Below are positions 1 through 64,000 of a DNA stretch of 64,000 bases, piece by piece (positions within the stretch are counted from its first letter, which is position 1; every line of letters begins with the position of its first letter). This DNA comes from Octopus vulgaris (taxonomy: Eukaryota): positions 1,116,001 through 1,180,000 of the forward strand of contig OX597833.1 in the NCBI GenBank assembly GCA_951406725.2. The letters run 5' to 3'. The notes beneath the pieces are model-generated. The model was given only the letters and a program-made list of their open reading frames with translations, ran no database searches and was not told the origin of the DNA. The position numbers were made by a program, and so were the translations under genes.

Positions 1-74
1 TAGCGCATAAGCATATATATATGTATATATAGCTTATATATACACACACACACAGACACACACACACACACACA

Positions 75-134
<60 letters not shown>

Positions 135-217
135 GAAGAGTGGTACAGCAAGGCTCCAATGTGTGTGTGTGGTTGTATATCATATATATATAAATATATG
201 ATATATATATATGCATA

Positions 218-262
<45 letters not shown>

Positions 263-312
263 CGCACATATACATTTATATAAATATATATATACATAGA
301 TACATACATACA

Positions 313-347
<35 letters not shown>

Positions 348-550
348 GCAAGTGTGTTTGTATAGGTGTATAAAAATACATACATATATACACATATACA
401 TATATATCATATTATATATATACATCATTATCATCATCGTTTAACATCCGCTTTCCATGCTGAGGGCTGGCGAACCAGAAGGCTGCACCAGGTTTCAATC
501 TTGATGTGGCAGAGTTTCTACAGCTGGATGCCCTTCCTAACGCCGTACGT

Positions 551-624
<74 letters not shown>

Positions 625-737
625 TCATATAAGCTCACACACGTATTTAGTGTCATAGTTTCTTTCGTGGTGGCCATCGTCCTACAGGTGTTAACTAACG
701 ATGTAATTAACTCCTTAATTAGAAATTTGCTTCTTAC

Positions 738-1027
738 CTTTTAATCTTAATCTAGAAGATTCGTGTTGGTAGATCGAACAGCTGTCGTTCTCGATCGTCT
801 GTTCTCCTCCTCCGTTTATCAGAATCTTCTTGGAGCGGAAGACGAACACGGTGTTGATATGGTCAAGAATGTTCTCGAAGCTGAGACCCATGTGTGGTCG
901 AATCATTTCAAATATCTCATTGATTTTCAATCTCTTCTCTACAACTTCCGGAATCACTCGCGAAATGGAGTTTCCAGTTTGGCATATCACCAACTTCCGG
1001 TCAAACATAACGTGAAAGGGAAATGCC
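738..1027 (-). CDS. GUCY1B1: Soluble guanylate cyclase beta subunit, internal exon (PAS/H-NOBA region)
   Basis: Acceptor ctttgccag|G, donor AAAG|gtaag. Encodes (R)AFPFHVMFDRKLVICQTGNSISRVIP...IRPHMGLSFENILDHINTVFV...RLRLK(G), matching the sGC beta1 FPFH/RPH/INTVF/LRLKG motifs. Phase fits the upstream exon (CG|G=Arg). Confidence 0.95.
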
Positions 1028-1071
1028 CTGGCAAAGAGAAGTCATTAGACTATGAAGAGCGAATAAAAAAA

Positions 1072-1286
1072 TCATCATCATCATCATCACCATCACCATC
1101 ACCATTACCATCATCATCACCACCACCACCACTATTACCAACACCACCACCACCACCACCACGACCACCACGACCACCACCACCACCACGACCACCACCA
1201 CGACCACCACGACCCCCACGACCACCACTACGACGACCACCACCACCAATACCACCACCACGACCACGACCACCACCACTACCACC

Positions 1287-1320
<34 letters not shown>
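1072..1320. repeat. (CAT)/(CAC)/(CGA) trinucleotide repeat
   Basis: Direct reading; intronic; produces spurious poly-Pro/poly-Val ORFs. Confidence 0.95.
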
Positions 1321-1561
1321 TTGAAACTGAATGTATCTACTCTGAATATGTTTTTCTAAGCAGTGGGGAAAGAAACTGGAAGAGGGCCCCTTCCCATGCC
1401 TTGGAGATGGCAGAGTATTTCAGGATTTTTGTGAGGTGTTTACCCCGGATTACCCTAAGTGGGCGGCCCCGCTATTGGAGATTCTACTTATCTATTTATT
1501 TATTTGTTATTTCTCTAGTTTCTGTTATATGTTTTCTGTTGTATCTCTTAATGTGGTGGTA

Positions 1562-2050
1562 TCCCCGACATAATGCAACATGTCAGCTACTGGGAGAGGC
1601 TAAAAGAGTTAAGACCCTACTCCCTGGGGGGAAGGCGGGGAAAATATGGAGTAACATACATATGGAAAATCCTAGAAGAACTTGTACCAAACTTTGGCAT
1701 TGTGAGTTGCATAAACAGCAGAGACGGGGTGCCACTGCATTACACCAAAACCCCCAATATTGCCATCAGGATACAGGACCAGATATAGCAACATATTGGG
1801 TTTCAAAGGCCCACTGCTCTTCAGTACTACTCCAAAAAGCCTGAGAGACCTGCATGGCGTTGATGTAGGCTTTTTGAAAGCAAAACCAGATCTCCTTCCG
1901 TCAAGATTTCCGGATGAACCTACCTCATGGCAAGAAACACAGATGAAGGCAGCAACGTCAAAGTGCCTTATCTACCATGTGTCCCATAACAAAGAGGAGG
2001 TTTAGTGAAAGTGTAGCATGACCGCAGTTCTCGGATTGAAACTTAGAGCC
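1562..2050 (+). mobile_element. Degenerate CR1-group LINE ORF2 3' end
   Basis: SYWERLKELRxYSL...YIWKILEELVPN...GPLLF...PKSLRDL...FPDEP, frameshifted; homologous to 33700-34065 and 37790-37957. Confidence 0.8.
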
Positions 2051-2066
2051 ACAAAAAATATATATA

Positions 2067-2461
2067 CTCTTTTTACTCTTTTACTTGTTTCAGTCATTTG
2101 ACTGCGGCCATGCTGGAGCACCGCCTTTAGTCGAGCAAATCGACCCCGGGACTTATTCTTTGTAAGCCCAGTACTTATTCTATCGGTCACATTTTGCCGA
2201 ACCGCTAAGTAACGGGGACGTAAACACACCAGCATCGGTTGTCAAGCAATGCTAGGGGGACAAACACACACATATATACATATATATATACATATATACG
2301 ACAGGCTTCTTTCAGTTTCCGTCTACCAAATTCACTCACAAGGCATTGGTCGGCCCGGGGCTATAGCAGAAGACACTTGCCCAAGATGCCACGCAGTGGG
2401 ACTGAACCCGGAACCATGTGGTTGGTAAACAAGCTACTTACCACACAGCCACTCCTACGCC
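2067..2461 (-). mobile_element. tRNA-derived SINE family 1, full length
   Basis: Head with A box TGGCTGTGTGG and B box GGTTCAGTCCC, internal (TA/TG)n, tail ...GACTGAAACAAGTAAAAGAG; near-identical to many copies in the window. Confidence 0.9.
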
Positions 2462-3002
2462 TATACATAGGCGTATATATATACATATATTTTTTATATA
2501 TGTATATATATGCGTATAGGCGCAGGTATGACTGTGTGGTAAGAAGCTTGCTTCCCAACCAAATGATATCACCTCCTCCTCTCTCTTCTTCCTACTGCCT
2601 CTCTGCTTCATTTTATCTCCATAACTACTCCTCCTTTATCGCAATCTTTTTACTGGTTACTTCCCCTTTCTCTCCCTCCACTACCTCTAACTCCCTCTAC
2701 TGCACATCTTTCTCTTTCTCTCTCTACAATATTTTTCTCTATTACTGAAATGTTTTCCTCTATCTCCCATTCTCTTTACCCGTATTACTGTCTCTCTTTG
2801 GCACATTCTCTTTATTTCTCTCTATATCTAACTTACTCAATTCTCTCCAATCTAGCTAACTTACTCTCCATACTACCTCTCATTTTCCTTTTATCTCAAC
2901 AATATCTCACCCACTTTCTCTTTTGACAGCGCTTTTTCTTCTACCAGCTCTTACAGCTTCTCTTCCATTCCTTCTCCTTCCTTCCTCTCAATATATACTC
3001 AC

Positions 3003-3163
3003 CGACAAAACGTTATGGGACTAATTTTCGGTTCTGTAGACAGAGTATTTTCATTGACATCCATTTCAGTACTGGTCTTCTGTTCACCTCCCTCCAGTTC
3101 AATAATGGCGAACTGGACATGGTCTGAATCTTCACCTTTCGTTTTTATCACTTCAACATTCAC
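3003..3163 (-). CDS. GUCY1B1: Soluble guanylate cyclase beta subunit, internal exon (end of H-NOX and linker)
   Basis: ccacag|GTG...TGTCG|gtgagt; 161 bp; VNVEVIKTKGEDSDHVQFAII...EPKISPITFC, matching the beta1 DHxQF and ISPxTFC motifs. Confidence 0.93.
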
Positions 3164-3907
3164 CTGTGGGCATTCATTGAAAATATAGGCATATGTAGAT
3201 CCACGTCTCATATATACACTTACATATGTACATTTCATATATGCGTGCATGTGTGTGTCTGTGTCTGTGTGTGTGCATATATATATATGTATATACACAT
3301 GTATATATCTATATCTATCTACATATATATAAATATATAGATATGTATATATTTATAGCTATCTACATATATATAAACATATATATAAATTTATATAAAT
3401 AAAGATAAGATCGTTATTTAAATACCGATCTTATCAGGTGGCCAGCATGGAAAAAAAACCTTCATAGGTAATAATTATTATTAAAATCATAATTTAGGGT
3501 ATCTAAGAGATACTACCACGCTGGAAATAACAGCCTAAACTTGATTCTAAAACCACATTAAATGTTCATACAGCAAGCTTTATACCGCCGGCCACTCTTC
3601 AGGTCAGGGGCATCACGATTAGACTAAAGGCTACATTGCCTCAAGGATGTACCTGTTGACGCATGAAAGATTTAATCCGAATGTGATTCTGATTCAACAT
3701 ATCCTTCGCCTGAAGAGTAACTGGCGGTATACAGGTCGCTTGGATTTTACCACTTCTGAGGTTCCACTCTCTATGAAATATATGTTGCCTGGATTTTTCC
3801 TACTCCATTCCGTAACTCTTGATATATGTATATTGCCATGATAGATCGTTCACCACTACACACATTTTTTTCTCTCCTTTTTTTCTCTCCTCGTTTTTTC
3901 TGTGTCC

Positions 3908-3943
3908 CTTTCTGTAGAAGAATGTAGGCTCGAAACGTAAAAG
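3908..3943 (+). ncRNA. Minimal hammerhead-like motif, ACGT family (variant core)
   Basis: cttt CTGTAGA a gaat-gtag-gctc GAAA cg TA aaag; stem II damaged; an inverted sister copy lies at about 4160-4195. Confidence 0.5.
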
Positions 3944-4038
3944 ACTTTTCCTATTCCTGAGCGTTATACTAATACATCTGTTTGTTTTGTACACCACCTG
4001 TATTCGTCTTTTGTTTTCTTCGTAAACTATCCCTATAA

Positions 4039-4076
<38 letters not shown>

Positions 4077-4266
4077 ACATATATAATTGAAATTTACAGA
4101 AAAACAGGTATATAAACAAGCAGGTGTATTAGATTGATGCTCGGGAAATTGAGAAAGTATTTTATGTTTCGAGCGTACGCTCTTCAGCAGACAGGAACAC
4201 GATACACACGCGCATATACATATTTACGCACCGCAAGTAGAAAACTACTGTGTGAACAATTCTTAC

Positions 4267-4571
4267 CTGAGAATTATACACCTGTTTGGCAACAGCCTTT
4301 ACAATACCAATGACAATAGGTTCGAGACCCGGGCGGTCTGAGTAATAATGCAGTATCGTTGCTCCATCTTCGGCCCTTTCTGAGCATCTGAAAGAAGGAG
4401 CGCGCATACCTGGATAAATGCTGGCAAGATGGTCGTGTAGCGCATCTAAGTTCTGTAAGAAGTCTTTTGTGGTACCTCCAAGGACTTGCAGGATTTTATC
4501 GTAACCAGATTCTTGACAAAAGGCAAAAAACATTTCTCCAAACAATTCTAAGATGTCGCTAGCCGGAAGTT
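4267..4571 (-). CDS. GUCY1B1: Soluble guanylate cyclase beta subunit, H-NOX heme-binding exon
   Basis: ttgcag|AA...CAG|gtaaga; 305 bp; [27 protein letters not shown] (heme His), [17 protein letters not shown] (YxSxR). Confidence 0.97.
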
Positions 4572-4724
4572 CTGCAACAATGAAGAATATCGATTTCAAA
4601 TTTTGGGGAATCATAGGGTTCCATAAGGTAAAAAATGGTTGAGGTAACCGGGTCTTGAAGGACAATAATAATTACAACAACCACGATTGCCAGAATAAAC
4701 ATGGAATATGAGGAAATTGCTTAC

Positions 4725-4825
4725 TTAGAACTTTCGAAGCGGCACCAACCAAATCGTAGGAAATGGAATCGTCGTAGACATATCGCACCAGGAAGTGGCC
4801 ATCCATACTTAAATCGGCGGCTTTC
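4725..4825 (-). CDS. GUCY1B1: Soluble guanylate cyclase beta subunit, N-terminal H-NOX exon
   Basis: cccaatag|G...CTAA|gtaagc; 101 bp; KAADLSMDGHFLVRYVYDDSISYDLVGAASKVL, matching beta1 FLVRxxYDDxxxYDLVxAASKVL. Confidence 0.95.
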
Positions 4826-4921
4826 CTATTGGGAAAGAAAACAAACATGCATAAATACAGATTTATATACATATACTTACACACACACACACACACACGC
4901 ACACATACATACATATATATC

Positions 4922-5302
4922 TCTCTATATATAAACGGCAGTTTGTCTGTGTGTGTTTCTGTGTGTCTGTTAGGTTGTACCCTCACCCTGACCACGGCTT
5001 TCAACCGATTCTGATGAAACTTGACACACACATAGCCCAATGTCATAATTCAAAACTAACGCAGCGAAAATTTTGAAAAGTTCCCCCAGTTCTGAAATAA
5101 ATCGATAAATTCGACATGTGGTCGAGAATCAGAAACATAAACCGCAAACTGTCTAGGGGACGCAACTCGACCTTTTTTTACTCTCAAAAAAATTTACCAT
5201 CATTTTTTTCCATTTTTTTGCTATTTTTTAGCTATAACTCTCTAAATATGATTTATAGTTATTTCCCTTACAAACCTGAGCAACGCCGGGCGATACTGCT
5301 AG
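4922..5302 (+). mobile_element. Non-autonomous Helitron
   Basis: 5' TC(TC)TATATATAAACGGCA; 3' GC-rich hairpin region (gagcaacgccgggcg) then terminal CTAG followed by T. Confidence 0.75.
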
Positions 5303-5319
5303 TATATATATATATGTGA

Positions 5320-5656
5320 AGGCGCATGGCTCAGTGGTTAGAGCGTCGAGCTTACGATCGTGAGGTTGTGAGCTCGAATCCCGGACCGGGCTGCGTGTTG
5401 TGTTCTTGAGCAAAGCACTTTATTTCACGTTGCTCCAGTTCACTCAGCTGTAGAAATGAGTTGCGATGTCACAGGTGCCAAGCTGTATCGACCTTTGTCT
5501 TTCCCTTGGATAACACTGGTGGCGTGGAGAGGGGAGGCTGGTATGCATGGGCGACTGCTGGCCTTCCATAAAACAACCTTGCCCGGACTTGTGTCTAGGA
5601 GGGTAACTTTCTAGGTGCAATCCCATGGTCATTCATGACCGAAGGGGGTCTTTACC

Positions 5657-5657
<1 letters not shown>
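5320..5657 (+). mobile_element. tRNA-derived SINE family 3 (CORE/V-like central domain)
   Basis: A box TGGCTCAGTGG, B-box-like GCTCGAATCCC, central tgtgttcttgagcaaagcacttt...ctgtagaaatg; diverged inverted copy at 19407-19730. Confidence 0.8.
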
Positions 5658-5706
<49 letters not shown>

Positions 5707-5754
5707 TCAGACACACACATATATATATATACATGCATACATGCATATATGCAT

Positions 5755-5785
<31 letters not shown>

Positions 5786-5916
5786 CAAACACACACACAT
5801 GAATAATTAAACACATTTAAATACACCACACGCAGACACACTCATACATACACATTCAACGCACTCATAACCATCCACACACACGCGCACTTACGCACGC
5901 ACGCATCCGGTCGTCC

Positions 5917-5967
<51 letters not shown>

Positions 5968-6436
5968 AAAATGTGTGTGTGTGCATATATCTATATCTAT
6001 ATCTATATCTATATATATGTATGTGTGTGTGTGTGTGTCCGTGTTTGTGTGTCTGTGTTTGTCTCCCTGGCATGGCTTGACAACCGATGCTGGTGTGTTT
6101 ACGTCCCCGTCACCTAGCGGTTCGGCAAAAGAGACCGATAGAATAAGTACTGGGCTTACAAAAGAATAAGTCCCGGGGTTGATTTACTCGACTAGAGGCG
6201 GTGCTCCAGCATGGCCGCAGTCAAATGACTGAAACAAGTAAAAGAGTAAAGAGAAAGCGAGTATATATACACACACACACACACACACATAATCTGTTGG
6301 TTTGTACCATAATCTAGCAATCAAGCCGGAAAGAGTTGTTTCCCTTGTACGATCTAATACTCAGCGGGAATTCATTTCTTCCCGCTTGCGGTGCATGGTT
6401 TTAATTTGTCTGTTTTTGTAATTATATCTAATTATA

Positions 6437-6491
<55 letters not shown>

Positions 6492-6830
6492 TGGCTCCTT
6501 TCTCGTATACGAGCAAAACCAACGCTAGAAAGAATCATTGAAATGAGTCTTTGATGATGGAATGCCAGATTTGCCCATTCTGTAGCATACATTGCATAAT
6601 GCACAGTCGTTCTGGTTGGCAGAAGGAGCCATTGTCACAGTATGGAGTTTTTAGAGACACCTTTTCAATCCTCCAACTAAGAGGCACACCTTCCCACAGG
6701 TTGCACATATTCTGTTGTGGACAATAACCATATCACGATTTACCGTGGGGCGATTCCTGTGGGAGTTCTATGATGGCCGACCAAGCCTGCATGACTCAAG
6801 TATTTCCTCTACAAATCACACACATAAAAA

Positions 6831-6885
<55 letters not shown>

Positions 6886-6907
6886 TCGCCAAGTTAAATA
6901 TTTAAAC

Positions 6908-6971
6908 CACCTGAAGAATGACTGTAACTCGAAAATTTTAAGAATTGGACAGCCATGAAACGATCGTAGTG
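6908..6971 (+). ncRNA. Type I hammerhead ribozyme, CGATCG family
   Basis: cac CTGAAGA atgactgt...acagccat GAAA cgatcg TA gtg: intact core and three helices, inside a ~215-bp element (6880-7095) flanked by (TA)n. Confidence 0.8.
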
Positions 6972-7094
6972 TTATATTAATTATATTTTTTAATAATTTT
7001 GATATATTTAAATAATATAAATTAATTAATCTTATGTATTGGCTTAAGCTTTTCATTGTATGATTTACCTAATAGTGGTTTTATCTCTAATTTA

Positions 7095-7152
<58 letters not shown>

Positions 7153-7960
7153 AGGCAAGAAAAGAAAAACTGACGTCGTGATATGATATGTACACACAAA
7201 AAGTGCTCAGGACTGATCCAGTGCTGATAACCCGATTTTAAGTGTAAGGTTACAGGATCTGTGGAAACCAGAGTTGGGCACAAGCAATATAAAGGTTGAA
7301 CAAACGAAAGTATAACAGAATAAAAGATAGACAGTTAATTGTGAGGCATGAAACCACTTATAACATATGTATACAGAAGACAGTCCAACAGTCTTTGGAT
7401 TTAGCAGGAAACCAAGGAAATTCAGAATGTGTAAGTTTTTAGTGATTCTTCATAGACATGTATACAGCCATTCTATTCTATAATATCATTGATGAGATAG
7501 AAGAGAATATGAGGAGTTTTTCGTGTTGAGAATCACTAGCCGAAACTTGCTGGTAAGAGAGTAGGGAGTGCAGGTAATGCTTTACATCTGTTTCTGTGGT
7601 GTGGCGTTCGTTAGAAGTAGTTACATGCATTGTGACTACTTATACGTAAGGTTTATTGGCGTAAGTTAATCTATATGAATCAACACAGGTTTAAGTAATG
7701 TGAGCAGCGTATTCCATCGTGAGATGGGAAGATTTAAGTAACCCATGTGATTAATTGGGAAAAAATGACCACCCTCTGGCATAACAATCCACATCGAGAA
7801 TCTAGCAAAACAAATACAGAAAGGGATAATTAATGTAATCAATTATTAATTGGGTATACGGGAGTTTTGAAAATAACTCTCGGAATGACGACCGTGCCCC
7901 ATATAGTTATGGTTTATCCTTTGACAAAGATTGGCACCTGTTCAGTTAAGTAAATTTTTT

Positions 7961-8247
7961 GGCTCAAAAAGCAAAAAGCAATGCCATGTAGGGGGACATG
8001 AAGTTATGTACAGGGTGGTGTTCATGCAAAGAGTTCAGGCCATTTCTGGTCAAGAGAGACTTTGAACCGAGCGGTCGTCGGCATCTTCACTATCTCGTCC
8101 GGCAGCTTATTCCATGGATCCGCAACCCGGACGGAGAAAGCCCCTCTCCTTCGATTGAGATGAAATCGTCGCAGATAGAGCTTTTCGGAGTGACCCCGCA
8201 GCCGACGCTCTGGAGCAGGAGTGAAGAACAGCTCCTTCGAGAGGTTA
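7961..8247 (-). mobile_element. CR1 LINE 3' end running into the assembly gap
   Basis: Open frame FFTPAPERRLRGHSEKLY...FSVRVADPWNKLPDEIV...FKVSLD, stop at 8024-8022, short 3' UTR with gctttt repeats. Confidence 0.85.
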
Positions 8248-8248
8248 C

Positions 8249-8348
8249 NNNNNNNNNNNNNNNNNNNNNNNNNNNNNNNNNNNNNNNNNNNNNNNNNNNN
8301 NNNNNNNNNNNNNNNNNNNNNNNNNNNNNNNNNNNNNNNNNNNNNNNN
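8249..8348. other. Assembly gap (100 N)
   Basis: Run of N. Confidence 1.
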
Positions 8349-10249
8349 AACTAAAGTCAGTTAAAAGACTATCGTTAATGATCAGCTATTTCATATAATT
8401 ATATAGAATTATCGTCATTTAATTAAATTTATTATAGTCTTGCTACGGTTGAATCTCGGTTTTCGGCGAAGCACATTCAACTGTGTTTTAATGTTTTCCA
8501 TCAATAAAACCTTTGACTCTTTAAATTAATTTTCTATGTGGTTGAATATCTCGCAGACAAGTGCAATTTTACGTCGAATTCTCGGGCTTTTGTGTTTTAC
8601 TTGTTTCACTCATTGGCGTGCAGCCATGCTCGGGACCCGTCTTGAAGAGTTTTTAGCCGAACGAATTAGACCAAAGTTTCTCCGGGAGACCCCCTTTTAA
8701 AGTAGAAGAAATAGCTAACATTTTTGGCTGCTATTTCTAAACTTCGGTGTGTGGTGAAGCAAATCTTTGCTGAACCCTTTTTATTAGTATATATATATAT
8801 ATATATATATGTAAATGTTTATATAGTGCATGAGTAGATCTTTGCAAGATAAACCATACTTTTTAAAATTCTTTTGAGTGTCCAGGCGGTGGGGTGGAGG
8901 ACAAACAAAGACACAAGGACACAGATACGTGCATACACCTCACCCCGATAGGCTTCTTATAGTTTCAATTTAACGAATTCCTTGACAAGGCTTGGTGAAC
9001 TTGATGCTATAGTAGAAGGCATTAGCCCAAGTTGCCACGCAGCGGGACTGAACGCAGAACCTTGTGGTTGGGCAGCAAAATTCTTACCACACGTTCGCGC
9101 TTGCGCCTGCGTTAAATTATTGCGCAACTGGCTGAGTATCCCACAGACAAGCGTGCTCTGAAATCTAACTTTCAGTCGTATCAGTGAGGCACAACATGTA
9201 ACAAGGCTAAACATTTGAAGTGTGGGTAGAATACACCCGATGGACGTCCACACAGCTTCCACTATCTTAGCCTCGTTCGCGAGACTTTGGTCCCACAGAG
9301 GCTCTGATAAACATACTTGCCTGGCGTAATACATAGAGGAATCGAACCCTGGCTCTAAGGATTTCGAAACAAACTTCTTAAGCTCTTGTCCATGCCTGCG
9401 TCTATTCTTATGGATGTACTAATAAATGGGAGTCATGGCTGGGTTTCATACTGAAGGCAATCATCAGAGAAACTACGAATGGACAAAGCTTACAAAAGTA
9501 TATTGGATAAATGACTTATCGCAATATCTTCATTTCTAGAGATACAATAGTATCCAATGTTGTCTTTGATCATTCGTGTACTCACCCAAGGGTAATCGAG
9601 GGGTGACGTCTATAATGGGTAAGGTTTCACAGCACATCGTGCTTCCAAAATCCTTTTAGATTTGGACCCAAACGATTCAACATAAACCAAGAAACCGTGA
9701 ATCAGACAACTTCTAAAGAGATGTCAAACAGATGTCTGGAATGCATATTTCACAATTCATAAGACAGTTCTGGGGACAGTGGGCAGGGCATTACATGGAT
9801 GCATGAAAAAAGATCTCAAATAGGAAGGGTATGGTAATTGTCACGTGATTTCCAGCAGCCCCTGTCACCAATCTCGAAAAGAACAAAACCCGATTGAAAC
9901 CAATCCTGCCTTAAATTGTCAATGTTTTGGACCAAATTTTAAATTTTCAAACGGTCTAAAAACGTGAGAGTCAATACTTTTGGAACTTAATCATTCCATC
10001 ATTTTTACCAAAAAATTGTTATGATTTGAAGCAGGAATATTTCCTTCCTGTAATAATAACGCCATGAAGCCAGCTCCTATAACTGCAGTGATGAAAGCAG
10101 CAAATACGAATTGATATAAAGGAGGTCCCTTCACTGGAAATATCATTAACTAAAACAAAATTGATTTGTTGAAGTGTGTGATGCAAAATATTTGGGTCTA
10201 CAGAAGCAACTGGCGGCTGTTTCAGGTTCTTCTCGGAATTAGACACAAC

Positions 10250-10672
10250 TCTCTTTACTCTTTTACTTGTTTCAGTCATTTGACTGCGGCCATGCTGGAG
10301 CACCGCCTTTAGTCGAGCAAATCGACCCCGGGACTTATTTTTTGTAAGCTCAGTACTTATTCTATCGGTCTCTTTTGCCGAACCGCTAAGTGACGGGGAC
10401 TTAAACACACCAGCATCAGTTGTCAAGCAATGCTAGGGGGACAAACACAAACACACAAACATATACACACACATACATATACATATATATATATACTTAT
10501 ACATATATACGACAGGCTTCTTTCAGTTTCCGTCTACCAAATCCACTCACAAGGCATTGATCGGCCCGGGGCTATAGCAGAAGACACTTGCCCAAGATGC
10601 CACGCAGTGGAACTGAACCCGGAACCATGTGGTTGGTTAGCAAGCTACTTACCACACAGCCACTCCTGCGCC
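10250..10672 (-). mobile_element. SINE family 1, full length
   Basis: Near-identical to 2067-2461. Confidence 0.9.
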
Positions 10673-10774
10673 TATAACAAGTAGAAATCAATAGAAAATG
10701 TCATCGATTAGGAAGGAAACAGGTTCACTATCCTGATTTATGTTAAAACTCGGCTTCTTGGCTCTGCCACTATT

Positions 10775-11251
10775 CTTTTATTCTTTTATTCTTTCACTTG
10801 TTTCAGTCATTTCACTGCGGCCATGCTGGGGCACCGAGTTTAGTCGAGCACATCGATCCCAGGACTTACTCTATGTAAGCTTAGTACTTATTCTATCGGT
10901 ATCTTTTGCTGAACCGCTAAGTTAAGGGGACGTAAACGCACCAGCTGCGGTTGTCAAACGATGTTGGTAGAATAAACGTAGACACAAAAATATACATATA
11001 CATACATGCATGCATACATACATACATACATACATACATACATACATACATACATACATACATACATACATACATACATACGTATATATACGACGGGCTT
11101 CTTTCAGTTTCCGTCTACCAAATCCAATCACAAGGCTTTCGTCGGCCCGAGACTATCAGAAGATATTTGCCCAAAGTGCCACGCCGTGGGACTGAACCCG
11201 GAACCATGTGTTTGGTAAAGAATCTATTTACCACACAGCCACTCCTGCGCC
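10775..11251 (-). mobile_element. SINE family 1, diverged copy
   Basis: Same head, body and tail with internal (CATA)n. Confidence 0.85.
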
Positions 11252-11279
11252 TATGTAGACATCACATAAAAAAGAAACC

Positions 11280-11470
11280 CAAATAATGCTGCTGTGTAAT
11301 TTATATCAGTTGTGGTTGAGTGATAACTGAAGAGTAATGATTGATAAGTTTATGATTGGTAGGACTGACAGTTATATTCTCATTGGAGTGATCAAAGTAG
11401 AGGATGATACAATTATAGCCACGATTCCACTCACACCAACGGATATGCCTTTTCAATTGAAATACTTTAT
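11280..11470 (+). mobile_element. Degenerate Helitron PIF1-helicase fragment
   Basis: Translates to ...ATIPLTPTDMPFQLK, resembling the Helitron IPRIPLxPxDxPFxFKR motif. Confidence 0.5.
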
Positions 11471-12406
11471 CGCCAAAAATACTTAAGCTTTAATCATATC
11501 AACCGATAGAGTATGTCAAACTGGTACTCCGTCGGTTACGACGACGATGTGGGCTCCAGTTGATCCAATCGTCGGAAGAGCCTTTTTGGGAAAATAATGT
11601 GCGTGTGTCGGGGTACTCCACAGACATTCGTACTCCTAACGTAATTTACAGTGAGATTTAGGATTACACAGAATGTGACAAGGTTGAGTCTTTGAAATGC
11701 CAGCTGAGTGGACTGTGGCGATGATAAATAAGACGTCTTGCTCAAGCTTACAACGCGCTGCCAGGAATCGAACCTACGACCATTCGATCGGGAGCCAAAT
11801 ACCATGACCCCTAAGCCACGTGCCTTTACAAACCATGTCAATCAATACATTCCAATATGTTCTAACAGTTTCAATTAATTAATCCCAATGCCAAACCACG
11901 ATCATTACTGAAATTCATTTTGAGAAATACTCCGTTAGGAGTGGTTTATTTTAAGAAGGGTCATCATATGCTGTAAGACCCCATAATCTCTTTATATATG
12001 TCCCAGTCCCCAGAACCCAAATCATGGTGCACGCTGAGGTTTTTGACAAGACAATTATCAGAAATTTCGCGCTTACCAAGGGGTCAGATTTAATATCCCA
12101 ACCAGGGCTCGTCGCAGTTATTGATATAACATATTTACTCACGGATGTGTCTCAGTGCCAATATTTTAATGTTTCTGGTGGAAATTCCGGTCCCATTCAT
12201 TGTGAGAATTATTCTATTTCAGGGAATGATTTAATTCTCGACAATTCGATAGCTGCTTCTCGAGTTTCAATTTTTTATTTAAGAATTAAGGACTTTCAAA
12301 ACTAAAGATGTTAATATAGTACATCTTATATATATATATATATTTGATTTTGATTTTGATTTTTCCAGTTTCAGCTAAAGAGCTGTGGCCATGCTGGGGC
12401 ACCGCC

Positions 12407-12454
<48 letters not shown>

Positions 12455-12638
12455 ATGGATAACCAGATATTGATTGATTTTCGTTGCTTTACTCTCTGCT
12501 TGTGTGAATTATCTTCAAGTATTTTGGTTTCTCCGGGAGACCCCCCTTTTAAAGTAGATGAAATAGCTAACATTTTTGGATGCTATTTCTAAACTTCGGT
12601 GTGTGGCGAAGCAAATCTTTGCTGAACACTTTTTATTA

Positions 12639-12726
<88 letters not shown>

Positions 12727-12815
12727 GTATATATAATAATAAATATTAGGGAATAAATCCAAATTTACAAGGAAAAATCAGATTTAGGATTGAATCCAAT
12801 TTTATAGTAAAATAT

Positions 12816-13173
12816 TATATAATATTAATTAGAGACAAAACCACTATTATGCAAATCAAACAAAGAAAGACTTAATCCAATACATAAAAAAATTTATATA
12901 AATTAAATAAAATTAAGTTATCCACTACAATTGTTTCTTGTCACTTCTAAGGACATTCATCGGGTGGTTTTCAGACCTTCTATTCAATTTTAAATTTTAA
13001 ATTGAATAGAAGGTCTGAAAACCACCCGATGAATGTCCTTAGAAGTGACAAGAAACAATTGTAGTGGATAACTTAATTTTATTTAATTTATATAAATTTT
13101 TTTATGTATTGGATTAAGTCTTTCTTTGTTTGATTTGCATAATAGTGGTTTTGTCTCTAATTAATATTATATA
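12816..13173. mobile_element. Near-perfect ~358-bp palindromic element with two hammerheads (PLE-like inverted pLTRs)
   Basis: Arms of ~175 bp mirrored about 12994/12995; flanked by (TA)n. Confidence 0.85.
13022..13067 (+). ncRNA. Hammerhead ribozyme, CAATTG family (U4C core); mirror copy at 12922-12967 (-)
   Basis: ccac CCGATGA a tgtc-cttagaagt-gaca a GAAA caattg TA gtgg. Confidence 0.7.
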
Positions 13174-13496
13174 TGTATATATATATATGTAAATGTTTAT
13201 ATAGTGCATGAGTAGATGTTTGCAAGATAAACCATACTTTTTAAAATTCTTTTGAGTGTCCGTGTAGTCGCGAGAGGACACACACATGTCTATGTCACCA
13301 CCACTCAACCTTCAACCAGCAAAACATTTATGACGTGGAAGCTCCAGTGAAAAGTGCACGAGCACTAGCTAACTTAAGTTCAATCCTTCCCATGGAGCAC
13401 TGGCCGTCGACATCTTTACTCCGCTTGTCTTGGATCCGAGATGTCCTCTATGTTTCCTGCTTCGCTGCAGTTGCATCAAATGATATTGAATTTCAA

Positions 13497-14787
13497 GGCG
13501 GCGAACTGGCAGAACCGTTTGCGCGCCGGGCGAAATGCGTAGCGGTATTTCGTCTGCCGTTACGTTGTGAGTTCAAATTCCGCCGAGGTCGACTTTGCCT
13601 TTCATCCTTTCGGGGTCGATAAATTAAGTACCAGTTACGCACTGGGGTCGATGCAATCGACTAATACCTATGTCTGCCTTTGCTTGTCCCCTCTATGTTT
13701 AGCCCCTTGTGGGTAATAAAGAAATAGGTATTTCCTCTGCCGTTACGTTGTGAGTTCAAATTCCGCCGAGGTCGACTTTACCTTTCATCCTTTCGGGGTC
13801 GATAAATTAAGTACCAGTTACGCACTGGGGTCGATGCAATCGACTTAATACCTATGTCTGCCTTTGCTTGTCCCCTCTATGTTTAGCCCCTTGTGGGTAA
13901 TAAAGAAATAGGTATTTCCTCTGCCGTTACGTTGTGAGTTCAAATTCCGCCTAGGTCGACTTTACCTTTCATCCTTTCGGGGTCGATAAATTAAGTACCA
14001 GTTACGCACTGGGGTCGATGCAATCGACTTAATACCTATGTCTGCCTTTGCTTGTCCCCTCTATGTTTAGCCCCTTGTGGGTAATAAAGAAATAGGTATT
14101 TCCTCTGCCGTTACGTTGTGAGTTCAAATTCCGCCTAGGTCGACTTTACCTTTCATCCTTTCGGGGTCGATAAATTAAGTACCAGTTACGCACTGGGGTC
14201 GATGCAATCGACTTAATACCTATGTCTGCCTTTGCTTGTCCCCTCTATGTTTAGCCCCTTGTGGGTAATAAAGAAATAGGTATTTCCTCTGCCGTTACGT
14301 TGTGAGTTCAAATTCCGCCTAGGTCGACTTTACCTTTCATCCTTTCGGGGTCGATAAATTAAGTACCAGTTACGCACTGGGATCGATGCAATCGACTTAA
14401 TACCTATGTCTGCCTTTGCTTGTCCCCTCTATGTTTAGCCCCTTGTGGGTAATAAAGAAATAGGTATTTCCTCTGCCGTTACGTTGTGAGTTCAAATTCC
14501 GCCTAGGTTGACTTTACCTTTCATCCTTTCGGGGTCGATAAATTAAGTACCAGTTACGCACTGGGGTCGATGCAATCGACTTAATACCTATGTCTGCCTT
14601 TGGTATTTCGTCTGCCGTTACGTTGTGAGTTCAAATTCCGCCTAGGTCGACTTTACCTTTCATCCTTTCGGGGTCGATAAATTAAGTACCAGTTACGCAC
14701 TGGGGTCGATGCAATCGACTTAATACCTATGTCTGCCTTTGCTTGTCCCCTCTATGTTTAGCCCCTTGTGGGTAATAAAGAAATAGA
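13497..14787 (+). mobile_element. SINE family 2 (Meta-domain-like) with seven tandem body units
   Basis: One tRNA-like head, then units starting GGTATTTC at 13544, 13727, 13911, 14095, 14279, 14463 and 14602; contains GCCTTTCATCCTTTCGGGGTCGATAAATTAAGTACCAG. Confidence 0.9.
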
Positions 14788-15489
14788 TATTGAATTTCTG
14801 CATTTCAAATATTGCTGTGCAGTAACAAATGTCTTGCTGGTGGCAAATTCTGCCCTTCTCTGCTCTTGTTGGTTTTGGAATTCCATCGATGGTTCTGTAA
14901 GTTTTCTTTTTCCTAGGTAGACACGTTGGCCTTGTGCAAACCCATATTTACTACAGGGCATTGGTGGTTCATACTTGTCTGGCTTTTTTCCTTTGATATT
15001 TCCAGCATGGAAAGACCCCTTAAGGAGCTTGAATTCAACGGACATAGATCTAGTGGGGTCATTGAGACACATAAATAACCACATAGCAACGAGAACTGAG
15101 TTTTCTGGTGGATACCAGCGCAAGGCCTTAATTCATCACCAGCAAACTTTGAGTGGAGCGTTGTAGCAAATCGAAATGAAATGCTGTTATCAAGGAAATA
15201 ACTCAGCAGTGAGTCCAGAGATTCAACTCCGCACATTTCATTCGTGCGTCGAATACTCTAACAACTAAATCAGGCGCCTTCAAGAGATGACAAAATATTA
15301 TCTGCAACGATTGTTGCAACGGGGATTGATTGAAATGTTTCACATTTACTTAATGTGTCTAGTTAATGCGCTTGACGATAATAAATGAGATTTACACTCG
15401 CCTGCATATACATACATTTACAAACACATTTGTATGCATACATATATTTCGTATATGTATATAGACATATTAATTTGAACACACACATG

Positions 15490-15900
15490 TACAGGGTGCG
15501 TCAGGTTTTCGAGGTCGTTTGTTTTCATTTTGAAAAGACGCAGCTATCATAAAAGAAAATGTATTTTTAAACAAATTGATGCAAACAACCTTGAGAATCC
15601 TTTTATCGCACAAATGTGATAAATCCACGATTAGTATAAATCACTGCTTGAATACAGAATCGGAAGTGTTGACATGTTCGAATGAGATGTTCTTTATCAA
15701 TTCTGAATATAGTGCTGGTTATGTAAGACTTGAGAGATTGTATGGTGTTGATTGATTTCTGTCTCGACTTCACTCCATATGGAATACTCCAATGGATTGA
15801 AGACTGGTCAAATGGAAGACCATGTGTCTGGGAGAAGAGGGGGATGGCACGTATCCACGCTTGGTTTGTCCTAGCCTTATGAGTCGGTTAAGAATTTTAT
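15490..15900 (-). mobile_element. Tc1/mariner transposase remnant
   Basis: TA-CAGGGTG terminus; translation SPDTWSSI*PVFNPLEYSIWSEVE, a degenerate WPxxSPDLNPLDYxIW motif. Confidence 0.65.
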
Positions 15901-16244
15901 TGGAAGATGTTTTTTTTTTTATTGACGGCGAAGGGCTGCGTCTGCGAAGTAGATTTTGAAAAAAAAAAGGATATATAAACGGGAGGCATATAGTTTCATT
16001 GCCTCGTTGTTCATATATTTAACCCAAGGTGTACCTGTTGAGGACGATTTCACCCCGTGAGCAAATATTAATTGCTTGCTAAACTAAAATCAGAAACCGA
16101 TTGGTCAAGGAAACTTGATGGTAAAATGTTTTTTCATTTCGTTCCTGTCGAATTTTATCCCTAAGTTTTGTGGTTATAGAACCTAGCTATTCTTTCTAGC
16201 GTGTTGAATTCCACGAGAGATTCCTTATGTGTTTAAATGTGCAC

Positions 16245-16316
<72 letters not shown>

Positions 16317-16447
16317 TAAATATATATATTTATATGTATATATATATGTATTTACATGTATATATATATGTATAAGTATATGTATATATATATATACATA
16401 TATATATATGCATGTATGTATGTATATGTATATGCAGATATATTATG

Positions 16448-16506
<59 letters not shown>

Positions 16507-17044
16507 CTGTGTGTGTGTGTGCGTGTAAGGAAAAGCGCGAAAGAAACTCCAAATCTAACTATTAGTGGCACAATGAAGGTATGTAAGACATTTCTAATAT
16601 TCTGCATCTGAGATTTTTATGTGAATAGACGCACACACTCGGGTGTATACATCGGCAGTTCTCCCTAACACACCAACTCAACTCCATATTTACAAACACC
16701 AGGGATTCTCTTAACTCAAAGAATCTTGTTGCTTTGGAAGCAGCTGGCTTGAACTCTCTCAGGAGGAACTTAAATTTAATTCAAACAGAAACCATGCTTA
16801 CATACATATATATGCACACGAGCATAAAATACTGGCGATATCTAGCCAATGTTCTATTTTCTATTTTTAAAGTGTTTCTTCACATATAAATCTTCTTTAA
16901 ATAAATTCCGACCAAAACTCAGACAGTTTGATTTTTCCAGAACATAAAACATCCAACACCGTCAGGTTTGTTTACGTAATATTTTCAGGGGGAGAAAAAC
17001 GGTTTCTGCCAAAACCAGTTATGTAATTAATTGTCGCCGCATTT

Positions 17045-17292
17045 CATCATCATCATCATCATCATCACCATTATGATCATCATCATCATCATCGTCACCA
17101 TCATCATCATCATCATCATCACCGTTATCATTATCAACGTCATCAGCTTCATCCTCCTCCTACTCATCATCATCGTCGTCATCATTATCATCATCAACAT
17201 CACCATTGTTGTCATCATCATCATTTCCCCTGTGAATAATCATAATTTTCTGGATTCAAATAGAAAATTATTATTATTATTATTATTATCAT

Positions 17293-17350
<58 letters not shown>

Positions 17351-17560
17351 GGTGAAGGTGCTGGTGGTGGTGGTGGTGGTGGTGGTGATGGTGGTGGTGG
17401 TAGTGGCGGCGGCGGCGGTGGTGGTGGTGGTAGTAATAGTAGTAGTAGTAGTGGTGGTGGTGATGGTTGTGGTAGTAATAGTAGTGGTGGTGCTGGTGGT
17501 GCTGGTAGTGGTGCTGGTGGTGCTGGTAGTGGTGCTGGTGGTGCTGGTAGTGGTGCTGGT
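17045..17560. repeat. Compound trinucleotide repeats (CAT, TTA, TAG, TGG)
   Basis: Direct reading. Confidence 0.95.
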
Positions 17561-18245
17561 GATTTCTCATTTAGTATGTAATGACACAATGTGTTCTCGT
17601 TTATAGATTATATTAATGCAAAGAAGGATGCGTGTATGTACGTACGTATGTATGTGTATGTGAGTAAAGGATAAAGCTTCTTCCCTGGGCGCATAGACAC
17701 ATTCAGACCGGTTTCCCCATTTCTGAAGAGCATATGATCCGCTTCAATGGACTGAAGATCGGTTCGTCACAGCGTTACTCATTCCTGACCACTGAGGAGA
17801 CTGGAGCAACGCGAAGTGTATTGTTTGTCTCAAGAGCACAACACACCGCCCGGTCCAGAAACCGAAACCACGATCTCACATTTATGAGTGTAATACCCTA
17901 GCCACTAAACCATGTGCTTCTATTATATGTGTACATGCATATATGCGTGAGTGTGTGCGCGTGTGCGTGTGTGTGTGGGTGTGTAAACATATATGTCCAC
18001 ACTGCATAAATGTATGCACTCACAAACGCCTAAAACCCTTGAAGGCAGTTACCCAGCATGGCCACAATCCAATGATTGTAACACTCAAAGCGCATGCGTG
18101 CGTGTACGCACGCGTGCATGTGTTCGTGTGTATGTGTGAGAGAGTGATAGAGATAGAGAGAGATAGAGATAGAGAGAGACAGAGATACAGAGAGGGAGTT
18201 TTGTGTGATATTTAAAACACAACCATGTTCTATTTTAAATTTTTC

Positions 18246-18335
18246 TGTCTCCTCGCGACTACACGGACACTCAAAAGAATTTTTAAAAGTATGGTTTATC
18301 TTGCAAAGATCTACTCATGCACTATATAAACATTT

Positions 18336-18369
<34 letters not shown>

Positions 18370-18432
18370 ACACCTTTAGTTTTGAAAGTCCTTAATTCTT
18401 AAAAAAAAATTTGAAACTCGAGAAGCAGCTAT
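18246..18432. mobile_element. Short dispersed element with internal (TA)n and a 28-bp flanking direct repeat
   Basis: Halves match 13189-13277 and 12248-12308 in inverse orientation; flanks 18218-18245 and 18433-18460 differ at 2 of 28 positions. Confidence 0.7.
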
Positions 18433-18875
18433 CACAACCATATTCTATTTAAAATTTTTCATATTACAGTATTTTTCTATTTATAGTATGTTTAGAAGAA
18501 CAATCTTCCAAACATTTTAACGTTCTTATCAAGTATCCAGAATGTCTCAGCCCAATCTTCAGGATATAGACAAGATTTTCCTTCTGTATTTCTCTCCTTT
18601 ATTTTGGGTGCTTTATGTTTATTATAGGAAAGCGAACCCTTGAAATGCTTCTCAAGGAGTTTCAGCGTGACATAGAAAGTGACACGACTAGCTCTTTTCA
18701 ATTGCAGGTACAATTCACTTTTGTCAACTGAATGGGCTGAAGCAACATGAAATAAAGTCTCTTGCTCCAGGACACAAGGTGCCGCTGTGATTGGAACTCA
18801 CGACCTTGCGATCGTGAGCCGAATACCCTGACCCCTCAACTACGCAGCTTTTTGCATATGTATGTGTGTATGCGT

Positions 18876-19256
18876 GGAAGCACTCCGTCGGTTACGACGA
18901 CGAGGGTTCCGGTTGATCCGAATCAACGGAACAGCCTGCTCGTGAAATTAACGTGTAAGTGGCTGAGCACTCCACAGACACGTGTACCCTTAACGTAGTT
19001 CTCGGGGATATTCAGCGTGACACAGAGAGTGACAAGGCCGGCCCTTTGAAATACAGGTACAACAGAAACAGGAAGAAAGAGTGAGAGAAAGTTGTGGTGA
19101 AAGAGTACAGCAGGGATCACCACCATCCCCTGTCGGAGCCTCGTGGAGCTTTAGGTGTTTTCGCTCAATAAACACTCACAACGCCCGGTCTGGGAATCGA
19201 AACTGCGATCCTATGACCACGATTCCGCTGCCCTAACCACTGGGCCATTGCGCTTC
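18876..19256 (-). mobile_element. tRNA-derived SINE family 4
   Basis: Head GGAAGCGCAATGGCCCAGTGGTTAGGG...TTCGATTCCC; tail shared with the diverged copy at 11525-11826. Confidence 0.75.
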
Positions 19257-19406
19257 CTAATGTGTGTATGCATGCGTGTGTTTGTAGAGGGAGAGAAAAC
19301 GAGGGTGATAGAGAAGAGGATGAAAATAGTAAGGAAGAGTAAGTCAAACTGATTCCTATTGATATACGGAGATAATAAATGAAGTACATATGTATACATA
19401 AAAAGT

Positions 19407-19730
19407 GTAAAGACCTCCTTCGGTCATGAATGACCACGGGATCGCTACTAGAATGTTACTCTCCGATGCACAACTCCAGGCAAGGTTTTTTTATGGAAGA
19501 CCAGCAGTCGCCCATGCATACCAGGCTCCCATCTCCACGCTACTGATGTTATCTAGGGGAAAGGCAAAGGGGCTGATACAGCTTGACACCAGTGACGTCA
19601 CAAATCATTTCTACAAATGAGTGAACTGGAAGCAACGTGAAGTAAAGTGTCTTGCTCAAGAACACAACACACGACCTCACTATCTCGTGACTGTGTGATC
19701 GACGCTCTAACCACAGGCCCATGCGTCTTC
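19407..19730 (-). mobile_element. SINE family 3, diverged copy
   Basis: Reverse-complement similarity to 5320-5657. Confidence 0.75.
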
Positions 19731-19731
19731 A

Positions 19732-19767
<36 letters not shown>

Positions 19768-21024
19768 CAAAAGTGTGAATGTATATATAAATACATTCAC
19801 ACATACACCTACAAAACAATGTGTGAATATATATACATATATTCACGCATACACCTACAAAACAATGTGTGAATATATATACATATATTCACACATACAC
19901 ACCTATGCATGTATGTATGTAAAGTTGCAACCTTATGTATTTATGCTCGGGTTAAATATTTGACGAACGAACTGTAAAATCATGGCGAGTAGACCGAAAA
20001 TTAGTGGTCAGGATTTTTCATCAGGATTAAATAGAAGAAAAAATACTAGCATAAATTCTATTTTCCATATAAAACTAATCAAAATTCAAATTATACAATT
20101 ATGCCCATATTTTAATTCTTCTTGAACAATCAAACTACTGAAAAAAATCGAATTCCTGTTGCATCACTCGAACACGCCTGGACGCCGCCAGCAGTTGAAA
20201 CCGTAACTCCTTTTATCTTGTTAATAAACGAAGTTGAATTCTCGCAAACCTTTTATGTTTGTTTGAAAATTCGCGAAAAGTAACTGCATTTGATTAAATC
20301 CACAGAAATAAGCTGAAAAAATTAGTGTAAAGGAGTGTTCAAAAGTATGAGTGTACGAGAGCGTTCAAAATGACGAATGATACAGTCGCTGCTGTTATTT
20401 CATTTCCGATTTACTTTAAGATTTTAAAAAATGCTTGCTCACTTGGGGGAAGCACTCCACTTTAATCTAGTCAACCGAACTGTTCATATTTATTCATGAG
20501 GGTTCTATGTTTATTCATATTTTGAATGTAATAATCAATACTCTATACGTGATCATCTTGCAGTTTTATAATTCTTTTAATTATACTGACAACAGGAGTT
20601 GTCAATAATTTTGGCTGAGGGTACGGTGGGCTTGCAGAAACGGTGTCGGTGTACTAATTAAGAAATAAAAATATATTGAAATATTTGCTTACGTCTGTTT
20701 AATTCGTGAGTTCAAATTCTATTAAAATGGTGTTTGTTTTTCAAATATTCTTGTTTGATCAAATAAGCACCACTGTAGAAGAATCTGCCTTAATTTAATC
20801 ACCTGCACAACTATTCTGTTTTAAATTCTGTTAAGAATTATTAACGGATATCATGTTCTGAAACCAATATTGTTACATTCACATTACGGAAGAGTCCCTC
20901 TATCAAAGACTTTAAGCATCCTTACCGTTTATTGCTTATCTACATCTTCGCTGCTCTTTTCCCAAAATACTTTTCTCAACACTATTGCTGTGGCCTTCTC
21001 AATGACTACAATACTCCTTTTTTC

Positions 21025-21234
21025 TATTTTACTTGTTTCAGTCATTTGACTGCGGCCATGCTGGAGCACCGCCTTTAGTCGAGCAAATCGACCCCGGGAC
21101 TTATTCTTTTTGTAAGCCCAGTACTTATTCTATCGGTCTCTTTTGCCGAACCGCTAAGTGACGGGGACGTAAACACACCAGCATCGGTTGTCAAGCAATG
21201 CTAGGGGGACAAACACAGACACACAAACACACAC

Positions 21235-21287
<53 letters not shown>

Positions 21288-21675
21288 GACAGGCTTCTTT
21301 CAGTTTCCGTCTACCAAATCCACTCACAAGGCATTGGTCGGCCCGGGGCTATAGCAGAAGACACTTGCCCAAGATGCCGCGCAGTGGGACTGAACCTGGA
21401 AAGAGGCCTGTCGTATATATGTGTTTTTATATATATATATATATGTATGTATGTGTGTGTGTTTGTGTGTCTGTGTTTGTACCCCTAGCATTGCTTGACA
21501 ACCGATGCTGGTGTGTTTACGTCCCCGTCACTTAGCGGTTCGGCAAAAGAGACCGATAGAATAAGTACTGGGCTTACAAAGAATAAGTCCCGGGGTCGAT
21601 TTGCTCGACTAAAGGCGGTGCTCCAGCATGGCCACAGTCAAGTGACTGAAACAAATAAAAGAGTAGAAGAGAGTA
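21025..21675. mobile_element. Two SINE family 1 copies in adjacent inverted orientation
   Basis: Minus copy 21025-21398 abuts plus copy 21408-21675; both 5'-truncated. Confidence 0.9.
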
Positions 21676-22461
21676 AGAGTATCCTCGCCAAAGATTTTTT
21701 TTAACTAAAATGCAAAATATATATTTTTTACCGAAAATCTGTTAACCTAAAATTCAAAATAAACATAAAGGAATGAATAAAAACAATGTCATACCTCGTT
21801 ATCAGCTTACGCTCTTAGTGTAGAGTTGTAACGAAACAGAGACAAAATCATTCAAAAGTTCCTGGCCATTAAGAAGGCCATGGAATTTATGAAGTAGCGG
21901 TTTGGAACAGGAAGACGAAAATATAGACAAACAACAACCTGTCTGTGCATTTATAGTATTTGATGTTTTCCCTCAAATATACCACCTGCACCACAGCCCA
22001 CAGTATTGGAAACAGTAAGCTAACGTAGGGCACGGGTGGATGGTTAAAAAGTTTACTCCGCAACCATGGGGTTCCCGTTTCATTCCCACTATTCGGCACT
22101 TTGCTCCAATGATTTCTAATATTTTGAATATTTATTCAAAGCAATCACCTGAATTAATACATTTTACACCTTTGATGAATGGAAGTGATTACAAAATATG
22201 TTAATTATATCATCTCACCAATGGACTACGGGTGTAACAATGTAGTATGCGATAAAGAATGCCGTTCGATCCCTTCTCTTTTATTAATTTCTTTGTATTA
22301 AGTCCACAGATACGACGGAATTTTTTATGTATATTCATTAACAAGAGTATTCCAACTGTATGATGACATTAGGTAGCCAATAAATGTGGACGAGCTTTGT
22401 ATAGCGTGCTACAGCAGTTTTGCCCAACATTTTTCACATACACACACATATACACACATAC

Positions 22462-22545
<84 letters not shown>

Positions 22546-23019
22546 GTATAAATTGTAACATCGTAACCTGCTGGAAGATAGAGATTCTGGAAATTATATT
22601 TTTCGATTCTGCTTTGACATGAGGCCTTTATTTATATATTTTAGTGTTTTATTCAGATCTGGACACTGTCCAGTTCTAAACAAAATCGCAATTGCGTGAT
22701 TTTAGTGAAAGCGTTTTGAATAATTTGGCAAAATGGTCAGGTTGCTTTGTCATGTTGGTATACTGCCAGTCTTGAATCACGAAAAATTCTACACAATGAC
22801 GACGAAGTTATGTGTGAGCAAATAACATGCGTGTGATACAATATGGCGGCAGAAATATTGGCCGAGTCCCAAACACCGACGTTTTGCCAAGGAACTAAAT
22901 CCGAATCACTATGTTCAGAGGGAAAGCAAGTGTAAAAAATAAAAGAAAATGTTGTCAGGGGTTGCTACGTCAGCAAGTACTTAGTCATGCAAGTGGTAGG
23001 CATATTGAAAATTTGGTTC

Positions 23020-24026
23020 TTATTTCTTTTTTGCCCACAAGGGGCTAAACATAGAGGGGACAAACAAGGACAGACAAAGGGATTAACTCGATCACATCAA
23101 CCCCAGTGCGTAACTGGTACTTAATTTATCGACCTCGAAAGGATGAAAGGCAAAGTTGACCTCAGCGGAATTTGAACTCAGAACGTAACGGCAGACGAAA
23201 TACGGCTACACATTTCGCCCGGCGAAAAAAATAATAAAAGGAACCCATTACTGGAATCCCTTTATCTTTTATCATTTGCTTGTTTATTCATTGGACTGTG
23301 GCCATGCTACAGTACCTATTTCTTTACTACCCGCAAGGGGCTAAACAAAGAGGGGACAAACAAGGACAGACAAATGGATTAAGTCAATTACATCGACCCC
23401 AGTGTGTAACTGGTACTTAATTTATCGACCTCGAAAGGATGAAAGGCAAAGTTGACCTCAGCGGAATTTGAACTCAGAACGTAACGGCAGACGAAATACG
23501 GCTACACATTTCGCCCGGCGAAAAAAATAATAAAAGGAACCCATTACTGGAATCCCTTTATCTTTTATCATTTGCTTGTTTATTCATTGGACTGCGGCCA
23601 TGCAACAGTACCTATTTCTTTACTACCCGCAAGGGGCTAAACAAAGAGGGGACAAACAAGGACAGACAAATGGATTAAGTCAATTACATCGACCCCAGTG
23701 TGTGACTGGTACTTAATTTATCGACCTCGAAAGGATGAAAGGCAAAGTTGACCTCGGCGGAATTTGAACTCAGAACGTAGCGGCAGACGAAATACCTATT
23801 TCTTTACTACCCACAACGGGCTAAACATTGAGGGGACAAACAAGGACAGACAAACGGATTAAGTCGACTACAATGGCCCCAGTACGTAAATGGTACTTAT
23901 TTAACCGACCTCGAAAGGATGACAGGCAAAGTTGACCTCGACGGAATTTGAACTCAGAACGTAGCGGCAGACGAAATACCGCTAAGCATTTCGCCCGGCG
24001 TGCTAACGTTTCTGCCAGCTCGCCGC
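23020..24026 (-). mobile_element. SINE family 2 multimer with a local ~296-bp tandem duplication
   Basis: Head ends at about 24026; dimer junction gaaatacctatttc at about 23790; the spacer ggaacccattactggaatccc occurs twice. Confidence 0.85.
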
Positions 24027-24180
24027 CTGGACTGATTGGAGAAAAAATAGACCCCAGCGCAGATTTTTAATTTCTTACAAACCTAGTTGTTATAAACGAC
24101 ATACATAGGAATGTCATTAACGATTTTGTCTTTAGCGGCTTTTCTTTGAGAGAGGATTAGAGGTATATAAACATCGTTTG

Positions 24181-24366
24181 TACGCGGTCGTGCTGGAAAG
24201 TTCCTGGCTGTAAGCGTATTATTAAAGCCCTGGCTTAGAAAAACTAAGAGGCCGCTGCAATAAGTGTGTGAATTTGAGAGGGGAATATGTTGAATAAAAT
24301 CATCATTAACTGATCCTCCTGTATTTTCTTTTACCCAAAGCCAGGAACTTCTCGACCCCTACCGTA
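24181..24366 (+). mobile_element. Internally deleted mariner element
   Basis: TA flanks, TIR core aagttcctggct/agccaggaactt, retains the transposase C-terminus RCNKCVNLRGEYVE*. Confidence 0.75.
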
Positions 24367-24915
24367 CTTACGCCATTGGGTTTCGTTTACCAAATCCAAC
24401 GACTTCAACAATCCGCTGTCAGTGCTGACACAATATTTGTAGGGACATAGAGGGACTGGTTCACTCGGTGGAAATATCTCTTGTGTGCCGTCATTGCTCA
24501 AAAGGAAGGTTCACCGACAAGGCCCGAGTTAGATTTTCATTTCAGATGTGCGCAATACCCTTTTATTGTCTTAAGCTTTAGGAGAGGAACGAAGGGGAAA
24601 GGGAGGGAAAGGAGAGAGAAGGAGGAGGAGCAGATGTAGAGAGGAGAAAGGCAACAGGGGAATAGGAGAGGAGGAGGTCGGGGGGGGGAGAAGAAGAGTA
24701 GGAGGAGGGCAGGAGAGCAGGCGGAGAGTAAGAGGAGGGCAGAAGGAGGACAGGAGGACAGGAGGATAGTAAGAGTCGATGATGGAGTAGTAGTAGTAGT
24801 AGTAGTAGTACTAGCAGTAATAGTTGTATTAGTAGTAGTTACTAATAGAAACATAATTAATGGTAGCACTGAGAATAGTGGCAGTAGCAGCAGTAGTAGT
24901 ACTATTACCAGTAGC

Positions 24916-24955
<40 letters not shown>

Positions 24956-25058
24956 TCTGCAGAGGCAGCAGCAGCAGTAGTAGTAGTAGTAGTAGCAGTA
25001 GTAGTAGTAGTAGTAGTAGTGGTAGCAGCCAGCAGTAGTAGTAGTTGTAGTAGTAGTT

Positions 25059-25102
<44 letters not shown>

Positions 25103-25669
25103 TACATTGGTATTATCGTCCATATCTTCTGTTCTCTGATATTCCGTTCCAGTATAACTATGACAGCGACCGTTCCACCCGTGACCAGCACACCTTATGT
25201 ATACGCGTACCTGTCTATACAGAAGTCCTAAATTTTAAAAGAGCAGCGCGTGATTTTCGGAGGAGATTTTAACTGCCACTTCTAACAAGTCAAGCATCGA
25301 CAAGGAATTATTGCAGATTCCTAACGAACAAATAAAGACGACTATGACAAACTGCTGAGAAATATTATGCTGAAAATCCGGCGTTGTTGGAAAATTTGCA
25401 AGTATATTGGTTAAAAAGGCTGACCGCCTGTCAGGCGAGAATAATAAGATAATGAGATGAGATTCTATAAAACGGAGAAGCAGTGTTGGAATGGGTGGGT
25501 AATGCAGTGTGGAATTCTTCTGTGATACGGAGAAGACAAACAAAAGCGACACGGGTGAGAATTCTTCAATGCTAACATCATCTCTAGATAAACGTGAAAG
25601 CAACTGACAAATGTTAGAACTCGTGGTGTAGGTGTTACTGTTTGTGTTCCTGTGAGTGCATACGTTTGT

Positions 25670-26810
<1,141 letters not shown>

Positions 26811-26999
26811 ATGGCGAAGAAACGTGGCAGTAGAGAGAGAGAGAGAGGAGAAAGAACATAATACCGCAAGAACAGAAGAATACTGATTGATCCAATGAAG
26901 TTCGAATTTGCACTGCTAGGAACCAATTATCGATATCTAATTAATACATTAATATTCCAGAACTGCAGGATGCGATGTTACACTTCTCACAATGGAACA

Positions 27000-27290
27000 G
27001 TTTAATTATGGAAAGACCCAAGTCATGACTTTCCATTCTTAGATAATAGAAATCTGACAGGGGGGTAAAAATAGTAGATAGTATTAAGAAACTGGATTGT
27101 GCAACGTACAAGAGAAAATAACAAAGGAAAGCTTATATGCAATGATTATGGGGAGCCGAGTGGTTGGGGTAAGAAGATTAATGAGAAAATCTTTTCAGGG
27201 TGACAGCATGTCCCGTTTGTTGTATATGATGTATTCTGCCTGATTTCTTTGACACTGCTTCTGCTCAAAAGTGACACTAAAATAGGTGCA
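27000..27290 (+). mobile_element. Degenerate LINE reverse-transcriptase fragment
   Basis: tttcagggtgacagcatgtcccgtttgttg = FQGDSMSRLL, similar to the GIFQGDSLSPLLF motif. Confidence 0.55.
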
Positions 27291-28293
27291 TACTTTTATA
27301 TCTATATCTATATATATATACTTTTCTACTGGAGGCAAAAGGCCCCGAGCTTTTAGAGGAGAGGGCCAGACGATTAGATCGACGCTGAAACGATGAAAGG
27401 CAAAGTTAACCCCGGAGGAATTTTAACTCAGAACGTAAAGACAGAGGAAATACCTATTTCTTTACTAGCCACAAGGGGCTAAACACAGAGAGGACAAACA
27501 AGGACAGACAAACGGATTAAGTCGATTATATCGAACCCAGTGCGTAACTGGTACTTATTTAATCGACCCCGAAAGGATGAAAGGCAAAGTTGACACATAT
27601 ATATATATAGTATAACTACTGTTGATGTGTGCTCCTTGATCGTACAACTGCTGGTGCGGTTTGCCCCTTTAATTATTAACCTCATCAAGCTTATTCTCTT
27701 TGGGGATCGATGAAATAATACCAGCTGATCAGCGGGCTCGATGCAATCGACTAACCCCGCATCCGTCAAATATTACAGGCCTCCTACACATAGTCGAGAG
27801 GTTTATTGTCCATGTCTAAGGCGTCGAAATGGAAGAGTCGTTAACGAGTCCCATAAAATATCTACTAGCGTTTCTTTTGGCTCTTTATATTCTGGGTTCA
27901 AATTCCGCCGCGGTCCACTTTGCCTTCGAGGATTTTGATGTCGATAATCTAAGTACCATTTGAACAGGAGGGTCGGAGTAATCCACTTCTCCCGTTTCTC
28001 AAATTTACTGTCCTTTTGCCAAAAATTAGAAAAAAAAGATATTATCCACGTATTTGTAATTATTTTCCTTGAAGCCTTGACAAAAACTTAAGAACTTAAA
28101 AGTCTGTGTGCATTGTTGGCGAAGGCGTGGCTTTCTGGTACCTTATGGTTCGGCGTTCAGTCTCTCTGCGTGGAACCTTATGCGCCCAAAGACTTCTGAG
28201 AGGATTTGGTAGATGGAGAGTGAAATGGATTCGTCGTACACACACACACACACATACACACATACAGACACATACACACACACACACAAACAA

Positions 28294-28332
<39 letters not shown>

Positions 28333-28423
28333 CATATATATATACATATATACAGATATATATATATACATATATACAGATATATATATACATACATATA
28401 TACATATATATATACATGTACAT

Positions 28424-28482
<59 letters not shown>

Positions 28483-29243
28483 TATGTGGGTATGTGTTTG
28501 TCCCCTATCACCACTTGAAACCGGTGTTGGTGTGTTTGCTTCCCCGTAAATTTGCAGTTTGGCAAAGTTTACCCATGAAGGAGTACTAAGCTTCGCATAA
28601 AACTATAAGATGGAGACGATGCTTTCCACTAAAATTCTTGAATGTGAGATCAAGTCAATTACCTCACCTGATGCTTATTTTATCGAACACCTAAGGGGCG
28701 GGCGAAAGGCTAAGTCGACCTCAGCGGATTTCGAACTCGAAATATAAAGACGGATGAAATGCCGCTAAGCATCTTATCCGGCGTATAAACGGTTCTACCA
28801 TTTAGCTGCCTTGATACCAAGTAACGTCATTGAAAGGAATCGATCACACTGTCAAAATGGTCACTGGAATCGAAGCTAATTCGAAGACGCACAACAAACA
28901 TGCTGAGTGACTGATGTGACTGATGTGTCAAGATGAATATAAGAAACGGCACGGGACTGATGATAGATGGATTGGCCACAAGGTAAAGAATTGAAACGAA
29001 CGGATAAATGGTGTCTATAAGAATCGGCGACGATATCTAATTATGTCTAAGTGTATAGATCTTAGAATTCTTCGGGACTTCGTTATCCATTGAGAGCCAT
29101 AAAAACAGAGAACACGGATGTTTGATTTCGGTGAAATGAATTAAAATGGAAGAAGAAAAAAAAAAGAGAAAAGAAAGGGAAAGAATTACTATTCCGAAAC
29201 CTAACAGCCATTATCTGTGTAATCGTGTAGCAGGAATCAATAC

Positions 29244-29323
<80 letters not shown>

Positions 29324-29388
29324 CAGATGTTCATCTACATGGAAATAATAATAATAATAATAATAACAACAACAACAACAACAACAAC

Positions 29389-29432
<44 letters not shown>

Positions 29433-29516
29433 TAATAATGATAATAATAATAATAATAATAATATTAATAATAATAATAATAATAATAATAATGATGATA
29501 CTACTACTACTACTAC

Positions 29517-29582
<66 letters not shown>

Positions 29583-29609
29583 TGATACTACTACTACTAC
29601 TACTACTAC

Positions 29610-29678
<69 letters not shown>

Positions 29679-29697
29679 CAATAATAATAATAACAAT
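29244..29697. repeat. (TAG)n/(AAT)n/(TAC)n compound repeat
   Basis: Direct reading. Confidence 0.95.
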
Positions 29698-30226
29698 GAG
29701 GAGATTATGAGAGATCTCCGGCCACAAAGCCGTATGGCATCAAACGTTTTCAAGAATGAGAAAATATTCATTAAAACCACAGAAATTGCCGAAGTTATAT
29801 CTTCAAATTGATAGAATTCCTGTTATTGTCAAAGACTGATTAGAGAGGCTGCAAAGTAAAAGAGATGAAGCACTAAGACAGCAATCAGATTTTAAGAAGT
29901 CCTCAACTGGTTGGTTAGGAATACTAGGTTTCTAATCAAAGCAGACGTAACACCAATACTGTATGTCCTCTAGACAAAGTCTGTAAAAGAACACGGTAGA
30001 CAAATGCCAAGCTAAATTATCGAACCAGATGAACTCTAAACAGAAGCAGGAGATTTATTAAAGGAATGTCTAATCAAAAAGGGAATAAAGACACAGAACA
30101 GAAAGAGCTAAGAATCTGTTTTATTGGACAAGAGCAATAACAGCTGTTTCCGAAGAATTTTTTCGATCTACGGGGCTGAAGGTTAATTCATCCAAGGGAT
30201 ATGGCACTTCATCAGTTTTATACAAG

Positions 30227-30584
30227 ACTAGCACTATGACCACGACAACGCCGGGTCATAGTGCTAGTGCATGCATATACAGCTGCGTGCATGCGCACAT
30301 ACACACGAGTACTGTGCAAATCTACGACCAATCACATACAGCTAGCTGGCATTCAATTGGCGTATCAAGTTTCGGGCATTTTGATTGGGTTTTGGATAGA
30401 AAATTCACAAAAAAGGCACTTCTATTGATTTGCGGGGTGATTGGGGAAATGTAAAGATGTGCACGACCACCCTTCGACGGTTTTGAATGACCATAGAAAG
30501 TGCGAGCCCTCTAACTGAAAAATTGTGGATTTGTATAAAGGACATGCACACACACATACATTTTGCCGTTTATATATAGAGAGA
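30227..30584 (-). mobile_element. Non-autonomous Helitron-like element
   Basis: 5' TCTCTATATATAAACGGCA shared with 4922-5302; ends in CTAG with a 15-bp inverted repeat at 30227-30268. Confidence 0.6.
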
Positions 30585-31042
30585 TCTAGTATATATTCGT
30601 GGAGTATTGCATAAAATAACTTGTTCTATTTCTTGCGCCACCCTGCTCCCTAATATCGAAAACTGTCGAGGTCAGCCACGTTATGATTAATTTAGAGGCA
30701 ATAAATGAATCGGTTTCTAGTTTTGGCGCAAGGTCAGTGATTTCGTGAGGGAGGGCCATATCCATTGGATTCCCCCTAGTGTTAATCAACTACTTTATTA
30801 AATCGACTGCCAGAAGGGCATGAAAGACAAAGTCGACCTCGGTGGCATTTGAACTCAGATCATGAAGATGGAAATGGCACTAAGCATTTCCCTGGTGTGT
30901 TGGCCATTCTAACAGTTAACCACCTTAGTAATAATGATAACAATAACAGGAGGGATCTTGGCATCCAAGGTTACTTCTTATAGCCCGATGTTCAGATTTT
31001 TTCTTTACCAACTGTCTAATCTGTTGTCTGCATATCTGAAAA

Positions 31043-32090
<1,048 letters not shown>

Positions 32091-32103
32091 TAATAATAAT
32101 AAT

Positions 32104-32551
32104 AATGCCGATACACACAGATAGAGAAATTAAGGCCAACAGGCCAGATATAGTTGTCAGAGATCATGAAGAAGAAAATGCTTTCTAATTGATGTATCAA
32201 TACCGGCAGATGACAACGTGTCTCTAAAAGAAATGGAGAAACTCTCAAAATACAAAGACCTGGAAATAGAGGTAACTAGAATGTGGAACCTGAAAACAGA
32301 AACAATTCCTATCATAGTAGGTGCATTAGGCATGATAAAAAAATATTCAGACAAATACATAACAAAAACACCAGGACTTACAAACACATATAACATACAG
32401 AAAATTGCACTACTAGGCACTGCACACATCCTACGCAGAACACTTTCCATACAATAACCATCAGAGCATCACAACAAATCACAGCACATACCCAAGGCAC
32501 ACAGAGCTGCGCTCGGTAGTGAAGTGAAAGCACGCTATAAAAATAAAACTA

Positions 32552-32555
<4 letters not shown>
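32104..32555 (+). mobile_element. R4/Dong-type (restriction-like endonuclease) LINE 3' end
   Basis: TDREIKANRPDIVV...IDVSIP...EKLSKYKDL...IPIIVGALG...QKIALLGTAHILRRTL*, 3' UTR, (TAA)n tail. Confidence 0.9.
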
Positions 32556-32623
<68 letters not shown>

Positions 32624-33699
32624 CCTTTCTACTATAGGCACAACGCGTGACATTTTTGGGTAGGAGACCAGTGACTTTTGGCTTATTTCCGTCTACGGGA
32701 TCCAGCTCAGCAGTTATTGATCGACCCGCTGTTAATAAAACAAATGCTATGGTCGCGGTTAGGAGATCGATCTCAGAACTATAGATTCACAGAACGTACT
32801 CTTAATCACACAACCATAAGTAGAACATGGAGAAAAAAATTCTTCATAATAATTAAGATTTTCTGCAAATGTCATAACGCATTTCAACGAACACATTTTC
32901 AAAAGAAAACATGTATGCGTGTGTTCATACATATGTATGTGTGTGTGTGTGAGTGTGTGGGTGTGTGTGTGTGCTATATACATATATATATTTATTTATA
33001 TATATATGTATATATGTATGTGTGTATATATAAATATGTGTGTGTTTGTGCATATATGTGTATATGCATGCATGTAAGTATGTATGTATGTATGTATGTA
33101 AGTACGTACCTATGTATGGATGAATGAAGTGCGCGGCTTGACGAGAGTTTTACTTTTTACTTCAAAATGGTAATATTCCTGTTATTATCAAAGAATATTT
33201 AGAAAGGCCAAAAAATTAGAAAAATAAAGCTAAAATACAAAATTCATTGACACAAAAAAACACAACTCATAAATGCCATTGAGTCGGATAATTCAAAATA
33301 ATGATTTCCTATAAAGCTGGTTATTCATAAACATCAGATAACGGCCACTTCAAAAGCAAACTAACTTAAGAAGTGAATAAATTTTGTTAAAACCGAACTA
33401 TACAAAGGAGTTTGTAGTTTAACATATCGTGTCTAAAAATGTGTATAGAACAATTGAGAAATAAAGAACAGATATGGTAGAACTGTAAACATAATTTTAT
33501 ATCAAACCGCCTGGGTATATTCAAGCTTACATATAATGATTTAGCTCACACAGTTTAGTACAAACAGTTTACAGAAATTTTTGACAAACAACAAAGTTCC
33601 ACTGTTATACATGATATGTTATTATATTCCTTCTTTGCAACCACACACACACATGTACACATATAGATATACAGATACGTATATATACATATATAGCAG

Positions 33700-34065
33700 T
33701 GAAAGCTACACCGGTGCCAGATCGGGTAGACATTGCATAGTGCAAAAGATCCCAGCAATATCATCGCGCTTTAGGACCAGTTGCTGCAACAGCCTGGATT
33801 TCAGGCACCCACAGCTTTTTAATATTCTCCCAAAGAGCCTGAGGGACCTACACAAAGTGGATGTAAGTGTTTTCAAATCAAAACTGGACCTCTTCCTGTC
33901 GAGAGTCCCAGATGAACTTACCTCACGGCAGGAGATGCAAATGAGAGTAGTGATATCAAACTCCCTTATTCACCAAATTCCACATATTAGAGGAGACTCT
34001 CAATAATAACAGTGTAGCAAAACGGCGGTGCCCCAGCATGCCCGCAGCTCTGAGCTGAAACTACC
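33700..34065 (+). mobile_element. CR1-group LINE 3' end
   Basis: GRHC...QLFNILPKSLRDL...FKSKLDLFLSRVPDE...SNSLIHQ; 3' UTR GGCGGTGCCCCAGCATG. Confidence 0.85.
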
Positions 34066-34215
34066 AAAAACAATATACGTATATAAATAATATAATATAA
34101 TTAAAATTCGTTTGAATTAGGGACTTAAATTGAGGCATCTTGCCAGTTCGGTATAGTCCGCACAGCTCCAAGCTAGGTGAACAAAATGTAGATAAGTAAC
34201 AAGGTTGTTCGGCTG

Positions 34216-34477
34216 TCAATACATTACGGCCGTTTCAAGTGGCTCCATTTAATTGATCAATGAAAATATTACATCAAATTGAAAGAAACCGCTCTCTTCA
34301 AATGCAGACGACCATATAGATACCAAACTTATTTGAAACATATGCCTTATTTTCTAAACTTATTCTGTCACAGATATAAATTTAGGAAACAATGTAATCA
34401 TTTTGGCTTTTAGTATTGTTGTAATGTTTTCATTGATCAAGTGAATGGAGCCGCTTGAAACGGCCGTAAAGTATTGA
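34216..34477. mobile_element. MITE-like element with ~58-bp imperfect terminal inverted repeats
   Basis: tcaatacattacggccgtttcaagtggctcc... / ...ggagccgcttgaaacggccgtaaagtattga. Confidence 0.7.
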
Positions 34478-34640
34478 TGCCTGTAAATTATTGTTGCTTA
34501 CTCATTTACTCTTTTACTTGTTTCAGTCATTTGACTGCGGCCATGCTGGAGCGCAACGTTTAGTCGAAGAAATCCACCCCAGGACGTATTCTTTGTAAGT
34601 CTCGTACTTATTATATCGGACACTTTTGCCGAACCGCTAA

Positions 34641-34976
34641 ACCAGTGCGTAACTGGTACTTGATATATCGACCCCGAAAGGCTAAAAGGCAAAGTCGACC
34701 TCGGCGGAATTTGAACTCAGAACGTAACGGCAGACGAAATACCTATTTCTTTATTACCCACAAGGGGCTAAACACAGAGAGGACAAACAAGGACAGACAG
34801 AGGTATTAAGTCGATTACATCGACCCCAGTGCGTAACGGGTACTTAATTTATCGACCCCGAAAGGATGAAAGGCAAAGTCGACCTCGGCGGAATTTGAAC
34901 TCTGGACGTAACGGCAGACGAAATACCGCAAAGCATTTCGCCTGGTGTGCTAACGTTTCTGCCAGCTCGCCGCCTT
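34641..34976 (-). mobile_element. SINE family 2 dimer
   Basis: Head plus unit, joined to a second partial unit through gaaatacctatttc at about 34736-34749. Confidence 0.85.
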
Positions 34977-35764
34977 AATTTCTGGGAAATATTTTTCTGA
35001 CAAGCAATAGTGTCTGTGTGCATGCGTGCGTGAGTGCTTGAGCGTGTGTGTGTGTGTATTAAGATGGAGGTCAATGGTGTCTTTCAATTTTCAACGCTTT
35101 CGTTTCCATATTCATTTTATCTTACAATGGAGATTGCCAAACAATAAATATCTTATGAAGTATATAAACACCAGGAGAAGAACAGTGCTAATTGCTAATA
35201 AATTTAGTTGATGTCTTTCTTCATATTTGTGTATGAGAGTTATTTAAATTTTTCTTTTCTCACAAGAATAAAATTTGATGATGTCTGCTCTCATAATTTT
35301 ACATGACAGTTTCAAAATCATGATCAATAGTATTGTAAGACTATTTCTAACGTTCTCGGATGATCGTGTTTTTGTATTTCTAATGAGAAACAAGAATTTT
35401 GGAATTATTCAAAACAAAAGCCAGTGAGTATAGAGTTCTCATTTGCATAAAAAATAACAATAAAAATAATAAATACAATTATGAGTAAATATAAACACTT
35501 TTATGAATATGTATGCTTTTATTCTTTTATATCTTTCAGTTTTGAGGCTGCGGACATGGTGGTGTTGGTGGGGTATACAAACATGTGGCTCAGGAGGGGC
35601 TGTGTGGTAAGAAGCTAGCTTCCCAACAACATGGTTCCGGGTTCAGTCCCACTGCGTGGCATCTTGGACAAGTGTGTTCTACTATAGCCTTGGGGCAACC
35701 AAAGCTTGTGAGTGGATTTGGTAGACGGAAACTGAAAGAAGCCCGTCATATATATATATATATT

Positions 35765-35796
<32 letters not shown>

Positions 35797-35847
35797 CATA
35801 CATACATACATACATACATGTATACATATGTATATATGTATATATGT

Positions 35848-35938
<91 letters not shown>

Positions 35939-36179
35939 CCCCGTAAGATGTAAAGATAATCCGTAAGGGTAAAATTATACATATAAAAGTAAATAAATGG
36001 TACAACGAAGTACCGATATTTACTGGAAAATAGCGATCGTAATAAATACGACGCTATTGTATAGCTTCATTGCGCATATATATACTTGCAAAGACTATGT
36101 GTGTGTGCAACAAACATGAACAAATTTTGTCTTACCTCTAGGAAGAACATCTGAAAAATGAAAAACCTAGAAAGGGATA

Positions 36180-36251
36180 ATGCAGGACCGGTTTCAGACT
36201 CTCCAAAATACGTTTGCCAACGTATATTTGATTTGTCCTCATCAGCTGCAT
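36180..36251 (-). ncRNA. Type I hammerhead ribozyme, ACCGGT family
   Basis: atgcag CTGATGA ggac...gtct GAAA ccg GTC ctgcat on the minus strand. Confidence 0.85.
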
Positions 36252-36428
36252 AAACCTCGACGACATTTCAAATGTTGCCACATTATGCCAGTACACTCGT
36301 CTGAATCAGCACGCCAAAACGTTAACAGAACGAGAAACTTCTTCACTGTTCTCGTTCTGTTAACGTTTTGGCATTCATACGAGTGTACTGGCATAGATGT
36401 GGCAACATTTGAAATTTTGTCTAGGTAT

Positions 36429-36499
36429 ATGCAGCTGATGAGGACAAATCAAATCTACGTTGTCAAACGTATTTGAAGAGTCTGAAACCGGTCCTGCAT
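36429..36499 (+). ncRNA. Type I hammerhead ribozyme, ACCGGT family
   Basis: 6-bp stem I atgcag/ctgcat, CUGAUGA, extended stem II, GAAA, palindromic stem III, GUC cleavage triplet ending at 36493. Confidence 0.88.
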
Positions 36500-36778
36500 T
36501 ATCCGTTTCTAGGTTTTTCATTTTTCAGATGTTCTTCCTAGAGGTAAGACAAATTTTTTTCGTGTTTGTTGCACACACACACGTCTTTGCTAGTATATAC
36601 GCAGTGAAGCTATACAATAGCGTCGTATTTATTACGATCGCTATTTTCCAGTAAATATCGGTACTTCGTTCTACCATTTATTTACTTTTATATATAAATA
36701 TATGTGTATATATATATATATATATGTGTGTGTATATATACATATATATATATGTATGTATATGTGTGTGTATATATA

Positions 36779-36865
<87 letters not shown>

Positions 36866-37524
36866 GTATGTATATGCATGTATACACACACATATATGGT
36901 TATGTTTTTGCATGCATGCATGCATACACAAAATGAGAGAGCAGTTTGTTGAAACAAATGCTATAAACAGAATTGAAAACAAGTGTATATACTTTTTTAT
37001 TCTGTTTTTTTTCTTTCTTTTTTATTTATCGGCAGAAATTTCCCCGATTGGTTAAACGACGGAGAATTCCGTGGATGACTCTTAACAAACACTCACCACG
37101 GTCATTCATGAAGCCGTCGACTTTTCAATGACATTTTAAACTTTCTCCAGCATAGAATTATCGATATATACGCGTGCGCCCTTGCATGCGCGCTGCTCGT
37201 GTTTGTGTATGTATACATACAAGTGTATATGCACTCGCGTACGCATACACGTGTGCAGGGACACACACACAACCATTCAGATAAAATGCCGTATAGGTGG
37301 GATTTCATAGATCATTATTCGTGTTCTCAATCACTTTAGTCATTCTTAATCATAAACTTTAGACACACATGGTGGAATATGTAGGTTTCTTTTATTCATT
37401 TCAGTCATTTGATTGCGGCCATACTAGAGCACCGCCTGTTAAAGGAAGTAATCAATCCCGCGGTTTCAAGCGATGATGGGAGGACAAACACAGACTCACA
37501 AACACACACACACACTCACACACA

Positions 37525-37579
<55 letters not shown>

Positions 37580-38269
37580 CAAAAGAAAAACATTTATCAA
37601 AAGAAAAACAGGATGCAAAGGATTTATCGGTACATATGTTTCTGGCTTTATTGGACAATTTATATCAATGCATAATTGATGTAACATGTATGTCAATATC
37701 CTTCTTTAGCCGCGCACAATTACCACACCAAAGACATGTATTACAGGTGCTTACAGTTATCAAGTATTCACCCTGAATTTTTTGTATATATCAGGAGTCC
37801 CAGATGAACCTACCTCACGGCAAGAGGTGCAAATGAGAGTAGCTGTATCAAACTCCATTCTTCACCAAGTGCCACATATTAGACGAGGTTCGTCGTAATA
37901 ACAGTGTAGCACAAAACGGCGGTGCATCAGCATGGCCGCAGCTCTGAGCTGGAACTAGAAAAAAATATATATATATATATAGCTTCCGTCTACCAATACC
38001 ATTCACAAGGCTTTGGTCGGCCCAAGGCTATAGAAGACGCTTGCCCAAGATGCTACGCAGTGGGACTGAACCCTGAACCATGCGGTTGGTAAGCAAGCTA
38101 CTCCTACCACACAGCTACTCCTGCGCCTATACTCAAGTTTAATTTGAATGCGCTATGTATGACGCATTATTTAGATAATAACTACTGTTGAAAACAGCTG
38201 CATCAGAAAACAGATTTCAGCTGCATGAATATATTTTCTTTGAAATATTAACAAATTTGATTTTATACG

Positions 38270-38690
38270 CGCGGGAGTGGCTGTGTGGTAAGTAGCTTGC
38301 TAACCAATCACAATGGTTCCGGGTTCAGTCCCACTGCGTGGCATCTTGGGCAAGTGTCTTCTACTATAGCCTCGGGCCGACCAAAGCCTTGTGAGTGGAT
38401 TTGGTAGACGGAAACTGAAAGAAGCCTGTCGTATATATGTATATATATATATATATGTGTGTGTATATGTGTGTGTGTGTATTTGTGTGTCTGTGTTTGT
38501 CCCCCAGCATTGCTTGACAACCGATGCTGGTGTGTTTACGTCCCCGTCACTTAGCGGTTCTGCAAAAGAGACTGATAGAATAAGTACTGGGCTTACAAAG
38601 AATAAGTCCCGGAGTCGATTTGCTCGACTAAAGGCGGTGCTCCAGCATGGCCGCAGTCAAATGACTGAAACAAGTAAAAGAGTAAAGAGT
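38270..38690 (+). mobile_element. SINE family 1, full length
   Basis: A/B boxes, body and tail as in other copies. Confidence 0.9.
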
Positions 38691-40154
38691 ATAGGCTTGG
38701 AATGTTTGCGAATATCTGACTGAATCTTGTTAAGTCACAAATGCTGACCATTGCATATCTATAAGGGATGATTTACAATCTTGAGACAAAATCCTTGCGT
38801 CTTATGTAAATACCTCCTCTCTACTTCTCACCTTCTCTCTATCTTCTTTGTAGCTCTGCTTCTCTGTAGCTCTCTCTCTCTCTCTCTCACGACTCCTCTT
38901 GACTATTCTTTTCCGCCCTTCTCTAATATCGTAAAACAGACCTGCTAGATCAGTCAGTATTCAGGCACAAATCCCACGGAAGGGCACTGAACTCTCGAAT
39001 AAAATGATGACCTTCAGTTGCCAACTGAGGAGGAGAAACACACTGAAACAGTGTCAATGACATAACGTGAATTTACGAGAATAATTTGACTTGAAATTCA
39101 GTTTATAAAATGCACCCAAGCAACTTTGAACAGAGAAAGTCGTTAATAAAAGCCATTAATATCATGTTAGATAAAACAAGTGAGATAAGAGATTCATACG
39201 AAATAGATTGTTAGAAATACTTTGGAAATATTGACGTAGATTGAGTACAACATTAAAAGGAAAGACACGGTTAAGAGGATTTAAGTAGAGACGCATTAGG
39301 TTAAATCGGAGAAATCTAGCTAAATGCCAAAATAAGGTTATCAGAAAATAAACAAAGATCTCTCACATTTGGTAATACTTAATAATTATTTATTAGAGAA
39401 AGCGGTAAGATGGAAGAATAGTTACTGCGCCGGATTAAATAATTGGCAGCATTTTCCATGTCTTTTTGTTCCAAGTTCAAATTCCAACGAGGTCAACTTT
39501 TCCTTTTCCCCCTTCGGGGTGGAAATAAAAATACCAGTCTAGCACTAAGGTCGATCAAATAGACTATCCCACTCTTCCACAATTTCAGTCCTTTTACCAA
39601 TATCAGAAAGGATATTAGAGGAGGTAGCGAACTGAAAGAATTATTAGTACTTCAGAGAAAATACTTAGAAGCGTCTATTCTTCTTTTTGAATTCAAATGC
39701 CACCGAAGTCAACGTTACTTCTCATCATTTCGGGTTAATAAAATAGCTACCTGTTGAGAACACGGGTCGATTTATTCGAGTACACCCTCTCCCAAAAGTT
39801 CAGGCCTTGTGCCTATATTAAAAAAGGAATTATTATGAGTATATTAAAGAAGTGGCAGACTTAGCTGTGTAAGAGGTTTCATTTCCAACCATTTGGTCTT
39901 CAATTGTGCGTTTTCCTTGATTAACGATCCAAAACTGGAAGCAGAATTAACCTCATAGCTTTGAAAAGAAGGGGCCATAACACTACACTTGCTTATTTCC
40001 TAGCATTTTCCAAATATATATTATCCACTCGCAATTTAAACGCCAAATGCCAATTATACACGGGCATTATTAATGGGAACCTCAAAACCATTTTCAGATA
40101 AGGCTATATCAATCTTGCATCTTTGAATAGAAACAAAGCACACACGATACTCAC

Positions 40155-40157
40155 CAT
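40155..40157 (-). CDS. Candidate ATG-only first coding exon of the sGC beta gene
   Basis: ATG|gtgagt at the end of a unique, higher-GC stretch (about 40155-40320). Vertebrate GUCY1B1 has a first exon ending at the ATG. A rival candidate lies at 50696-50698. Confidence 0.35.
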
Positions 40158-40762
40158 CAACACTTCACTCAAGTAGAGACTTCAAGATCGCTGCAATTGT
40201 TGGGTCTCATTATCACCGAAGACCAGATCGCTCTCGGCGAAAGCAACATCCTTAACATAACAGGGATCGTACCCTCGCATTTAGTCCTTGCTCCAAAGGC
40301 CAGCATATGCTGACCGACACCTGTTTGTTTCTTTTTAATATTGTTGTTGATGTTGTTACAGTGAAAGTTTCCCGAACGACCGAATATTATGTCTGTGTTT
40401 TTTTTTTCCGAAAACGGAAATTTATTCTTATATAAGAATTGTATGTATTATGCCAAAGAAACTTTGGTGTTATTCTACTTTGAAATGACAGAATCTTTTT
40501 TATCTTTACGCTTTAGTAGGCGTTTTCTCTTTGACTCGATGCCATTACAAATAAATTCCAAAGAAAACAAAGTTCAAAATGTCAATAAAATGCTTGCTTC
40601 GTTTTATTTCATTCTTCTGTTTTCCTAACTCAGATAAATTGAAATTTGTCACACAGACAACTTTACATGATGCAATTATATAAAAATAATATACGAATTA
40701 CTGAAATGTGAGTGGTGGATGCAGTTACCAAAAGGCAAGCTACAGAATTCGAACTCATTGAA

Positions 40763-40847
<85 letters not shown>

Positions 40848-40850
<3 letters not shown>

Positions 40851-41539
40851 TAATGAAAAGAAATATAACAAGTAACTGCAGAATATGTGGAGATGGACAA
40901 GAAATAATAAATCATATTATCTCTAGCTGCCCAGTCCTGGCTAAGGAGGAATATATTCCCAGACATGACAGAGTTGGAACCTACATACATTGGAAGCTAT
41001 GCCAACATTATGGAATAACAACAGAAAAAAGATGGTATAAGCACACACCAGAAAAGGTCACAGAAAACGAGAAAGCAACCATACTCTGAGATATGCCGAT
41101 ACACACAGATAGAGAAATTAAGGCCAACAGACCAGATATAGTTGTCAGAGATCATGAAGAAAAAAATGCTTTCTAATTGATGTATCAATACCGGCAGATG
41201 ACAACGTGTCTCTAAAAGAAATGGAGAAACTTTCAAAATACAAAGACCTGGAAATAGAGGCAACCAGAATGTGGAATCTAAAAACAGAAACAATTCCTAT
41301 CATAGTAGGTGCATTAGGCATGATAGAAAAATATTCAGACAAATACATAACAAAAACACCAGGACTTACAAACACATATAACATACAGAAAATTGCACTA
41401 CTAGGCACTGCACACATCCAACGCAGAACACTTTACATACAATAACCATCAAAGCATCACAACAAATCACAGCACATACCCAAGGCACACAGAGCTGCGC
41501 TCAGTAGTGAAGTGAAAGCACGCTATAAAAATAAAACTA

Positions 41540-41543
<4 letters not shown>
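40848..41543 (+). mobile_element. R4/Dong-type LINE 3' end in (TAA)n
   Basis: CCHC knuckle CRICGDGQEIINHIISSC, RHD, RPD..D endonuclease motif, premature stop; near-identical to 32104-32555; (TAA)n both sides. Confidence 0.92.
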
Positions 41544-41596
<53 letters not shown>

Positions 41597-41607
41597 TAAT
41601 AATAATA

Positions 41608-41669
<62 letters not shown>

Positions 41670-41679
41670 AATAATAATA

Positions 41680-41998
41680 AATGCCTTGATGCAGTACCAG
41701 ACAGTGGCTCTCATGGCTTCTGATCTTAACTGATTGGAAGTGTTATCATGTAGATTGTTTTGTCTTGGTATAAAAGATGGGTTACAGGAAATATTCTGCT
41801 CAATACCACAGATTTGTTTGTCAGTTGCTTGACCATAACCAGTTGAGCATGTCCCTTAGTGGCTGACGATATGTGCATCTCTGATCACGAGCAGAAGTAG
41901 TAGGGGAGCATCATAGCCGTGTGTTGAGAGGAATTCCTTAGGGTTTGGATAATTCTCCTTTGGAAACACGGGTGTTTTGTTCAACATCCTTAAACAAC
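41680..41998 (+). mobile_element. Element 'X', 3'-truncated copy
   Basis: Matches 31521-31850. Confidence 0.7.
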
Positions 41999-42029
41999 AG
42001 TTGTGGCGGATAAGGTGAACCATATAAAC

Positions 42030-42410
42030 TATAGAGTTGATGTCGTGTGCCCCTTTGACTCACGAATATTCAAGAAAGGAAGGCGAAAAGAGAGATAGAT
42101 ACGACCCTTTTAAGTATGAAATATCTAGGCTAGGGAAAATGACGAATGTGAAGATAATACCAATTATTGTTAGGTCCTTGGGAACAATATCAGAAGGCAT
42201 CAAGAGGAATATAAAGGAAATTTGAATAGAGTGCCCAGTAGAACTGTTACAAAAGGTTTGCCCCTTTGGCACGGTCAGAATATTCAAGAGAGTATTAGAT
42301 AGCTGAAAAGGACGAATAGCATGGTACCAAGGGCTGCAGGTAGTAAGCCCGCTACACATGCAAGACTCCGGGAGCTCCTACAAGATCTGTGATAAAGAGG
42401 TGATAGGAAT
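42030..42410 (+). mobile_element. Older REL-LINE 3' fragment of a different family
   Basis: EKRDRYDPFKYEISRL...IIPIIVRSLGT...LQKVCPFGTVRIFKRVL. Confidence 0.65.
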
Positions 42411-42607
42411 AATAATAGTTATTTCTCTTATAAGCATAAGGAGGTGAAACTTTTTAGGGAAATGGGCCATTCGGGTACATCAACCACCGTGCTCCACTGA
42501 TGTATCGAAAGGACGAAAGGAAAAGTAGACATCGGCGGAATTTGAACTCGGAACGTGACGAGTCGGAAGAAATGGTGCTCTGCGTTTTGTACAACAACAA
42601 CAGCATC

Positions 42608-43425
<818 letters not shown>

Positions 43426-43677
43426 GGAGAATAAAAAGAAGAAGATTAACAGCTAAAACAACATTGAAAATCAATAATCGTGTGTAACGTTATATCATAG
43501 CGTCTGCGATTGTATAGTCCTTAATTTTTTCGAAAGGAGAAACTAATGAGATGCTAGAGATGTGGTCAAGAGACGGGAGAAATAGAGAGCGCTCCAGTAC
43601 AATGATAATAATTGATCTAAATGAGTACACCATCTTGAGACCCACGCACTTGAAATAGGCTGGGTGGTGCAATACAC

Positions 43678-43765
<88 letters not shown>

Positions 43766-43791
43766 ATATATATGCACACACACACATATAT

Positions 43792-43828
<37 letters not shown>

Positions 43829-43883
43829 TACATAAGTATATGTGTATGTGTGTATGTATAAGTATATATGATGTATATATTTA

Positions 43884-43944
<61 letters not shown>

Positions 43945-44752
43945 ACAGGCAAACAAAATTACATACATAACAAAATACGTACATACATACATGCATACAT
44001 ACATATACATACATACATGCATACTTCTATCTAGGAGTCCACATGAAATTTCGTAAATTTATGTACGTCAACAACCTCGAGTGAGTACTTTATTTTAATT
44101 GACATTCCTTTCGTTTTTCGCAGAACTACCATCTAAGTGTATACGCAAACACATACACTCATACACTCACATACACACACATGCACGCACATATATATAT
44201 GAAACATCGTTATGTATAATGTGTTTGCATAAATCTATAATCCCTATATATGCATATGTGTGTGTATGCATGTGTGCGTGTATGTACATACATATCTTTA
44301 TTACAAACCAGATCCTTGCTTATAATTAAAAAGTAGAAGCGAATATATATAGAGAGATAAGTAGAAATTAAGAGGCGTGGGGGCGATTAAAAAAACCTTG
44401 TTAACATACACGTATACATATTCGCGTGTATATATGTGCGTGTGTATGTGTGTGTGTGTAGATGTGCGTGTCTGTGTGTGTCTCTGTGCATAGGTATATG
44501 TATGTATGTACGTATATATATGCATATATAGACACATATATATTTTTGAGAGTGTGTAATCATATACATACATATATATGTGTGCGTCTGTGTATGTATG
44601 TATATATATAGGAACAGCAAAAATAAAAAGTGAGAAAGAAGCAACAAATGTCATTTAGACAACATATGTATGTATATATGTATATATATATATATATACA
44701 TACATACATACATACATACATACATACATACATACATACATACATACATACA

Positions 44753-44788
<36 letters not shown>

Positions 44789-45971
44789 TATGTACATTCA
44801 TATAATAAATAATATTAGGGTAATAAGAATTATAGAATTTTTTTATTACCAGTGGCCTAGCACAAAAAAAATTAGTCAATTGACTATATACTATTCATAT
44901 AAAAATATCGTGTATATTAAAACATATTAAGGGGCTTCCAAATAGGAAAGTCCTGTGCTAGAAAGAGCAGTGGAAAACTAAAACCACTAATTAGGGATAA
45001 ATTCTCGAAAGGAATGAAAATTAAAAACTTTAACCATCTAATTTAGTTCCTAGACCATAGTGAAAAATTCATCTGTTCGTGAAAGAAAACGTAAAGGGCC
45101 TGCATATGGTGCTGTTAACAGAGATATTTGACAACATCATTGCACACAAAAGCGAGGGTCCAAGAAGTAAAGCTTCCTTCAAGGCAGAACTAGAAATGCA
45201 ATTGTCAACTAGGTGAGAGGTTTTAAACAGGAGCGATATCTTCAAAATTGGTAACACTAAAAATTGTCAAGGACAAATTAAAATTTATTATTGTTACTGA
45301 ATATGTTAGTGTCATTTAATTTCTGAACGGTTTTGCTGCCGTTTGTTTATGTGGTTTGATCTCTTTATCCTCGAGTAAAGTTACGTAGAAACCATGAGCG
45401 TGTTTTCAAGGGAGATAATTAGAGAAAGACTTGAAAGTCAACATAAGATCCTAATATTTCATGTAAAGTAAAGCAAATATAACAAATAATCTAGAATCCT
45501 TGTCCGGCACCGCATCGATCCCAAACTCTAATCAATTTGTGCTAGTCACGAGGCCAAACATCCCTGAAGGTTTCATCCGAATCCATCCAGCGGTTCTTGG
45601 AATATCTTGTCACAGACAAACAGACAAACACGGCTGAAGGCTATAATCCTCACTACTGGAGGTACAAGGCCTCAAATCTGTACGGGAGGGAATTCATATT
45701 GTCCTTGAATGCTCGAAATTAGGAGTAAACAGACAACAAACAACTAACGAAGCGTCCCTTCTCTGTGTTTACTTGTCCTGTTTTGCATTTTTTCTCGTTG
45801 TTTACGTATTTCATATTATTTGCCCGGTTCGTGACGTCCTGTATCCATATATCAATGTATGTATATATATATATATATATAGGGAGAGTTTAAGAACAAA
45901 ACAAAAGAAGAAGACAGGTGGTGTACAAAACAAACAGATGTATTAGTATAACGCTCAGGAATAGAAAAAGT

Positions 45972-46007
45972 CTTTTACGTTTCGAGCCTACGCTCTTCTA
46001 CAGAAAG
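45972..46007 (-). ncRNA. Minimal hammerhead-like motif, ACGT family (A6U core), best copy
   Basis: cttt CTGTAGA a gagc-gtag-gctc GAAA cg TA aaag with perfect stems I and II; in element of about 45880-46045. Confidence 0.65.
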
Positions 46008-46042
46008 GGACACAGAAAAAACATGGAGACAAACAAGGAGAG

Positions 46043-46095
<53 letters not shown>

Positions 46096-46763
46096 TTTAT
46101 TATTGAAACTGTAAAAACATCACAAAAAAAGAAGAGAGAAAGATGAGATGTAATGTATGTGACAATATATCTGTTGGTGCTTATGTATGTATATATGTGT
46201 ATACATGCAAGCATGTAGATATTCATTCAGGAAGAACTGACAAACCTGACAAGCAAGAGTTATACAAGTGTTAAGCAGCCATTATCGACACAGGTTTATA
46301 ACGAACATTCTCGTAATATCTGCGTCTTCCTCAGAGCTAATGTAAGGCCGCCCAAGGTCAGAGTTAATAATAAATACTGTCAAGTCATTGTCTTGTGTCT
46401 TTACAAATCACTCTTTCCTTTCCCCCCACTCTTTCTTCCTTTCTTTCTCTCTCTCTCTCTCTCTCTCACTGTTCTGACTTCCTTCTAATATTATTTTCAC
46501 TAGGTTTGCAGTAAATTGTGTAATGCTATTTGAAAAGTTATGGTTATATTTACGTTTGGCATGAAGGTATATTTGGTTTTGCACTTCCTATATATCTGTC
46601 TATTCTGTCAATTAGTTTGACTGGACGTTTAGCCTTCTGTGTTGCTTCTCATTTCTCTCGCCTTCAATTCTTCAATTCTCTCGTGCTATCTGTTATGCTA
46701 TCTCCACTATATGTGTATATGTGTGTGTGTGTGTAGATTGATATATAAGTATATCTGTGCATA

Positions 46764-46849
<86 letters not shown>

Positions 46850-46971
46850 GGAAAATGTGAAGGTAGAAAATGCTAAAATAATTTTACAGCTGAAAAAGCA
46901 TCAATGACCGAAACCGGTACCAAAATGTTTTTAACACAATTTTGTTAGCATTTTCTACCTTGACATTTTTT

Positions 46972-47046
<75 letters not shown>

Positions 47047-47072
47047 AACTCATATGTTCCTTTTCAACCTTT

Positions 47073-47115
<43 letters not shown>

Positions 47116-48038
47116 TTTATATACATGTATCTGTGTGAATAGATGGATAGATAGAGAGATAGAGAGAGAGAGAAAGATATACATATAGAGATAGATAGAT
47201 GGGTAAATGGATAGATAGACATATATATATATACATACATGCATGTATATATAAATAAATATATATATACATATATACATACATATATGTACATACCTAC
47301 ATACATATGTATATATACATGCATATATGGGTACAGGATATCAAAACTACGTGAACAATATGAGGAACGAGAGCATGAAAAACAAAATCATGGAAAACGA
47401 ACTTTTTTCGAACAATGAAAGAAACAAATAGAGAAACAAGACAGGCAACATAAAGAACATTCACTTCATCAGTTGTCCCCTATTTCATCTACCCCGCTTT
47501 TCGAAGGTTGGGATGAGATGTGATTTCGTTGAAACAGTCGTTCGCGCAAAGCAAATTTGAAAAATTTGGGATTTGCTGAGGTCTAAAATAGAAACAAAAA
47601 AACAGAACAGTAAGAACAAAAGAGTAAAAACAAATGGTGAGGACTGTTAATCCATAACGCAGTGAAGTTGTGAACATTGGAAACACGAGCTTTGAGAAGA
47701 GACAGACAAATCACGTCTTGTCTTTTGGAAAGAAGTGGAAGAAAGATAGATAGATAGCCGTTGGTCAGGTGTGAGCAATGAAAGAATCAAGGAGAAAGAG
47801 TGAGAGAGAGGGAACGGTGAAGGGGAGAGGAGATGAATTAGAGTAAGAGCGGGAGAGAAAAATCAGAAAGAAAGAACAAACCGGCAGTAAATTACTGGGG
47901 TAGTATTTACATCCGGTTTTTTCAAGAATGATGATATTTGAACGTAACTGCAGATATAATCATCTGTGCCATTCGCCTTTACGCGGCTTCGTGTGGATGT
48001 TGGCGTTCGACTCAGCAAATTATATTTTTTTTATATAA

Positions 48039-48110
48039 TCTACTGAAGATCCGAAAATGATTATGTAAGTAAAATTACATAATCTATTAACGGTGAAACA
48101 ATTGTACAGA
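48039..48110 (+). ncRNA. Hammerhead ribozyme motif with CAATTG stem III
   Basis: tcta CTGAAGA t ccg...gattatgtaa/ttacataatc...cgg t GAAA caattg TA caga; one mismatch in stem I. Confidence 0.65.
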
Positions 48111-48263
48111 GTTAATCTATTTTTTCGTTATTTTTCATTTGTCCTGCTCGCTTACATTCTTGGCGCGTTGAATTAATTCTTGAGAATATTTTTTTAATGG
48201 TTGATTCCCTTCGTGCATCCATATCTAGCGTTAGAGTGACCAAATGTGGACTCTCTCTCATTA

Positions 48264-48402
<139 letters not shown>

Positions 48403-48538
48403 CTAAATTAGAGATAAAACCACTATTAGGCAAATCAAACAATGAAAAACTTAAGCCAATACATAAAATTAATTCATTTATATTATTTTAAATATATATC
48501 AAAAGTATTAAAAGTTTAATAAAAGATAATGAGTAAAA

Positions 48539-48607
48539 CACTAAGATCGTTTCATGGCTGTCCAATTCGTAATAATTCGAGTTATGGTTACAGTCAATCT
48601 TCAGGTA
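48539..48607 (-). ncRNA. Degenerate hammerhead, CGATCG family
   Basis: Inverted homolog of 6908-6971; CTGAAGA and GAAA retained, stem III mutated to cgatct. Confidence 0.55.
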
Positions 48608-49758
48608 ATTGAAATATTTATCTTAGCGAGGTTTAGCATACATATATATATATAATCTTTTGCCCGCAAGTTTCTTACGTTCATGTCCACCTAATGTACC
48701 CACTATGACTCCGTATCTTACCCGTGTGCAAGAACGGATCCTTTTGTTATACTTGTGTCTGCGCATATGCATACCTTTGTGTATAGGCATAGGGATCTAC
48801 TCCCCCATGTGCGTGGGGGTGGATGCGAGTGCAGGTGTATACATATTCCTGCCCACACGCATAGAGATTCACTTCGTCTTGTACATGCGGGTAAGTGCGA
48901 GTGTGCCTATATGAACGCATGTGAGTGTATGTATGTACGTACGTATGCGCGTCGCTTCGTGTACCCAACTACATGCGCCTTTTTCCATATATATCTGTAT
49001 ATGTTTACACGAGAGTACGTATGTATGCTTGTATGCGTGTAGTTGCGTATATGTGCGCGTGTATATGGGTGTATGTATCCATGCGTGTACGTATGTACAT
49101 GATAACCACTTAATACGTTACGAAGAACTAGAGAAGCGGCTCAACAACTCTAATTTACAATACACTAGGTCCCCAGACGCCCCGGTTGATTTATGACACC
49201 CAAGGCTTCAACAACCAGAATTTGTCATTTTCCTGACCACCATGTTTGATCCGTAACTACTATATATCCCTTATCCTTATATTCTTTTACATTCCTACAC
49301 TCTTATACCCTTTATACTTCTGATAATTTTTTTATTTAAAACATTTTTTTTTTTATTTAATTTTTTATAGCTTTATACCTTTATATTCATTTATATATTT
49401 TTTATATTTTTTTATATCTCTTTATATCTTTATACTCTACATTTTTATATTTTTCTATACTTACACTTTTTATATATTTTTTATCCTTCGTCCTGAATTC
49501 TCGCCCCTCCATCTTTATCCCTATTTGCTCTTATTACCAGGTTCCTTCACGTCTGTCTGTATTTTATATATGTATATATTTATTTATTCATTTATATTAC
49601 CTCAACATCCAAACTTCCTCATTCTACATTGAGAGAAGGACGAGATGGACGCTTCATTTTTATGCTGTTGCCGCATTATGTCGTACGCGAATGAGAGGAT
49701 TTGCATCCCCAACATAGAATTTTTGATGTAATACATGTCCTTGAGGTAGTAGTTGTGC

Positions 49759-49836
49759 GCGGCTGAAGAAGGGCATAGACACACATTATGCATTGTTATA
49801 AATCCGTCTAATAAAGGCCCGAAACATATGTACCGC
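49759..49836 (+). ncRNA. Type I hammerhead ribozyme, CATATG family
   Basis: gcgg CTGAAGA a gggc...gccc GAAA catatg TA ccgc. Confidence 0.82.
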
Positions 49837-49870
49837 TGAATCCTTGGCATCATGTTTTTATTTTGATTAA

Positions 49871-49936
<66 letters not shown>

Positions 49937-50576
49937 TGTATTTATCTATATAAATTGACTATATAAGTTGAAGGGGCAAGACACTTATAATTTAGAGATA
50001 AAATTAAATCATCTTTGAAAAAGTGATGCATAATCATATTTCCCATACTTTTCTTAAACGAGTCTTATGCTGTATTCATGCATATATACACACACATAAC
50101 CATTTATATTTACCACACACTCACACATACACACACATACACACACACACATATATATATATATATGCATGCATGTAGGTATGTATGTAGGCAGGTAGGT
50201 TGGTAGGTAGTGAGAATTTACGAAAAAAAAACAACAAAAGACGAAAGCGGGTGTGTAAACAACAAACAGATGTATTAGTTTAACGCTGGGGAGGTAGAAA
50301 AGTCTTTTACATTTCGAGCCTATGCTCTTCAACAGAAAGGAACACAGAAATAAACAGGGAGAGAAGATAGAAAAAGGTAGGTAGGTAGGTTATGTATGTA
50401 TCTTTATATATTATGCAAACAGATATATATATGTATATATATGTATATATATGATAGCTTTAAGCCTGCTAACAGGAAAATTGGAAAATTAGAATTCAAT
50501 ACGAGAGCAGATTAAATGATGTCAGAGGAATATGTAGTTTCTCAGTTAATAAACAATGCTATGATATATGACATGT

Positions 50577-50611
<35 letters not shown>

Positions 50612-50820
50612 AATATACATCTATGCACATGTCGATGCGTTTGAAGATGTTAATAGTACACAATAACGGAACGCTATTGGTGGTTTGAGACTTACCATTT
50701 CAGTGAAACAGAATACCCGTTTCTTAGCAACACACATATGTTTAGATACCTTCCAAGATTTTACAGCGTATTGATTCTACGAGCGAAGTGTGTATATGAG
50801 TCTCTGTCTCTGTGCGCATG

Positions 50821-50878
<58 letters not shown>

Positions 50879-50977
50879 CGCGTGTGTGTTTAGTGTTTGT
50901 ATATACACACATATATATGTGTCTGTTTGTGTTTAGTGTATGTATATACATACATATATGAGTGTGTTTAGTATATG

Positions 50978-51066
<89 letters not shown>

Positions 51067-51751
51067 AAATACATAGATATATATATATATATGCGTGTGT
51101 GTGTTTAGTGTATGTATATACATAAATATATATGTGTGTGTATGTATGTATACATATATATATATATATGCATATATATAATCATATACATGTATATATA
51201 TATTCATATACATTCATATATGTGCATATATATATATATATACATAATATATATTTACACACACACGCATACACACACACACACACACACACACAAAGAC
51301 ACTCATAATCCTGTAGTTGGTCATTACTTATGAACGGTTGGTATTTATGTTTTAGTTCATGTAGGTCCATGAACTTTTTTCTCTCTTTATATTTTTTATT
51401 TCTGCAGCCTCGTGGGAAAAGACAGACTTTTGACAACATAAACTATTACAATTATCGCCAATATATCATTCCTTCCTCCAGACAACCCTGGTAACCTGTC
51501 GCATCCTATACGAATCAGTCTATCAATCAACCTCATAAAACGTTACTGTGATTTTACACAGAGCAATAACTCTATTTAAGACGATATTGTATACAGCTTT
51601 ATCTTGAAAGAGGCACTAAATCGAAATCATACGAGGAAAAGAATGGTAGATTTAAACACGTATATATATATGTGTGTGTGTGTGTGCGTTTGTGTATGTT
51701 TGTGTATACATATGTATGTATGTATGTAGATATAGATACATTTGTATATAT

Positions 51752-51800
<49 letters not shown>

Positions 51801-51862
51801 GAGGCATGCACACATATAAATATATATATATATATATATATGCATACACACACACATACACA

Positions 51863-51870
<8 letters not shown>

Positions 51871-51895
<25 letters not shown>

Positions 51896-52587
51896 TATGT
51901 ATGTATGTATGTTTGTGTGTATGTATGTATTAAGTATGTATGTATGTATTATGTATGTATGTATGTTTGTGTGTATGTATGTATGTATGTATGTATGTAT
52001 GTATGTATTATGTATGTATGTATGTTTGTGTGTATGTATGTATGTATGTATGTATGCATGTGAGTATGAATGTATGTATGTATGTATGTATGTATGTTTG
52101 TGTGTATGTATGTATGTATGTTTGTATGTATGTATGCATGTGTGCATGTATATATGTATGTATGTATGTACGTATGTATTTATGTATGTATGTTTGTGTG
52201 TATGTAAGTATGTATGTATTAAGTATGTTTGCATGTATGTATGTATGCATGTGTGCATGTATGCATGCATGTATGTATGTATTTATGTATGTATTTATGT
52301 ATGTATTTATGTATGTATTTATGTATGTATGTATGTATATATGTATGTATGTAAGTATGTTTGTGTGTATGTATGTATGCATGTATGTATGTATGTATGT
52401 AAGTATGTATGTTTGTGTGTGTATGTATGTATGTATGTATGTATTTATGTATGTATGTATGTATGAATGTATGCATGTATGTATTATGTATGTATGTATG
52501 TATGCATGTATATATGTATGTATGTATGTATACATGTATGTATGTATGTATGTATGTATGTTTGTATGTATGTTTGTTTGTATGTAT
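51871..52587. repeat. Degenerate (ATGT)n satellite with recurring variant blocks
   Basis: Direct reading; ATGTTTGTGTGT and TATT interruptions recur. Confidence 0.9.
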
Positions 52588-53056
52588 AGAGATTAGAAAA
52601 ATAATAGCTACTCATGAATACCGATGCAAATTGAGTGCTCCTTTATGTTTATTACTTTCACAAGGTCATTGATTATTTTACCTGCTTGCTCTTGAGAAGA
52701 CCCGGATGTTAGTGCAAACAGAATTTTATTATAAGTTAGCAAAGTTACCCGGCGTTGCTTGGGATAAAATGGCATACAGTTTTTTTTCTTGTTTTACTTG
52801 TTTCAGTGATGTGACAAAAATCTGCCACAGGATTTATTTTTTGTAAGCAATGTACTTAGTCTATCCGTGTCTTTTGCCGAACTGCTAGGTAATGGGAACG
52901 TAAACACAGCAACATTGGTTGTTAATCAATGGTGGTGGGTACAAACAAAATCACATCCATCCACACACATCTACACACAAATATGCACATGTATACGACA
53001 GTCTTCTTTCAGTTTCCGTGTACGAAATCCACTCACAAGGCTTTGGTCAGCCTGAG

Positions 53057-53110
<54 letters not shown>

Positions 53111-53159
53111 ATGTGTGTGTATGTGAGTATGTATGTATGTATCCATATATATATGTATC

Positions 53160-53210
<51 letters not shown>

Positions 53211-53229
53211 ATCCATATATATATATGTA

Positions 53230-53276
<47 letters not shown>

Positions 53277-53277
<1 letters not shown>

Positions 53278-53683
53278 CTCTCTCTTTTACTCTCTTACTT
53301 GTTTCAGTCATTTGACTGCGGCCATGCTGGAGCACCACATTTAGTCGAGCAACTCGACCCCGGGACTTATTCTTTGTAAGCCCAGTACTTATTCTATCGG
53401 TCTCTTTTGCCGAACCGCTAAGTGACGGCGACGTAAACACACAAGCATCGGTCGTCAAGCAATGCTGGAGGGACAAACACAGACACACAAACATACACAC
53501 ACATATATATATACATATATACGACGGGCTTCTTTCAGTTTCCGTCTACCAAATCCACTCACAAAGCTTTGGTCGGCCCGAGGCTATAGTAGAAGACACT
53601 TGCCCAAGATGCCACGCAGTGGGACTGAACCCAGAACCATGTGGTTGGTAAGCAAGCTATTTACCACACAGCCACTCCTGCGC
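53277..53683 (-). mobile_element. SINE family 1, full length
   Basis: As other copies; an older copy lies at 52790-53060. Confidence 0.9.
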
Positions 53684-53756
53684 CTACATACATATACCTA
53701 AATAATATATATATATGTATATACATATATATATGCATACTTATATATATACAAAG

Positions 53757-53789
<33 letters not shown>

Positions 53790-55226
53790 CAGACGTATAT
53801 AAATACATAATATATGTATACATAGTGAAAGGAATTGTAACTGAAACCCTATAATAGTGAAAGTATTATATCACATTACCATAGGGATGTTATTGTTTCA
53901 CTTCTGACACGTAAAACCGAAACAGTGCAAGAGATAAGTGATTAGTCCTGGCTCACATTATGCAAGAAGTTGACACTGCATGGACATGACACTGCATGGA
54001 CCCTAAGTGAGTCATGTGTAAAATTTGAATGGAATCGGTTGGGTCGTTCGCGAGTTTTATTGATGCAAACATGCAGACAGACACACATTCTCAGTTTTAT
54101 ATATAGAGATATCTCTATGAATTTTAAACGGTGAATAATTCATAATGTATGAATATATTTTCCTTCAATTAAATGCGAAATTTATGCCCATAGCTATGTA
54201 CTGTTTTGATTAGCAGTTTAATCTATGCATATCACTATGTAGGTTAGTGAAATTTGTTTGTATTTTAGACATTGAATCAAGATAGCGTCTGCTCTCCATT
54301 TTGTATTATGCCTTCATAGAAGTAACTTCACTCTGTTCAGTAGCTATACTCTTAAGAGGTGTGGTTGCTCTACAAGGAAATTATAATCGGTTTCCTGAAT
54401 AAAAAATACCTGTTATATGTGTGTGAGCGCTGTGTGTGTGTGTCTGTCTATCTGTGCGTGTGTGCGTGTGCGAGTTTGTGTGTATGTATTTATACATATA
54501 TATATTCTTTTATTTTTTTATTCGTTTCAGTCATTTGACAGCGGCCATGCTGGAGCAGCACCTTTAGTCAAACACGTCGACCCCCCACCCCCAGGACTTA
54601 TTGTATAGTATTGCCATTGATATGCTAAAATATTTATCATATTTCGTAATAAAACTGATCTGAAACATAGAGCTTCATCGGAGTGAAGAATAAAGAAAAA
54701 GGGAAAAGTTGAATATAGTTGTAATCATACCATTTTGCTTGCGTATCACTTTGGGACGTTAGGTAAATAATTTTAGCATATCAATGACGATAGCATACTA
54801 CACCGGAAGCAGAAACAGCTGTTAGATCGGATGCAGTTTATTTCTATTGAACTAATAAATAGTAGTTGATGTAAGTCAATTGATGTTCTTCGATATCACT
54901 CCATTTTCTGTCTGCTTTAAATTTACATGTGTGTGTATATGTGAATGTGCATGGAGAGAGAGAGAGAGAGAGGGCGAGGGGGTGAAGAGAGAAACAGAGA
55001 GACATTGATAAAAAGATGTAGATATATCCATTTAGAGAAACGAAGTCATATTCATCCCTACAATCCGCTGCACATGAATATATATAAATATACTCTATAT
55101 CAATTTGAAGACATGGTATATTACATACATATATATATATATATATATACATGTGTATATAAATATATATATATATATATGTATGTATGTATATATGTAT
55201 ATATAGGCATGCATATACATCGGCAC

Positions 55227-55266
<40 letters not shown>

Positions 55267-55298
55267 ATATAGGCATACATATACATCGGCACCCATAT

Positions 55299-55363
<65 letters not shown>

Positions 55364-55402
55364 CATATGTATGTATATATATAGGCATACATATACATCG
55401 GC

Positions 55403-55445
<43 letters not shown>

Positions 55446-55690
55446 TGTGTATGTGTGTGCGTGTGTTCCGCTGCGACCAATTATTTCTAGCAAAACGAAT
55501 AAGAATAAGTAGAAAGTCGATAAAAATCATAGTCCAACGTATTCCACAAAACCTATCATTCTCCTTTCTCTTTTTTAAACTTTCTTATTAGATGACTCTT
55601 CAATATTCTCAATCTGTGATTGGTTAAGAAATTTGAAGCGAGCATCAGAAAACAATTCACATGCACATACATACGCCCACACACATACAC

Positions 55691-55811
<121 letters not shown>

Positions 55812-55927
55812 AATTTACATACACGCATATATACATATTTATTCATCTGCCCCCATATTCATTTATGAATGTCTCTAACTACCTACAGAACTATACATGT
55901 ATATAGAAATCTACAAGTATATATATG

Positions 55928-55965
<38 letters not shown>

Positions 55966-56100
55966 TATGTACACATGTATATGTGTGTATATATATATAA
56001 ACATATATATATATACATGTGTACATGTGTATATATATACCTATATATATGTATATATATATATGTGTGTGTACATATGTATATATCTGTATATATTTGT

Positions 56101-56134
<34 letters not shown>

Positions 56135-56478
56135 ACATATATATTTATATATATATATATATATATATATTCATATATATGCAAGAAATCACACAGCTGT
56201 GTATATGTGTGTGTGCGTGTGTGTCAATATGTACGTCTACACATAAAATGTATGTTTGTATGTATGCGTGAATGGATAGATGGATGGATGTGCGAGTGTA
56301 TATCTTGTGGTATGTACTAGAACTAACTGCGCTTTGCATTCAAATCAATCTCAGGGCAAGGTTGCCTTCCACTAATCCGCCATCAGTAAATAAACTAACC
56401 CTGAATACATATTCCCCATCCCTCTCTTTCCTTCTCTCTCTTTCTATCCATCTATCTCTATCTATCTATCTATCTATT

Positions 56479-56632
<154 letters not shown>

Positions 56633-57313
56633 ACTCTTCCGCCATCTCGCTCTAAGAAGTTACACAATATCCGTTTTCATAAGAAATGGAGATGAAGTAT
56701 GGCACTGTAATCGCAAATGAAAGAACTGACAAATGCAACCCCAAGGAAGTGATCTGCGAATATGTGTGATGGGTTCAGATTTTTTCGTGCATACCGCACA
56801 CACGTCCACACACATTTATGAAAATGTACATTATTTACATATCAAACACCTCTAATCAATTATAGTTTGATCTTGTTTCTAGTTGACCTCAAATTCAACG
56901 CACATCTAGAAATCCTGTAATGTTTCCCTTATGAGTAGAGCGAATAGGATAGGCTTCTGAACGCTTCCCATCTAACAAATTTCACTCAAAAGCATTGCTC
57001 AAATTTAGGGCATACTAGAAATTCTTAGCCCAGTAACACAACGGTACCAAACTGCGTTGTATAACAAATGGAGGTAAAGAGATGGACCTTCATAACGGGC
57101 CTTCAGTACTGGACCTTCAAATTTCTGCAAAAAGCGAACAATTTCAGGGAAGTGGGTAAGACTATAAAATTGACCCCTAGTGTCTAACTGGTACTTATTT
57201 TACCGATCTCGAAAGGATGAAGCGCGAAGTCGACCTTGACGGCATCTGAAGTCAGAAAACCTGCTCCAAAGCGTTTTCCTCTACGAGGTACTGATTTCTC
57301 CAATTTTGTCGCC

Positions 57314-57779
57314 TTAACCCTTTCGTTGCCAACCCGGTTGAAATCGGCTCTGGCACTGAGTACAAATGTCATGTTTTCATAAGTTCTGAATTAAAATCTT
57401 CCACCAAACCTTCACAATTTATGTTCCTAACACTAGCTGAATGATAACTAAGTTATTTTACTAAATTCTTTGTTATATTTAAAATTAATTGAAAGAAACA
57501 CGGAGCATCTCAATAGAAATGTGGTAACAAAATGGTTAAAATATATATAATAGAGAAACAATTCTTAATCCTTTTGAAACCACCACTGGCTTTGTAATAC
57601 AAATGTCTTGTCTTCAAAAGTTCTGAATTAAAATCTTCCACCAAACCTTAGTCACAATTTATGTTCCTAACACTAGCTGAATGATAACTGAGTTATTTTA
57701 CTAAATTCTTTGTTATATTTATAATTAATTGAAAGGAACACAGAGCATCTCAAAATTAATACAGTAACGAAGGGGTTAA
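57314..57779. mobile_element. Two tandem piggyBac-like MITEs (57314-57539, 57565-57779)
   Basis: TTAA flanks with CCCTTT/AAGGG-type termini; near-identical bodies. Confidence 0.7.
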
Positions 57780-58166
57780 TAGCACTTAATAATATACTCG
57801 CACTTAACAGGCGACAGACGTATGGAAAGAGAGAAGGAATAAGAAAAGAAATCTCACCGTACGTTTCCCAATTCAAATTTGGTTTCTTCTTGTCTGTAGC
57901 AATACATTATATTTCAAGTTGAAGGATTAACTGTGTTGAGGTATCTATACTAATTATTAGAGTGCTTACAGATATAAAATTTATTTAGATTAACGGAATG
58001 GATGTTCCTACAAAATGGATTCCATATTAAATGATGCACGTATGTCAGTCAATTACGAAAGAGTGTACATCCTTTCACGTTATGACTAGCAGTAATTATA
58101 TATGTGTGTGTATGTGTGCGTGTATGTACGGACAGAAATGTATATACACATCAATAATTGTGTATA

Positions 58167-58221
<55 letters not shown>

Positions 58222-58224
<3 letters not shown>

Positions 58225-58347
58225 AAAAATTCTAATGCCAGATACGCCGAAACAAAAGAATTGTCGATAACCATTAAATTTATGCATATATTTAATGGTT
58301 ATCGACAATTTTTTTGTTTCGGCGTATCTGGCATTAGAATTTTTCTT
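58222..58347. repeat. 126-bp near-perfect palindrome beside (TA)n
   Basis: Mirror symmetry about the TGCA at 58283-58286. Confidence 0.9.
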
Positions 58348-58453
58348 CTGCCCTTATCTTGTAAATTATGAATAAATTTTACCTTTAAAGGCATTTTTTG
58401 ATATGCTGGCCATTGATAAAATTTTTTTCGGGAAAAAAATTTTATCCTGTATC

Positions 58454-58514
<61 letters not shown>

Positions 58515-58599
58515 AAAAAAGGTTTGAAAATGCAATTTAAACGATGTTTATTTACTTAACCGGTTTCACTCTTTGGTAAAAGATTGTCAAAATTAACAT

Positions 58600-58748
58600 T
58601 TAAGGAAACATTGAATAATATGGGTTCAAAAAAAGTTTTTTACATAATTGTCACATTGAATATTATGCATTCAAAAAAGTTTTTACATAATTGTCACATT
58701 GGATATTATGAATTCAAAAATTTTTTTATACATAATTGTCACATTACA
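58600..58748. repeat. ~43-bp minisatellite, about 3 copies
   Basis: ttttacataattgtcacatt repeated three times. Confidence 0.8.
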
Positions 58749-59087
58749 TGTATAAATATAGTGTTTGGTAACAGAGAAGTTCAATAGTGTGATGAGAATA
58801 TTTGGGAAAATTTGGCAGAAAAGGATAAAACAAATATATTATTGGGAATTGGTTGCGTTAATTATTGGTTGTCGCAAATTGTCACATTACATGTATATAT
58901 ATACAGTCTTTGGTATATATATACAGCCTTTTGACAGCAAAAATTAAAATGGATTTTTTATACATCTCAGAATATTTTAAGTTCAAGGCGAGAATATGTT
59001 TTTACTGACCTGTCGGTATTAGCAGTTCAGTCACTCCTGCGCCCATATATATGTACATATATATACATATATATGTATATATATACA

Positions 59088-59118
<31 letters not shown>

Positions 59119-59135
59119 GTGTGTATATATACATA

Positions 59136-59190
<55 letters not shown>

Positions 59191-59224
59191 TGTATATATA
59201 TGTATATATATATGTGTGTGTGTG

Positions 59225-59266
<42 letters not shown>

Positions 59267-59268
<2 letters not shown>

Positions 59269-59505
59269 CAGGTTGGGTGAAAAGTAAGTACAATTAAAAA
59301 TAGGTAATAAAATCCAGATTCCTTTTACAAGTTTATTACGTCAACCAGTTTCCTCAAACGGCCATGGATGTAATGAACATCCTTCTGAAGGATGTCGTCT
59401 GGCGTATCTTTGAGAACCTCCTGAATCCGTGTCTCCAATCCTCCAGTGTGCGAGGTTTTGTCTGGTGCACCTCCTCATTTGTGTAACCCCCACAGGTAAA
59501 ACTCA
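59267..59505 (-). mobile_element. Tc1/mariner 3' remnant
   Basis: FYLWG...EVHQTKPRTLE...RIQEV...RLRKLV (frameshifted); TA-CAGG terminus. Confidence 0.7.
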
Positions 59506-59548
59506 CATAGGAGTATATAAGAAAATAGACAAGTATAAGGTATAAGAA

Positions 59549-59778
59549 GGCGGAGAGCTGGCAGAAACGTTAGCATGCCGGACGAAATGCTTTGCGGTAT
59601 TTCGTCTACCGTTACGTTCTGAGTTCAAATTCCGCTGAGGTCGACTTTGCCTTTCATCCTTTCGGGGTCGATAAATTAAGTACCAGTTACGCACTGGGGT
59701 CGATGTAATCGACTTAATCCGTTTGTCTGTCCTTGTTTTTCCTCTCTGTGTTTAGCCCCTTGTGGGTAGTAAAGAAAT
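59549..59778 (+). mobile_element. SINE family 2, full-length monomer
   Basis: Head with A/B boxes plus one body; candidate TSD aggtataag at 59538 and 59779. Confidence 0.88.
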
Positions 59779-60275
59779 AGGTATAAGTTCATATATCTGC
59801 CTTGTGAGCAGATTTGGTAGACGGAAACTGAAAGAAGCCCGTCGTATATATATATGTGTGTGTGTGTGCCTTTGTATTTATGTTTGTAGGCTCCCACCAC
59901 CATCGCTTGACAACCGATGCTCCGGTATATATGTCTCCGTAACTTCGCGGTTCGACATAACGGCGGTCAAATTTCTGAAACGCGTAAAAGAATAAAATAA
60001 TGTGTGCGTGAGTATGTGGGTGTGTGTGGGTGGGGGGAATTATGTATTATAATTTAAAGTTAGGCAAACTTTGAATTACTGAAAGTCTTGAAAACTTTTT
60101 AATTATGGATGAAACATAACGAACAATCGTAAGACTTGTGTGAGCAGACAAAATTTTTGTCTTTCAGAAGTGCCGGAAATGGTGGAATACGCTTCCTATT
60201 GAAGCCAAGGAACTTATTCAATTATTTAACATTTTTAAAAGCAGCCAGTGAATCATGGTGCTTCTTTAAACAAGA

Positions 60276-60405
<130 letters not shown>

Positions 60406-60654
60406 AAATGGGTGAGAGAGTAAGAAAGAGAAAGATAGAGATATAAGGAGAGATATCAAGTGACAGATAGAAAAAAGGTATATGTCTGTATGTCTGTGTG
60501 TTGGTGTATGTGTGTGTGTGCATGCATACCTTCGTACATACACACGCATAGACAAATACTCACATACGCACATTCACTCACATACAGTCATACACTCACA
60601 GACTCACACACACACATAGTCATAGACAGACATTCACGCATGTAAATATTCATT

Positions 60655-60718
<64 letters not shown>

Positions 60719-60895
60719 TGTATGTATATGTATTATATATATTATTGCTTACCAACCACATGGTCCTGGGTTCAGTCCCACTGCGACGCGAGCCACCTTA
60801 GAGAAATGTCTTCTGCAATAGCCTCAGGGCGATGAAAGCCTTGTGAGCGGATTTGTTAGTCGGAAAATGAAAGCCCGTCGCCTTATGTGTAGCTA

Positions 60896-60926
<31 letters not shown>

Positions 60927-60928
<2 letters not shown>

Positions 60929-61340
60929 CAAAATAAAAACATGATGCCAAGGATTCAGCGGTACATATGTTTCGGGCCTTTATTAGACAGATTTATAACA
61001 ATGCATAATGTATGTCTGTGGCCTTTTTCAGCCGCGCACAACAGCTTCCACAAGGACATGTGTTACATCAAAAATTCTTGGTTGGGGATGCAAATCCTCT
61101 CATTCGCGTACGACATAATGCGGCAACAGCATAGAATTGAAGCGTCCATCTCTTTCTTCTCTCAATGTAGAATTTGCATCCCCAACCAAGAATTTTTGAT
61201 GTAACACATGTCCTTGTGGAAGCTGTTGTGCGCGGCTGAAAAAGGCCACAGACATACATTATGCATTGTTATAAATCTGTCTAATAAAGGCCCGAAACAT
61301 ATGTACCGCTGAATCCTTGGCATCATGTTTTTATTTTGAT
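60927..61340. mobile_element. Inverted-repeat element with two CATATG-family hammerheads (60958-61035 -, 61232-61309 +)
   Basis: 169-bp arms 60927-61095 and 61172-61340 around a 76-bp spacer; homologous to 49600-49868 and 37578-37790. Confidence 0.88.
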
Positions 61341-61411
61341 CAATTTATTCCACCACCTACACCACCAAACGGTATACACAGGTGCTTATAATTATCAAGT
61401 ACTCACTCCGA

Positions 61412-61485
<74 letters not shown>

Positions 61486-61887
61486 GTATGTATATATACA
61501 TTTATATCATACACACATACACACACACATATACGTATTATTTATGCTTATATACATGAATGAATGTATGGATATCTGTGAGTTTCACTGGCATCAATTT
61601 TTGAACCGCAGCCATGTTTTGGCAACACTTTGAAGTGTTTTACTTGTCTATTTTGATCAAAACAATTTATTTAGTTCTAAAATTATCACTCTGGATGCAG
61701 TATGAATTTTCACTGCGTGCATGCGAGAGTTTGCTTGCGCGCTAGTTCCCATGTATGTGTGAGAGAGAGAGAAATCTAATCTGAAATCTAATAGAACATG
61801 GTTAAAATTGAACATCGGGTCCATTTAATCCCGTAACCGTTACATCCATCATCATCTTTACCCAAATAATGAACTACAAGTGAAACC

Positions 61888-62070
61888 CCTTTCTTTACTA
61901 CCCACAAGGGGCTAAACACAGAGGGGCTAAACAAGGACAGACAAACGGATTAAGTCGATTATATCGACCCCAGTGCGTAACTGGTACTTAATTTATCGAC
62001 CCCGAAAGGATGAAAGGCAAAGTCGACCTCGCCGGAATTTGAACTCAGAACGTAACGGCAGACGAAATAC
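61888..62070 (-). mobile_element. Head-less SINE family 2 unit with target-site duplication
   Basis: Starts at GTATTTCGTCTG; flanked by aagtgaaacc on both sides. Confidence 0.85.
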
Positions 62071-62559
62071 AAGTGAAACCGTCACCCAGATAGATATATG
62101 ACCCTTATAAAACTTGAACATATGATTCAATTATTCATAAGGGAAGCAAAATTTGTAAGGGTTAACTCCCATTTAAACCACTAAAGAACCGTACACGTCT
62201 AGGTGGATATAAAGGACAACATTGAAATATTGATAATCATGAAACTACCTGAAAGAGACGGGAAACGATGTCTGTGAATCCTGACAGGGTGTGAAACTAC
62301 AGAGAGAATTTTTCTCCGTGTTAACTGCAATAGATATGCGTTTTAACAGTTGGATCGTGTTACACACATGTGTCAACTGACCTAAACTTTGCTTATGCCT
62401 AAACACTGCTTGGCGGTAAAATTACGGTAATATCCACGACGTCGGTGGCCGACTAGTGCAAATCAGTCGATGACAGATAGATAGACAGATAGATAGATAG
62501 ATAGATATATAGATAGATATATAGACGGACAGACAGACAGACGGACAGACACACAGATA

Positions 62560-63112
62560 CATAAGTTTCTTTATTGGCCACACAGGGCTGCACGCAGATG
62601 GGACAAGTTACAAGGTAGAGCTTTTCTTTTGGGGGATGAAAAAAATGGGGTGGCGTAGGTTTTCTATCAAGAGGGATCGTAAAAGGGAAGAAAAGAACAA
62701 AAAAAAATAAAAAATGAAAAAAATAAATAGAATAAAAAATAAAAAGAATAAAAGAAAAAAAAAGGGAAAGGAACAAAAGAAAAGAGAAATGAAAAAAGAA
62801 GAAAAGGGGGAAAAAAGGGGGAAGAGGAAAAAAAAAGAAAAAAGAACGATCAATAGGGATCGTGTATCACAGTGTTATGATATATGGTGTAAAGGGGAAA
62901 GCAAGTAAGGTTTATCCGTGGGAAGAAAAGCCTACGAAAAAGACCACGGTAACCTTGGTCAATATTGTTATATGTTACCACATTTGTTTGCAAGTGGGTA
63001 ACCCTCTGTTTTCAATTTCTGGGTTCATAGGATCATGCTCAAGGTGGCTTCGTCATTCATACGTGCCATCCTTGCTACATTCACCCATCTTTTTTTAAAA
63101 CATTCGCTAGAC
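62560..63112 (-). mobile_element. Probable L1/Tx1-type LINE 3' end in a GATA/GACA microsatellite
   Basis: Short ORF end SECFKKRWVNVARM...L*, pyrimidine-rich 3' UTR, AATAAA near the end, acacagata on both flanks. Confidence 0.45.
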
Positions 63113-63476
63113 ACAGATAGATAGATACATACATACATACATACATACATACATACATACATACATACATAGTGAGAATTTACAAAAATACAAACGGCAA
63201 AGACGGGTATGGAAACAACAAATAGATGTATTAGTTTAACGCTCGGGAAGTGAGAAAGTCTTTCACGTTTCGAGCCTACGCTCTTCGACAGAAAGGAACA
63301 GAAATAAACAGGGTGAGAAAATAGAAAAAAGGTTTAGTATATATATATATCTATTAGTATATATTTAAAAGCCATTTCGCTAATTCCGGAGATATGTATA
63401 CGTCTATGAGTGCGTGCGTGGTCATAAGTTGCACTCATCTCTCTCTCTCTCTCTACATATATATATATACATATAT

Positions 63477-63597
<121 letters not shown>

Positions 63598-63787
63598 AAA
63601 CAGACAGAGAGACAGACATACAGACAGATCCGTATTTGACCATTCTCTCAATATATACCGATTTGTCCAGTTTCAATACATTTTCAGAGATATTGTTTTT
63701 CTTGTGAATGCTGTTTAACGAATCGCTTGAATGGTCCATTTCTTGCCACGACCGAACATGTTACCAAATGCGCACCGTTTCTCATTA

Positions 63788-63826
<39 letters not shown>

Positions 63827-63920
63827 AACACATACACAACACGCACGCAGATGCAGTCACGTACACGCTGTCCGTCTATCTCTTCTGCCAATTGTACAAA
63901 TATACGTATGTATATATATC

Positions 63921-63951
<31 letters not shown>

Positions 63952-64000
63952 ATGTATGTATGTATGCATGTATGCATGTATGTATATATCTATGTATGTA

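Follow-up and report, generated by a model that had tools for sequence, protein, structure and literature searches.

A head-less SINE array in Octopus vulgaris and a sequence apparently shared by its restart site and its target sites

Introduction

Head-less SINE arrays are already known from squamates and bivalves. In the sections of the squamate report used here, the satellite sSat3Ati2 has a 179-nt unit made of a partial head, the body and a LINE-derived region, the unit counts of SINE satellites differ between orthologous loci, and it is left open how a dispersed SINE becomes tandem with one unit boundary at many loci (PMC10702118). In the bivalve Scapharca broughtonii, the relevant passages describe TSD1-(SINE)n-TSD1 arrays with a head on the first unit only and one TSD pair (PMC11481361). 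Non-LTR retrozymes are characterised by a type I hammerhead ribozyme and by RNA in circular form (PMC7229834; 10.64898/2026.07.22.740005). The octopus tRNA-derived SINEs OR1 and OR2 go back to Ohshima and Okada (1994), as cited in PMC4758252, PMC4824008 and PMC5804259.

Here we describe a SINE array in a 64-kb stretch of Octopus vulgaris DNA, hereafter the window. The array is like the bivalve arrays in being formed by a mollusc SINE, with one head, head-truncated repeats and a single flanking TSD pair. The first and middle bivalve units are without a 3′ tail, which fits internal duplication, whereas five of the six non-terminal octopus units have the full tail; the bivalve passages report no cross-locus junction or link to target sites (PMC11481361). 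As in sSat3Ati2 and sSat3Gja1, the unit corresponds to a SINE that lacks part of the head, found at many loci and homogeneous within a locus. The squamate sections describe satellites that grow by unequal recombination, with a subtelomeric tendency, whereas most junction loci of the octopus family are dispersed dimers and its monomer targets are restart-like (PMC10702118). With retrozymes, as far as the same two sources go, the family shares short tandem monomers, multimers from dimers upward, occasional TSDs and occurrence in molluscs, but it carries a polymerase III-type head and has no hammerhead core (PMC7229834; 10.64898/2026.07.22.740005). Partial tandems of Penelope-like elements are likewise head to tail with a short 3′ extension; there, in the passages used, 30-40 bp follow the pseudo-LTR and the truncated copy lies upstream, whereas the octopus SINE has one to five contiguous matching bases and the head on the first unit (PMC8557442, PMC3846280). 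The parts of PMC3531059, PMC10886601, PMC9977147 and PMC9795677 at hand hold no bearing result.

Octopus SINE multimers, or a match between restart and target sites, have no account in the literature searched, a set with most subscription papers and Repbase outside it. Ohshima and Okada reportedly named a third octopus SINE family, OK, in 1994. OK, OR1 and OR2, as far as the accounts used here describe them, come from the same host genus as the array family and are tRNA-derived SINEs, as the array family is assumed to be; the 1994 paper or Repbase may describe the present family. The link that ties the restart to the target sites appears to be new, on seven loci in one window.

Results

The repeat is a SINE-like monomer of 233 bp, interspersed and within the size of tRNA-derived SINEs (<1 kb). 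A profile search of the 64-kb window found seven young loci, with bodies 2-9% diverged from the young majority sequence, and about eight older, diverged copies. An A-box-like site at monomer position 13 matches 10 of 11 bases in the array head, the best match lying elsewhere in loci B and G, and a B-box-like site stands at position 75 in all three copies scored; the patterns behind these calls are what we take to be the A- and B-box consensus. We assume a tRNA origin from these sites. ARAGORN called no tRNA, and the Rfam tRNA model gave no match even at E up to 10.

A tail-only fragment (62566-62614, minus strand) is similar to the last 46 bases of the SINE (E 5e-7) and has no ORF attached; it is possibly the 3′ end of a partner LINE. 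The 3′ regions downstream of three LINE-like fragments in the window gave no match to the SINE tail profile. Two degenerate LINE-like C-terminal fragments (8022-8250, minus; 33545-34006, plus), presumably CR1/L2-like, have no Pfam match, and their 3′ regions are unlike the SINE tail. At 40850-41545 (plus), the 3′ fragment of a non-LTR retrotransposon lies between (AAT)n tracts, with a weak zf-RVT match; we take it to resemble Dong/R4 elements. The window also holds a soluble guanylate cyclase beta-1 exon (4264-4575, minus) that is 99% identical to Octopus sinensis and places the window in the genus Octopus, and a second abundant composite repeat (e.g. 10254-10672, minus; 38274-38686, plus; 53283-53689, minus), which has a SINE-like 5′ half, an internal (TA)n/(TG)n tract and a 3′ half that ends in short slippage repeats and has a core motif in common with the array SINE.

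Further copies were sought outside the window. Motifs from the window were absent from the texts and supplements searched, and two scans of bacterial and archaeal genome contigs, made to detect contaminating octopus DNA, gave no further copies. With peptide translations of the SINE, one O. bimaculoides protein was found to cover the body, not the junction, and further such searches gave nothing. None of the five attempts produced a junction copy outside the window.

The array (13495-14785) had been read from the sequence alone as a single head followed by seven bodies of about 184 bp with one fixed restart, and the unit starts (at GGTATTTC: 13544, 13727, 13911, 14095, 14279, 14463 and 14602) and lengths (a 49-bp head, then 183, 184, 184, 184, 184, 139 and 184 bp) bear this out. 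Its features are as follows.

13482-13494 (+): left TSD, 13 bp, starting GATATT (5 of 6 bases of the restart hexamer); identical to 14786-14798
13495-13543 (+): lone 49-bp SINE head, differing at five places from the majority sequence of the four young heads
13527-13556 (+): head hairpin, 12-13 bp; the restart base opens its 3′ arm
13544-13726 (+): body unit 1, 183 bp, with the B-box-like site; ancestral at unit positions 9, 42 and 54
13727-14462 (+): units 2-5, 184 bp each, 98.9-100% identical, with junctions GAAATA/GGTATTTC
14463-14601 (+): unit 6, 139 bp, 3′-truncated; reaches the restart base without a tail
14602-14785 (+): unit 7, 184 bp, 3′ end GAAATA
14786-14798 (+): right TSD, 13 bp, a perfect copy of the left TSD

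Details of the sequence-only reading needed correction. The array begins at 13495, not 13497, as AA precedes GGCGG in three of four young heads. The GAAATA/GG junction holds at five of the six internal junctions, and at the remaining one unit 6 stops at base 139 to give CCTTT/GGTATTTC. As in an sSat, the unit is shorter than the SINE, the terminal unit reaches the SINE end, and the middle units number five (at least four are needed). The proposed search for TSDs around the whole array gave the perfect 13-bp pair, an outcome that does not separate the models considered below. An assembly artefact is unlikely given this TSD and the ordered shared variants; the copy number is as assembled. About 310 bp upstream lies a palindrome (12816-13173) with 179-bp arms, 99% complementary, and no spacer.

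The 14-mer spanning the junction, GAAATAGGTATTTC, occurs eight times in the window against 0.07 expected. Five copies are in the array, and the other three, all on the minus strand, are at 23789-23802, 27447-27460 and 34736-34749, where the junction had been noted before (near 23790, 27450 and 34740). The loci outside the array are listed here.

23613-24029 (-): locus B, a head and two bodies, 89.7% identical, with three shared variants; then GGTACT
23021-23520 (-): two 5′-truncated copies within a 296-bp repeat; the last copy is followed by AGAACC
27320-27594 (-): locus C, a young unit (27455-27594, 5′ part lost) joined to an old-subfamily body through the standard junction
34642-34976 (-): locus G, a head, a complete body and the first 102 bp of a further body, which continues into the 3′ half of another repeat family
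59547-59779 (+): locus K, a monomer with head; 8-bp TSD (59539-59546, 59780-59787) starting GGTAT
61888-62070 (-): locus L, a head-less monomer from position 51; 13-bp TSD starting GGTTTC
39400-39828 (+): old-subfamily tandem, both copies with heads; a contrast case

The identical junction is thus present at four of the seven young loci. The restart base is the G at monomer position 50. It is also used at the aberrant junction between units 6 and 7, where the tail is absent and the microhomology is one base, and, within one base, by locus L, a head-less monomer flanked by a TSD that overlaps the first three bases of the element. Because the same base is used at four loci, at the unit 6/7 junction and within one base at locus L, these results support a site-specific origin of the junction, as had been proposed. 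Three young loci are 5′-truncated, locus L and two others that start near positions 30 and 94.

Locus C gives a view of such a junction between subfamilies. The 3′ part of the body joined at 27454 scores 48 and 41.5 against old tails and 31 or less against young ones, which suggests that a young copy inserted at position 50 of an older one; recombination between neighbours is possible, as the upstream part is lost. Two SINE copies stand head to head at 27594-27697, 102 bp apart and both without 5′ halves, as if the centre of an inverted pair had been lost. At locus B, a TSD was looked for and none was found. At 34498-34743 (minus), where the second unit of dimer G breaks off at unit base 102, the 3′ half of the second family follows directly, through either a template switch or a deletion. 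The second copy retains its head in the old tandems at 39400/39622 and 27697/27818; in the former, TATTAGAG both precedes the first copy and separates it from the second, an arrangement resembling TSD-(SINE-TSD)n.

The restart had been placed at the loop edge of a hairpin. This hairpin is predicted in all four full-length young copies and is retained, with changed pairs, in old copy E. The placement holds for the array head, where the restart G is the last loop base; in three consensus-like heads it is instead the first base of the 3′ arm. A further proposal, that the tail GAAATA replaces the 5′ arm of the hairpin, is not borne out by structure prediction: the tail is complementary to TATTTC, but their predicted pairing probability is below 1e-5 in all four full monomers (0.01-0.94 in head-less units). 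The junction is likely to be set by a 6-bp microhomology between tail and head. A template switch by reverse transcriptase is likely, as had been suggested, with this microhomology as the guide and not the replacement of a hairpin arm.

The same sequence bears on the target sites. Young TSDs of variable length (13, 8 and 13 bp) were found at three of the five young loci with a free 3′ end. The left copies, which were in the target before insertion, agree with GGTATT at their starts in 5, 5 and 4 of six positions; P is 6.3e-6 when window 6-mers serve as the background and ranges from 1e-6 to 2e-4 when lengths of 3-8 are used. Along the monomer, position 50 is the best fit to the three starts (14 of 18, the next 11 of 18), so that one sequence is common to the restart site and to the choice of target. 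The bases that follow the five young 3′ ends with non-SINE flanks match GGTATT at 5, 5, 5, 4 and 2 of 6, the poorest being the end at 23021. The flank there, AGAACC (23015-23020, minus), equals positions 17-22 of the array head and could reflect a second junction class or tail slippage. Since all five young ends stop at the target match, with no tail bases past it, an RNA extension after the tail is inferred and not seen.

Old and young tails can be aligned, and TATT, after the GAAA-like end, stands in the column of the junction in three of eight old tails and one or two columns off in two more. In controls whose tail ends were placed by eye, three of five old copies reach 5 of 6 within three bases of the tail end, against none of nine copies of an unrelated family. 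The old-copy result fits a native tail sequence and shows that the GGTATT-like motif is not confined to young copies. In the heads of old copies E, F, H1 and I, CATTT takes the place of the TATTT of young heads, and the 6-base direct repeat between the native tail and positions 50-55 thus appears to be specific to the young subfamily. The target-site evidence comprises seven young loci and three TSDs in one window.

We also considered how one locus came to hold seven units. Identity among the array units is 97-100%, and that with other young copies 82-95%; all array units carry six fixed changes that are absent from every other young copy. Of six variable sites within the array, three are singletons and three are shared, by units 2-6, 3-7 and 2-7; at unit positions 9 and 42, each of the four possible haplotypes occurs. 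A single rolling pass over one RNA is excluded, because repeated copying of one template gives only singletons. To judge from this variant pattern, duplication at the DNA level, together with one conversion or more, likely turned a short multimer into the seven-unit array; several template switches on a multimeric source are a possible origin. DNA-level exchange can be seen elsewhere in the window. At 23021-23796, unequal crossover between adjacent copies is visible: the middle copy is a hybrid that agrees with one neighbour in its 5′ variants and with the opposite neighbour in its 3′ variants. Unequal crossover, which the sequence-only reading had dismissed, is the best explanation for the copy number.

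Discussion

R2 reverse transcriptase jumps between templates, and tail-to-target annealing occurs in LINE retrotransposition. The R2 jump starts where the enzyme runs off one template and leads to the end of the next, whereas the octopus SINE uses a fixed internal site; R2 and LINE behaviour supplies the enzymatic steps that we assume for this SINE. We propose, with moderate confidence, that GGUAUU after the RNA tail primes on GGTATT-like DNA and returns the cDNA to position 50. RNA polymerase III would transcribe a monomer or multimer; with no TTTT in the array up to 14873, transcripts could span an entire multimer and spread the junction. The GGUAUU stretch would anneal to a nicked GGTATT-like target, older SINE copies at position 50 included. 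The cDNA at positions 50-55, in the 3′ arm of the hairpin, could then re-anneal to the GGUAUU stretch at an RNA 3′ end, and this would add a head-less unit with the invariant junction. Multimers could then serve as templates, and at 13495-14785 a short multimer would later have grown to seven units by DNA-level duplication and at least one conversion. The priming and template-switch steps are those that we infer from known LINE behaviour. This microhomology model does not explain the unit 6/7 junction, at position 50 with a one-base microhomology. The proposal and the four alternatives below are not fully exclusive.

The junction may instead have arisen once, all multimers descending from dimeric or multimeric masters. 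Read-through GGUAUU would anneal to targets, and the head-less monomer would be a truncation at the junction. Such masters would account for the target bias without new enzymology, and the same lack of TTTT makes read-through possible. The units of dimer G, 93.1% identical, have also diverged as much as dispersed copies. Descent from one dimer fits less well with the variants, however. The second units of B and G have no derived variant in common, and neither dimer has been homogenised since insertion; the two units of B share three variants, and those of the array share their six private changes, as expected if the junction was re-made from one unit at each locus. This pattern speaks mildly for a junction that is made anew rather than inherited, and we regard the single origin as unlikely, if still the best placed of the alternatives.

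A partner endonuclease that prefers N^GGTATT-like DNA would offer a different route, in which new copies enter position 50 of existing ones and lose the head by annealing to the homologous overhang. The TSD bias and the young-into-old junction of locus C could both be explained in this manner, as could locus B, which lies in another repeat at a GGT-starting site, and the unit 6/7 junction, which uses position 50 independently of the tail. This route predicts that adjoining units are unrelated and that the first is the younger. The near-identity of the array units is against the former, and locus B is against the latter, with 17 changes in unit 1 and nine in unit 2. We consider this route quite unlikely, second among the alternatives.

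The sequence-only reading favoured RNA processing: the RNA would be cut at C49^G50, and the 184-nt body circularised, or jumped end to end, as reverse transcriptase rolled round it. In a related form, cuts at C49^G50 and at each A^G junction would free a head-less RNA of 184 nt, in linear or circular form, for a LINE reverse transcriptase to copy and insert, alone or into older copies. Locus L, head-less, TSD-flanked and starting at position 51, fits such an RNA, and the unit 6/7 junction without microhomology and the restart at the edge of a hairpin loop that old copy E also has, with changed pairs, point the same way. The circle found no support in the remaining data. No Rfam family reached the gathering score in the window (matches at E up to 10 were at chance level), and the hammerhead core was absent from both strands of the two loci scanned. 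The junction hairpin has a predicted energy of -1.4 kcal/mol and a probability above 0.1 in one of four circles, and the shared variants are incompatible with a single rolling pass. Locus K, with both a head and a GGTAT target, is impossible from a head-less circle. Two other structures were tried and rejected: an HDV-like first helix (GGUAUUU/AAGUACC, in the head-less unit) exceeds a probability of 0.01 in only one of four linear copies, and a stem around the 45 bases that unit 6 lacks, seen in a short fold, has a probability of 0.000 in the two-unit context. We hold both the rolling circle and the freed 184-nt RNA to be improbable, third in order here. If true, the cleaved RNA would be a ribozyme-free, tRNA-headed counterpart of retrozymes.

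Finally, it is very unlikely that all junctions came from DNA slippage in monomers already inserted, with position 50 and a GGTAT-like 3′ flank as the two repeats, since, even with that 5-bp direct repeat present at monomer K and DNA-level exchange active in the window, junctions at four of seven young loci would seem too many for 5-6 bp over 184 bp, and the target bias, locus C and locus L would be unexplained.

If priming by the GGUAUU stretch is correct, the octopus family offers a countable rule for what the squamate work leaves open: a short sequence repeated in tail and head would determine where units join, bias insertion and direct new copies into older ones. Because 11.6% of the O. 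vulgaris assembly consists of SINEs (PMC13282606), one genome-wide count could test this rule. The finding also matters for annotation, as SINE multimers split or inflate SINE consensus libraries.
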